A DNA stretch of 64,000 nucleotides, from NCBI GenBank assembly GCA_964035545.1, contig OZ037766.1, positions 6,748,722 to 6,812,721 of the forward strand. The letters are read 5' to 3'. Source of the DNA: Bugula neritina. Taxonomy: Eukaryota > Animalia > Bryozoa. The first letter of the stretch is position 1, and each line of letters begins with the position of its first letter. A program made the position numbers and the translations under genes. Below the pieces are notes generated by a model. That model was not told where the DNA came from. It saw nothing but the letters and a program-made list of their open reading frames with translations, and did not search any database. Shown here piece after piece: positions 1 through 64,000 of the stretch.

Positions 1-49
1 ACTACCGTTTCCTTTTGTTATTTAAAAAATTTCAACATTGTACTTGCAG

Positions 50-185
50 CTCTGGAGTAGACAGTAAGTGCGTAGAGTGGCAGGATGGATGTCAAGTAGC
101 AGCATCTATAATTGCTGGAAAATCAGTTGATGATAGTGATGAAGCTTTTTCCACACGCATGATGTTATGTGTCCATACTCCTTAA
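50..185 (+). CDS. Probable last coding exon of an unidentified gene entering from the left (SGVDSKCVEWQDGCQVAASIIAGKSVDDSDEAFSTRMMLCVHTP*)
   Basis: Acceptor ttgcag ends at 49; 45 open codons to TAA at 183-185; GC above background; AT-rich UTR-like sequence follows. Product not recognised. Confidence 0.45.
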
Positions 186-671
186 ACTCATATTACGAAG
201 AACAAAGAATTAGAAAGATGAAACGTGCCTTTTTTGCAAAGATCATAGAAGCTACCTAATTTTCTTTTCTTTATTAAAGAATTAATTAAAACATAATGGT
301 TGTATCCAGGCTGGATTTTTTACTGCATTTAATTAGTTTTTTAAAATAATGTGTTTGATGTTTTTTAATGTGAATATTAATGCCTAAATAAAACTTAACA
401 GTTCTAATAGGTGATTTTCTGTTTATATTTTCAACTTCTCAGCCAAATCAATTGCTAAATTTAGTTGCCGTTAGAGATTATAAAGATATTTCTAAGTCAA
501 TCTCGCATGATCTCATAAAAGTCAAATAATTTTCTCATTATAAGTGTTCTACTCATTAAGCAATAACTATGAAACATTACAGCTCAATAGCTGCAGTTTG
601 ATATATTACACAATATATTAGAGGAGAGGAAGATATTCAATGTATAACAGGAAGCAGCTGCCATTTTGTTT

Positions 672-1206
672 TATGTGACTTCCTGCTGACTTGGATGTCT
701 AGTTTAAATATCTCAACACACACACTTGCTGAAACATCCTCTTCTTTGTCGGAATTGTTAAACCTCTCAACCATTAAACAAAGTAAAAGTCGAATTGACA
801 AATAAATTAGACAAAAAGTTTGGCGGCCATATTTGACCTAATTTTAAGTTGAGGCAGCATGAAATTTAGTTTAACAGAAAGCCCAAACTTTCACAATTAT
901 TTTGGTACCAAATTTGTCGCTATTCCTATTATACAAAGACCCGTTGCTAAGGCTTGTAAATTGTAAACAAATAATTGTCAACTTATTCTAGAGTTGCCAA
1001 CTTTAAACGCGATTTTCTCGAAAGAGTAATTTAGAAATTCTAAAAACGTTAAAGTTTTTAAATACTGATATCTCGAGTTCTATTTATGCTAGAGACTTCA
1101 AATAAAGTGCAAAATGTTTGAAAAAGTCTGCTCTATCGCTCTATAGTAATAACTAGGTTTTCAACATTTTATATACATCCCTTGTTTTGTGGTGCCAGGT
1201 CACATA
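672..1206. mobile_element. Possible degenerate DNA-transposon remnant
   Basis: Short inverted termini tatgtgac (672) / gtcacata (1199) and CpG-retaining internal sequence; the TIR is only 8 bp. Confidence 0.3.
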
Positions 1207-1801
1207 TAAGTGCGAGTTTTTCCAGTCTAAATCAGTACTGCACTGGAGCTGATACATGAAGGAACCAATAAAGACTACTAATTACAATTTATCAAAGACT
1301 CTTTATTCAAGAATAATAATTGGCATGCAGACTACTTAGTCTATTTTCATACAACCCGCAAAATCATAACAATATTAACTAAAACCCAACTAGCTTTAGC
1401 CATGTCTGTTTGCACCATGAAGCAAAATTGAAGGGCTGATGAATTTTGGATTTGTACATTTTGAGGGTAAATGTATTTGTAAAAATTGACCATAGGAACT
1501 GGTAGTTTTTTAAAGCATGTAAACTAGCGATTGCCATAATTAAGTAACTAGCGCATACTGAAAAAATTTTCACCACGAATTTAATCCTATGAAGACTATT
1601 TGTGATAACTTTAGATGCATGTAATATACTTGTAGGCTGTCTAGTAAGGGGTAGTTACATAATTATCTTAAACTAATGGCTTTAAATAGCCAAAAGATAC
1701 TTTGGGACTGCAGCAAGATTTTCGAGAAAATGGCCGATTGGTTTAAATACAAAAAAATGGGTTTTCATGCTTATGATTTATTGTATTATTTTACCTCCAG
1801 T

Positions 1802-2565
1802 GGGGCCATCCATAAATTATGTCACACTTTATTCAGCACTTTTTGACCCCCCCTCCCCCCCTTGTCACAAAGTGTCACGCTTATATGACCCCCTCCCCCC
1901 ATGTGATGTCACACAGATTATGTAAACGCCCTTTTAAGATTAAATACTCCATACAAAAAGTACTGATTGAATGGTTTATGTTTAGTAATGATTACAGGCA
2001 CAAAGTTCAATATTTATGAATGCAACTTTTTAAGAACCTAAATTTATTCAGTGTATCATTATTATCCAATGACAAGAAAATCATAAACATTATTGAAACC
2101 ATGCTTGATTTAATAAGGCAGGTCATAAGTTCTGGCCTATAACTGCTATTTTTACTGCCTCAGTGGTATTAAAGTTCCACTAGAGCATGAAGTCTGTTTT
2201 TCAACATCATAATAGTTAGTTTTCTTCGATCCATGGTACTGTGGCCCATTCCTGAACTGACATGAACCACACTAATGGTTACATTATATAGGTCACAGGT
2301 GCAGAGGTCAAGGAGTGGGATTTTTGCTAATTGGTCTGGGGAGGGGGGTCTGTTTTTATTGTGCTTTATATTGACAAAAAATACATGTATTTGATGTTTT
2401 ATGTTCAGTATTAATACATATCTGAAATATTTCGTTTTGGTAAAATATTTGAAAATGTGACATCACACATATCTACCCTCCCCCCCTCCCCCTTGTCACA
2501 AACTGTCACACATGAGGGTACCCCCTCCCCCCCCCTTGAGCGTGACATAATTTATGGATGGCCCC
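1802..2565. mobile_element. Non-autonomous PIF/Harbinger-like element (MITE)
   Basis: 24-bp perfect TIR ggggccatccataaattatgtcac / gtgacataatttatggatggcccc; 3-bp duplication agt on both sides; subterminal cccctcccccc and gtcaca repeats. Superfamily inferred from GGGGCC ends and 3-bp TSD. Confidence 0.85.
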
Positions 2566-3420
2566 AGTGGGGATTAAAGCTACTTTGAGTAAAAATGACA
2601 TTACTTCACAGTTTAAAAAAATTAACAACAGTTTTAGTGTAAAACTGCAATTTAAATTACTTACTCTTAATGTTTTTAGCTCAACAGCTTATATAAAATT
2701 AATAGATGTCTAGCATATTGTTAATAAACTTACAGTTACAGGCTTGTTGAGGTTAAAATTAGAAAGCTAATAACTGATGAAAGCAAGTTTTACTATCCAT
2801 TTAAATTCAAGTTTAATTTCCTTGCTTTTGCGTTTTCTACAGTCTACCATTGTACTTGATCGAGTTTCATCATTGAAATGAAAGTCAAAACTTCATCATC
2901 TGAGAAGGTGGTCATCGTCATTATTCAGTACTTTGCTAGTAGCTAACAATATGCTACAGTTCTTACAAGCCCGCCGAAGATTTTCTACTTCTCAGACCTA
3001 TCTTTGAAGTCTTTCCACGAATCAAACTGACCAAGATTCAACTGAGATCAATCCATGGGAAGAAGGTGGTTTATCGGTGTCGTCCCAGATAGATGCTTTC
3101 CAGTTAGACGCTACTTGTTTATTTTAGTGCAATATATACTTTGTGTACAATTTATTGAAATATTATTGAAAAATATGTATATGTAAATAAACTTGGATAT
3201 ATTGCTTGTGATTTAGCACATGAATAGATTCCTTTGAGCTGCTTTAACTTATTAATTTCCATTTTCTATATTTCTTCTTGCTTGAAAAGGTATTTCGTTA
3301 ATAAGTATTCATTAAAGGTATAAATGTCTATTATTAAATTTAATTTATTACTTTTTTTGTCCCACACAAATCTGTGAAAATTGAAATATTATTCCAGATA
3401 ATTCATATTGGCTATTATTT

Positions 3421-3936
3421 CGGTTTCATCCCACTTGGACGATTTTTTTTATTTTGGTACAATATATTACATAGTAATATACAAATATAACTGTTGCATT
3501 TACTGCTAAACATGAAATAAGCTACCAAGCCAGCTATTTGCTTTAACTCAATACTAATTTAGCTACAGTTTATTTTATTCAGAATAACAGAATAAAGTGC
3601 ACAAATGCATTTCATGGTATATCACATACTGCCATATTACAACTTTTTCTTATTATATTTTGTCTATCTTATACCTTTAAGTTTAAGGTTTGTGCAAGAT
3701 GGCTTCTTATAGAAGCATTGTTACTGTGAGTGGCTTGCTGGTGGCTTCTTTGCTTTCTATTATGTGCTAAATAATAGCATAAAATACATATATTACACTA
3801 AAATCTATATAAATCGTGTAAGTGGGATAACACCATTATTTCATATTTAGCAATCAATACAACAGTTATATAGGTACATATAGGTATATTACTATATATA
3901 TTGTACCAAAATAGTGTCTAACTGGGATGAAACCCG
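3421..3936. mobile_element. MITE with ~45-bp imperfect TIRs
   Basis: cggtttcatcccacttggac...ttttggtacaatatat versus atatattgtaccaaaa...gtctaactgggatgaaacccg. Confidence 0.7.
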
Positions 3937-4031
3937 TTTATCTTAGAACCTTGATTGAGATATCAACTTTGTTTTTATAAAAGCAATATACTCTTTTCTA
4001 ACGTCCCTGTCGTTCAATTGATAATTGAGTC

Positions 4032-4367
4032 GCACCCCGTTAGCAGGTGCCTACTCTAATTATGCTTTAATTAACCAAAGTGATGGCCGCCAGCAATTGT
4101 TAATGGGATTTATATCCTAGCTGCCACTGCAGCACTTCTCAATCATGAAATGACCATGAAAATGCCTATAAGTTACTTTTTTTTTAAATTTACCATGAAG
4201 AAATATTATTAAATAAATTTTTGTCTGCTACTACCAAAATATTATTTCCTAAAAGAACAAGTATATAGCATAGCTTGAGTATTATATAGGAATCAAACTT
4301 TAAAATTTCTTATGAAACCGTTTTACATAATAAAGTTAAAGTAGGTACCTGCTGAGAGGGGGGGGGC
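4032..4367. mobile_element. Short element with imperfect inverted ends
   Basis: gcaccccgttagcaggtgcctact versus agtaggtacctgctgagaggggggggc; no clear TSD. Confidence 0.4.
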
Positions 4368-4799
4368 AAAAGTTTTGGAAACGGTTCCATTCATTCTCAA
4401 ATTAAATTTTTGTGCAGTATTTTACATTTATAACAGCGTAGAATTTTTTCCAATTAAATTTAGAACTGCCTAAAATAGAATTCAATGTATATATCTGAAT
4501 AGGCAGGTAATTAAATAGTGTATACAGACCATCAACTAAGCTGCTATAGAATGATATCTAAACTTTGTTGTGGTAGGGGTGAGGTACTTTCAAGAGTTCA
4601 ACAGCAGTACTGGTTGAATGGTCCATAGAGCTATAGAAATCTTTAGCTGAAAGACATAATATAAAAGTATGTATATAGTTTAAAATCTAACACAATTAGA
4701 ATACCCATTTTTGGGTGAAAATTTAATAATGTAAATCAATCACCTGCTAAAATGGAAGGACTGCAAATTTATAAGTTACAAAAACAGTATTGTGATAAG

Positions 4800-5790
4800 T
4801 ATTACTAGTACTACTATTACTACTACTAGTGTTAGATTTAGTAGTAGTAGTACTCAGTGCTGCAACACTAACAGCAACACTAACTGTAAGTATAACCAAT
4901 AGTCAATAGACCTTACACTTTTATTTTACAGTTGCCCATAGTTATACTAATACTCGGCACCCTGTATGAGTATGAGTACGAGTATTAGAATGAATAGTAG
5001 TACCACTATGATTATCAGTATCGCTGAGCAACGGGTGAGTATCAGTACGAGTATGACTATGACTTGGTGACTATGTGTATGAGTCACATTGATAAGGTAC
5101 GGGTATCACTATCAATATGAGTATCAGTATAATAATCATTATGATATTCATATTGTCTATTGAGTATCAGTATCAGGATAACATTGAGTGAATCATTGAC
5201 TATCACATTGACACTCAGTATGAGTCTATGAGAATCAGTATGAGTATCACTACCACTGATAGAAAATAGTAATACGTATACTTATTTAGTTTTACCAATA
5301 GTAATACTAATAGTAATACTAATGAAAATATTAATACTAATAGTAATAGTAATAGTAATAGTAATACTTATAGTTATAGTAAATGACTTAGAGCTATACT
5401 CTTAGTATTACTATAACTATTAGTATTAGTATTACTATTAGTCTTGCTAATACTATAACATTTACTTTTAGATGTACTATGATACTCTATAATCATCAGA
5501 GTAGTTTCACTATCAGTATCAGTATCACTATCAGTATGACTATGAGTATGAGTAAGAGTATGACTATGAGTATTGAGTATGAATATCAGTGATACTACGA
5601 TTCAATGAGTATGATAGTGTCCTTAAGATACTCATACTGATAATGATACTGATGGTAACTATCAGTATCACTGTAACTGTAAGTGTATCAGTATGAGTAT
5701 CTTAAGGACAAGTATGAAGTATTACTATTAGTATTAGTATGAGTATCTGCTATCAGTATCACTATGACTATCACTATCAGTATCTCAATC
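4800..5790. repeat. Degenerate 6-bp-period tract (tatgag/tatcag/aatagt/aatact variants)
   Basis: Directly visible, e.g. tatcagtatcagtatcactatcagtatgactatgagtatgagtaagagtatgac; boundaries approximate. Confidence 0.85.
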
Positions 5791-6024
5791 TGCTTCTGGG
5801 TTCTTTGAAATCTGCTGCAACGTAGCCTAGGTTGAAAGCAACTTATCTACATAATAATCTAATAATACAATTAAGAAGTAAATTATTATCATAATCATAA
5901 TTTTTTTGCAAAATCAGTGGAGCTACTTAGTACTTACATAAAATATTATAATGGCTTGCCATGAGTTGTTTGAAAATGTGGTCCTCGAGTTCAAACTTCA
6001 AACGGATGCTCAAAAATATTACTA

Positions 6025-6165
6025 GAAGCAGCACAAAGTTAGGGGTTATTGAGCATAGTACTCGTGTACGTCGAAATTCTGTAAACCTCAAATTCGAGAC
6101 CGCCCCCTCCTCCCCACCAATGCATTCAGACAGTGATTCAGTAACCATTAACTTGGTGATGCTTC
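6025..6165. repeat. Short palindromic dispersed element, family P, copy 1
   Basis: Ends gaagcagcacaaagttaggggttattga / tcagtaaccattaacttggtgatgcttc; shares gagacc and ccaatgca motifs with the copies at 36312 and 48478. Confidence 0.65.
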
Positions 6166-6739
6166 AAGCCCCTTTCTTTTCAGCAAAAGAGGTGAATAAT
6201 CACAATAATGTTATGTTTACGAGAACATGAGATTGCTGTAGCTATGGGTTAAGAGAAGAGATAGACAAGGCGAGTGAGAGAAATCATTGAAATTTAATAA
6301 AAACTGCGTTTTATCTCGGTATATTATACGATTCAGTACATTTCCATAGAAATTCTCGTTCGGGTTACATCAAATGAAAGCCCCACATCTATTCAAACCA
6401 TTGAACTATAATCCCCATAGTTATAGTTTCAGTTCAGTGATTCAAACCAAGTGTACTCTTCTTGGAGTGTACAATTCAATTCTAACTAATTTATAGTACT
6501 GTGGCCATAATCTCACAGCAAGAAAGTGATAAATTTTTAACTAATTATTGCAGAGTATGCATACTTGGCTTTGCCACCAGAATTATATTATGTTAACCTG
6601 AAGTTTTATCCTGCCAGCACTAGCGTTTAAATAAATTACAGTAGCCTACTACATGGAGTTTATTATTATTATAGTGGTCTGGCTATGGAATGAAGCATTG
6701 GTGTTTTTAATTCAATAACAAACCAAGCAATAATTATCC

Positions 6740-7145
6740 AGTATAGACCCAGGCTGAGCAAAAGTCTACATGTTGGCACCTAGTCTCCACAAAAAAAGGA
6801 AGTAGATGTATTGCAACATGCCTGTTAGCTGTGTAGCTCAGTTAACATGTCACTAGTAGTATCAGTTTTAGATATAAGGACTAATTTGTTACAGATGAGG
6901 TACACATAAGCATCAGCTGGTTTGAATATAATGTAAAACCAAACTATCTTAGGTAGCTGATTGTAGTTTAAACAGTGAGATTAAATGTTTTATAATATTG
7001 TATGTCATGCATGGTTAAGTAATATTTTTGTCATGTGCGGTAAAGTGTCAGAGCTTAAAGATTCTGTTACCAGTAACATACAATGCAACACCAGCGAGAA
7101 GAAAAATTCCTGCACAATTTATTTTAAATGTAGAGCATGCTACAG
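6740..7145 (+). repeat. ~405-bp direct repeat A, left copy
   Basis: Near-identical to 12409-12819 (agtatagacccaggctgagc...gagcatgctacag), with a few substitutions and one small indel. Confidence 0.95.
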
Positions 7146-10100
7146 ATTAGACGATGTAAGCTTGGTACATTTAGTACCTTGTACTAATTCTAAGATACTC
7201 ACCACTATAACTTATATAAACTTCTGCAAGTTCAAATGCAAAATGCATACTTCTAGAAAATAGCTGTGCAACTTTTATTACATGAATTATTTTATTTCAT
7301 ATCTTAAATTTATGAATCATGAGTTCATTTTTCAAAATGCTTAATTTAAGTGCTTAAAAAATGCAAATAAAAAGTACAAGTTTAAAAAAATACCCTGGTG
7401 AAAATTGACCACAGCCCCAGCTGTTCTGGCTAAACACATTTAATGACATTTTTATTGACATAGTGGTAAATGGGCTGGTTGTTTTTGGCAGATGGATAGC
7501 CACCCACGCTGCACAGCAACTTCATACAACTCTGATTGGCTGGACTCTACATGACCAGCTGATGATTGTATCTGATTGGCCTAATAATGCATTTGCATTT
7601 GAAAATGTAGACTTTTATATAAGTTATAGTGGTGATATTTTAGAGTTGGTACCGCCTCTTTTTGGTTGAGTTTTATAGTCTGATCATGCTGTAGTCATCT
7701 ACAACACTTGAGTGTATGGGGAAATTATTAGTATTATGAAATCTATTTTGGTTTACTTAGCTATGCCAGTTTTCTGACTTGGTTTGTAAGCAACTATGTA
7801 GGCAGTTATAACTTAGGGTGATTTCATCAAAGGTAGACATTAGTTAGGCCTTAGAACAGGGCTGTCCAACAGGCGGCCCGCGGGCCGGATCCGGCCCTCC
7901 AGCTATATTTGTGTGGCCCCCCAAAGGTATAGCAAGTTACAAATTTTTGTTCATCAAATTTGCTAACTAGCCTGAAACAGCAGCACATGGTATAGTTGAA
8001 AGCATCCCACTAAGAATTTCTATTAAAATGTAGTTTAAGTTCTTCTACAATATTGTCTTGTGGGTGGCATGCGTGTTGCCTACTTGTCATTGTTTAGCCT
8101 GAGATCAAACTACAACCAATAACAGTAAGCTAGTCATTATAGTCTGTTAGCTAGCAAGCCTGTGACTTATAGTAATGTAGCTGCCTATATTATATGCTCA
8201 TCTCTACGCGTTCACTGAAGTGTGAAGTGATGCACAGCGTTTACTACTTGAAAAGAAATATACCATTTCCCCGTGTAAAATCCACAATTTATATAAAATC
8301 TAAAAGTCATTGCTTTTTTATTCAGATATCATGTTTTCCTGCTAAGATATTTTACTGGTACTACTAAAATCAACTTTTGAGGCAAAATTAGCCAAAAATG
8401 TGCAGTTTTTTTCTATAACTTTGCAAAAGAATGAAAAAATTCCAAAAAAGCAGCACTGAGAAAAAATAAGATTCACACCATAGTTTTTAAATTTTGATTC
8501 TAGTAGCCTTCAATTAAATAAGATTGTTTTTACTGGTACTGAATTTTTACACAGTTACAATGCAAACCTCAGCAAGGCAGTTGCAGCTAAAAAGTTGCCC
8601 TTAGCTATCCTGCGCAGACAGGTATTTCAAAGACATTTAATCAGGACAGGCCATATAGAGACAAGACTTTTTTGAAATTATAACTGAGATCTCTCACTTT
8701 TATTGACTGTATTGTGAAAGATAAGTAGTTGAAGAATCCTTGACACACTTCATTTATGCAGTACTAAAATATTATTATGTATATGTTAGTTTTCATTTAC
8801 ATACTGTTTTAAGGTTAGATGCCTAAACAATTTTGTTTTATAATGAATTTTGTGCGAGTATGTACTGAAATGATTTGACCTTTGACCTTTGACTGCTTGT
8901 TAGATGCTGCACTGCACTGAGATGGCTTGAAGGTTTGAACTCTGAGCTTTCAATTTTCAGTCAAATGAAATACACAAAATAAATACTACACTTCACTCAC
9001 TAGTCAGCACTTAGTCCAGCAACTAAGGGTTATATGTTCTGATACGAAACCAGATATTAACAGAATTGTTCAAGGCAAACAGTACTCACTGTGTACTCAC
9101 AACTGTCTCACTGATGGTTGTAAAATACAACTATACCGGAATTAGTACAGACTCTTAGCACTGGCACATCTTGTTTAAATTTGCATGTACAATCATGAAT
9201 ATATACTTTGTATAAATATATATGTATAATTTCTTATGCACAAACATAAATGCATATATAATTATTGATTATTAAAGTAATAAAAATGAAATGTTTCTTG
9301 TTTACCTATTTTAATTAAATGCATATATACACACATACACACATAAATAATATATATCTATTCAAATATGTTATGATTTTAATAAACATGCAAAGCCTAG
9401 CCCTCGCTTATAATTACAATGCATATGGCCTGCAGATGTTTAATGAATCTTGAAAATTTATTCTAAAAACAAAAAAAATGTTGTGGCCCCCAGCTCAAGC
9501 TGAAACTTGCAGACTGGCCCTCGGTCTGAAAAGGTTGGACACCCCTGCCTTAGAACATCAAATCAACCAGTGCTGTTACTTGGTTGTATTGTAAAGCAGT
9601 ATCGAGAGCATAGCACACTAGCACAGTCACTGAGCTGCAATGACAGTGGCTACACCAAACTTATCAGCTCTATTATAATATCTTTATGTAAGGCACTTAA
9701 AATCACTAGCCTAGTCTGTTAGTATGTAGAGCAGTAGTACAGTTACAGCAGTCACACCACCCCTCTCTATCCTGTCTACCAAGCGCAGAGGTTGCAAAAA
9801 TGATAATCATTTCATGATTTAGTTTTAAATCAATGCATATTACTAAATACATTCTCATAGTCTGATTATTTTGCGCTTCAGTTTACTTTAATGTAATAAT
9901 TTAAAAAATTGCTTCACACGCATATTACAAATGTATTAACCTACGCTAACCACTACTATTTTATTTTAAATTTATATAGCAGTAGCCTTTTTAATCAATC
10001 ACATATTAATCTGCAAGAGTTTAATTGCACAGCTATTAGCAATAGATAATGTAGACATTTTGTATAAGAATGAGTATTAGCACGTAGTGCCTTGCATGTG

Positions 10101-12405
10101 GGTCTATATTGCCAGCTGGTATCATTACCATATAATACCATGTTGATAACCCTTTCTTGTATACGATTTACTTAGCATGATTAACAGCATGATTAACCTA
10201 CAGATGTAATGACATTAGCCATGGGACAATATAGTCTAGAGTCAAGACTCTAGATTCTTTTAACTGTGAAGTAATCAGCCTCAAATTATTGCTGGATGAA
10301 GTGTCTACTCTTGGCTGTGAAGCTACTGCAATAACGGCTACAATTTTACTAAGTTTTCAATACATGTTTTAGTCAGTTGGGTAAAATACAAAGGTTTTCT
10401 GGAATGCTAGAATAAATGGTGATTAAACATTGGACTTTATGGACATTTTTCATATTGTGTGATGCAACGTGATAGTTACAGAGAAAATGCTGATCCCACT
10501 AAAACTGTAATGGAGGTATTATATATTTCAACACTGACTGCATACAACATTGTTACTAACAGAATATTATCCATACATAAGTTTGTATTTTGCAAAAATA
10601 GGCATAGAGTCTGAACTGATATTTTCTTTCCTCCAAAAACCATTAATATCAGTTTTAAACTTACAAAGCATAGTGGTATAGCACATACATATACAATAGC
10701 ACATCAAGAAGAATATTATAAAGCGCTACACTTAATTGGTTACCAAGGGTGGCTGCAGAGAGCACAGCAGATTATTATAATCTTATCTAAAAGAGGTGCA
10801 AACAGTAAGCTTACACCTCCAGGACTATTTAGGATATTAAAGTCCTTTATGGGTTTATTACTCTTTAAACCTGGATTCTAAGGATAGCAATCAATTTAGT
10901 TTAAAGTTACTGCATTCTAGTCAGTTGAGAATGGCCTTTCTTTCCAGGTAGCATGGCCAGCAAATAGGTAAATACTGTATGAAGATCGCCATGTAGTAGA
11001 AATGGGTGTGCTCCGGAAGCACTATAGTGAAGTTTTAATGGCTGGCATATGGTATTGGATACTAGCCCTCAGAATGCTTTTGTCATCTTCCTGCCTCAAT
11101 GGTAGTTGATGATTACTTTGAGTGAGGAAAAACATGTATTGAAAACTCATTAGTATAGCTTCAGAGCTAGGTGCAAATATTTTATCTAACAATGACTTGA
11201 GGCTGAGAAGCTCACTTAAAAATGAAGCAAGCTGCTAACAAAATTTTTCCATAGTTGAAAGAAACTGGACTATATTGTCCTATAACTGATGGCATTGCAT
11301 TTGTGGGATAAACATGCTGTTTCACTAAGTAAATCATGTACAAAATGGTGATGATACCAAGTAACAGTATAGACTAGCATGTCAAGCACTATACACGTTA
11401 AAGTTCATTTTTATATAAATTGTCTACGTTGTCTATTGCTAAAAGCTGGGCATTTTAACTCCCGCAAATAAATATGCAACCAAGTTAAAAAAACTGCTGT
11501 TGTAATTTTTTTTAAATAAAATAATGGTGGATACATAAGCAACTAATTTATGCTTAGCACATGCTTACATGTGTTTGTCAGTGTGCGTGTAAATATATGC
11601 TAGTGCTGATAAATACGGTGCAGCACTGCCATTACAGTTTGCTGACTGTGCTATGCTATTGCTACTGTTTTGCAATAGTAACAGCAGTGATTGATTTGCT
11701 GAACCTAAACAGTGTCAACCTTCAATGAAATCACCTATGTTATATAGCTGTCTATGGTTTATTACAAACCAAGTCAGAAAACTGGCATAGCAATGCAAGT
11801 CAAAACAGATTTCATAATACTAATAATTTCCCCATACATCCAAGTGTTGTAGATGACTACAGCATGATCAGACTATAAAACTCAACCAAAAAGAGGCGGT
11901 ACCAACTCTAAAATATCACCACTATAACTTATATAAAACTCTACATTTTCAAATGCAAATGCATTATTAGGCCAATCAGATACAATCATCAGCTGGTCAT
12001 GTAGAGTCCAGCCAATCAGAATTGTATGAAGTTGCTGTGCAGCGTGGGTGGCTATCCAATGGCCAAAAACAACCAGCCCATTTACCACTATGTCAATAAA
12101 AATGTCATTAAATGTGTTTTGCCAGAACAGCTGGGGCTGTGGTCAATTTTCACCAGGGTAATTTTTTAAACTTGTACTTTTTATTTGCATTTTTTAAGCG
12201 CTTAAATTAAGCTTTTTGAAAAATGAACTCATGATTCATAAATTTAAGATATGAAATAAAATAATGCATGTAATAAAAGTTGCACAGATATTTTCTAGAA
12301 GTATGCATTTTGCATTTGAACTTGCAGAAGTTTATATAAGTTATAGTGGTGAGTATCTTAGAATTAGTACAAGGTACTAAATGTACCAAGCTTACATCGT
12401 CTAAT
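7146..12405. mobile_element. Large foldback structure with long inverted arms
   Basis: 7146-~7840 is the reverse complement of ~11720-12405 (ORFs 7463+ and 11882- are nearly identical). Degenerate inverted similarity continues at 9556-10240 versus 11265-11720. Confidence 0.8.
7857..9547. mobile_element. Non-autonomous hAT (Charlie-like) transposon inserted in the left foldback arm
   Basis: TIR cagggctgtccaac / gttggacacccctg; perfect 8-bp TSD ccttagaa (7849-7856 and 9548-9555); subterminal ggcccgcgggcc motif. Confidence 0.92.
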
Positions 12406-12408
12406 TCG

Positions 12409-12819
12409 AGTATAGACCCAGGCTGAGCAAAAGTCTACATGTTGGCACCCAGTCTCCACAAAAAAAGGAAGTAGATGTATTGCAACATGCCTGTTAGCTG
12501 TGTAGCTCAGTTAACATGTCACTAGTAGTATCAGTTTTAGATATAAGGACTAATTTGTTACAGATGAGGTACACATAAGCATCAGCTGGTTTGAATATAA
12601 TGTAAAACCACACTATCTTAGGTAGCTGATTGTAGTTTAAACAGTGAGATTAAATGTTTTATAATATTGTATGTCATGCATGGTTAAGTAATAATTTATT
12701 TAAGTCATGTGCGGTAAAGTGTCAGAGCTTAAAGATTTTGTTACCAGTAACATATAATGCAACAGCAGCTAGAAGAAAAATTCCTGCACGATTTATTTTA
12801 AATGTAGAGCATGCTACAG
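12409..12819 (+). repeat. Direct repeat A, right copy
   Basis: Matches 6740-7145; ORFs 6985 and 12654 share their N-terminus. Confidence 0.95.
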
Positions 12820-13467
12820 CGATTAGTGTGACTAGTTTATTTAGTTATATTTTAATTATATAACATGTGAATATACTGCAGCTGTTGGGTCTCCCAAAAC
12901 TGAATATGTCTGTCCTTATAGATTGGAATTACTCAATAAGCAATAATTTAAATGACTGTAGTAATGTATTGCATGCCTTTTCGTTGAGGGTTTGCATTGA
13001 TTCTACTTTACACTTTATCACTTGGATCCGTTGGCAGGGTTTCAAGAATATACTTCTTATAATATTGCAAATCTTTTTCTGCATCAGAGCTTGCTTCAAT
13101 GGAACGAGTAAACTTTCAAACAGCAGTTATCTAAAGAAATCATTTTTTATTTTAATTCTAATCCCTTTCTTATTTCACTTTTATTGACAATATAGCACAA
13201 ACTTCACCTGGTCTACTAGTATATCAAACCATTTATTTTCCTTAGGTAGGTCAAGTGGTTTATAAGCATTTCGTGTTGAATTTCTAACTGTTTTTATTAT
13301 AAAATTCATCTAGTTTGCGAATGAATATTCTGCTGTAAAGCATAACGCAGAATTCACTTGTCTTTAAACAACATCACAAAACATCATTCAAACACAGAGA
13401 ACAATACATTAAACAGAAATAAACAAGTATATATGGAATTAAGCCTACAGATACATCAAATTCAATA

Positions 13468-16400
13468 GGGGTAACGGGGGGGGGGGGGGGAGGGGGGCAC
13501 AACAGTCATAGGGGTACAAAAAGCCGCTCAAATTGTGAGAGAACTTTTTGACTTAGAGTTGTGATATTTTTTAATAATAAGGTATTGACATAATTTTTCA
13601 GCCATTGTAGTTTCCACACTTGCGGAGCATACATGTTGAAGAGGCAAGTCAAAAACTGTTTTTACCTACTTTTTGTAAATTTTTTAAGATGTCGTTAAAG
13701 CTTTATAACTTTTTACACTCAATGGTAACAAGCCTAGATTTAACTAATATTGTTGCCATTGCTTGTCCCTACATTGCTTAACTAGTATAACAGCAAACTC
13801 TAAAATAAATTTTCCTTGAGCCACAGTTATTTTCAACTTGGCCACATGGGGCACAATTGGCCACCTGATCCTTGCACCCTGATCACTGTTATTAGTTTGT
13901 TTGCCCAAAAAATTAGTTAAAATGTTAATAAAATTTATAGATATAGCCATTTCTGACCTTTTTGTAAAATATTAAAGACATCACGGTAAGACTACAAAAC
14001 TACAAAGTGAAGCTCCCCTAATATATACATCTGGTGAGGTAATTATAGCTTTGCCATTTTATACATCATACAAAACACTCTACTGTTGCTACTAGTGGAT
14101 AGTCATGATATTCGTTATACATTGTATCATTGAGGGAATATACATGTATTTGACTAAAATAATTTGCGGTTTGCTCATTTCCTTCCCCCTCCCCCTTTCG
14201 TACTCCAGTCATAAACCTCAGCCATGCACCTTAGCTACAGAATTCATAGAAAAAGTTCACTCGGAGTTTTGTAGTACATGTTACTAAAGTTTTTTTTGAT
14301 AAAAGTTCCTGTGAAGTGGAAATAGAAAAATATTTTTAGTTCTAAACAGTAATGATAATGGCACCGTAGAAATGAGTGATGTGCATTAGCACAAACTGTA
14401 CAGCTAAAACAAGATTTTTGCTGTAGATATGAAAGAATATTCTTATTTATTTGTAATAATAATTAAATAAAGATCAGATGCAACCAAATCAACCACAGTT
14501 GGTTTAAGGTCATTACTTTCCAGATTCAGGCACTGCTTTATGTTATATATAAACAGTTTCCAGGAGATAGCTCGAACAGTTTTTGTCTCACATTAATAAA
14601 TTTTACATGAAAAGATAGCTCTTGCATTCCTCTTTCATATACTTTTTTAATTTTTCAATAAAAAATTTTCTGAGAAAGTTGTTGCATAATAAGTAAAATT
14701 TTACACCCTCCATGTTCCACTGCTGTAGCACAGGGGATTCATTTTACAAAGTTTAAATGTTAAACTTGACATTCCTTGATATGTTTTCTCTAATATACTT
14801 TCTTTGTTTTTTGAAATTCTGTTTATGCTCTTCACAATTTGGTAAAAACATACACCATTTTGCAAGTTTCACTGCAATTTTCTAAATTCTTCATATGGTG
14901 GTTCTAGCTACGCTCCTGTGACTAATTATAACATTCCTAGTAGTTTGCCGCTCTGCGCTATCACAATAACATATAGTACCCTCTCGCACAAATTGGCAAT
15001 CTATTGGATTTCTGCCAATATAATGCTCCCTGTTTTACTTTAGCACTCAGCTGAATCATCTCACTATGTTACAATAATATATTGAAAATGCCTCAGCACA
15101 ACATAATTCTTTGTTTGTTTGGCAAAGTTAATTTCAGCTAAATCACTTCACTTTGCAGTCTTGTCAGTAGATGTCTGTCTATAGCGCAGCAGGTGTACTT
15201 TCAGTTTCTCTAATTCACATATAATTATTTTAAGTACATTGTATTCTATAAGATCAATTTAAGGTTTAGTCCAGTGTTCAGTATCTAATTATTATGCATG
15301 TATGTTGTCTTACTGTTGAACAAAATTTAAAAAAAACTTTACAATTATAGCCATATTTATTATACATGCGTAGGATTTGCATAAGTTGACAAAAAAAATT
15401 GCAACAAAACAGGGTTGAACCATGACCACCCAACTCGTCACTGACGCATCTAACCTCTGGACCACGCTTTTATCGTTAATGAGACGCGCACTATATGAGT
15501 AACTATCATTACATAAATATTTCGCGCGCAAATGGGTTAGGCTATCGCAATTAGGCTGTCAATTCATGTTGATAGCAGTCAACTGTTGCGATAGTCTCGG
15601 GTTACTAGCAAAGCTAATTGTTTTGAACAAATAACCCAAAAGTTTAAAAATAAGTAGCTTGCGTATTACTAGCTACAAAAACAGGTCTGAAATAGACTGT
15701 TAAAGCAAGCTCTTATTGTAGAGTTTGCAGGTGTGCTCTAAAATAAAACTTAAACTGTATGCTATTGCATAAGTATTTGTATGCGAGAGATAAATGGACA
15801 TTACTGAGTTTCTGGAAAACAACATACTTGAAGTTAACTTTGACAATGGTGTGTTATTTTCATCATAGCTAGCCTATAGCATAAATCTCTAATCATATGA
15901 ATCTTTATGAAGCCCACAGCTCGTGTAAGGGTGGCAATGTAATTTGAAACGAACAATTATGTTGCTGCATTGTGTCTAAGGTATATTAGAGAGCAGAATT
16001 TGGTTTTACTAGCCTACCCCAACTGCATTCTACAATGCAGCTTATATGCTGGCAGTTGTAATAAGTACTGCCAATAGCAAGGTTACTATCACTGCTAGCT
16101 CTGTGCAGTATGTGACCTCTTGAATAATTGCGCCAATTTTAAACTCTTGGAAGTTGGCCAAGTTATCATATCGCAGCCAGCCACTGGAGACAAAGCATCA
16201 GAGCTATTCATATAATATTTTACTGATGCACTTGGTAGCAGAGTGGCTAATCTAATATAGTTCATAGTTCAACACCCTTTACTTTGGGAATACAGCCTCT
16301 TTTTTTAGGTTTACCTAACAAAGCATGAAAATATCTGAACTGATATTCTGATAATTTAGAGGTACATTTTGAAAACTAGGTTAATTGCACTTGTTTGCAC

Positions 16401-17322
16401 AACAACAATAATAAAATAGATATTATGCAGTATAATAAAAACACACATAATACTATATAATATATTATAATGGTAATAATATAATATTGTAAGTACCATT
16501 ACTGCATTTTATAAATCACATGGTTGCCAAAAAAATGTATCACAAATGCTGTAATTATAAATCAAAAATAGAACTATAGCTAGGCAGCAGGTTAGAATAG
16601 AGTAAATTTTTAAAACATGAAATCATGATTTGACTATTGTTTTATTTAGGCCAACCAACCTAGGAATACAAGATTGGGTTTTAGCTGACAGTTTATAACA
16701 TTTAGCTTTTGAGCCAGCAGCACTGGCACTTGTGAAGTATAGGCAAAGTTAGTGAAGCGAGACTAACAAGCACTCAAATACAAGGCATATTGAGACGCAA
16801 TAACAAGTCAGGAGCGTATAAATTAAAAAGAATGTGGAAGGGGGACTATGTTTTTCAACAAGCTATAACTTAAACATGAATTGGCTTTTGAAAAAAATAA
16901 AAAAGTATATTGGAGAACATAAGTTTCTTTATCTTTTCATATTTTTTTTGTTCCTGTGACATTCAATCTGTTCGAGCTATCAGTGGAACATTGTTCATAT
17001 AGAACATAAAGCACCTGGCAAAGAGCCAGAAAATGAAAAGTATGACCTTAAACTAACTGTGAACAGTTTCAATATATTTGTTGTGTTCCACCCAGTAGCC
17101 AATTGCACTCCTGTACCTGGGCACAATGGGCTGATTTTTTCGTCGTGAAAATTTCATTATTCTAAAAGTTGTGAGAGAGATAAAAACAACAAACTGATAA
17201 CCTGTAATAGACAACAGATGCAGCATTTAGACTAGGGATTATTGAACTAGTAACTTGAAAAGCAGACGAATGAGAGCAAAAAACTCAAAATTAAGCCCAT
17301 TGTGCCCCCCCTCCGTTATCCC
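13468..17322. mobile_element. TA-flanked non-autonomous DNA transposon, copy 1, interrupted by a 2.6-kb insertion
   Basis: TIR ggggtaacgg...gcacaa / ttgtgcc...ccgttatccc, TA on both sides; 13468-14490 plus 17065-17322 aligns with the intact copy at 31508-32829. Confidence 0.85.
14494..17061. mobile_element. CAC-terminated DNA transposon (CMC/Chapaev-like), decayed
   Basis: TIR cacagttggtttaaggtcattactttc / gaaaagtatgaccttaaactaactgtg; 3-bp TSD aac; absent from the sister copy near 32570. No intact transposase. Confidence 0.8.
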
Positions 17323-19083
17323 TACCTATAAATTATTGGAAATCATTCAAGAGAGTGAAATAATTCCAAAAAAATGCAGCTTGTGCTTGTGGGAATACTT
17401 CTTATACTATGCAGACCAAATATATGTATGTGTACTTTAAACAAAATAAAGGAATTACTGTCAACCTGCCGACACTCGAAACAATTTCAATTCTAGCTGC
17501 AGTCATAAAACATAAATACTTGGTGTTTAGACTATATTATAATAATGATATTTAAATAGTTACCCAATAACTAAAAACATAACATCTACAAAATTTTTGT
17601 TTACTGATTACATGAAATACATGAGTTTTGATATAGACTGTACTCACCATTATATTATGTGTATGATCAGCGATGATAGTAACAGAACTATGTTTCTAGT
17701 CCATGTGTGCTACTAGCTTCTCACCAACTCTACCAGTTATCTATGTTATCATTTATTTGAACAGCGCTCTTGTATTAATTATCCTATCATAATTTTATGT
17801 TGAAGTATTCAGTTTGCTGGATGCATAGTCGCCAATACTGCAAAATGTAAAAGCTTGAACCATTGCCAAGGACTGGAAATATAACAGCCAAGTTAATATA
17901 TTTGTGACTAATAGAATTGTCTTTCAGTTACCACGTGTGCAATGAGGGTAGAGACTTATTGAACCATAACATGACATAGAACATACACATCTAGCTGGCT
18001 GTCACTTTGTAACTTCAAAAGGGAAAGCAACATTTTTCAAAGAAGTATTTATACATACATAGATGCTATACATCATATAGTAGAGAATTCAACTTAAAAA
18101 ATACAACAATAATGCAAACAAGAAATTGGTTTGCTTCTTGTTGTTTTGCTGCAACAGTACCATACTCAATTCAAATTTACTAGCTGGGAACACAACTCCA
18201 ATAGTCTGCAGTATCCACTCAAGGAAGGGCACTTTATCAGCAGATTTGATATCATTTTTATAAGCCTATAAAATGAGGTGAAATGCATCACTGGAATCCC
18301 AAAAATTAAAGTAGGTGCAGTATAAAGAATTTAGGGAAAAGCTTGCATTCTAGATCAGCTATTTCTAATCTTGCTATTGAAACTAATGCGGTCGATTTTT
18401 GGGATATGTGTATATGGCATTGTTTACTAATAGTCAATTTAATTTTTTTGTAACATCACAACTTCAAGGTCAGTATAGTTGATCAGCTTTTATTTACACT
18501 CAAATACAATTAGATAATGGAAGGGGGCGATACGGCATTCGGACAAGTTTAATATAACTATAAGTACCCTTAGATTGCACCATAATTTTCTAGAAAAAAA
18601 TTTGTTTTCGAACATGAATGCCTTATTTTAAAAAAACTATTTACCAAATTCCAATACGAATACTATTTTAGTTTTGGCAAAGTAATTATTTACAAAATAA
18701 ATAAATAAAAATAGCAATAACTTATTAAAAGTTGATATTGAAAAATTGAGTATTTTACATTGCAAGATAAGCTAGGTAGTTTTAAAGCCCGTAAGCCCTT
18801 CAGCTCAAAACCAACAGATAAGATATCTCAACACTTGAAAGATGAAAATACATAAAATATTTTAAGAACAAAACACTAGAGCAAACAAGCAGTTGAGTAG
18901 AAATAAAATAAAGCACCGTCTAGAATACTTCTTCCAAAACTGAAAATTATCAAATTATCAGCAATTTATATTTGTATTACGCACAACAAATGTTTGAACT
19001 AGCAGTTATCTTAGTTTTATGAACAATAAAATAACAAAATAAAAACTGTACACAGTCTAAAATTGACTATCTGAGAGCTGGTG

Positions 19084-22000
19084 TCAAAAAACTCTAGTCA
19101 GGACGGACTCTTGTATCTTCTGTATTAGAGAGAATGGATCGGAGTTGACATTTGAAAACTGAAAAATTAATATAAAAGTTGTCAACTAACGAGATAATAT
19201 TCATCAAGTGATACTATAAATTGAAGTACCATAGAATGCTGCTTGTTCCAGCCCATATTAACTGCCCAGCCCATATTAACTGCCCAGCCCATATTAACTG
19301 TCCAGCCCATATTAACTGCCCAGCCCATATTAACTAGAGGACACACTGTCATTGCAATCCACAATTCATCAAGAAATAAATGTATGCTCAAGTATTTCAC
19401 TGAATGTAACACTCTGATTATTCCTAACAATAGTAAGACTTGAGACTTCAAGTATTGAAAAGATTAGCTAGAAATGCTTACAGTGAATAGCTCCAAGGAG
19501 CTAATGTCAGACCTGGTATCAGATAGCCTGCCACGAGTGACAACACGAGTGAAGACAGGAAGAGCATTGAGTGGAGTGTAATACCGGTCCTGCAAAACAG
19601 TTAAAAACTTGGGCATAATTCACCCAAACTAGAAAATTATCATTTAGAAAGAAAAAGCATTTGAGTCCAAAGAATAACAAATTACAATAATGCATTTCGA
19701 TGAGAACTTAGGTATATCAATTAAAACTACACAAGGTACAATAGTTTATATCAAGCGATGTGAAAAGTTATACAAAATTACCCATGCTAAAAAGACCCAT
19801 AACCCCAGAACAAAACACCGAGCCTAGCGGTCATACAATTAAAAAATACATACTCCCGATACCCGAACAGGTGAGGTGAGGTGAGAATTAAATAATACAT
19901 ACTTGGACATACATGCAGAAGAGAGAAAATGAATGATATCGGAAGAGTGCACGAGATGAAAGTTGCAGGAAAGAGAAACCAGGGACGCCCAAAGCATAGA
20001 TGGCATGATACAATCAGAAAAGACCTCTTATCCTGTTCCCTCAATGAAGAGGAGGCTCAGGACAGGGTTAGGTGGAGAAGCCTAATTGAGCTAGGCCTCC
20101 GGCAGCCACCCGCTACCCGAACAGGACAAAGCAGAGATAGGTGAGCATTAAACAATACATACTTGAGTATATTTTACTATTAAAACAAACGTTTAAAATG
20201 ACTTTGTTTGAAAATTAAAATAAAATATGACAATTATAGATTTATAGTATTAGCAATTTCAACATTTGGAACATCAAATATTTATGCAATAGAATTTACT
20301 AACGGAGATTTGAATATTAAAACCTGGTCTATTGCTTAAAAATTTTGTAATTCACTATCAATTTTCATGAAACGATGTTCATATAATTTACTGGAAGTTA
20401 AACTTCTCGAATGTGAAGATACGGCACACCTATGTACATTACAATTTTCTCGTTTATTCAGTGCTTTATCTAATTGAATTTGTTTTTTTCATTAAAAACA
20501 GATATAGACTTCAATTTTGAATAATGAAGTCTGATAAAAGGTATAAATGAAGAAATGAGGATATCATAGCATTATTCACAGTAATAGCTTTCTATGAATA
20601 TGAAGTAAAGAGCAGACTTATAAATTTTTAGTAAACTTTTCATTAGAAATTTATTAGACTTTGCAGTGATTCTCTGCATTCAGTAGATCGAGTACCTCTA
20701 TACCTCCAAAATTTTAATATACTTGTAAATACAGCAATTCATAAAAGCAAGTCATTAGCTAGATTTTCTCATCACTGCATTATTAAGTTTGGCCAGCAAA
20801 TTTTACCGTATTAAGTTGTGTGCCTAAGCAATTTGTTCTCTTAATAAACTTTGTAGGCTCATTGCTTTGAGTAGTTTGAGAGTTTGGTCCACCCACTGAT
20901 GCACATTGCCACCAATAAATTATTCTCATACTTTCATCACAATTGGGATTTTGTTGTTATCTAACTAGATAACCTAAAAAACTAATCATTATGTAACAAT
21001 TTTGGCAAAAAACAATAAACCACCGTAATTGAAAATTATCAATACAAAAGCTATTATTTACTAATTTACTTTATACACTAACAATACTAACATAACTAAT
21101 CCGACATCTGCAATTCTTATGTAATGCTAGTAATTATATTTGAGTTATAGAGTGTGCTATTGTATGCATAACCCAAGATCCAATAAAATGCACTGGGAAG
21201 GGTGTCTGTAACTATCCTGCACAAAAATATATACATGACTCTGCAAGTTAGAGAATACTCACTGTTGAAGAACCATCTGCAAATGGAGTCAATGCCATGG
21301 AGAGGCAGAAAGAGTAGAGCTGCATGTCGTCTACATAGCCTAAAATACATGAAGTTACACAAATGGAAGGAGGGGGGGGGCACCTTTAGTCTGAAATTCA
21401 TTTAGTGCTGAATTATAACTATGTCAACTGATCAAAAGTTATTTCATACATTTTACTAAGAAGTTACCTTTCTACAAACTGCACTTGCAAACTTAGTAGT
21501 AGTAACAAATTCATTTCACTAATTTTATGAAATTTCCGGTTCATAATAACATATATAATGCATAAGAGCTAGGCAGCCGGACACTCATGTGAATAAGTGT
21601 GGATGTGGTACATGCTGCATTCACATTTCTTGCACCATTGAAACACTCACTTCTAAGTACGGCATAGAGTAACTGGAGGTAGTCTTTATTCATTTCTTTA
21701 GCCATAACCACTACTTCATTTTCTTTCTTGGGAGTCTACAAACATGACTTGAAGAATACAGTATAATAAAAATATTGTACTATGAGTAAGCATAAATTAT
21801 AATGAAACCTTATCATATTTGAGCATAAAATGAAAATTATTATATTTCAGTATAAAAAAGAGAAATTTGTGCAATAATTATAACTCTACTGTTTTGCAGT
21901 AAACTAACACCTCTTTCCACCATATACGCAGTAGTAATTAATAATAGTAACATCAGTTAGCAAGTTACTTACTAGCGTTGCTATGGCTACAGCAGACCCA

Positions 22001-25000
22001 TGCCTGACTGTTAGACCCAGCATGTCGTGAACAGATATAAAATCTGTAAAGAAATTTCTACCATGATCTTTGTGGTAGTCAAAAGCAGCTCTCCTCCAGT
22101 TTTCAAGATTACCTATAAGTTAAATTAGTAATAGTACTGTGGTAGATCATTATAAAAGATAGAATATGCTACCACAATACACAAGCATAATTAAAGGTGC
22201 AAAATGTGTGTGTTTGTGGTGTGTGTGTTTGTGGTGTGTGTGGGGGGGGATTCAAAATGGTAACCACTGAATTCCACTCACACCTGGACAACTACTTACC
22301 AGGGTAATGGTGAGGTGTGAGTATTGCTTGAAGATGGGGGTGATATTGACTCGCCCCACCAGGAGGTAGTAAATCCCATGTGATAACTGGATATCTATAC
22401 GATGGTTTATTTTTATACTGCTCTTTAAGCCTGAAACCAAAAACTGCCACTTGAAATATTAATAATATCTTAAGAGAGTTTTACTGAAGATAATAACTGC
22501 TATAATACATTGATAATAAAATTGATAACAAAACAAATATTTAGAGTTGGAATTAAAATACACTAGCCGTAAAGAGCTGAAGTACAAACCATCTCTGGCC
22601 AAGAGTAAACATATCTATGAACTGAGTCATGTCCCAGTTGAGAGCGTGATGAGTCTTCAACAGGATCAGTTGCTGCACCTCTTCATATCTAAAGGCGTTG
22701 GCAGCGGTTATACTCATCGCCGTCTCAAGACGACCCCCAGGGTCAGCAGCTGTAGCACTAATCAATAAGAAAGTGCAAACTGATTGCTCTAGCTAAGTAT
22801 ATTAAAATCTGACTTCTAATACTCATTTTCAGATTGGATGACATTTGGTTATTCAATAAAAATAGTTCAATACCAAAAAGCCCTTATTATTAGAGCACTA
22901 TTAAAATATTAACTAAGGCAAATTTGATTGAAATATGACTTAAAAAGAACAACACAAAAGTTAATAACAAATAATCTAATAAAGTTAAAAAAGCGACAAA
23001 TTTTATATCAGTGTTGGTTAAGGAAAGAGATATGGAAGTGAAAGTAAATAAGTACTAATTATTGGAAATGAGAATTAACGAACAGAGTGTTGGGAGTTAT
23101 CTCCAAGGACACACAATTCCTACAGGTTGTTAGACAGCTAGAGTATTTTACAACATTAAGGATAGCAAACAACGTGTTGAAAGCAGAGTGATAGTTACAA
23201 TTTTGAAGCTTTGCTAAGCACACAATTGAGCACAAAGACTAAAATAAAACCATAAGAAATAGAAATACAGAAAAGTGCTCAAATTACGCCGTCTATAGTA
23301 AAAAATGATATGATACCCAGATGAAGTACGGCTTTACTTACCCACAGTAATGGAGGTTTAGAAAGAGTACTGAGGTAATAAACACATAAAAAAGTCGATA
23401 AGATCGCATGCAATAAATACAAACGTTATGATGATTTAATTAGAATAATTTACTTTTACTTTAAAAATAATGTTTTGTATTTTATAGTTCACTCACCTTT
23501 GAGGTTTACAAAAGTCGCAAGAAGCACTCGTCTCTTTGTAAAGCTGCTCTACCCTGGAATTCAACAAGCATTAATACTTTTATTTTATGCCGCACAAATA
23601 GATAAGTTTACTACAGCCCATCAGAGGGAATGCAACAGAAGAATTTACGTGAGAATAGTGGAAAACTGAAACATATGCTATAATTATGGCAGTGGAGGTG
23701 TAGCATGCCAATACTTGATTTAGACTCTTACAGCACCAGTTTGCTAGGAGTGTGAAGTGAACCCATGCCCACTACACAACCAAGCCATATTAGTGGTTAG
23801 TTTCTTTCACATCCAAAAATTAATACAGTATATCTCTAGTATTCAATAGATATTAAGATGGCTGACGTTGCAAGATGGAATCCTAAAATTAATCAACATG
23901 AAAGTAATATTCTTTAAACGATGTTTCAAAAGAAAACAGCCAATTTTAATTTCAATTAATTATTATTTGGATTTGTGTTCTCTGTCCTGGTTTATCGTGT
24001 AATTGGACAGGCAAGAGTTGACCGTTGAAATAGTCTAATAAATATCTGTAGCTGCAGTTATAATAATTTACTAGTTTACTAAAACATACAGTGGAAAAAC
24101 TTATGAAAATAAAACTTCCAGTAACTAAAATTTGAAGTAACCAGTGCATACAGTTCCAGCTGGATTAATTTAATCTGATATAGTTAGATAAGGACTTCAC
24201 GTGTGAGATATTGATATTGGCTTTCCTAGAACAAAGATGGGTTAATGTGATAACGCTGGCAAGTATACCTGTCAAAGTCCGAAGATGTGGAGTCGGCAGT
24301 TGGTCGTTTGGCCCTGAGAGGATTGTATACCGTCTCTTCGCGTGTATACATGTTAAAGACCGACACCACCGTCTGCTGTAGAGCTTCTTTATAAAGAGCC
24401 ATGTTATTCCCCAGCCAGCCCAACATAGACTTCATAAAACCATTGTTATTTATAACAATCTCACCAGTTCTTGAGGAGATGACATACATCCTTGATATTC
24501 TATCAAATATCATTCTGCAGTCACTGAAATTAAAAAATTACAAAAAGATAGCAATATGGCTTTGCTTTGATAATATATCTAAAATCATTAACCAATATTC
24601 AATATGAAACTGAATACTTGAAAAAAAATATACAGTCAATTTGACAAATTTTCTGGTGCTAGTTCCTAAACACATATATTTAAAAAATTACTCATAAAAC
24701 AAGAATAAAAAAAACTGTAACGGTTAAAATTATTACATACAACTATGACTCATAAAATATTATAAACTGTCACCCAAAGGATTAGTCATATCAGTATACA
24801 TGTATATTGGTATAAGCATTTAGTACAGAGTCTTGTTTATGACTTCTCCATCACCTGAAAGCTGCCAGTTACCAAATAAACAGACAGAACAACCATTAAA
24901 ATACCTGTTCTTAGATTTCTTCAAGTTATTGAAAAGATCTGACAAATTTTGAATGCTCAACCCGTCTGTCTTACAAAGCTAGAAGAATAGACATAGAGAA

Positions 25001-25736
25001 GGTATTATAATGGAACAATGGTAATTTATGTAGCGAATAAATGAACAAAAATATACCACGCATAAAATGTTGTTAATAATAGCTTCATTCATGTCTTGTA
25101 GCCTAAAAAATGGGTGCCTGCAACTATTAAACATAATATTTAAACATGAAATTTAAGCCTTTAATTCTTGCACAAGTATATTTACTGTTATTTCTTATAC
25201 ATTGAGCATGTTTATATAGTAAAGCAAACCTTTTCAATACAAGTGAATACATGTGTGCATTAGGTGACATTAGTTGTTACAAAGTAGAACAAATATTCAA
25301 CATAAGCTGTAGCCTATATGACAGAGCAGTAGTATTTTAATAGGAGCATACACAAGAAATGTTGTTATACATTTTTAAATAATGCAATTATTTAAATTTA
25401 AGCCCTGTTGAAAAGTTACATTATTATGCTAAAATCACTCATTAAAGCTGATCGTACTTGCAATAAAATGGGAAGAGTCTACAGATAACTAACTAGTGTG
25501 TACAGTAACCCAATCTGTTTACAGACCCAAGAGTTGGTAGTTGAAGGGGGAACGACGAACTCCAGGAAGGAATAAGTTAAAGATCCATCATCAACATTCT
25601 GCAGATTAACTCCTTCCACTTTATTGTGTAAGTGATAGTAGTAGTAGAGTCCAGCAAAGATCAGCAGACAGGGCATTGCAGAGATGGTGAAGCGAAGCTT
25701 ACTGTTATATCCTGGTGTTAGTGTTGAGCAGTTCAT
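19084..25736 (-). CDS. Uncharacterised single-pass membrane protein of the GalT/HIT nucleotidyltransferase superfamily (~456 aa)
   Basis: 11 phase-consistent exons: 25736-25527, 24978-24905, 24514-24269, 23553-23497, 22757-22590, 22430-22300, 22112-21973, 21735-21651, 21339-21263, 19589-19482, 19158-19084 (1371 nt). Motifs: N-terminal hydrophobic FTISAMPCLLIFAGLYYYY, NPLRAKRP, CDFCKP, ANAFRY, WDLLPPGGASQYHPHLQ (GalT-type GAS..HPH.Q), RSDISSLELF. The first splice junction is the least certain. Confidence 0.85.
19248..19335. repeat. 18-bp intronic minisatellite (ccagcccatattaactgc) x ~5
   Basis: Directly visible; explains the repetitive ORFs at 19182 and 19243. Confidence 0.95.
19855..20145 (+). 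mobile_element. 5'-truncated RTE-clade non-LTR retrotransposon ends (two in tandem)
   Basis: RVHEMKVAGKRNQGRPKHRWHDTIRKDL...AQDRVRWRSL is the typical RTE C-terminal signature; (aggtg)n tails; ~18-bp target duplication attaaanaatacatact. Confidence 0.85.
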
Positions 25737-28379
25737 TGCCAACTAAAGCATATTCCACGATGAGGTAATGTATACATGGAGAAGATATGCAGAAAAGCAA
25801 GCATGTTGTGTTTTAATGCGTAGTACTACGTATAGGTACACTAACTTAAACAAATTATATTATAACACCATATTTTAACATGTATAACCAGTTCAGGCTA
25901 ACATCACAAATTAAATCAACAAATTTGAAAATCATTCAAGAAAATCACTTAAAAATACTGGAAAAAATCTTTGCTTCATGTCAATCCAAAGAAAACCGTT
26001 CTATAATTATTTTATGTTTGCTTGAAAACAGACAAGATATAAAATTTTTCTAAATTAATAGCTGTTGTCACTACAACAGCAAAAAAAGAAAACAATACAT
26101 ATAACTTCAATTAAAGCTGCTTCAACGAAGTTTAAAGCTGTTACAAGCTGTGGAAACTGCAAAAAAAGAATATCTGAAAGAGAAGTAAATGTCGTACTCC
26201 TAAATATATATAAATCTGTACATCTATCAAATGACATTTCTTCTACAAGCAAAAAGTGTTCAAGTGTTGTAGTTTCAGCAAACACCTATCCCACTTACCT
26301 GCGGTCTTGTCAATAGGCTTAGACTAAGTTGTTAAGGGAATTTATATAATCACTGGTAAGTTTTTCTTATCTGCCTTTGACCGGTCAGGCACTTGAGATA
26401 TAAGCTGACATTGCTCCCAATGCCTAGAAAGAAATATTACATGTTTATAGTGATGTGGAAGCCTGTATATGATATCTTAATATCTATCAGGCTTTGTGTG
26501 TTGAGACAAAAATAGACAGGAGGACTTCTTGTTGAAGCAAACTCTAAAGGTTAAGATTAAAAGCACCAATCTTTGAAGTAATCTACCAACGTATCATGCG
26601 TACAAAACGTGAATTTTTTATTTATGAGTGTGAAAAGCATGACTTTTTAGGAGAAACAACACTCTCTTCTTTTAGAGAGTAACTGTCAGGCTCAATAGAA
26701 GAAAATATGTTGCATAAGAGCCAATGAAAGTTTTTACTGCATTATTAATGGTTGAGGTACTCAACTGCCATAAGATTAGCTTTCAAAAAAGGAAAGATAC
26801 GAGAGAATGGAATTTTCTTGCCTTAAATTTCAGTTACCCGTGAGTTGGTTTAAATGATTTTAATTTGAGAAAATTTTACATTTTCATCAAATTTTTATAT
26901 TTTTTCTACAAGTTATAGAAGATCATTTTATTGGGCAACATAAATGCTAACTTCTAAAAGCACAGGTACCGAATACTAAGGTGCTACATTTTAATGCGAT
27001 ACACAAGACGGGTCTAACATGCAATGCGTTTCTAACTACAATATTTTAAGTTCAACATCATGATGCTACTTATTGGATCCTCTAATTATGTAAAATAAAT
27101 GTTTGAAAGTGGTTTTAGTAAATAACGCATTTATTAATTGGAGCCTAAAATATATTTAGTAAAATATGTATCAAATAAGATATACATAATCTTGCTTGCA
27201 TAGGCAGCTCTTCCATTATGCTATACAATTGTATTGTTTTGTACACTTTCTATAAACACTTGCTTTATAATAATATATTTGGTCATATAGACGAATAATA
27301 ACTATGGTATTTTACATTTTACGTAATATATTAGGTTATCCATCATGCTTACTTATGCGAAAAATATCATTTTTTATAGATAGATTTGTAATTGATTATT
27401 CTGCAGTTTATAATTATATAGTTTGCATTTATTTGTTAAATTTCAAGCTCTTTGTGTTTTCTCATCTACGTATGCTGGTAAGCTCAAAGAAAAACTGTAT
27501 TTGTTGAAAATAACTTTGTTTTTACTAGACTTGATATTATTTAAGTAACTTAAATATTTCACCATTTGCTTATGAGGTATAACTAAAGGTATTTGAAATG
27601 GTATATGTGGTATATGAATTAGGAATGTTGGCTCTAAAATTTTAGTACTTTGAACAATGCCTTTACTTTAATTCTATATATTCTATATTTTCTTCTAACA
27701 TATTTTCATGTTGAGCAGCATAAGAAGATTTCTAAATGTTTAAAAGATCAAATGCCTTCAATTTTAAACTATTTCGGATAAATAAACAACCTAAGAAATT
27801 GTATGAGTTATGTATGTATGATTTATGCGTATTGGACTATTTACTTTGACTAAATTTTATCAGTATTTTTGAAAAATAACAATACAGAACTACTGAAGTG
27901 TCTAGCAGCTATTTTACTTTGACTTACTTATAATTATACTGCTGGAGGTACTCTAATTTTGATTGCAAGTTTTCGCAAAGCAAAAGTGGTCACTCAATGT
28001 CTCAAGGTCTACAACAGCCAAATTCTCAGTTATTGATAGTGCTTCAACACCCTGTACAACCTCATGTCTTATCACAAATAGCTGTAAGTGTGAAGACAAA
28101 TAGCTGTAAAACAATGAATAAAAATTGGATTATTTACCGTTAGTCTAAGTCAGTCATTCTCATTGCGAATCCATAGTTGAGAACTAATGAAACTACAACC
28201 ACAGTATAAATATAAATTCGCTAAACATAAACTGACTAGCCTCCCGCACAGCCTGAGCCTCTGGATCCTGTTTGCTTTTAGTGTTCATTAATCAAAATGA
28301 AAATAAAAATGTGTTACAACGTTACACCAACTTTACTGTTTATTCTTTGTTAGTTCATTAATATTATAAACAACATCAT

Positions 28380-29070
28380 TAACTCTTGTTAACTATAATA
28401 ACCATAATATTTAATATTAATAGTTACTAAGAGTAGGTTACGGTTACTTATTCTTAACTTAGAGTCAAAGTTTTAGTAAGGTTCTCAGGATGCTCCAAGT
28501 TGAAGATACAAACAAAATGAAAACGACTTTACAGCAACTATTACTATCACTATCAGTAAATTAAATTTCCTGTCAGTGTGAGTGTCGGTCGCAGTAGCAG
28601 TCACTATGACAATAGCCATAGTCAAGATGAAAAGTAAGATAAGATTACTCAAGATTCATGTTTGCAAGAGTTCAGTAACGTAAGACAAGAGTAAGATTAT
28701 CAGTATATTATTATTCCTACACTTACTAACTCTTACTATTACTATTAGTATTAGAGCTAGTATCAATATGAGTATGAGCATAACACTAACTGTAACTTAC
28801 AGTAACACTAACAGTGTCACTGTCAGTGAGTCACACCCTCACTCTGATTCATACTGGTACTGATACTCTAACTAGTTACTGATTACTCAGTCAGTGTCAC
28901 AGTGAGTGTGACACTGACAGTCATACTCATATTGATACTCATAGTCATAGTGATAGACTAACAGTGAGTAACAGTAACACTAACAGTAACTCTGAAGACT
29001 GACTACGTCTACTGAGGAATCATCAGGGTTATGATTATGATAATCATAATCAGTGATTATGATAGAACTT
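28380..29070. repeat. Degenerate 6-bp-period tract
   Basis: e.g. catactcatattgatactcatagtcatagtgatag, aacagtaacactaacagtaac; boundaries approximate. Confidence 0.8.
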
Positions 29071-29225
29071 TTACAACTTATTAACTGTTATTAAAGGAAA
29101 AGTTTATTTTTTTCACCAAGGCTTATATTATAATAATAGGGCTAAGTAAACTGCATATAATAATTTAAATTATTATAATATTTTTCTCTACCTCGTCAGT
29201 TGACGAAGCTAGTGGAAATCGTTTA

Positions 29226-29317
29226 AAGCAACACGGAGTTGGTGGTCACCTCGAGGTTAAGGAAAACTATGTGTATACAAATACTGTGCGCAATCACTCT
29301 GATATTGGTGCTGCTTC
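29226..29317. repeat. Family P palindromic element, degenerate copy
   Basis: aagcaacacggagttggtggtcac / atcactctgatattggtgctgcttc; ends gctgcttcta like the copy at 48478. Confidence 0.45.
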
Positions 29318-30033
29318 TAACGATTTATTCACATTTTACACGTGTGTAGCTGAAACGTTTATTTAATTTGGATAGCATTGGTGTAGCAGGGTGGATCTGC
29401 GTCCCAGCGTAACAATCACTATAGAAATTATTTATAAGCAGCCCTGAGTTGAGAAGGGGGGTTGACTGAGTGCAGCAGTTTGACAAGAAACTGATCACTA
29501 TAATAATATAGTATAATTATATTATGTTCTTTAAACCTTAACATGATTAAGGTAGCTAGGCAACCAATTTAAGCATAGTTACAAATTGAAAAGTTTTCAA
29601 TGAAAACCTCTATCATAGTAGTTCTAATTATGTATACCATAGGGCTAATAGTTTACCCACAAAAATAGCATTGAACTAAGACATAAAAGTACTTAAATTT
29701 TGAAATCAAAATAAGCTAGTATATTTTTGTTATCATTTATTGAAAAAAATTAATTTCAAAATACAAAAATAGATCCGGCAAAACAATAATAGCAAAATTT
29801 AAAAACATATGATGATTGTTGAAACATTATTACACATAAAATAAGAAATATAAGATTTATATAGGAAACTGACAAGTGCAAGCTATTTTATTAAAATGTC
29901 ATCAAAGTAATTATCAATTTTTTATGAAGCTGAGCATAAATCTAAATAATTTACAACAAGCAATTTTTTACAACCTACAGATTGGTAAGCATCTACTAGC
30001 AGATTACAAAAGTCAATAAACAAATTATAAAGC

Positions 30034-33000
30034 TCATGTTGGTACATTTAAGGAATCGTACTTCTGACGTTGATATTTGCAAGCAAAAACTATAGATACC
30101 ACACCCAAAAGTATTAAAACTATGGTTAAAATTAAACAAAGATAAAATGAAAAGTTTGATATGTTGTATAGATCAAGACTAGGAACCTCAGCCAAGTGAG
30201 ATGTTATGTTTGTCATATAGCCTAGAGTCCAGCCCAAACTCATATCATTAAACTGCAGAAAAAATAAGACAATTTATTACATTTGGCATACACAAACACA
30301 TACACACATACACGCATGCACACACATAAACACAAATAATGTATAAGTTCAAGCTACTGGGTTTGAGTAACTAGCTTGCACATTTGATGTTACTAAAAAT
30401 ATCAAATATAAATTTAAGAATATCAACATCCTGGCTCAGAAACTCAAGATGGCTGGCATATGTCAGCAATGTACTAGCACAGCAGGCAGCAATACTTGAT
30501 GTAATTAGATTTTCAGTACAGCAAGATAAAACAGGCAGATGACTACTGGATGAACTTTAGCCTAAACCAGATGATGTAAGCATAACTATCAGAATATTGA
30601 TGTCAAAGATGATGGGGAAAGTTACTAAGCTGTCTTAAAATGTAAACTTCCAACAAAATCCAAGCCACATTTTTCTGCAATGACTTTTTAAGACATTGCA
30701 TATAGCTTTCTGCCTGATTATTTTCAGTTTCCTTAAAGACTTTTGATCATTTTAAAAACGGATCTTCTTACAAATAACTATAATTCTCAAGGTTAAACTA
30801 TGTTCCTATTTAATTATTTTCAACTTGAGAAATTTGATAATCTTAAAAATGAAATTTTCTTATAATAATTCCCAAGATTTAGCTATGTTCAACACATTAA
30901 CAAGTTGAACCTAATAATAATTGTTTAATATACATTTAGTTTCAAAGTTGCAAAAATCAAATTAAGCAAAGCTAGCATACAGTTTCAATATTTTTAAAAT
31001 TAAAGTTTTTTTACACATATAGAATTGATTTGTAAAACAGAAGATTTTCCATATGCTAGAATTTGTTCTCTTTTGTGTATACTGTTTTCACCAGAACTTA
31101 CACTGTTAGTAAACACTACACTATCCCAGTTGTCATCACTCATCCCATAAGTCTTGGAGAGCAAGTGATGAATATATCTGGCATTAACACAAACTGTGTT
31201 CGGATCATAAAGCTTTAACTGAGAGACCTAAAATTATACAGGTATCAATACAGGTATCAATACGGGTATCAATACAGTATCTACAGTAAAATTCTACACC
31301 TGTGAAGACAATTTTTGATACCAAATTATCTACCCTGAAGTTGCCAAAAATCTTGTTTAAACTTTTATTATAAGGCTATAAAATACGTGAAGCTATAATA
31401 TACCTATGTATAGAATACATGTAGCTATATTATACCTGTATAGAATACATGTAGCTATATTATACCTGTATAGAATACATGTAGCTATATTATACCTATA
31501 TATAGTAGGGGTAAGGGGGGGGGGGGCACAACGGTCATAGGGGTACAAAAAGCCGGCCAAATTGTGAGAGAACTTATTGACTTAGAGTTGTGATTTTTTT
31601 TCATAAAAAGATATTGACATAATTATTCAGCCTCTGTAGTTTCAACACTTGCGGAACATTCGTGTTGAAAAGGCGAGTAAAAAACTGTTTTTACCTACTT
31701 TTTGTAAATTTCTTAGGATGTCGTTGAAGCCTTATAACTTTTTACACTCAAATGCAAGAAGCCTAAATTTTACTAATATTGTTGCCATTGCTTGTCTCTG
31801 CAATGCTTAACTAGTATAACAGCAAACACTGAAATAAATTTTCCTTGAGGCACATTTATTTTCGATTTGGCCACACGGGGCACAATGGGCCACGCTGACC
31901 GGGGCACAATGGGCCACCTGATTATTGCACCCTGATCACTGTTATTAGTTTGTTTGCCCAAAAAGTTGGTTGAACTGTTACTAAAATTTATAAATATAGC
32001 CATTTCTGACCTTTTTGTAAAATATCAAAGACATCATGGTAAGACTACAAAACTACAAGTTGAAGCTCCCCTAATACATACATCTGGTAAGGTTAAAGCT
32101 TTGCCATTTTATACATAATACAAAACACTCTGCTGTTGCTACTAGTAGATAGTCATGATAATCATTATATATTACACCATTGAGGGAATATACATGCATT
32201 TGACTGAAATAAATTGTGATTTGCTAATTTGCTCCCCCCTCTCCCTTCCGTACTCCAGTCACAAACCTCAGCCATGCATGCACCTTAGCTACAGTTCATT
32301 GAAAAAAGTTCACTCAGAATTTTGTAGTACATTTTAGTAAAGTTTTTTTTAATAAACGTTGCTCTGAAGTGAAAATAACAAAACATTTTTAGTTTTAAAC
32401 AGTAATGATAATGGCACTGCAGAACTGAGTGACGTGCGTTTGATTTTGCCTTCCTCTGCTATCCGTAGTGGCACAAACTGTACAGCTAAAACATGAATTT
32501 TGCTGTAAATCTGAAAGAGTATCTTTATTTATTTGTATTATTAAATAAATAAAGATCAGATATAACAAAATACGCAAAATTTCAATATATTTGTTGCGTT
32601 CCACCCAGTGGCCCATTGTACCCCGGTACCGGGGCACAATGGGCCAATTTTTTCGTCATGAAAATTTCATTATTCTGAAAGTTGTGAAAGAGATAGAAAC
32701 AACAAACTGGTACCTGTAATAGACAACAGATGTAGCATTAAGACTAGAGATTATTGAACTAGTAACTTGAAAAACAGACGAATGAGAGCAACAAATGCAA
32801 AATTCGGCCCGTTGTGCCCCCGTTACCCCTATATATGAAGCTATATTATACCTATACATAGAATATATGAAGCTATATTCTACATATATAAAATATATGT
32901 AGGTAAATTATTCAGACATATATATAATACTTCTAGTTATATTCAAGAAAACTTTGCACTGTCTACATGTAGTATATTTTTGTAGTAAGTTGCATATATG

Positions 33001-36000
33001 CCCAGCAAAGCAGCAACTCTGAAAAAACATCTACTCAGCTAGTATAAGTTTAGAAATATCACTACAAGGTATTTTATAGATGGGTTTAGTACTACGCACT
33101 CAATAAAATTCAAATCAATTCAATAATATTACAGCAGTTTGGAGTTGTCATCCACTTGATAATAAGCTGTATATAATATTTTAATACAGATGCAAAAACA
33201 CTTTCACATTCAATCTAAAGCCTTAATAAATAAAAGAGCAGCCCACAGCAATATTGTAATTATCTGCACCTACCACAGAGTGATTTTGTGAGCAGTAGTC
33301 TTGCATTCCTTGCAGGAAGTTGCTATAAGTTGTCTGACTGGAGGAGTTCAGAACATTTAAGTCATTCATAGTGTATGCAAATGAGCCTCTCGCCTACACA
33401 AAAGCCAAACTAAGGTCATGTAACAAAATTACAATAGTTATGGTAAAAAATTGCCTAGTTATAATATGTCACTATTCTATACTTTTGTTGTACACATTTT
33501 AAAGGGACTAACTAATGTTTACACTCAAGTGATGCTACAAACAAAATAAATATATAGAGAAATACAGCAGTGAAGTAGTTTAGAATGCTCAAAGTACAGT
33601 AGTTGTATTATGAAAAAGCCGACCTACGGTATAGGACAACTCTCCTAATTTTGATAAAAAAACCAGTAAATATTATTTGTTTTGTCATAAACATGGCAAG
33701 ATATGTGAGAAACATAAGTGATGAGAGATTTACTGAATGCGAACTCACCACAAATCTGTCGGGCAGTGGAGGTATGGTGATATTAGGAAAGGTCTGATTA
33801 AATAAATCAGAAATTAAATTCTCACATTGCTCTGCGTTTCCAGTGCCAACTATAGTCATACTTGAGTTCTGTAAGACAGCAGAATAGAGGTCACAAACTG
33901 CTGCCAGACACAACGCAACAGCATCTCCTTACACAATACATAACATATACTACATGGTAGTAAAATTATATATCATATTAATGTATCATATAGTATATAA
34001 TATATCATATTATTGTATATTGTATATACTACATATCATTTTATTGTATTATATAGTACATGTATGCAGTATACCATATTAATGTATTATACAGTATATA
34101 GTACATTATATTAATGTATTGCATAGTTTATAGCATACTTAGTGCAATGTGATCCTTCTTGAAATTTCATATAACAAAGCTTTTGAAAAATATGGTAAGG
34201 CTAATGATAATTTTAGAAATCTTGACTGGGCAAGTAGTTGGTTGACAGAAAGCAACACCAAAAACATATAATAGCAGTTTTTATTGTATTCCTGTTGATA
34301 TTTTAATCAAAACAAGATATTGGAGCACAAATGCCAGGTATGTGGGCTTTTACAAACCTCACCTGGGAATTCACACTCATGTATTTTACCAACTTATAAA
34401 TCTCCGTCACATTATACTTTGACAGATGTTATTGTATATTCCTATGAGTATTATACCAAGTTTATGTGGCTGTTTTTCAATAAATTTGCACCAATAATTT
34501 TGTGATTTATACAATGCCATGTTAAACTTACTAGCTCCGTAATATACATTGAAGCAATTGTTACAATTTTGCCTTCAGAAATTATTTAACTTGGAAATAA
34601 AAAAGATTGTGGGATAAAATATTTATCAGAATAAATATAGTGATACTAAGTAACACTGAATATGAATCCATTACATAATAGGTCACCTGAGGTGTTGATG
34701 AAGCAAATTTTTCAGTACAAGATGATTTGAACATGTTGCTATAAGTTTTATTTACTGTGTAACCAACGGCAAAGCAAGGGTGATGCAGCTCTCCCTCATA
34801 ATTATTTTTCTACAAATAAGAAACATAGTATTAGATTGGTCCAGAATTAATTAATTGGTACACATTTTTCAAAATGGTAAAAAAAGCTACATGTACCCAA
34901 ATTAGAAATACTGTATAGAGAATAATCCTGAACTAAATTACAAAGATGAACATCCTTCAAATTAGAATTTAAATTATATATGTAAATAAATGCACTTCTG
35001 GTAAGAAGCAGCTGCCTAACTAGATACTTCACTTCCAGTATCTAAACTCAGAGAAAACATTCTCAAAAAAAAATGTTTAGAAACATTAAAATAGTAAATT
35101 GTTAAAAATTATGTAATGAGATAGAACACATAGCACACATAAGGATCTGGGTATTGTTACCTTAGCTAATATAGCCAATAATTGTTTTCTCATCTCTCCA
35201 GCACCATAACAAAGGAAGCTGTCCGCGAACAGAGCAAGCTGCTGGTTAAAAAGAGTGACTTTGCTTGTCTCTATGCTAGGAGATGAAGGGTTCGAGACAG
35301 CAAATACTATTTGAGTGGATGCCCCACCTAGATCCAGTGTTCCCAAAGTAGAGGCATTGCCTTTCGGTAGAACTGGAGACCACTTGGGCAGCAGTGACTA
35401 TAATCATAAAAAGAGAGGATATATCCAACAAACTAAAACTTATTTCAGTTTGTAACTACCTTTTCCAAGGGTGTTTAGGATAGCTATGGACTTAAAGCTA
35501 TAACATAGTTTGAGGCCTTCAAATGTAGCACAGGGGCAATGTTGCAATAAATCTAAACTAAATAAGCAGTAGAAAAGCTTTCTGAACGCAGTTTTATTTA
35601 TAATTATAGCTTAATATTTCAGCAACACTCAACCTAAAACTTTATGAGAGAACTTACAATTCCTAGTGAGCCAACTACATAATTGGCTGTTATCCATAAT
35701 CCTATTCCTTCCTCAGCTCCACTCAGAATTTTAGCCTGTTGGTTCAAGTCGATGATTTTGTAGCCGGAGGACCTGAACTCCTCTCGAACTGATTGCAGTA
35801 TCATTGATGAAGCACTTGGGTTACTCTCACTAAAACAGTTGACCACCAATAAACCTGGTGCAGCAAATGGTAATCGCCCACCAGAACCCATACAATAGAA
35901 TCCCTCTATAAGCAGCTTGGAGTTGGGGGTGGCTGAGCGCAGTAGTTTGGGATTCTTGACTTTGGAGTTGGAAGTTAAAGTTGGAACTTGGAACCCACAA

Positions 36001-39000
36001 CTCCAAACTTGAGAATCCCAAACTACAGCACTCAGCCACCCCTGAGCTGCTTATAGAATGATTATTTACAATTCGTATAGTTAAGCCATCTCTGATCTAC
36101 TCATACTAGCAAGTCTTGCACCAACCAGGAGAATAACTCCAGACTCTGTGATGTGAGAAACAATGAACTCACTGGCCACCCGGATAACTCAAGTTACATA
36201 ATTATCAGCTTTTGATGATTGAGTAATAATAGAGTCAATCAGGGTGTCATTAGTTCAATGATGGAAACCAAACCGAATGGATTAATAGTGAGAGGTCTGA
36301 GGCTTGCGAAGTGCAGCACAAAGTTTGGGGTCACTGACTGCAGTGTTTGTATAAAAATTTTGAGACCCCCAGGCCTCAACCACTACACTCAGTAACCCTG
36401 AACTCTGCGCTGCATTAGGCAATTTCCAAGTGGTCTGAGGTAGATGCAGAGAGTGAACTTAGAAAAGGTGGGGGAGGTTATTAATTAGTGTAGTAATGAC
36501 TCTGATTAATAGTTAATGACCTAGACAAAGGTCAACTTTTACAAATTACAAACTAGTAGCTTTTCTTCTTACAGCAAAAAGAATATGCAACACCTTCCAA
36601 TCTATCTGACTTCGCAGTCAATTTGAAAGATAATGGTTGTTAATCAGCCTTGTATCATGTGACGGCATAGCAATATTTTTCAAGTCCACATTGATTTCAA
36701 AATAAAAAAAGTTGAACCAAACAATATAATTGAAACTGGCAGGTATGTATAATTCTCCTCAACAATTTGATACACCTTTGTAACTGAGGAATCATAGCTG
36801 CCTTACTGCTCACTCAACCACATTCCAGTCACTCTCAAAATGAACACATAAGTGGTGCGACATACTTAAGGACCCGCATACCAGCTGTAGCGCCAAGGTA
36901 TAGAGGGGTGTAGCCTTTGATAAACAGGGGTAGCTCATCGGCAGCCTTGTTTAGACAGTCTTCCAGAGCCGGTCCGGCAGCAGAAGGGTTGCTGTCAAAG
37001 TCGGCCAGCGGTCCAGCTGCACAACAGAAAGAATAGAGAACTTCTGCTAATGGCTAATGGCTACTGCGTGCTTGTCCCAAGAGAGCATTACAAATATTCA
37101 CTTATTTATAAGGAAAAATATCAAATACAGGGTTCATTGCAGTACGTATTGGTCACAGAGTGCAGCAGAGGAGGCGTGTACTGTACTGTACTGTATTCAT
37201 TGTAACAAATATCTCTGTACAACATTGACTTGTGCTGAGAAACTTTAAAAAACAAATTCTGAAAAAAATTGGTTTTATTGATTGAAAAGCAGCTAAAAAC
37301 TAGAATCCCATATATTGTGTGTATTCAGATATATTATATATATGTGCAATATATTAGATTATAGATCAGTTTTATGCAAATTCCTAAAAGTAACCTAAAT
37401 ATAACAATCCTTGTTTTGTTTCATTGATTATTCTAAGTGTGGAAAACCATTAAAATACCATTATAATATTATATATAATATAATATTCTACTTGAAACTT
37501 AAAGTGGCAGTTACATTTAAAGGCTAGATAATGTAGTTTAATAGAGCAATGGTTAAAACTGATACTATTGACTTAAAGGCATCAAATTGAGAGAAAAAAA
37601 TTATTGGCAAAATAATTAACATACTGGCTGGCAATGATGGGTTCACGCATCCAATTAAATAGTTATTTGAGCTGATGTAATACACCACCAAGCCAACACC
37701 ACAGAAGGTGGTTAAATAAATTCATGCCACATGGATTCCTATACTACCCAGGAGATAACGTTTAGCCACTCTTAATTTATTTGCAGTATAGAAATGTCTT
37801 TAATAACATCTGTTTACATCTGAGTTGAATATCCTGCTATGATATAATTGCTACATTCACACACCACTTCCTATTATTCATACCGCCAGTAATGATGGAC
37901 TTGATATTATACTACAACCTATGGTTAGCTCGTGATTTTGACTTATTCTATAGCATGGCATATCATTCTTGCAAAAGATTACTAAACAGAGAAATCTTTC
38001 AACAGCAGCCTTGCATATGAGAATGAATCATGGCCAAAGTGTTGCAAGTTATTACCAAAAGTCCAAAACAGTGAATTGTTCACAAATAAACTTTGCAGAC
38101 AGATCAAATTTTTCTGGGGTCATTAACACCATATACCTGAGAGCCTGTATTCTCTCAAGTTCTCAATTAGGGGCGTCAATTTCCCCCAACCTGCTTTACT
38201 GGCAACTTGATTTGAGTCATTTTATACTCCATTACATTTTATGTCCAGTAAAATAATTATATTTAAGCACAGAAATAACATTTACCTCATTTGTCATTAA
38301 AGAGATCAATGTCAAATAGAAAAATTAAGGTTGGATAACACAAAGTTCAGTTGAAATTGTGTTTCAATTGAATCAATGTTTCAATTTAAGTTACAATCTG
38401 CTAAATCAATATTATTTCATCTATAAAAGCTGTGAGGTCCATAGTTGCTAAACTGTTGATGGTTAAAAGTAGATATTCAATTATATACTTTGAATATTAT
38501 TCATAGAATAATCTTTTAAAACTTATAAATATCTGCTTCCAATCGGCCCCAAGTGCTTAGCAATTACAGATTGTAAGTTTAACTAATCCAGGTCTTTATT
38601 AACTGGTGTGAGTCAGATGCCCAGGTATGAATGATTGGTTGTATTACGACTTATCTGAACAATATAGTTAATTAGTAGTAAAGATGGAAGTATGAAAGCC
38701 ACTGCTTACCGTCTACCTCACACGATATCACTTCTTTCACTTCTCCTGTGTTATTAGTCTTCGTACTGTTCCACTTGTACAGGTACATGGAAGTGTGAGA
38801 TGAGCCAGCGTCAAAAACTATGCCATACTACAGCGTCATAAACAACACACATCTATACGTAAGAAGACGAGCCAATAGAGAATCATATCTCCTAGGACCT
38901 AGACTAAAGAAGTAAACTGTAGGACGCAACTATTTGTTATTATACTCGCAGAACTAAAATAGTTATTTGAAAGTATGCTATAAAATATCATTAAATTTTT

Positions 39001-42000
39001 ACTTCCATTGTTAGGTTTGTGGACAAATGACTGCTCTTTGCAGAAAACATATTTTTACAAAACAGGAAATATAAGATATTTGCGTATTAATTTTGATGGA
39101 GGAAAAAATAGGAGATGAATCTCTTTATTGTTGTAGACATATTCCACCCCCACCTCACCTCCATCCCACCCCCACCTCACCTCCACCTCACCCCATCTCA
39201 CCCCAACTCTACATGATTGTAAAAACTTCATACAACTTCATACAATGATATAATTTAATTAGTTTAGATGATGGATGATCTTTAACATGTCAAAATTGTG
39301 TTACAACTTTTATTACAACTGTGCCAACAAGAAACTGTAACAGGAGCTGAGTTGGAATTAAACTAATATAAATTCTAAACGCCCCACGCCTACAATTCGT
39401 GAAATGAAAATGTAGCAAAAAGTAATCTAGAGGTAACCCAGGAACTTTCTAGATTCAAATTACAAAAGATAAACATTAGAGGTAATTCATAGCTAAGGAG
39501 ATATTTATACACTGCAATAAAACCTTCAGAAGGAAAAGGGCAAATTCTTAACTGCCCAAGTGCATTTACTAGAAATGGTTTAAATAACTTGAGGTAGTTT
39601 GCTTGAGAGTTCAATTATTGCCAGAGTTTGTGAAGATAAAGGGCGCAAAATGACTTGTACCTCATTTGATGAAATGTAAGTTGCGAATTTCAAGCCGAGA
39701 ATAATGGCCAGTCCTCCAAGGCCCACCACCAGGAATACTACAGCCAGAGCAATAAATACGTTCTTTCTTTTCCTGCTCTTCTGTCTGGCAAAAGAATAAC
39801 CATGTGAACACAAGTGAAATACAAATCAATGTGTTTAATGAATTATTACTGTAAGGAATCTCGCCAAATTAGTTATCTTTTTGAGATGGAAATGCTTATA
39901 GGCAAAAGAAAAATAGTTTGTTTAAATGCAGGCTACCTTTATAATACTAAATCTAACTAATATTATATTCTATTGGTGAATTTAATACTTGAGCCCACCT
40001 AAAATTATAAGGCACTGGAGTACCCCAGAAATTTTCAACGCCAGAAATCAATATAATATTTTTATAAATTTAAGATTATAATCAATATAAAAATGTTGCA
40101 TAGATAACAAAAAAATTGTAGCTAGCAGGATAGATAGTTTAAAATAAGCTACACACTGCAACCAACTTCCTTTACAATAATTATAAGAGCAAACTACAAC
40201 AGTTATTCAATAGAATAACAGGTTTTAATAACAACCTGTGTGTATCAGTAAGTTAATATAACAGGTTTCAGTTACATTATCTGAACTTTCCCTCCTTTGT
40301 GTGATGGTTGCACCTTTGATTTTATTAACCCAAATTGCATCAAGGAACATAAAATATCAATTATATAGTACAGCTAATGAGATGGGATGAAGGAAACAGT
40401 GCAAAGCTGCAAAACACAAGTACATTAATGAGTAAAAAACCTCATTACTATAAGACAGTCTATAATAAATTATATAATATAAAAATATTTATATAATAAA
40501 TCAAGTATTTGGACAGTAATACTGCCTATTAATGAGAGATAGATAGGATACCAGCAGCAAACTCAACATTTCCACAAAGAAAATATGATCCACCAGCAGA
40601 TATCCCTCAGTGGATGGTTATATAATAGGTCGATAAGCAATCTCTGAACTTAGTGAACAGAGCTTAGCAAGAGAGTAAAACTATGTACACTCCCTGAACT
40701 GTGCACAGTAGCAAAACTTCTGCCTTTCCATACATAGCAGTGATGTAACCATAGCTATGGTACTTAGGTGTTCCTTACTGAAATCTGCCTATGAATATCA
40801 AGTACATAGGCTGCTGGGCCATGTAACACCTTGACTTAAGTTGACTTGAGAAGTAGAAGTAGAAGTGGTATATAAAAGAAGGAATACATTTTCCAGATCT
40901 TTCCAAGAGGTCATTAGCGGGGCTGGCCAGCTGCTGCTTTATTTGCATAAGTAGAAATTTATATGGAGGAAGTGTTACATATTTGGGTGACAGTATTTGA
41001 GGCAGATGCAAGCCATCTTTTTGAATTATGCATAATGATGAATTACTAAAATGTTCCAGCATAGTAGTCACTACTAGTAGACACAAAAACATGCCGTAAG
41101 ACCAGTCATGGTATTTCAGGAGTTAGTCTTATGATGCAGTGTGATGACACTTTTGATGGTATTTTGACATTTTAGTATTGTTTCAGCTTGTCGTAAATGA
41201 CATGGCAATATGCACCACCATTAGTCACCCTTTACCCTGAGATATTTTGTAGCATCTATAGGTAACATTTTATAAAGGTACGTATGATCATTTCCTTCAG
41301 TTCTATCATAAATATGTGGGATAAACTGTAGGCATTTAATAGGGGCCATAAACTATGTTAGTTGTGTTGCTCAACAACCCAATACACATAGCTTAGAAAT
41401 TAAATGTGCAGCACTTGAGACCAGACTCAACTGTGCACAGCTCTCGCCAAGAGCTTCAGCTCCTTACAGGCTAAAATAAAAAATAGTCTTATTTCACTGA
41501 GCTGAACAAACTCGGCACTACTATATACTATTTACTCTCAAAAGAACTATATATTATTCTATCTACAGTTGTATAGGACTATGTGGAGGATTGTGGTATT
41601 GCCCTGTGTAGACGTTGAGATATTGTAGTATTCAAATCACTATTTTTGTTATAGCTTGAGCTGTCAACACTAGGTTTTTTTGTGATGCTAGACATGAGAA
41701 TAAACTTATGTGGTAAGGCATATTAACATTGCTAGTATATGTAGTAGTAGTAGTCTAACCCACTGATTATATAGATAGGTTCCCACACTAGGTCCAAAAG
41801 AGCAATGAGATAAAACAGCCATCTCACATTGTTCTGGGACCTTTGCATTTCCTCTTAAACTGCACAATTTATTTATTCAAGCAACTGCTATTTTTTTAGA
41901 GCTCAGTCTTTCAAAGGCGTAGTCAAAAGGGGCAATTTTTTATTGTACACAATTAGGCACTGTAATAAACACTAAAAATCACCTATACACATGTTAATTC

Positions 42001-42413
42001 ATCTCTATTTCTTTTATGAATACAAGTTGAAAGTAAAATATTGATTTTTTGAGTTAACGATATCTAAAGCCTGATAACAACTGTACCTGCTTGCCCTGTG
42101 ATCTATACACTATCTACGTATATGTTATCATAACAACTAGCTTATATTCAAAGGAGATTAAACTAGAAAACTGAGAATAGTAACTCTCTGTTGTAATCCA
42201 GTATAAATTAGTCTAAAAGTCAAAACCATACAGATCCCACAAATATAGTATCTGATAAGATGAATTATAACACCATTGGCATTACCTATAAACTGTAAAT
42301 ATAATCTCAAGTCATATACACAACTATAGATAATTCTATTGACTTTCTTTTCAATTAACTTACTTTTTTTTCAAATGCTTTCTGTCACCATCATGAACTC
42401 CAAAGTCTTCCAT
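30034..42413 (-). CDS. Ectonucleoside triphosphate diphosphohydrolase (CD39/GDA1 family, ENTPD1/2/3/8-like, two TM helices, ~519 aa)
   Basis: Exons 42413-42364, 39784-39661, 38827-38710, 37016-36866, 35829-35658, 35397-35161, 34809-34687, 33868-33749, 33393-33274, 31227-31102, 30252-30034 (1560 nt). All five apyrase conserved regions present: [32 protein letters not shown]; N- and C-terminal TM segments. Confidence 0.95.
31380..31505. repeat. 30-bp minisatellite (tatagaatacatgtagctatattatacctg), continuing at 32830-32900
   Basis: Directly visible; split by the transposon at 31508. Confidence 0.9.
31508..32829. mobile_element. TA-flanked non-autonomous DNA transposon, intact copy 2, in an NTPDase intron
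   Basis: TIR ggggtaa...ggcacaacgg / ccgttgtgcccccgttacccc, TA on both sides; internal ggggcacaatgggcca repeats. Confidence 0.9.
35905..36057. mobile_element. Hairpin-like MITE
   Basis: tctataagcagct...ggtggctgag...gtagtttgggattct versus agaatcccaaactac...ctcagccacc...agctgcttataga; a similar start occurs at ~29433. Confidence 0.8.
36312..36414. repeat. Family P palindromic element (intronic copy)
   Basis: tgcagcacaaagtttggggtcactga / tcagtaaccctgaactctgcgctgca, internal tttgagacc. Confidence 0.65.
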
Positions 42414-42539
42414 TTTAGCTACACACTGCACTCTTGCACACATAAAATACTAACTGAAGCTTAAAAAGGTATAATACTAACACCATACACCACCTGCAAT
42501 ACAGCTACCCCGTGCACAATGTTCTTGATCTATATAGGT

Positions 42540-42700
42540 TGCGGGAAGTCATTGTAGTAAATGGGTTCTGATTGGCTAACTAATATTGGTGTTTCTCTGA
42601 TTAGGCAATACTTGAGGGCACGGCTGTGGTACATCCTTTGCAAGTAATTTCCTATACTTTAGATATTATATTGGTGTATACACTGATGAGTACCGGAAAC
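42540..42700 (-). promoter_or_regulatory. Candidate proximal promoter of the NTPDase
   Basis: Cluster of gcgggaa (E2F-like), ctgattggct (CCAAT on minus) and accggaa (ETS-like) 130-290 bp upstream of ATG 42413. Motif-based only. Confidence 0.45.
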
Positions 42701-44241
42701 AGTACTCAGTCAGTATGTTCATAATCATCAAATGCTGACAAACTAGCAGTTGAAAGTAGTTGCATAACGCTATAATGATTACCAGTAAAGTACCAGGTTA
42801 AAAACTATAGTTCGATATAAATATGTTGTACTTAATATTATTATAGTTATGTTGTACAGCTGTTGTGGTTACAGTATATTACTTTATAATAGAATGTAAG
42901 AGTTGATGTTGCAATCCATCAAACTAAACTATGCAGAGCTGCGGCAGAATCAACATCATAGAGTGAATCTTTTAGGAATATTTTTCAATAAAATATTAGT
43001 TGTGTAAGTCATCACGCAAAATTTGGGGAGCACCAACCATTATAATTATTTCACTATTTGCAATTAAGCAGTGGGGGGACTTTGCCCAATGAATCAAAAA
43101 TAAATTAACATCCCAGCTACAAAGGGTTAGTTGTGTAGATTGCGAATTTATTGAAGTTATACATGCTATAGTAAACCTGTTGGAATACTTTTGTGGCAAC
43201 AAATATCATTGCAGCCTGAATTAATTAGGATCTTCGATACTTTGCCTTCTTTCCAAAACAATTTAGGAAAACTTTAAGCCAAATACCAACAAAAATAACA
43301 GCAATGGGCATAATCTCCTTCAAGTTTATAAAACCATAAAGTATAGCCATTCTAAACTCATAAGATTATCAATGAGCTGAAAGATGCCAATTGATAATTG
43401 CCATTTACTTGTGGCTATATGCTAAGCATGAGCATCTTTTTACACCTAATCAAGTTTTTGACCTCTAAACTTTTATGGTTGACAGAAAATGATGGACCAG
43501 GATTTAATCAGTTAAATTTATGGAACTAAAGTAGAATAGGTGGCTGAAAGAATAAATCATAAGCTAAAAGTTGAGAAGTTTTCAGTTCATAAAGACTTAT
43601 TAGTGATGATCATAATTATGATAATTATAACTACAAAGTGTGCAAAATATATTGGCTTTTACATGGTCCAAAATCACCAACAATATCCAGTGTCCTCACC
43701 TCCCACCTTATATAAAAAAACATCACAAAATAACCAACCAATCAACTCTCATAACACAAATAATGACTACTCAACTCCCCCAACTACTGTCTGAAGTTCA
43801 CTTATGATATTCAACACTGTCAGAAGTATCCCCATTATTACTGATTATATTACAGTATTTATTATGTTTTAATCTCAACAAGAGAAAACACTAAATAGTA
43901 ATGAATTTACAGCAGTAAATTCTATATAATATCATGATATTGGAATACTACACATACCTGATATCTTATTCTTTCAACCATATTATATTATTTTTAAGAC
44001 TATTTTAGTCCCTGCTCAACTAAAGCTACCATCACATTTTTTGCAGAGCAGCAAATTTGCTGGTGCTACAATTTCATTATTTCAAAATATGTATGGACTC
44101 ATTAAGGCTTTTACATGATTACAAAATAGTTTATATTAAAGGCTAGAAGCACAAAGAAGAAGATACACTGATGAAAAAATGACCAACTAATGCACTAATT
44201 AATACCAAGCCTGCATTGCAATTTTAAATATAGGCACATAC

Positions 44242-44304
44242 TTGCGGCCAGCCAAATAAACAGTTTCTTCTTCCATTCTATCCCAAACCCTTAGAGAGCC
44301 ACAA
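44242..44304 (-). CDS. Candidate alternative first coding exon of the NTPDase (MEEETVYLAGR-)
   Basis: Acceptor gttttag, ATG at 44276, donor gtatgt; ends in phase 2 (aa) like exon 42413-42364, so it joins exon 39784 in frame. Confidence 0.55.
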
Positions 44305-47300
44305 CTAAAACAGTAGCACATCACATTAATAATGCAAGACATGTTATATAACTTATATTAAAGGCTACAATTTCATATGTGAAAACATAGTTCAGAATTT
44401 AATTATGGAATAATATTGTACTAAGAGCAAGTCTTTAAATCTATCGCACTGATAGTTTGATAAAACGAATAATAAAACAGATGCAATTTTTAATTTATGT
44501 GCTTAAATCATAATTTTATAATTGTTTTTTTTTTACAAGTGATTAAAATGATAATAAATGCACGCACAATAGCGGTGCCCCAAGATTATAGCTCAAAAAA
44601 ATTTAAGGAAACAAAAAAGCAACCAATACAATTGTAATTACAGATATTTATAGACGACCCAGAGTCACAGTTGAATAGGTTAGAACACATTACCTGAGGC
44701 AAACCTCAGTCATCACAAATTAAATACATAAGTTAAAAGAGCATTTTAAATTTTCTGATTATCATGTCTATATGCACCCCACCTTTATTTTAGTTTAACT
44801 TTATAGATCAACAAATCAAATAATATTAAACAATTTAATTATTTCAAAGCATAATCAATAAGTAATTGAAAAACCTTACACTTCTGCTTTCCTAGCAATA
44901 CAAATAAATAAACATTGGGTCTAAAATTGTGATTGACTGATGGTAAAATTGGAGCGCATGTGTTGAATAGATAAATTACAAAGAAGCAAAAATTAATTAG
45001 CAAAATTATACAAACTACATTTTAATAACCCCCTGTAGACTGCAACGTGGGCTTTTAAACAATGGGATGGTTTATCGAGTTTACACATTCATTTCTTAGG
45101 TCTTTACATTCCCCATAGGTAATCAAAATAACTGTATGGTGCAAGCTTAATATAAGTAGCAGCCAAACTGCTTACAACTATTCACAAAGACCGCTATTTA
45201 AATTAAGAATTACCTCAATTGCGTAAAATAATATTGTATTCAGACTAAAACCATTAAATGTAAATACAAGGATAATAGCATGACCCGCGTGTGACTTCAT
45301 GTTAATTTTCTAAGGAGTCTTTGATTGCAAACTTAAATATTTATAACTTATAGCAAGTTTAAACAAATAGTATATACAAATGACCAGTAGATAGAAAACA
45401 TTTACTTTGCCCTCTGGCCTCAAATTTGCAAGAAGCTGCCGAGGCTTTTAAATACAGGAGCATATATAGTAAAGAAACTAATCAACTCAGAATGCTGTGA
45501 TAATAAATCAATTTACCAGCTACAGATCATTACAACTATGAGAAATAGACAATTAGTAATGTTTTTTAATTATACAGATAATAAACTCTGTCAACATTGA
45601 TTAGGAGCACAGTGCTACTGGTTTTACAGAGGTATTGTTATGTTGTTCCAAGTATAGTGCAGTGTCAAAAATCATTTACTAAGGGAGCTAGTACATATTA
45701 TATAGTTGAATAAAAATTGTCAAAACAATATTTTTATTAGAAAATACTTTACTAAAAAATAAAACTAAAGAAGTAAGGCAGACATAAACTGAATGGTCAA
45801 ATACTGTGCTGCTAAACAAAAAATAATCACACAAAATGTAAATTTGTTATAATAATTACAAAAGTAATATATTTTGATTGATCTATCCTGGATATTACAA
45901 TATTTTTCCAATTCTGAAGCTCCAAAGTAACAAAATTTGTGAAATTATGTAATTGTTAGCTAGCTACATTATTAAGTTATATCTGTTTTCACAAGTACAC
46001 AAATTAAATAGCAGGTGACTTTTACAGATTATGTTTGCTAATTTTGAACTAACTTTTTTTTGAAAAATTATAGCGTTAAAAAAATTCTTCTCATGACTAA
46101 AAAACTAAATGAAGGCAGAGAATGATCAATTTTTATGTTTACTAACTTAGCTTGCAGAGAGCATAAGATTTTACCAAATTTATGAGAATTCAACAATAAA
46201 CTAGGGAAATGCTTGTAGACACTTTTTCACTAAACTACTTATCTACACCTAAGTTTTCAATACTACTAGTATACTTTGAGAATTGACTAAACTGTTCAGC
46301 GAAAATTTAACTTTGACCACTTAGGTAAGAATGCCAGTCCTAAAAGGTTAATAATCACAATACTAGCTTTATGCTTCTAAATATAGAATAAAAAAGCATA
46401 AAATAATAATTTGACTTGAATCAGTGCCTTTTATAAAAAGTAAGGCAAAGGATAAATGAAAGAAAATAAAAAATGAAGATGGTCAAGGCAAGTAAATAAA
46501 AAAGAAAAAGCAGTGTTGATAGCAAAAAATTTTGTTTAGCCTTCTTAGAACATACATTGCTGGCTATCAGCTCAATACCAGAGAATTATGTGTTGCAAAG
46601 GGTATATGTTGGTTGTTTCTGTGTTTTCCTTCTATATCAGTTACCACAATAAGAGCCAGAAGGATACTTGGTCCAATAGCTGTGGTGTGCATCTAGGTGG
46701 CTCAAGAAGTATTTAAATTAGTGGTAGAGTCTTTGATAAGTGAACCCATGTTCTGGTGGTCAATTCACTGAACAAAACCTATTTTGCCGTAAATTGTCAT
46801 CAATGAGACAATGACTAGTCCAACTTGTTAATTTTTTCAGCAGCAGAAATATGACACCAACTGGTTTTGATGTTCTTAGTAGAATAACATTGGGGAGATG
46901 ATCCCACTATTTTATTTGAAAGACAGTCTGGAGCCAACATTGCTGGGTGAAAGAGCCTTACAATCTGATGGCCGCATGTAAGCTATGACTCACACTCAAC
47001 AAGGTAGTTAGTAATACAGCTCTGCACAGGCTTAAACTTTAGATTTCTCCTAGCCTTTTTGTTAAGTCTGCCAAATTCTCTGCTTGCAGCTGAAAGTTTT
47101 CAGCTTATTTACTATCTTTTTTTTATAGAAAATTTGGCATAAGGGAGTTAATGATAAAAGACTACCAAGCTAAAATACTGACATGGTTATAATAGCTTCT
47201 AAGAATTTTAAAATTGACATTTGGAAAAGAAAACGATGAATAGTGCCTGTAGAGAGCCCACAACTCCAATTGTGCTCGAGTGTTAATTAGTAATTATATA

Positions 47301-47599
47301 TAATAACAACCCTGATTTAGTGACTATTATTAGGATACTCATACTCCTAGTGCAAAGTAAAGGTAGGTCTCCCTTACAGTTGCAGAGGTTCAATCACTAT
47401 GTAAATGTTCAAATGATGACACATTGGTTGCTAGTTAGCCATACTCATAGGTTTATTTAATGTGCAGTTGCTTATAACACATGGTTATAATTATCATTCT
47501 GATAACTACGTCTCCTGATTGTCATCATCATCATAATTGAAACAAAAGTAAAACATCAATATGTTGAGAGTATTCCCAAGTAAGTGAAACACTATTTCA

Positions 47600-48300
47600 G
47601 TATTCGAACTATTGGTATTAATTAGTAGTACTATTACTATTAGTATTGATTGTCAGAATACAAAATTGAAGACTTGCAACTCTAAGATTACTTTTAAGTT
47701 TAGGAATAAAAATAAGTATTTCACTATCTGCCAATAACATTTACTGATAGTGATATAAGACAATTACAAATAATATTAATAAGACCAACTATGAGTTTCA
47801 GTTGCGTCTAAGTCTTCCAATTACTGCTACTCATACTGTACTACTAGTACTGTACTAGTACTACTGGTAGTAACCTTACTATAATTATAACTATTGCATT
47901 TACCATTAGATAATTAGTATTACTGTTGCTATTAATATTAGTATTAGCATTCGATTTAGTATTTAGCTGTGGTGCTCACTTACACCTAATTTAAAATTAG
48001 ATCTAGTCATTTAGTGACGTAGTCGTAGCACCATAACTATAACTATAAGCGTAGCCTTATACTTATAGTTATAGGTATCTTGCCAAATTTTATTTCAAGT
48101 TTAACTCTAAATCAGAAAGTAAGACTTGGAGTTGTACTAACTCTAAAAGTTAGAGTAGGACTCAAAGTCAAACTGAAACTTAATCACATTCACAATGAAT
48201 GAATGGTACTGATAGTGACAATCACAATGACAATGATAGTGGCAGTGCAAGATCAAGATGAATATGGAATATTTATATTCATATTCATATTGATAATCAT
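47600..48300. repeat. Degenerate 6-bp-period tract
   Basis: e.g. gatagtgacaatcacaatgacaatgatagt, tattcatattcatattgat; boundaries approximate. Confidence 0.75.
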
Positions 48301-48477
48301 AACGAGCTATGACCTTTTTTAGGTCGGTCACGAGTCAAGTCTATTTAAATGCGGCCTTTGCCTTCACGAGGCATCAACTTTGGCAAACACAGTCACAATC
48401 ACTCAAACTCAAAGAGTTCGGAGTAACTGCAAGTTGCAGTCAACGGTAGCTGTATCAATGTTGGGAAATGATTGACA

Positions 48478-48584
48478 CAGCACCAAATTGGGGGTGACTG
48501 AGTGCATTGGTTCAGAGGTCTCAAACTCGGAGTGTGAAGTTCGGACAGCGATGCGTTTAATAACTCCTAAATTGATGCTGCTTC
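48478..48584. repeat. Family P palindromic element (reverse orientation to 6025)
   Basis: Reverse complement gaagcagcatcaatttaggagttatt...tttgagacc...ccaatgcactcagtcacccccaatttggtgctg aligns with 6025-6165; ORFs 5961+ and 48409- are similar. Confidence 0.7.
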
Positions 48585-48859
48585 TAGCGACACCTTCCAA
48601 CAATATTTTTGACGCTATTATATAGCCTATGTAATAATACCATTTAACATATCACGCTGTATGCATGACATGACATTATGTCCTTTTGTCATTCGCACTC
48701 ATACGTGGTTCACGCCCACTGCCGCAGGAATAGTATAAGTAGGATAACTCTCTAATATATGCAAAACAGGAAGATTTTTAACAGTTTACCTTTGTATTAA
48801 CTTTTGCACTTCAAGTTACTTTTTAGAGATACGCAATACAAATGAGGAAATAATAGCAG

Positions 48860-49139
48860 AGACCAGAGTGATGCCGGTTAAAGATCTGATGAGAGAAAAA
48901 AATGCATGTTAGGCGGACAGAAAGTAAGGACAACATCCGGAGAGTGTCAGAAATGACAGTTGAAGGAGTGTCACCTAGGGATATACCAAAACAAAGATGG
49001 TGCGATATGATAACCTCAGACCTTAGATGGCTTGATCTAGATAGGTCAGATATGCCAAAGATCGAGTGCGATGGAGGAGTTTTGTAAAACTTGGAATCGA
49101 GCCGAAACCGCCACACTGGACCGCTGCGGTAAAAGGTGA
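48860..49139 (+). mobile_element. Decayed RTE-clade retrotransposon 3' fragment
   Basis: HVRR...RRVSEMTVEGVSPRDIPKQRWCDMITSDL resembles the RTE C-terminus; ends aaggtga. Confidence 0.75.
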
Positions 49140-49880
49140 CCACTTTTTATTCCTTTATTTTGAGTGAACTCGCAGAATGCAGATTTTGTAATCTGTTAAG
49201 ACATGAAATAAATAATATGCTATGTTTCTTGCTTAAACTAAATTAATAATATCTGTTAGATTATTTCAAATAGATTTATGCATTACAAAAATTTGATAGT
49301 GGTGAATTTTATGTATTGTCACTCAGAATTTGCTAATAGATAGCACGGCACATCAGGTTGGATGTCATAACACCAACACCATTTAATATTTACCAAAAAT
49401 GCATTCAAGTTGAAATAAAATGCACCAATAAATGTGTAAATTTTAAAATAATCTGAGGTATATTATAAATTAAAAATATATCTGTCAAAATAGTTTATAT
49501 GTATACAATCAATCTATAAGTCACAAAAATACAAGTAGCAAAAATATACTCCAATTAAAAAAATAAACAGGCTTGTGATTGTGAACCCAAAACATGCGCA
49601 TAAGATATGCATATAAATTATTTTTATAAATGTATAGAACAAAAATATCATTAATTTAGTTTTATTATTTGAGCAGATTTTTATACTATAAAGAAAACAA
49701 CCACACTATCTGCATGTTATTTCCCATCTTTACTTTGCTATTAGATAATATTATAAAATTAGAACTAGTTATGTAAACATAACATAGTTATACAAGTAAA
49801 ATTTCTTCAATACATGCCTATAGATACGTATACATGGTTACAGGGCAACTCATACTAACCAAATTACACATTATAGTTTG

Positions 49881-51628
49881 TCATTCTGCCGGAAATTCAT
49901 TACTAGACAATGTGGCTAAGTTGAGGGGAGGTACTGACTCCTCCTCATTGTCACTATGAACCGGTGATTCCTGGGCTATGTCATTGTCAGCAGGTGGCAC
50001 TTGTGATTCAGCAGATATTTCACAGGAAGACTTCAGCAAAAGTTGATCAGAAATATTCTTCTTTTCAAATTCATCTAATTCTTCTGTAGTGGGAATATGC
50101 AATTTCTTACGCAATCGCACTTTAGCGGCATGCTCTTGTCGTGCCTTTAGTTTGTCTTTAATTGCTTGCAACTTGAGTTCTCGGTTTTCAGCAACCTGGT
50201 CAACTTTTTGTATTGTGTGTTCGAGCAACTCTTGTTGCTGTTTGACCTGATCTTGTTGTATGTTCACTACATCTGATTTTGTTGATACTGAGTTTATTTT
50301 CTCCAGCTTTTCCAGTTCAGCTTCCTAAAAAATTAGCCCACAGTAAACATAATATAGTTTATTCCTTAAAATAACAATTATGTGCATTCATGCGCAGGTG
50401 TGCGTGGGTATCAATTCTGAAGTAGGGCCAAAGTCACACAATGTCCAAATCTAGGCTGACCAAATCAATTCATGACTCAGAAAAACAAGTTTAAGCCACT
50501 TCAAATTGAGTAATGACTTGAATATATTTAAGTCAATTTGAACTGACTTGCAAGCCTTACAAGTCAGTACATATTGTTTGTGATGCTCATTTAAACATCA
50601 GCATAAATGTGATGGGGATTAATAAACCGTTGCAGTATTTAGCAGTTAGAGTACCTCTAGTTTCAGTTCTTTTTAAACTTTTGTTTTTATAAACAATAAA
50701 TAATATCAATATATTTATTGTAATACAATGCAAACATTATCATAAACATATTTTATAAGCACCAACTGTAGTTAGGTGTTTCGTATGCAATAAATCTCAA
50801 ATACTATCAATTTCTAAACAAACCTTCCTTCGTTGTTCTGCTTTTGCAAGCTTATTAGCTATTTCTTCTTTTGTTTTCTTCTTCTTTTTTCTTTTATCTA
50901 GTTTGGCAAGACGTGCAGGTATAGCTCGTCTAGGCAGCGTGGTGGCTTCTACCACTTCAAAAGCTAAACCATTCTTTGCTTCAAATTTTGATGTAGCAAT
51001 AAGACCTTCATTTCGCAAATTTTCAAGTATCCTTTGTTCATCTAATCTTGCTTTGTCTTTGGCACTTAAATTTCTTGGAGCAGGAGTTCCATTTAAACAA
51101 AAATCTAAAAGTAAAACAGAGTAGTTTAGTATAAATAACTAGAGTTGTTGAGCAAATATCTACTATTATGACTGTGATAATATGAAAAGGTCAAATAATG
51201 ATACTTTCGATTTAACTAATGTAAGCGTATGACCAGTGACCAATACGCTATATTAAATTACAAAGCAACTGCAGTTGTGAATATTTACCGAATTCAAAAG
51301 GTTTAAAGTTTCTTTCGATCTCTTCCACTACAGCACAGTCCGAGTTTTCAGTAATCATGTTTGCGTACTCATTCACATTAGTACCATCGTCACCATCCAA
51401 ATCATTGCCATCATAACCCGAGTCCAAACTTCGTTTTGATACTTTGCTGGTTGCACTTCCTGACGGTCTGTCGCCGCCGTCAATTGATGCACAAGAACCA
51501 GTAACGTTTTGCTTAAAACCATTTTTATTGCCGGTCATGTTGTCTTTTGGTAGTGCCGAGGTTTCAGAATTAGGATGGCCATTATTAACAGGAAGAACTT
51601 TGACCATTTTTCCATTGCTACAGCCCAT
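49881..51628 (-). CDS. Stathmin domain-containing protein (STMND1-like, ~354 aa)
   Basis: Exons 51628-51289, 51104-50824, 50324-49881 (1065 nt). MGC N-terminus, SATSK..DSG, LRNEGLI, GLAFEV, PARLAKL, EIANKLAKAEQRRK, AENRE...RQEHAAKVR stathmin-like coil. Confidence 0.85.
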
Positions 51629-51999
51629 AATGACGGTTTCGGTGTCTCAACTGTTCACTTAATATTTTAACTGCAGTTAGATCTTAAGCACATTACAATT
51701 AATTATGAGTAACAAATACTGAATCACAGCTCGCCAGCCATTAGAACAAGATGCTTAGCACGTTTTCTTGAGGCTGTAAATAGAGCTGGTGTTGCTTAGC
51801 GACAATAATGTGACTTTTTGATCCAAGTAATTTGTCGAAGTAGTAGCCAATAGTTTACGCTGATTTAGCTAGTCAATTTTATTTATTATGCCAACACTTC
51901 CGGTATCTCATTAAACTCTCTTTTTGCACAAGAGCATTATAATTATTATTTGATTTATATCTATCACATTAACCCTTTGTTTTGCACTGCTTTTATATT

Positions 52000-52480
52000 G
52001 ATATTATCATTGTGATTGTTAGTCTTTATCAATTACAATTACAATGGTTTTTAGCCACAATTTTAAAATTTTGCTTATTGTTATCAATTAATATTATTAT
52101 AATTTTTAATAATTTTAATTATAAATTTATAATATCAAATTCAATAATTGAATAAAATTAAATATAATATTAATACAATAAATGAATAATATATTTAATA
52201 ATTATAATAGACAATAGTGAAACTGAATATGTTTTACTATTACTGTTAGTATTAATATAATGAAATTGATATGTGATATTCATATTGTAGTTGTTTGAAT
52301 TATTGTGGTTATGATTCTCATTATTACAGTATGATATTCATATTGGTTATGAACTCATAGTCATTATGAGTATCTGTTAGTATGAGTATGACTATTAGTG
52401 ATACTACGGGTATGAATATTAGTAATAATATCACTATCAATATCAATTTCACTCTATCAATATTAGTATCATTATCAATA
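52000..52480. repeat. AT-rich degenerate 6-bp-period tract
   Basis: e.g. tattatgagtatctgttagtatgagtatgactattagtgatac; boundaries approximate. Confidence 0.75.
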
Positions 52481-52975
52481 AAACTCCTCAATGTCTGTAA
52501 TGATGTTTTTTACTCTTAGCTGTTTGAAATAGTAATATTTATAACAGGGCAGCATTTTAGATTGACTATCTTGAGTTCAGATTGAAATTGATTATTTTAC
52601 ATGCCTATAATTTTATACTTAATCTTCTTGGATAACTTTCAAATGTTTAAGCCAAAACTTCGCTATTTACAGTCAAACAAAAGATACATATTGTACTAAT
52701 GTTTTTATAATAATATTTTTTATAGTGTTATCTATATTATAATTGATTTATTTATTTAAAACTAAATTCATTTGTTTTCCACATGTTTATTACAAGTTTA
52801 TACATGCGAACTGGTAGTTGCAGTCTTTTTACACTTTAATGCATATTTATATGATTAGTCATGGCGTTTTTACAGAACTATTTGAAACCAATTCTTTATG
52901 CTGTTTAAACTTTGGCATGGTAATCGGAACTTGTCACTGTTCAAATCCTCTTTATTATTTTGGAATCAGCTCAAC

Positions 52976-55900
52976 ATGAAATTTATAGGTGAGTTAATTA
53001 AACATATAAATGTTAAGAATTAGGCTAAGAAAATGGTTATACAATGACCAGTTTTAAATAATAGCATTCGTATTGATGATACACATAGTTGTGTGTTTCT
53101 ATTCTTAGATATAGGAGCAAATCTGACAGATGGCATGTATCAGGGTGTCTATCACGGGAAGTCAAAACACCAGCGTGCGTCATGGTTTTGAAATTAATGA
53201 TACAGAGGCTGTCATCAATATACTTTCATTTATTTTCAATCTTATATAAATCTTTATACTAATTTATTAGCAGTTAAAGCATATAGTTTCATTCATTGTT
53301 AAAAAAGTTATTTTTATTGATATAAATTAATATATATAAACGTTATTAATTGTTTTATGATTAAACAGCTGATCTAGAAGATGTCTTGAAGAGATCATTT
53401 GATGCTGGATTGGAGAAAATGTTTATCACTGGTGGCTCTCTGTCCGATTGTAAAGAAGCTCTAAAAATGTCACAACTAAATGGTACGCCTTCTATATTCT
53501 CATGTGTAATGATGCTCATCAAAATCTTTCTTCTTCATTTACTGAATATTTCAGATAAACCTAAGTACATTTTCTGTATACTATTTTCTACTCTCATGTG
53601 GCATAAAATGCCAACACCATTGGGAGTTGTCAACCCTATTTGCTTTGTTTCTGTCATAGTTAGACAGATTTTAGCCCATATATTGTGCTATATGTGCTGT
53701 TAGACAGACTGCACACCACAGTTGGTTGTCACCCTACTAGATGTGGAGAGTTTGAGAAAAACTTGGACACTGCAAATGACCCTCAACTGTATTATGACAG
53801 CCTGCAACAGCTAATTGCTGATAACAAGAATAAAGTAGTGGCTGTTGGAGAGTGTGGGCTAGGTAAATAGATTATTTACTAGATTAATTGTTTTTAGCAA
53901 GAGATTCGTTGTCAGAGCTTACTAACTGACAAGTGTTAAGTTCAAGGATGTAAATCTAGTCATTTGATTTAATATAAATTTTTAGCAACTTTTGTTTCAT
54001 ATTTATTTTTTTACTGGTTGCTGATTGATGAATTTAAAGGTGATCTGAGTTTCTCTCCATGATGCTTTTAGCTATTTAAACTCATCATCAAATCAAAGGA
54101 AGAGATAAGTTTGTAAAGACAATCTTTAAATATTAGAAACCCATGTCAATGCAACTTTTACCACATAATATGTGCCTGGAAAGCTCAGAAGTAGCCACCA
54201 GTAACTAAAAACTTTTATTTGGTTGATGAGAAAAATAAAATATATTTTTTTATTTTTGTTTCATTAACCTGTTGTAGACTATGATAGACTACATTTCTGT
54301 GACAAACAGACTCAACTAAAGTGAGTGAGCCAACTATTATTATAATTATTGTATGAGCTAACTGATGAAACAAGTGCACAATTTAGACTGCAAGAAGTAT
54401 AATATGCAGACATGAGTGTATTGTCTCAAATATAATATAGTGTTGTCAGTCATCTTTAGCTACATTCTACACAGTTTTTAAACATTAAACTAGTATTCTG
54501 TTATTTATAAATACAACAACTTTTTGATAAACTACTGGAGTTTCTAGAGTTGATCCACACTGCGTTCCCATTGCTTCACATTATTCTAATATATTTTTTT
54601 CATTTGATGTTTAGGAGCTCTTGCTTGAATAAACCCAAAACCATAAGTAAATGCAAACCGCAACCACTAATCAATTTGTACGAATTCATTTGAAGCAATG
54701 GGAACACAGGATCAGTAAAACCTTGCCCCTGCTGGTCTACTTAATATATTAGCCTTACATAACAAATGATAATCGCCAATTTTGATTGAAGATATTTTGA
54801 GAAGCAATTTGACCTGGCAGAAAGCACACAACTGCCAATGTTCTTACACTGTCGGAATGCGTTTGAAGATATGGCACCATTGTTGAGAAAACACAGAGAT
54901 AGAATCTCAGGAGGCGTGGTGCGTTATGGTTATTAAATCTATTCATAAATTAATGTCTTGTACTGCGTATAAATAATGTATAATATAGAGCAGGGGTGTC
55001 TAACCTTTTCAGACCAAGGGCCACTGAAAGGGAATATTCCGATGGCGAGGGCCACATTGTACACTTCAGTTTGAGCGGGGGGGGGGGGTCCACAACATCA
55101 GTGTTTTTCAAATTATTTTGTTCCAAAATTTTATGAATCTTTGAACAATTAAGTCTCAATAGTTACTGCAGGCTGCATGTTTTGTAGCATGTGGAAAAAT
55201 AGGACATTTAAAAGGTGGTTTTTCACTCTAATTTTAGCGTTATGCCTTCGAGGGCCACATAAATATAGGCTGGGGGTCACATCCCGCCGTGGGGCTGCCT
55301 GTTGGACAGCCCTCGTATAGAGTAGGCATAAGCGCAGTATGTTAGGTCTGGTTTTTTGTACTCTTTACTCAAACAAAGTTCATCTAAAAGCGTATGCTGC
55401 TTAGTCAAATGTCACATGTTATGTACCTTTTATTACTAAATGCAAGCACCATGTTCATATAATTTAAAATTATAAAGTTGGAATAGCATGGTTCACTTTA
55501 TACAGTGTCTTCTACCAACATCAATGTTCATGTGATGTTATAAAACCACACTAGGTTTGCTGTAGGTGCATTCGTTTACTGGAACAAAAGAAGAAGCTGC
55601 AGAGTTTGTCAAACTTGACTTGTACATTGGAATAAATGGTTGGTTAGTATATATAATATATTTCATTACTATAATATTATATTGGCCTTTACTAGACGGA
55701 CCAGAGTTGTCTTTTCTGGAGGTAGTGAGTTTAATGACAAGAGCTTGTTTCTTTATGAACGTATCAAGTAAACTTACTAATGACCACTAATATCAATTAT
55801 TAGTGGTTCAATATTTTGCAGATATTAAATGGCTTTCAGGTCTTCCTAATTACTACCTTTACATTTCAGCTCTTTAAAAACACAAGATAATATTGACGCT

Positions 55901-56587
55901 ATGAAAAGTGTGCCCTTGGACAGACTTATGATAGAAACAGGTAATTTTGCAATTATTATTGTTTGATACAGCAAACCAAACACCTAGCAATAGGCAATTC
56001 TCCAAGAAATCTAACAGATCATATTTGATGTCTAATACACAAAAGCTTCTATAATGATGGATCAACTTGGAAAGCACCAACAGGTTTTCAACACATTTTG
56101 GTTGCATGTAATCGAGTTGAAATCTTTCACTTGAAATGTATTGATCTGTAGGAGTACGATGCTATATAGTTCGACATCCTTCTGTTCAGATACACTAGCC
56201 ACTGTGACATTAGCACCATAATGAAGTTAACTTTGGCAACATAATGCTTCATTGCAGATTGCCCTTGGTGTGAAGTAAAGCGCACTCATGCAGGGTTTCA
56301 ATTTGTTAAGTCCACTTTTCTGGAGAAGAAAGCAGAAAAATGGGAGAAGGGTGCATTGGTTAAAAGCAGAAACGAGCCTGCCAGAATTCTGTAAGCAAAT
56401 AACCCCATACCTTGACCACAATTTAACAGACTACAGAAGTTGATGATTATAAATTATAAATATTTCTCATTTGTAACATTTTAGACAAGTGCTGGAAGTA
56501 ATGGCTGGAGCCAGGCAAGAAGATCCAGAGCTGTTAGCAGACACCATGTATCGCAACACATTGAAACTATTTCAATTGACAGAGTGA
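52976..56587 (+). CDS. TATDN1: TatD-family DNase TATDN1
   Basis: Exons 52976-52988, 53109-53174, 53369-53482, 53704-53862, 54278-54320, 54792-54918, 55566-55642, 55870-55940, 56258-56390, 56485-56587. Motifs [63 protein letters not shown]. Confidence 0.96.
54560..54709. mobile_element. Small MITE in a TATDN1 intron
   Basis: TIR ctgcgttcccattgcttca / tgaagcaatgggaacacag. Confidence 0.65.
54991..55314 (-). mobile_element. Short hAT MITE of the same family as 7857-9547, opposite orientation
   Basis: caggggtgtctaaccttttcagacc matches the reverse complement of the 9547 end; right end gttggacagccctc; near-perfect 8-bp TSD atatagag / gtatagag. Confidence 0.88.
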
Positions 56588-56636
56588 ATGATGACAAAGA
56601 TTGTACACTCGATTCTTAATTTTGATTTTTTTATGT

Positions 56637-56673
56637 AATAAATCAGAGAATAGGATTTTAAGTCAGCTTTATT
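56637..56673. terminator. Opposed polyadenylation signals of TATDN1 (AATAAA 56637-56642, plus) and RPS6 (AATAAA 56673-56668, minus)
   Basis: Both hexamers lie in the ~130-bp gap between the two stop codons. Confidence 0.7.
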
Positions 56674-56716
56674 ACAGCTAGCAAGATGGTAGTCAAGTAT
56701 AAACAATATAACATGT

Positions 56717-58895
56717 CTATTTCTTTGTTTCGCTTGACTGTGACAGTCTGGCAGCAGATCTTCGCATGCTGGATGAACGGCGTCTCTCATTCTTTCTTTC
56801 CTTAGCCTCTTTCACACGCTGAGCAAGAATCTTGGCATATGCAGACTCTTCCTCTCTGTTCTTCTCTCGTCTCCTCTTTTTAAGGGCAAGTCTGTGACGC
56901 TTGCGTTGGAGCACCATAGGGGTAATTAGACGTTGGATTTTGGGTGCCTTGTATCTCTGTTTCTTAGCTACAAATAAATAAATTTAATATAACACCACAT
57001 ACTGCCAGATGAAAAAACTCAGTCATGTTTGATAAAGTGACGCGGGATGTCTTGAAGAAAATTTGTATGTTACGCTTAGTTCTGATCAATACATAAAATA
57101 TCTCAGAGTGGAGGTAACAAAATTAATATCCCCATGAACTAGCACACTCTAGTTAAAAAAATAAAGAGAGCCGGCTTAATATCATGGGTAGTATATAACG
57201 GAGATGAACACATTTTTCACACCATTATTTCAGTTTGAAAATTTGTAGCTGTATTTTCTATTGCTAACTGCAACCTACCGGGTTGACCTTCTTTGAGTGG
57301 CAGTGCTCTTTTGATGACGTACTGCCTTACATCATCCTCCTTGGAAAGGTTAAACAGTTTTCTAATCTTGGAAGCTCTTTTAGGTCCAAGTCTTCTAGGT
57401 TGAGTTTTGTCGGTAAGTCCTGGAATTTCTTGTTCACCTGATGAACAGTTGAAAGCGAGCTTACAAATCAGGCATCGCATCTGAGATGGTTGGCAGCAGA
57501 AAAATATGGCGACTTTCAACATGTTAAACAAGTTGAGAATATTTGAGTAGACATTTCGAAAAAATTCTTCTAATCGATTATTTAGATAACAATCTCACCT
57601 TTTTTTATCACGACCAAGTTGAGAACAGACAAGTTGCTATCAACTATACATCCTCGAACCGATTTCCTTTTTCGTTCACCTTTCCTTCGAGGTCTGTAGC
57701 AACCGCTACCCTTCTTGAGCAGCAGACGTGCACGGCCATTGGTAAGGACACCTTGCTTCATAGGAAATCCTTGCTTGTCATTCCCACCAGTGATTCTTAC
57801 CACATACCCCTGAAAACACACTAAACGATTCAAAACCTTCCGATGTAAGATGATAAAAATGTATATAATGTTAAACTGGTACTTGTCTGTTACTTTTAGT
57901 TCTGATGAATACATGTAATATCTCAGAGTGGAGGTAACAAAATTAATATCCCCATGAGATAGCACACTCTAGTTAGAAAATCTAAAGAGAGCCGGCTTAA
58001 TATCATGGGTAGTATACTAATCTGAAAACAATCAAATTTAAACAAATATAATTATTAAAAATTTAAAAAGCACCAACATATAACTTAAAACTGTAATTTA
58101 GAGCATACCTTCCATTCATCACCCAAAGAATCGGCTTCAGTTTCCTGAGCCATTCTTTTTTCGTAAAAGTGACGCAGCTTCAAGTCATCATCGATTTCAA
58201 AGCATTTCTGCGAACCCGTTGCCGGGTAGGCTACATTAATCTGCAATAAAATTTAAATTAATTAGTTAACCAACAGTAATATCATACTTATAGTGTCACC
58301 AATTAGAAACTAAGTAACAAATCTAGTAAACCAGTAAAGTATTTACACTGACACAGACTTTTTTGGGTTTGGCAAATTAAACTCTTGATCTTACATCTTT
58401 AGAATTTTTGTGCGTCTTTCTTTAATTTTGGTAAATTCCAGGTTTTAAAGTTGAGTAATTTTTTGTTGGTGACAAATTTGTATAGCCAACAGTAACATAA
58501 CTAACATTTACCTAGGGCTAGTTTAATTGAAAATTACAGTTATTTTTATTTCAACTATCGACTTTAGCTTCAAGCACACTAACACTGGTGCTACGGAGAT
58601 TTAAAAACTAATGTAGTTTATTTTGAAGTTGATGATTAGATGCTAATTTCACTGCAATATCTATCTTAATTTTCAGATTTGTTCAATTGAAAACTAGAAA
58701 CACATACGGCTATACTCGCACCTTGAACTGGGTTAAGGCCTCGAGACTTAGCAACTTCATCTATCAATTTGTTTTACTGAACAAAGCATCCAGGTAATAA
58801 AAAACATTATCTTACAAACTAAAATAATTTAAGGTTTTATCGTATTAGTTTTAGGTTCATTACAACAAACCAAGTATAAACAAACTCACCTTCAT
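56717..58895 (-). CDS. RPS6: 40S ribosomal protein S6 (eS6, ~252 aa)
   Basis: Exons 58895-58890 (MK), 58240-58109, 57809-57599, 57437-57279, 56967-56717. Motifs [43 protein letters not shown]-terminal RRRSSS phosphorylation tail. Confidence 0.98.
57061..57190 (-). ncRNA. Box H/ACA snoRNA, copy 1 (RPS6 intron 4)
   Basis: Minus strand: hairpin CCCATGA...TCATGGG, H box ATATTA, hairpin TGTTAC-CTCCAC-TCTGA...TCAGA-ACTAAG-C-GTAACA, then ACA plus 3 nt, 14 nt from the pocket. Confidence 0.85.
57881..58011 (-). ncRNA. Box H/ACA snoRNA, copy 2 (RPS6 intron 2)
   Basis: Paralogue of 57061-57190; boxes and stems conserved, differences mainly in loops. Confidence 0.85.
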
Positions 58896-59137
58896 ATTTG
58901 CTAACTCCTAAAATATAGGGTTTTACTGAGAGGAGGCCATGTCAAAAAGAAAGTTGGATACGAGATAGTACGGGATCCTTTGACCAATTGAAATGTTATT
59001 ACTATCGCGGATGTGCGATTGGCCTTTAAATATTCCCGCCAGTAATGAACGCCGATCAGTCAATATAAATAAAATTTCAGTTTTAAACAATTACTAAGTA
59101 ATTCAATTAGTATCGTTTTTCATTGAAGTTTTTCATC
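58896..59137. promoter_or_regulatory. Compact bidirectional promoter RPS6/POGLUT1 with RPS6 TCT/5'TOP initiator
   Basis: Start codons ~240 bp apart; pyrimidine tract CTTTCTTTTT on minus at 58953-58944; YY1-like acatggc; CCAAT (58984), ATTGG (59018), ttcccgcc (59033). Confidence 0.75.
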
Positions 59138-62100
59138 ATGAAGAAGTTTTCGGCACAAACTAAAATTGAACTTATGTCATTTTTTCTTGGAGCTATGATT
59201 TTACATGCTCATTCTTCTTGTTTTTCTGAAAATAATGAATGCCCAACTATAGAAGCCAAGCACAATCATAATCATAATGGCGTTACTGTTAGTGCTGAAA
59301 ATGAAAGTAAAGGCGATTTATTGGACGAAATTGGTATGATAATGAACTAATTCTTGACGTCCGATTGTCATTACCTAATTATCACTTATCAGTATATGTA
59401 TAACATAGCTGTTGTGACTATTTTAGCTATGGTTATGATAATCATAATGATAATGAAGTTACTCTTACTCTTAGATTTAAGTAAAAGTAAAAGTAAATAC
59501 TTTAAGTTTAAAGTTTGAATTGAAATATATTTAATTTGTTATTTTATATAAATTATCAACTGTTGATATAATATAGCTATGAAGCTTAAAGTGAAGATCA
59601 GGATGAAGATGAACATCAATATGAATATAATAATAATAATATTATAGAACCAGTATCATTATAGTAATACTAATAGTAATACTATATCATATATGTATAA
59701 CTATAATAAATAAGTAATATTGCAGTAATTGTAAATTATGTATTGCTATAACTATTATTATGAATTAAAATAGTAGTACTACTAAAACAGTGGTGCAAAT
59801 GTAATACTAATAGTAATAGTGAAAACTGAAAAGTAATAGTAATAGTCTACTAATAATAACTTTAACTTTAAGACTAAGTAATAACTAATACTAATAGTAT
59901 TAGTAACTTTAAATAATACTAATGCTCTAGTAATGCTTGAACTTGATGTTATTGTGTACAATTACTATTAGTATTACTATTAGCTGTATATTATTATGGC
60001 TTTTGGGTATTTTACTAAGCAGATGTGAGTTCGGCATAATCATAGTGGTTATGACTCTCTGATACTGATGATCATGATAAATTTCAAGTGAGCAACCTAT
60101 TTCTAAAGTATGAAAACGATGCACATTTGCTGGCACACACTTAAATTTTTTACTTGCAGTGCTGCTAAAAATGAAAAGAGTGTTTACCATCAATTACTAG
60201 CTCTGAGTACTTTGACATTGAATTACATTTAAATATGATTTTCTTAGGTGCTAATAAATAAGCTTGCATGAAAAGTTGTTTAGTGTAGTCAAACTAAGTA
60301 GTTGCACAAACCAGGTTAATAATTTGGGTAAATCAGCTTGAGTCGCCAAGTTTCACATGTGACATAGACCTAGAACTATGTATTAATCTACTAAATATGC
60401 TGCTATTTTAGTTCAAGTTATTAAACATTTTATTTAAGTTTTTTGTAAGTGTAATTTTGTTCATTGCAGTTTTCACTTATTATTAGTTCAAGTACAAAAT
60501 AGATTCTGTTTGTCAAATTTGCTACGATTTCTAGAACCAATGATATCTATAGCTTAAAATGCTACCTAAAAAGTCTTTGTAAGATTGTATTGTGTTGACT
60601 GTTCATAGATTATAGATGGAAAGATATACTAGACAAAATTGAACAGGCTGTAACTAATTACAGAGAATGTGAGACTGATGAAGTCGGATGTTCCACCTGT
60701 CATTATAGGTAACTTTCTTCCTAAAATAAATATTGTTGTTTTAGCTCTTTCAGTTGACTTGTGTCAAATGTATAAAAGTAAATAAATGTTAGTGGATTTA
60801 TCTTCTTATCTATCAGTCTAGTAAATTTTCTAGCCTTTAATATTTGCTATATATTGTTATGTATTTGTTATAAGTTGTCACTTTGAATTTTTTTATGCAT
60901 ATCCAGGCAAATAGAAGCTGACTTGGCCAAATGGAAAGATGGCATTACTAAATCTCTACTAGATGCGGCTGACTCCAGAGCCACAACGTACCAAATTATC
61001 AACCATAAAGTCTACAGGCAAAAGAAATGCGTCTTTGAAGCCCGGTTTGTGTTTTTAAAAAGCTATTTAGTTTTCTTAGTGACAGAAAAATTCAATTCAC
61101 GAGGCTTGTTTGATATCTATTCTAACTACTAGTAAATTTCAAATAAGCTGTAACTGATGAATCAATTTGTTGGCAATATAACTGACTTCAGTTTGTTAAT
61201 CAAATTAATGTTTTGTACACCAGCTATAACTTCATGTATTACTTCACTAAACCTATGAAAGTTCTAAACTTTCTAAATTTTATAAAAATGTAATCTTTTG
61301 TGAACAAACTGACTTATTAGCCCAGTGTTTCCAACTTAACTTCAATCAGTTCACTGTTGGCTTTATGAAGTAAACCAAGACACGGTGTAAGTAAATTTGT
61401 TCGCTTCTGGTCAGTGGTTTACTCTTTGTCATCTACTCCCATGTAAAACTCAAAATCAACATTATGACCTTTAAAATATAGATTAGAGTTAACACATGTT
61501 TTAGCAAAAGGCTTCTTAGCTAGCCAACAAAATGTGAATCTATTGCTTTCTTCTTTCCTCGTGCAACCAAAAGCATAGTAAAAATTAGAGATTGTACCCT
61601 GAGAGTCGTGTTGTGAAGTGTTGGTTGACAAAATTCATTTAAAGGACAGTCTGGTAACCAGATCACTGCAAAAACAATCAAACATAAAACAAGCATCAGC
61701 AGCTGGCTAATTTGTTCTTAAATGCTGGGATTTCTTACAACTATAACTATATTAAATGTAGAACAGATGTTTATATCTGGTTATATTGCCAAGTCAGTTA
61801 CGTAAGCACATGTTTAATGCTGAGTTACTGTGTATGTGCGCTCTTTCATTGCTAATGCTTATTACATATTTTATCTGATTAGATGTCAAGGCGTGGAGTA
61901 CTTTCTAACTAGGATAGCCAAAGATCTTCCAGACATGGAGATGAAGATTAATGTCTTTGACTATCCTTGCACACCAGACTACCACAACATCAAGTCTCCA
62001 GTGTTGTCTTTTAGTAGAGTGAGTTGAGCCAGTATGATAGTGTAATTTGTAGTTATCTTTTCAATTTTGTTGCTTTAAACATGTAATTGTAACTCATAAG

Positions 62101-64000
62101 TATGTTGGCTGCACTGAATTGAAACTATAACCAAGTTATAGTTCAATGGTTGGCTGTCTAATTGATCTACATATTATCTAATGTACTATGTGTATATGCA
62201 GCAGTTATAAATAGTTTGATCAAAAGGCAGGTTTTGTGTATTGAAGATATTTTTATAATTGGTAAATTTGTAAAATTAAACACTCACTTATTTGTGTTTA
62301 GGATTTTTTTTAAATACAACAAAATTGTGTAAAATGTAAAAATTTGTTCTCCAAAGTAATAAATTTGTCTTCTTTTTGTGCAATACTTTAAAATGCGCCA
62401 ACATAATCCCCAGTAGGCTAGCTATCATAGTATCACATATATTGTTAATATGATTATTAACATGGCATATACTAGTAGTTTGTTCAATTATTGACCAGGA
62501 CAGTAGCTATCATGATATCATGTATCCAGCATGGACATTCTGGACGGGTGGGCCAGCTGTGTGGCCCATATTTCCTAGAGGTCAAGGTGACTGGGTGGGA
62601 ACTAGGGCTTGGATACAAGGGTAAGGCCTTGTCAGTTTGATATTGATCATAAAATTTGTGCAGCATTTCAATGCTTGGTTGTTGATTGGGTGGAACGCCC
62701 AGAACATCACAAAGTTTATACATGTTTGAGCTTTAGCAATGCTTGCTTATATCTACAAAATTTTAAATAGATTGACTGCCGATTTAACTTTTGGTAGAAA
62801 ATATCATTGGGAAAAAAATCCTGTTATAATTTATAAATTGTGTAAGACTAATTATTTGTTTAAAAGTATGACATTGAGTTAGTTTATAAAACTGTATGGC
62901 ACGTTTTTATGATGTGTAAATATGTGCATACATTTTTAAAATTAGGATCGTAATATAGATGTTTCTATCGCTGCTTAAAATATTTTGAAGCCAGCGTGCA
63001 GCCTGCAATGCTTTTTGTAGTCTAGCAAAGGAAAAGTATCCATGGGATAAAAAGCAATCAAAAGGATTTTTCATTGGGTCCAGAACATCTGGTGAGAGAG
63101 ATCCTTTAATACTGCTATCTAGAGCTCAGCCAGAGCTGGTGTATGCTGCCTATACCAAGAACCAAGCATACAAAGGCCCACAAGTAAGATTAATGTTGAC
63201 ATAATTTAAATTGATAGGCAATCATTCAATACACCATGTTCCAGTACTATTACTATCACTATTCTTATGTTCTATTACTAGTACTAATACTATTGCTACT
63301 ACTATGTTCTATTACTAGTACTAACACTATTACTATGTTCTATTACTAATATTATTACTATTATTGTTACTGTTACTGTTACCTGCAGAGTCTGTTACTA
63401 GGTCAAGGAGGTGACTTCATGGTGTCTGTAATGTGTTTAATATTTTATTTTCTCATTAACTAATGAGATAAAAAGTAAATTTCGAATTATGTTTATCTTT
63501 ATCGAATAATGAATTTGTAAAACTAGGTATAGTTGGAATAGTAGTGGACTGGTTGACTTGTGAAGTGGTGATTAACTGTTCTGTGCTTGTTAGGATACTC
63601 TGAATGCTGAGCCAGTGGATCCAAAGAACTATGACGAGCATTGTCCATATAAGTAAGAAGTTGCTAGAATCTTCTGCCATGTATCATGTGTAAACCTGTA
63701 CCTAATACTAACTAGTAACGGCTTGGGCTCATTGGATGATTTTTCTGTGCATCTGAGGCTTTGAATTATGTTCTTAAAGCTAATTTTTATTAAGGCTATT
63801 TTTGTATTTTTTCATATTTTATAATTGTTATAATTGCTATTTTTGTATTTTTTCATATTTTATAATTGTTACCAGATTGCTGCAATGTGTTTTTCAGGTA
63901 CCTGTTCAACTTTCGGGGTGTAGCAGCTAGCTTTAGATTCAAACATTTATTTTTGTGTGGCTCATTGGTGTATCAAGTGGGGGATGAATGGTTGGAGTTT
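59138..64000 (+). CDS. POGLUT1: Protein O-glucosyltransferase 1 / rumi-like (CAP10, GT90), 3' part beyond the window
   Basis: Exons 59138-59333, 60609-60708, 60907-61044, 61883-62018, 62499-62620, 63021-63183, 63594-63652, 63898->64000. Signal-peptide-like N-terminus; [64 protein letters not shown]. Confidence 0.93.
59420..60080. repeat. Degenerate 6-bp-period tract in POGLUT1 intron 1
   Basis: e.g. aatactaatagtaatagt, gaagatcaggatgaagatgaacatcaatatgaatat; boundaries approximate. Confidence 0.8.
63240..63385. repeat. tactat-type low-complexity repeat in a POGLUT1 intron
   Basis: Repeated tactatgttctattacta units. Confidence 0.8.

Follow-up and report, generated by a model that had tools for sequence, protein, structure and literature searches.

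The locus poses two questions: whether a scatter of short open stretches on the minus strand of the window (the whole stretch of 64,000 nucleotides that was analysed) belongs to one gene, and what kind of enzyme such a gene would encode. Four motifs lie in separate open stretches of that strand, namely NPLR (24324-24313), CDFC (23519-23508), ANAFRY (22702-22685) and HPHLQ (22342-22328). On balance, we consider it probable that they are parts of an 11-exon gene for a membrane-anchored GalT-branch HIT enzyme of about 459 aa, with ping-pong His-NMP chemistry, type II topology and prokaryotic kin.

Gene model and family membership

Phase arithmetic and split-codon translation yield a minus-strand locus at 25736-19084 with 11 exons, GT-AG introns, compatible phases and no stops, which begins with the ATG at 25736 and whose stop codon ends at 19084. 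Its features are as follows.

25527..25736, minus strand: exon 1, with the ATG at 25736, a brief N-terminal tail with K13 and R15, then a hydrophobic segment spanning roughly residues 16-34
24905..24978, minus strand: exon 2, stem region with a near-invariant family Cys (LCK) and an I-x-x-L motif; strong polypyrimidine acceptor
24269..24523, minus strand: exon 3, N-terminal helical subdomain and NPLRAKRP; profile E 4.5e-28
23497..23553, minus strand: exon 4, CDFC, both Cys of the predicted zinc site
22590..22757, minus strand: exon 5, TA.D..GR, ANAFRY (N and F invariant) and the K-T-H-H His, the third predicted Zn ligand
22300..22430, minus strand: exon 6 (catalytic), WDLLPPGGASQYHPHLQ; the predicted nucleophile is the second His, codon 22336-22334
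21973..22112, minus strand: exon 7, where the second HIT-like lobe begins; profile E 2.9e-16
21651..21735, minus strand: exon 8, second-lobe strand TPKKENE
21263..21339, minus strand: exon 9, YVDDMQLY...S...P segment, common to the paralogue; weak profile match
19482..19589, minus strand: exon 10, R-V-V-T-R-G...RSDISSLELF
19084..19158, minus strand: exon 11, NVN.DP motif, C-terminal helix and stop codon

In this model the junctions are predicted from phases and split codons, the exons were searched individually, and for the protein as a whole orthologues from databases served as proxies. When searched exon by exon against a profile of the family, made from proteins of about 450 aa from other organisms, exons 2-11 match in strict order over profile positions 79-452, with E-values that range from 4.5e-28 at best to marginal in exons 2 and 9, which are short. 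Exon 3 alone retrieved 55 relatives with phmmer, and exons 3-11 are collinear with P0009, the closest full-length relative (48.7% identical; identity to family members is 45-49%). All family-invariant columns are present (Q, R..RP, CD.C, T, N.F, D and ASQ.H.H). This in-order tiling bears out the initial annotation, made by a model from the letters and a list of open reading frames, which had proposed 11 small exons with CDFC, ANAFRY and GGASQYHPHLQ behind one N-terminal hydrophobic segment, and the catalytic exon that it placed at 22430-22300 is identical to exon 6 of our model. Its remark that this exon was not translated in the right frame applies only to the track it was reading, as the correct frame is listed as an open reading frame at 22292..22450. 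A transcript search found no RNA run containing the locus; the only run found, of unstated kind, contained 96% of all sequence words in the locus, intron words included, and is therefore DNA, probably from the source sample. As far as can be judged from sequence, the 11 exons make up an intact protein-coding gene for about 459 aa, its junctions being predicted.

The one junction with competing solutions is that between exons 1 and 2. We prefer donor 25527 with acceptor 24978, which gives 459 aa, because both sites are kept in the contig of a close relative (where the donor is improved to CAG|GT) and the near-invariant Cys is retained. The length of 456 aa given earlier is also possible, but only the combination of donor 25523 and acceptor 24965 reproduces it, and this drops the near-invariant Cys. 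A third donor at 25494 (470 aa) was rejected, its GT being lost in the relative's contig.

By its collinear profile match and its full set of invariant residues, the window gene is a member of an unnamed, holozoan-wide family, found in choanoflagellates, ichthyosporeans, a sponge, cnidarians, protostomes, echinoderms, hemichordates and amphioxus, with orthologues in Exaiptasia, Lottia, Asterias and Salpingoeca, among others; no vertebrates were seen among the members found. All named members are annotated "uncharacterized", a full-text literature search returned no paper on the family or on six of its accession names, and Pfam and NCBIfam gave chance-level matches only, both for six exon translations and for full-length eukaryotic and prokaryotic members. 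Eukaryotic occurrence, which the initial annotation had called patchy, is instead holozoan-wide and looks vertical.

Predicted membrane anchor and topology

A single N-terminal hydrophobic segment is nearly universal in the family: 48 of the 50 family models of at least 400 aa have one, with no second segment (Kyte-Doolittle hydropathy, KD, 1.55-2.98 in a 19-residue window), and the tandem paralogue described below has one as well. The charge of the N-flank is mostly +3 to +5, and in family and paralogue alike the segment is clear, at KD about 2-3. A single anchor with a positive N-flank in nearly all members predicts type II topology, and the catalytic domain would then face the lumen of the ER or Golgi or the cell exterior. 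The type II anchor proposed in the initial annotation finds its support at the level of the family, while the window copy's own segment (KD 1.43, flank +2) falls below the usual threshold of 1.6 and below the family's values of about 1.9-3.0.

This weak hydrophobicity is one reason to take seriously an alternative in which the fold is the same but the topology differs, so that the segment would be either the cleaved signal peptide of a secreted soluble enzyme or an anchor that keeps the catalytic domain cytosolic or on the surface of an organelle. The other is that GalT-type substrates (sugar-1-phosphates, ADP-glucose, ApnA) are classically cytosolic. Nevertheless, family segments of at least 19 residues with KD above 2 are too long and hydrophobic for a typical signal-peptide core, and the charge bias is consistently N-positive across the family. 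Two additional Cys in the stem, moreover, show conservation in no other branch than the anchored eukaryotic one, which would be expected for a lumenal disulfide. We consider a different topology unlikely, although it is the strongest competitor to the anchored type II enzyme.

Catalytic motifs, fold and tandem copies

The catalytic exon carries GGASQYHPHLQ (22360-22328, minus strand), that is, the H-x-H-x-Q motif of the GalT branch with the preceding G-x-S. In a comparison of the family profile with PDB sequences, 1z84 (At5g18200) was matched at E 0.0032 with motifs in register: the catalytic exon aligned to AGASMSHSHSQ of At5g18200 and to GSSQDHKHLQ of Apa2, CDFC to SCPFC, and NPLRAKRP to SPARAKRP of At5g18200. 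The RAKRP, CxxC and GAS..HxHxQ signature, of which the last two elements had been read earlier from the letters alone, is thereby recovered as a whole. Single exons used as phmmer queries had no match among PDB sequences. The zinc-site positions of GalT are filled in the window sequence by CDFC, the K-T-H-H His and the first His of HPH; in a 17-row eukaryotic alignment both Cys and the first HPH His are invariant and the K-T-H-H His nearly so.

For the whole-protein fold we relied on P0009 as a 49%-identical proxy for the window protein. Its AF2 model (pLDDT 84.9, pTM 0.83) is a single chain of two HIT-like alpha/beta lobes. Foldseek placed 2h39 and 1z84 first (E 2.7e-10), followed by GalT and Apa2, and VIA gave Z scores of 22.7 to 2h39, 22.1 to 1gup and 21.4 to 5in3 over 264-294 residues. 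These matches to ADP-glucose phosphorylase and GalT support a GalT-branch HIT fold for the window gene's family, in agreement with the assignment made from motifs. Gene model and proxy structure together show a predicted architecture of N-terminal tail, hydrophobic anchor, a stem plus helical subdomain bearing two conserved Cys, and two-lobed catalytic domain.

Going by the chemistry of the family, the reaction is likely ping-pong nucleotidyl transfer via His-NMP. The second His of H-P-H-L-Q would attack the alpha-phosphate of NDP-X, most plausibly an ADP- or UDP-hexose, forming a covalent NMP-His intermediate and releasing X-phosphate; phosphate or a sugar-1-phosphate would then resolve the intermediate, which would make the enzyme a ping-pong phosphorylase or transferase. 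As in GalT, a structural zinc site may be built from the CDFC pair, the K-T-H-H His and the first HPH His.

The fifth motif position, however, is H (HPHxH) in most family members, as in the hydrolytic Hint and Fhit proteins, and a eukaryote-only profile matches Hint-type proteins first (6iq1, E 0.012). Both observations would suit a Hint/Fhit-like nucleotide hydrolase or phosphoramidase, or else a non-catalytic nucleotide binder. Against this stands the GalT-like Q at that position in the window protein, in about a quarter of the aligned eukaryotic members and in 72 of 80 Chloroflexota loci that encode soluble homologues. The two-lobed single chain, the RxKRP element and the zinc site are likewise shared with GalT and ADP-glucose phosphorylase, which match the P0009 model at Z 22; Hint and Fhit reach Z 6-8 only. 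A hydrolase or binder is therefore quite improbable in our view, and we retain a phosphorylase or transferase as the working interpretation.

The gene exists in two tandem copies, the window copy and a paralogue. A tract at 21641..22104 on the minus strand, comprising exon 7, intron 7 and exon 8, is 86.6% identical to the paralogue at the DNA level, and outside it the two share almost no DNA similarity; gene conversion is the probable origin of this tract. Identity to the close relative's contig is 92.6% in exons and 87.6% in non-exon DNA (Fisher p 4e-4), and the exons contain a single indel, an in-frame 12-nt insertion in exon 2 of the relative, against 108 gap positions in non-exon DNA. Tandem duplication, the lack of an RNA run that contains the locus and a window anchor weaker than the paralogue's could all be expected if one copy were unexpressed or decaying. 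Yet none of the 11 exons is interrupted, their splice sites are intact, no invariant residue is missing, conservation is higher in exons than in introns, and no indel breaks the frame, which makes an unexpressed or decaying duplicate very unlikely and leaves an intact gene as the preferred reading.

Prokaryotic homologues, significance and known enzymes

Soluble homologues of about 363 aa (e.g., P0156 and P0246) are common in Chloroflexota and other prokaryotes, with at least 376 GTDB species represented. The prokaryotic and eukaryotic families align with an hhalign probability of 100% (E 1e-67, 360 columns) and phmmer E-values down to 1e-51, and in a 30-row tree a single branch with support 100/99 separates prokaryotes from all eukaryotes. 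Homology spans both the catalytic domain and the N-terminal subdomain, and some prokaryotic members carry CDFC, but they are without membrane anchor or stem. At the level of sequence, these comparisons show that the holozoan family and the soluble prokaryotic enzymes share ancestry. CxxC is absent from all 80 Chloroflexota loci, and the Cys pair, read from these sequences, is lost in that branch. A likeness to uncharacterised archaeal and bacterial proteins had been suggested in the initial annotation; the Chloroflexota alignment bears it out, as does an Atlas cluster, half archaeal, that was matched by shape.

Around these 80 loci, purH lies upstream in about 40, the glycogen synthase gene GlgA directly upstream in 14 and a GT2 gene downstream in 16. 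Operons with prokaryotic homologues include OtsB / NTP-transferase / PGM / OtsA, for trehalose synthesis, and purB-purA-guaB; P0246 is a trehalose-operon protein. The neighbours are purine-nucleotide genes in some cases and users of NDP-glucose in others, and bona fide GlgC is absent from five genomes carrying a homologue, four of which have GlgA nearby. Such surroundings are mixed, with genes for purine, NAD salvage, histidine, glycogen and trehalose, and therefore do not fix the substrate.

To our knowledge, all characterised GalT-branch HIT enzymes (GALT, ADP-glucose phosphorylase, Ap4A phosphorylases and GDP-L-galactose phosphorylase) are soluble and cytosolic, and we know of no nucleotidyl-histidine enzyme in the lumen or outside the cell. 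Here a complete catalytic and zinc-site signature stands behind a predicted signal-anchor in a whole family, from unicellular holozoans to amphioxus, that neither Pfam nor NCBIfam detects; should the predicted topology hold, nucleotidyl-histidine chemistry would take place in the lumen or extracellularly. A tentative extension, which we put forward with less than even confidence, is that this is the first GalT/HIT nucleotidyl-histidine enzyme of the secretory pathway or cell surface, acting in the ER/Golgi lumen or extracellular space to phosphorolyse or interconvert NDP-sugars or dinucleotides, and that Holozoa inherited it a single time, at their root, from a soluble prokaryotic purine/NDP-glucose enzyme, after which most invertebrate phyla retained it and vertebrates lost it. 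If true, this would add to nucleotide-sugar homeostasis or to extracellular nucleotide signalling a step that has gone unrecognised. The family seems to be missing from vertebrates, which would account for its having been overlooked so far, and the soluble prokaryotic cousins, abundant in Chloroflexota, offer an easy biochemical route to the substrate.

How does the family compare with known enzymes? Some relatives are automatically named "Galactose-1-phosphate uridylyltransferase", but an ordinary Leloir-pathway GALT with a mis-modelled N-terminus can be dismissed, as the initial annotation had held, given that neither the window exons nor ten full-length relatives match PF01087 or PF02744, that identity to GalT structures is 10-18%, and that the same genome encodes a canonical multi-exon GALT at another place (G000:C2:16319384-16321945). 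GalT itself (E. coli 1hxp/1gup; human 5in3/6gqd) has the same fold (Z 21-22), the HPH-x-Q nucleophile and, by position, the Cys2His2 zinc site; it differs in being cytosolic, in its low identity (10-12%) and in its Pfam domains (PF01087 and PF02744). In E. coli GalT, an inserted hairpin separates the NPL and RAKRP elements.

The Ap4A phosphorylases Apa2 (4i5t) and Rv2613c (3ano) have a motif of the G-S-S-Q-x-H-x-H-L-Q type that aligns to the catalytic exon, but are much weaker structural matches (Z 7-9, Foldseek TM 0.3). The uncharacterised prokaryotic GalT-like HIT proteins of DUF4921/DUF4931 come closer (Z 15.2 to 4qvu; Atlas clusters at TM 0.55) and are without the family's N-terminal subdomain; PF16268 and PF16285 match no eukaryotic or prokaryotic member, so that this similarity is structural only. 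The closest known system is the ADP-glucose phosphorylase At5g18200 (2h39, 1z84, 1zwj), the best match both in structure (Z 22.7, 275 residues, rmsd 3.6) and by sequence profile, which shares with the window family R-A-K-R-P, CxxC, G-A-S-x-x-H-x-H-x-Q and a two-lobed single chain. It is, however, soluble and only 15-18% identical, and has neither anchor nor stem nor the helical N-terminal subdomain of about 90 residues, its alignment beginning at model residue 146; the likeness shown is one of fold and motifs.

A gene of eleven exons

The gene lies on the minus strand from 25736 to 19084, in an AT-rich, eukaryotic window (OZ037766.1:6748722-6812721; G+C about 33%) of a 216-Mb assembly. A motif scan of open stretches recovered four motifs, the three reported in the initial annotation and NPLRAKRP, each in an open stretch of its own.

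Motifs of the gene (window positions)
24324, minus strand: NPLRAKRP
23519-23508, minus strand: CDFC
22702-22685, minus strand: ANAFRY
ending at 22328, minus strand: GGASQYHPHLQ

To build the gene model, splice sites and phases were enumerated and exons then examined singly, junctions being checked only by phase arithmetic and by translation of split codons. This yielded 11 exons with compatible phases, all introns being GT-AG, and the sixth is exactly the catalytic exon proposed earlier.

Exons of the gene model (window positions)
25736-25527, minus strand: exon 1
24978-24905, minus strand: exon 2
24523-24269, minus strand: exon 3
23553-23497, minus strand: exon 4
22757-22590, minus strand: exon 5
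22430-22300, minus strand: exon 6 (catalytic)
22112-21973, minus strand: exon 7
21735-21651, minus strand: exon 8
21339-21263, minus strand: exon 9
19589-19482, minus strand: exon 10
19158-19084, minus strand: exon 11

Three donors leave the frame of exon 1 open (25523, 25527 and 25494). The product of 456 aa given initially can be reproduced with donor 25523 and an acceptor at 24965, at the cost of a cysteine that hardly varies across the family; pairing donor 25527 with the strong acceptor at 24978 retains this cysteine and gives 459 aa, while donor 25494 gives 470 aa. We prefer 25527/24978 as the putative junction, and hence a predicted protein of 459 aa, because both sites are present in L096, a 2.8-kb contig of a close relative with 86% identity, where the donor is improved to CAG|GT and the GT at 25494 is lost.

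Support for a real gene is comparative, since no RNA run was found to cover the locus. Exons 2-11 match the family profile in strict order (profile positions 79-452), and the window carries every invariant column of the family alignment. In the comparison with L096, identity is 92.6% in the first four exons versus 87.6% in non-exon DNA (Fisher p 4e-4), with a single exon indel, of 12 nt and in-frame, versus 108 gap positions outside exons. On these comparative grounds, the initial observation is confirmed, and the gene is a new member of an unnamed family. L096-L098 are Logan contigs from runs SRR4020082-84 that match exons 1-4 and the introns between them at 86% identity. Their source is a close relative sampled in public read sets, and they may be of use in dating the lineage.

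A tandem paralogue (L003 and L004) occupies approximately 6737587-6745883 of contig OZ037766.1 (C2 of assembly G000), on the same strand, about 22 kb downstream of the gene and about 2.8-11.1 kb ahead of the window start. Exon by exon, its identity to the gene is 46-60%, and it brings an N-terminal anchor of its own, in which a hydrophobic run follows MKTRH. At the DNA level the two genes are hardly similar except in one tract, 21641-22104 (464 bp; exons 7 and 8 with intron 7), which is 86.6% identical and probably reflects gene conversion. Two introns contain other features: in intron 10, a minisatellite at 19248-19335 (18 bp x 4.9 copies, 97% matches) accounts for the recurring pseudo-ORFs 'PAHINC' and 'VNMGWA' of the two strands, and in intron 9, the plus strand at 19929-20144 contains a 71-aa open frame with the motif GRPK.RW.D....DL, which had no match in Pfam and which may resemble the C-terminal end of ORF2 proteins from non-LTR retrotransposons.

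A eukaryotic family with a predicted anchor

Named members were gathered from word-index searches and from a phmmer search with exon 3 alone (55 matches among 1.84 billion representatives), in which full-length matches have about 415-555 aa and the exon falls at about residues 90-175. They comprise unicellular lineages (one choanoflagellate, two ichthyosporeans, Pigoraptor), sponge and cnidarians (a calcareous sponge, a coral, a sea anemone), protostomes (molluscs, an annelid, a brachiopod, rotifers, a priapulid, a locust, a termite, a springtail) and deuterostomes (many echinoderms, two hemichordates, Branchiostoma). No vertebrate or tunicate appeared among the matches, those of a starfish query included, and this non-exhaustive search is suggestive of absence from both groups. 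All named members are labelled 'uncharacterized' or 'hypothetical', those searched have no Pfam or NCBIfam domain, and a full-text literature search found no paper on the family. Identity between the window protein and every one of them is 45-49%, so that no close relative is annotated. One member, a Haliotis rubra model of 565 aa (P0023), repeats about 110 residues of the catalytic region, probably an annotation or assembly artefact, and was excluded from the alignments behind profile and fold.

A 100/99 branch separates the 17 eukaryotic from the 13 prokaryotic members in an unrooted maximum-likelihood tree. Among the eukaryotes, the branching order approximates the species phylogeny, with unicellular holozoans basal, protostomes together, and sponge, cnidarians and deuterostomes together, which fits a single origin and vertical descent; as the tree is unrooted, a donor cannot be named.

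The anchor is a family trait. Of the 50 models of at least 400 aa, 48 have one N-terminal 19-residue segment with KD 1.55-2.98, an N-flank charge mostly of +3 to +5, a mostly neutral or acidic C-flank and no further hydrophobic segment; the window copy is weaker (KD 1.43, flank +2). Because the N-flank is positive (positive-inside rule), a type II signal anchor is predicted, and the type II topology of the initial annotation is rather probable. The stem has two further cysteines that the anchored eukaryotic branch conserves and the soluble prokaryotic branch lacks; a disulfide in the lumen would be in keeping with this.

Soluble prokaryotic relatives

An anchorless JGI protein of 363 aa among the matches (P0091) led to a large soluble family. 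It has at least 702 clusters and occurs in at least 376 species of GTDB, most of them Chloroflexota such as Dehalococcoidia and Anaerolineae. Eukaryotic and Chloroflexota alignments match in hhalign with 100% probability (E 1e-67, 360 columns), the N-terminal helical subdomain included, and a half-archaeal ESM-Atlas cluster matches the model of the nearest full-length relative, P0009, over residues 76-453 (TM 0.74/0.90). The Cys pair is absent in 80 of 80 sampled Chloroflexota loci; other prokaryotic members, nearer to eukaryotes, have CDFC or CDLC.

Neighbourhoods of the prokaryotic homologue (X)
Dehalococcoidia: purF-purM-purH-X, then a nicotinamidase/phosphoribosyltransferase fusion
about 40 of 80 loci: purH directly upstream of X
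14 loci, mostly Anaerolineae or unclassified Chloroflexota: GlgA directly upstream, gaps of -28 to 105 nt
16 loci: GT2 glycosyltransferase downstream
two operons: purB-purA-guaB-X
one: histidine operon
one operon (L094:6001-12128): X-OtsB-NTP-transferase-PGM-OtsA, trehalose synthesis

What these neighbourhoods have in common is purine (adenine) nucleotides and NDP-glucose. In the apparent trehalose operon, the homologue is the first gene and has CDFC intact, alongside a sugar-1-phosphate nucleotidyltransferase and a phosphoglucomutase (PGM). At L045-L087 (mostly Anaerolineae), it lies directly 3' of GlgA, often overlapping it. Five Chloroflexota genomes with the gene have GlgA directly upstream in two and about 2 kb off in two; none has GlgC above the curated cut-off, a lead rather than proof since the genomes are MAGs. 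One possibility is that the homologue beside GlgA supplies ADP-glucose; an ADP-glucose-phosphorylase-like reaction would be compatible with these data, not proved by them.

Fold, class and possible chemistry

P0009 (456 aa, 48.7% identical to the window protein) was folded as a proxy from a 17-sequence alignment (pLDDT 84.9, pTM 0.83). The best Foldseek match in the PDB was ADP-glucose phosphorylase of Arabidopsis (E 2.7e-10, target TM 0.72), ahead of GalT from E. coli and human, Apa2 from yeast and a DUF4931 protein. VIA-align Z was 22.7 for the Arabidopsis enzyme (2h39), 22.1 and 21.4 for the two GalTs (1gup, 5in3), 15.2 for the DUF4931-type 4qvu, 8-9 for Apa2 and 6-8 for Hint/Fhit. A joint eukaryotic and prokaryotic profile found the same Arabidopsis protein among PDB sequences (At5g18200, 1z84; E 0.0032), whose RAKRP, Cys pair and G-A-S-x-x-H-x-H-x-Q align residue for residue with the family profile, and GSSQDHKHLQ of yeast Apa2 aligns to the catalytic exon. 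Modelled fold and equivalent motifs thus support the placement in the GalT branch of the HIT superfamily, and with it the initial interpretation; the most fitting description of the family is a complete GalT-branch HIT core to which a predicted membrane anchor, a stem and an additional N-terminal subdomain are joined.

Identity with canonical GALT, already denied in the initial annotation, is rejected: the genome encodes canonical GALT elsewhere, at C2:16319384-16321945. The two canonical PF01087 loci (L089-L091) are this one, split into exons, and C300:76791-77332, inside a 283-aa open frame on a small contig, which may be a copy with few introns or may derive from a bacterial contaminant or symbiont.

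Beyond the fold, motifs, family and homology demonstrated here, the chemistry would be nucleotidyl transfer of the ping-pong type. With an NDP-conjugate, the second His of HPHLQ (codon 22336-22334) would form a covalent NMP-His, to be resolved by phosphate or sugar-1-phosphate, and the Cys2His2 site would be structural; NDP-hexose is our tentative choice of substrate class, somewhat against the odds. The fifth motif position is Q in the window protein and H in most members, and H is also found there in hydrolytic HIT enzymes.
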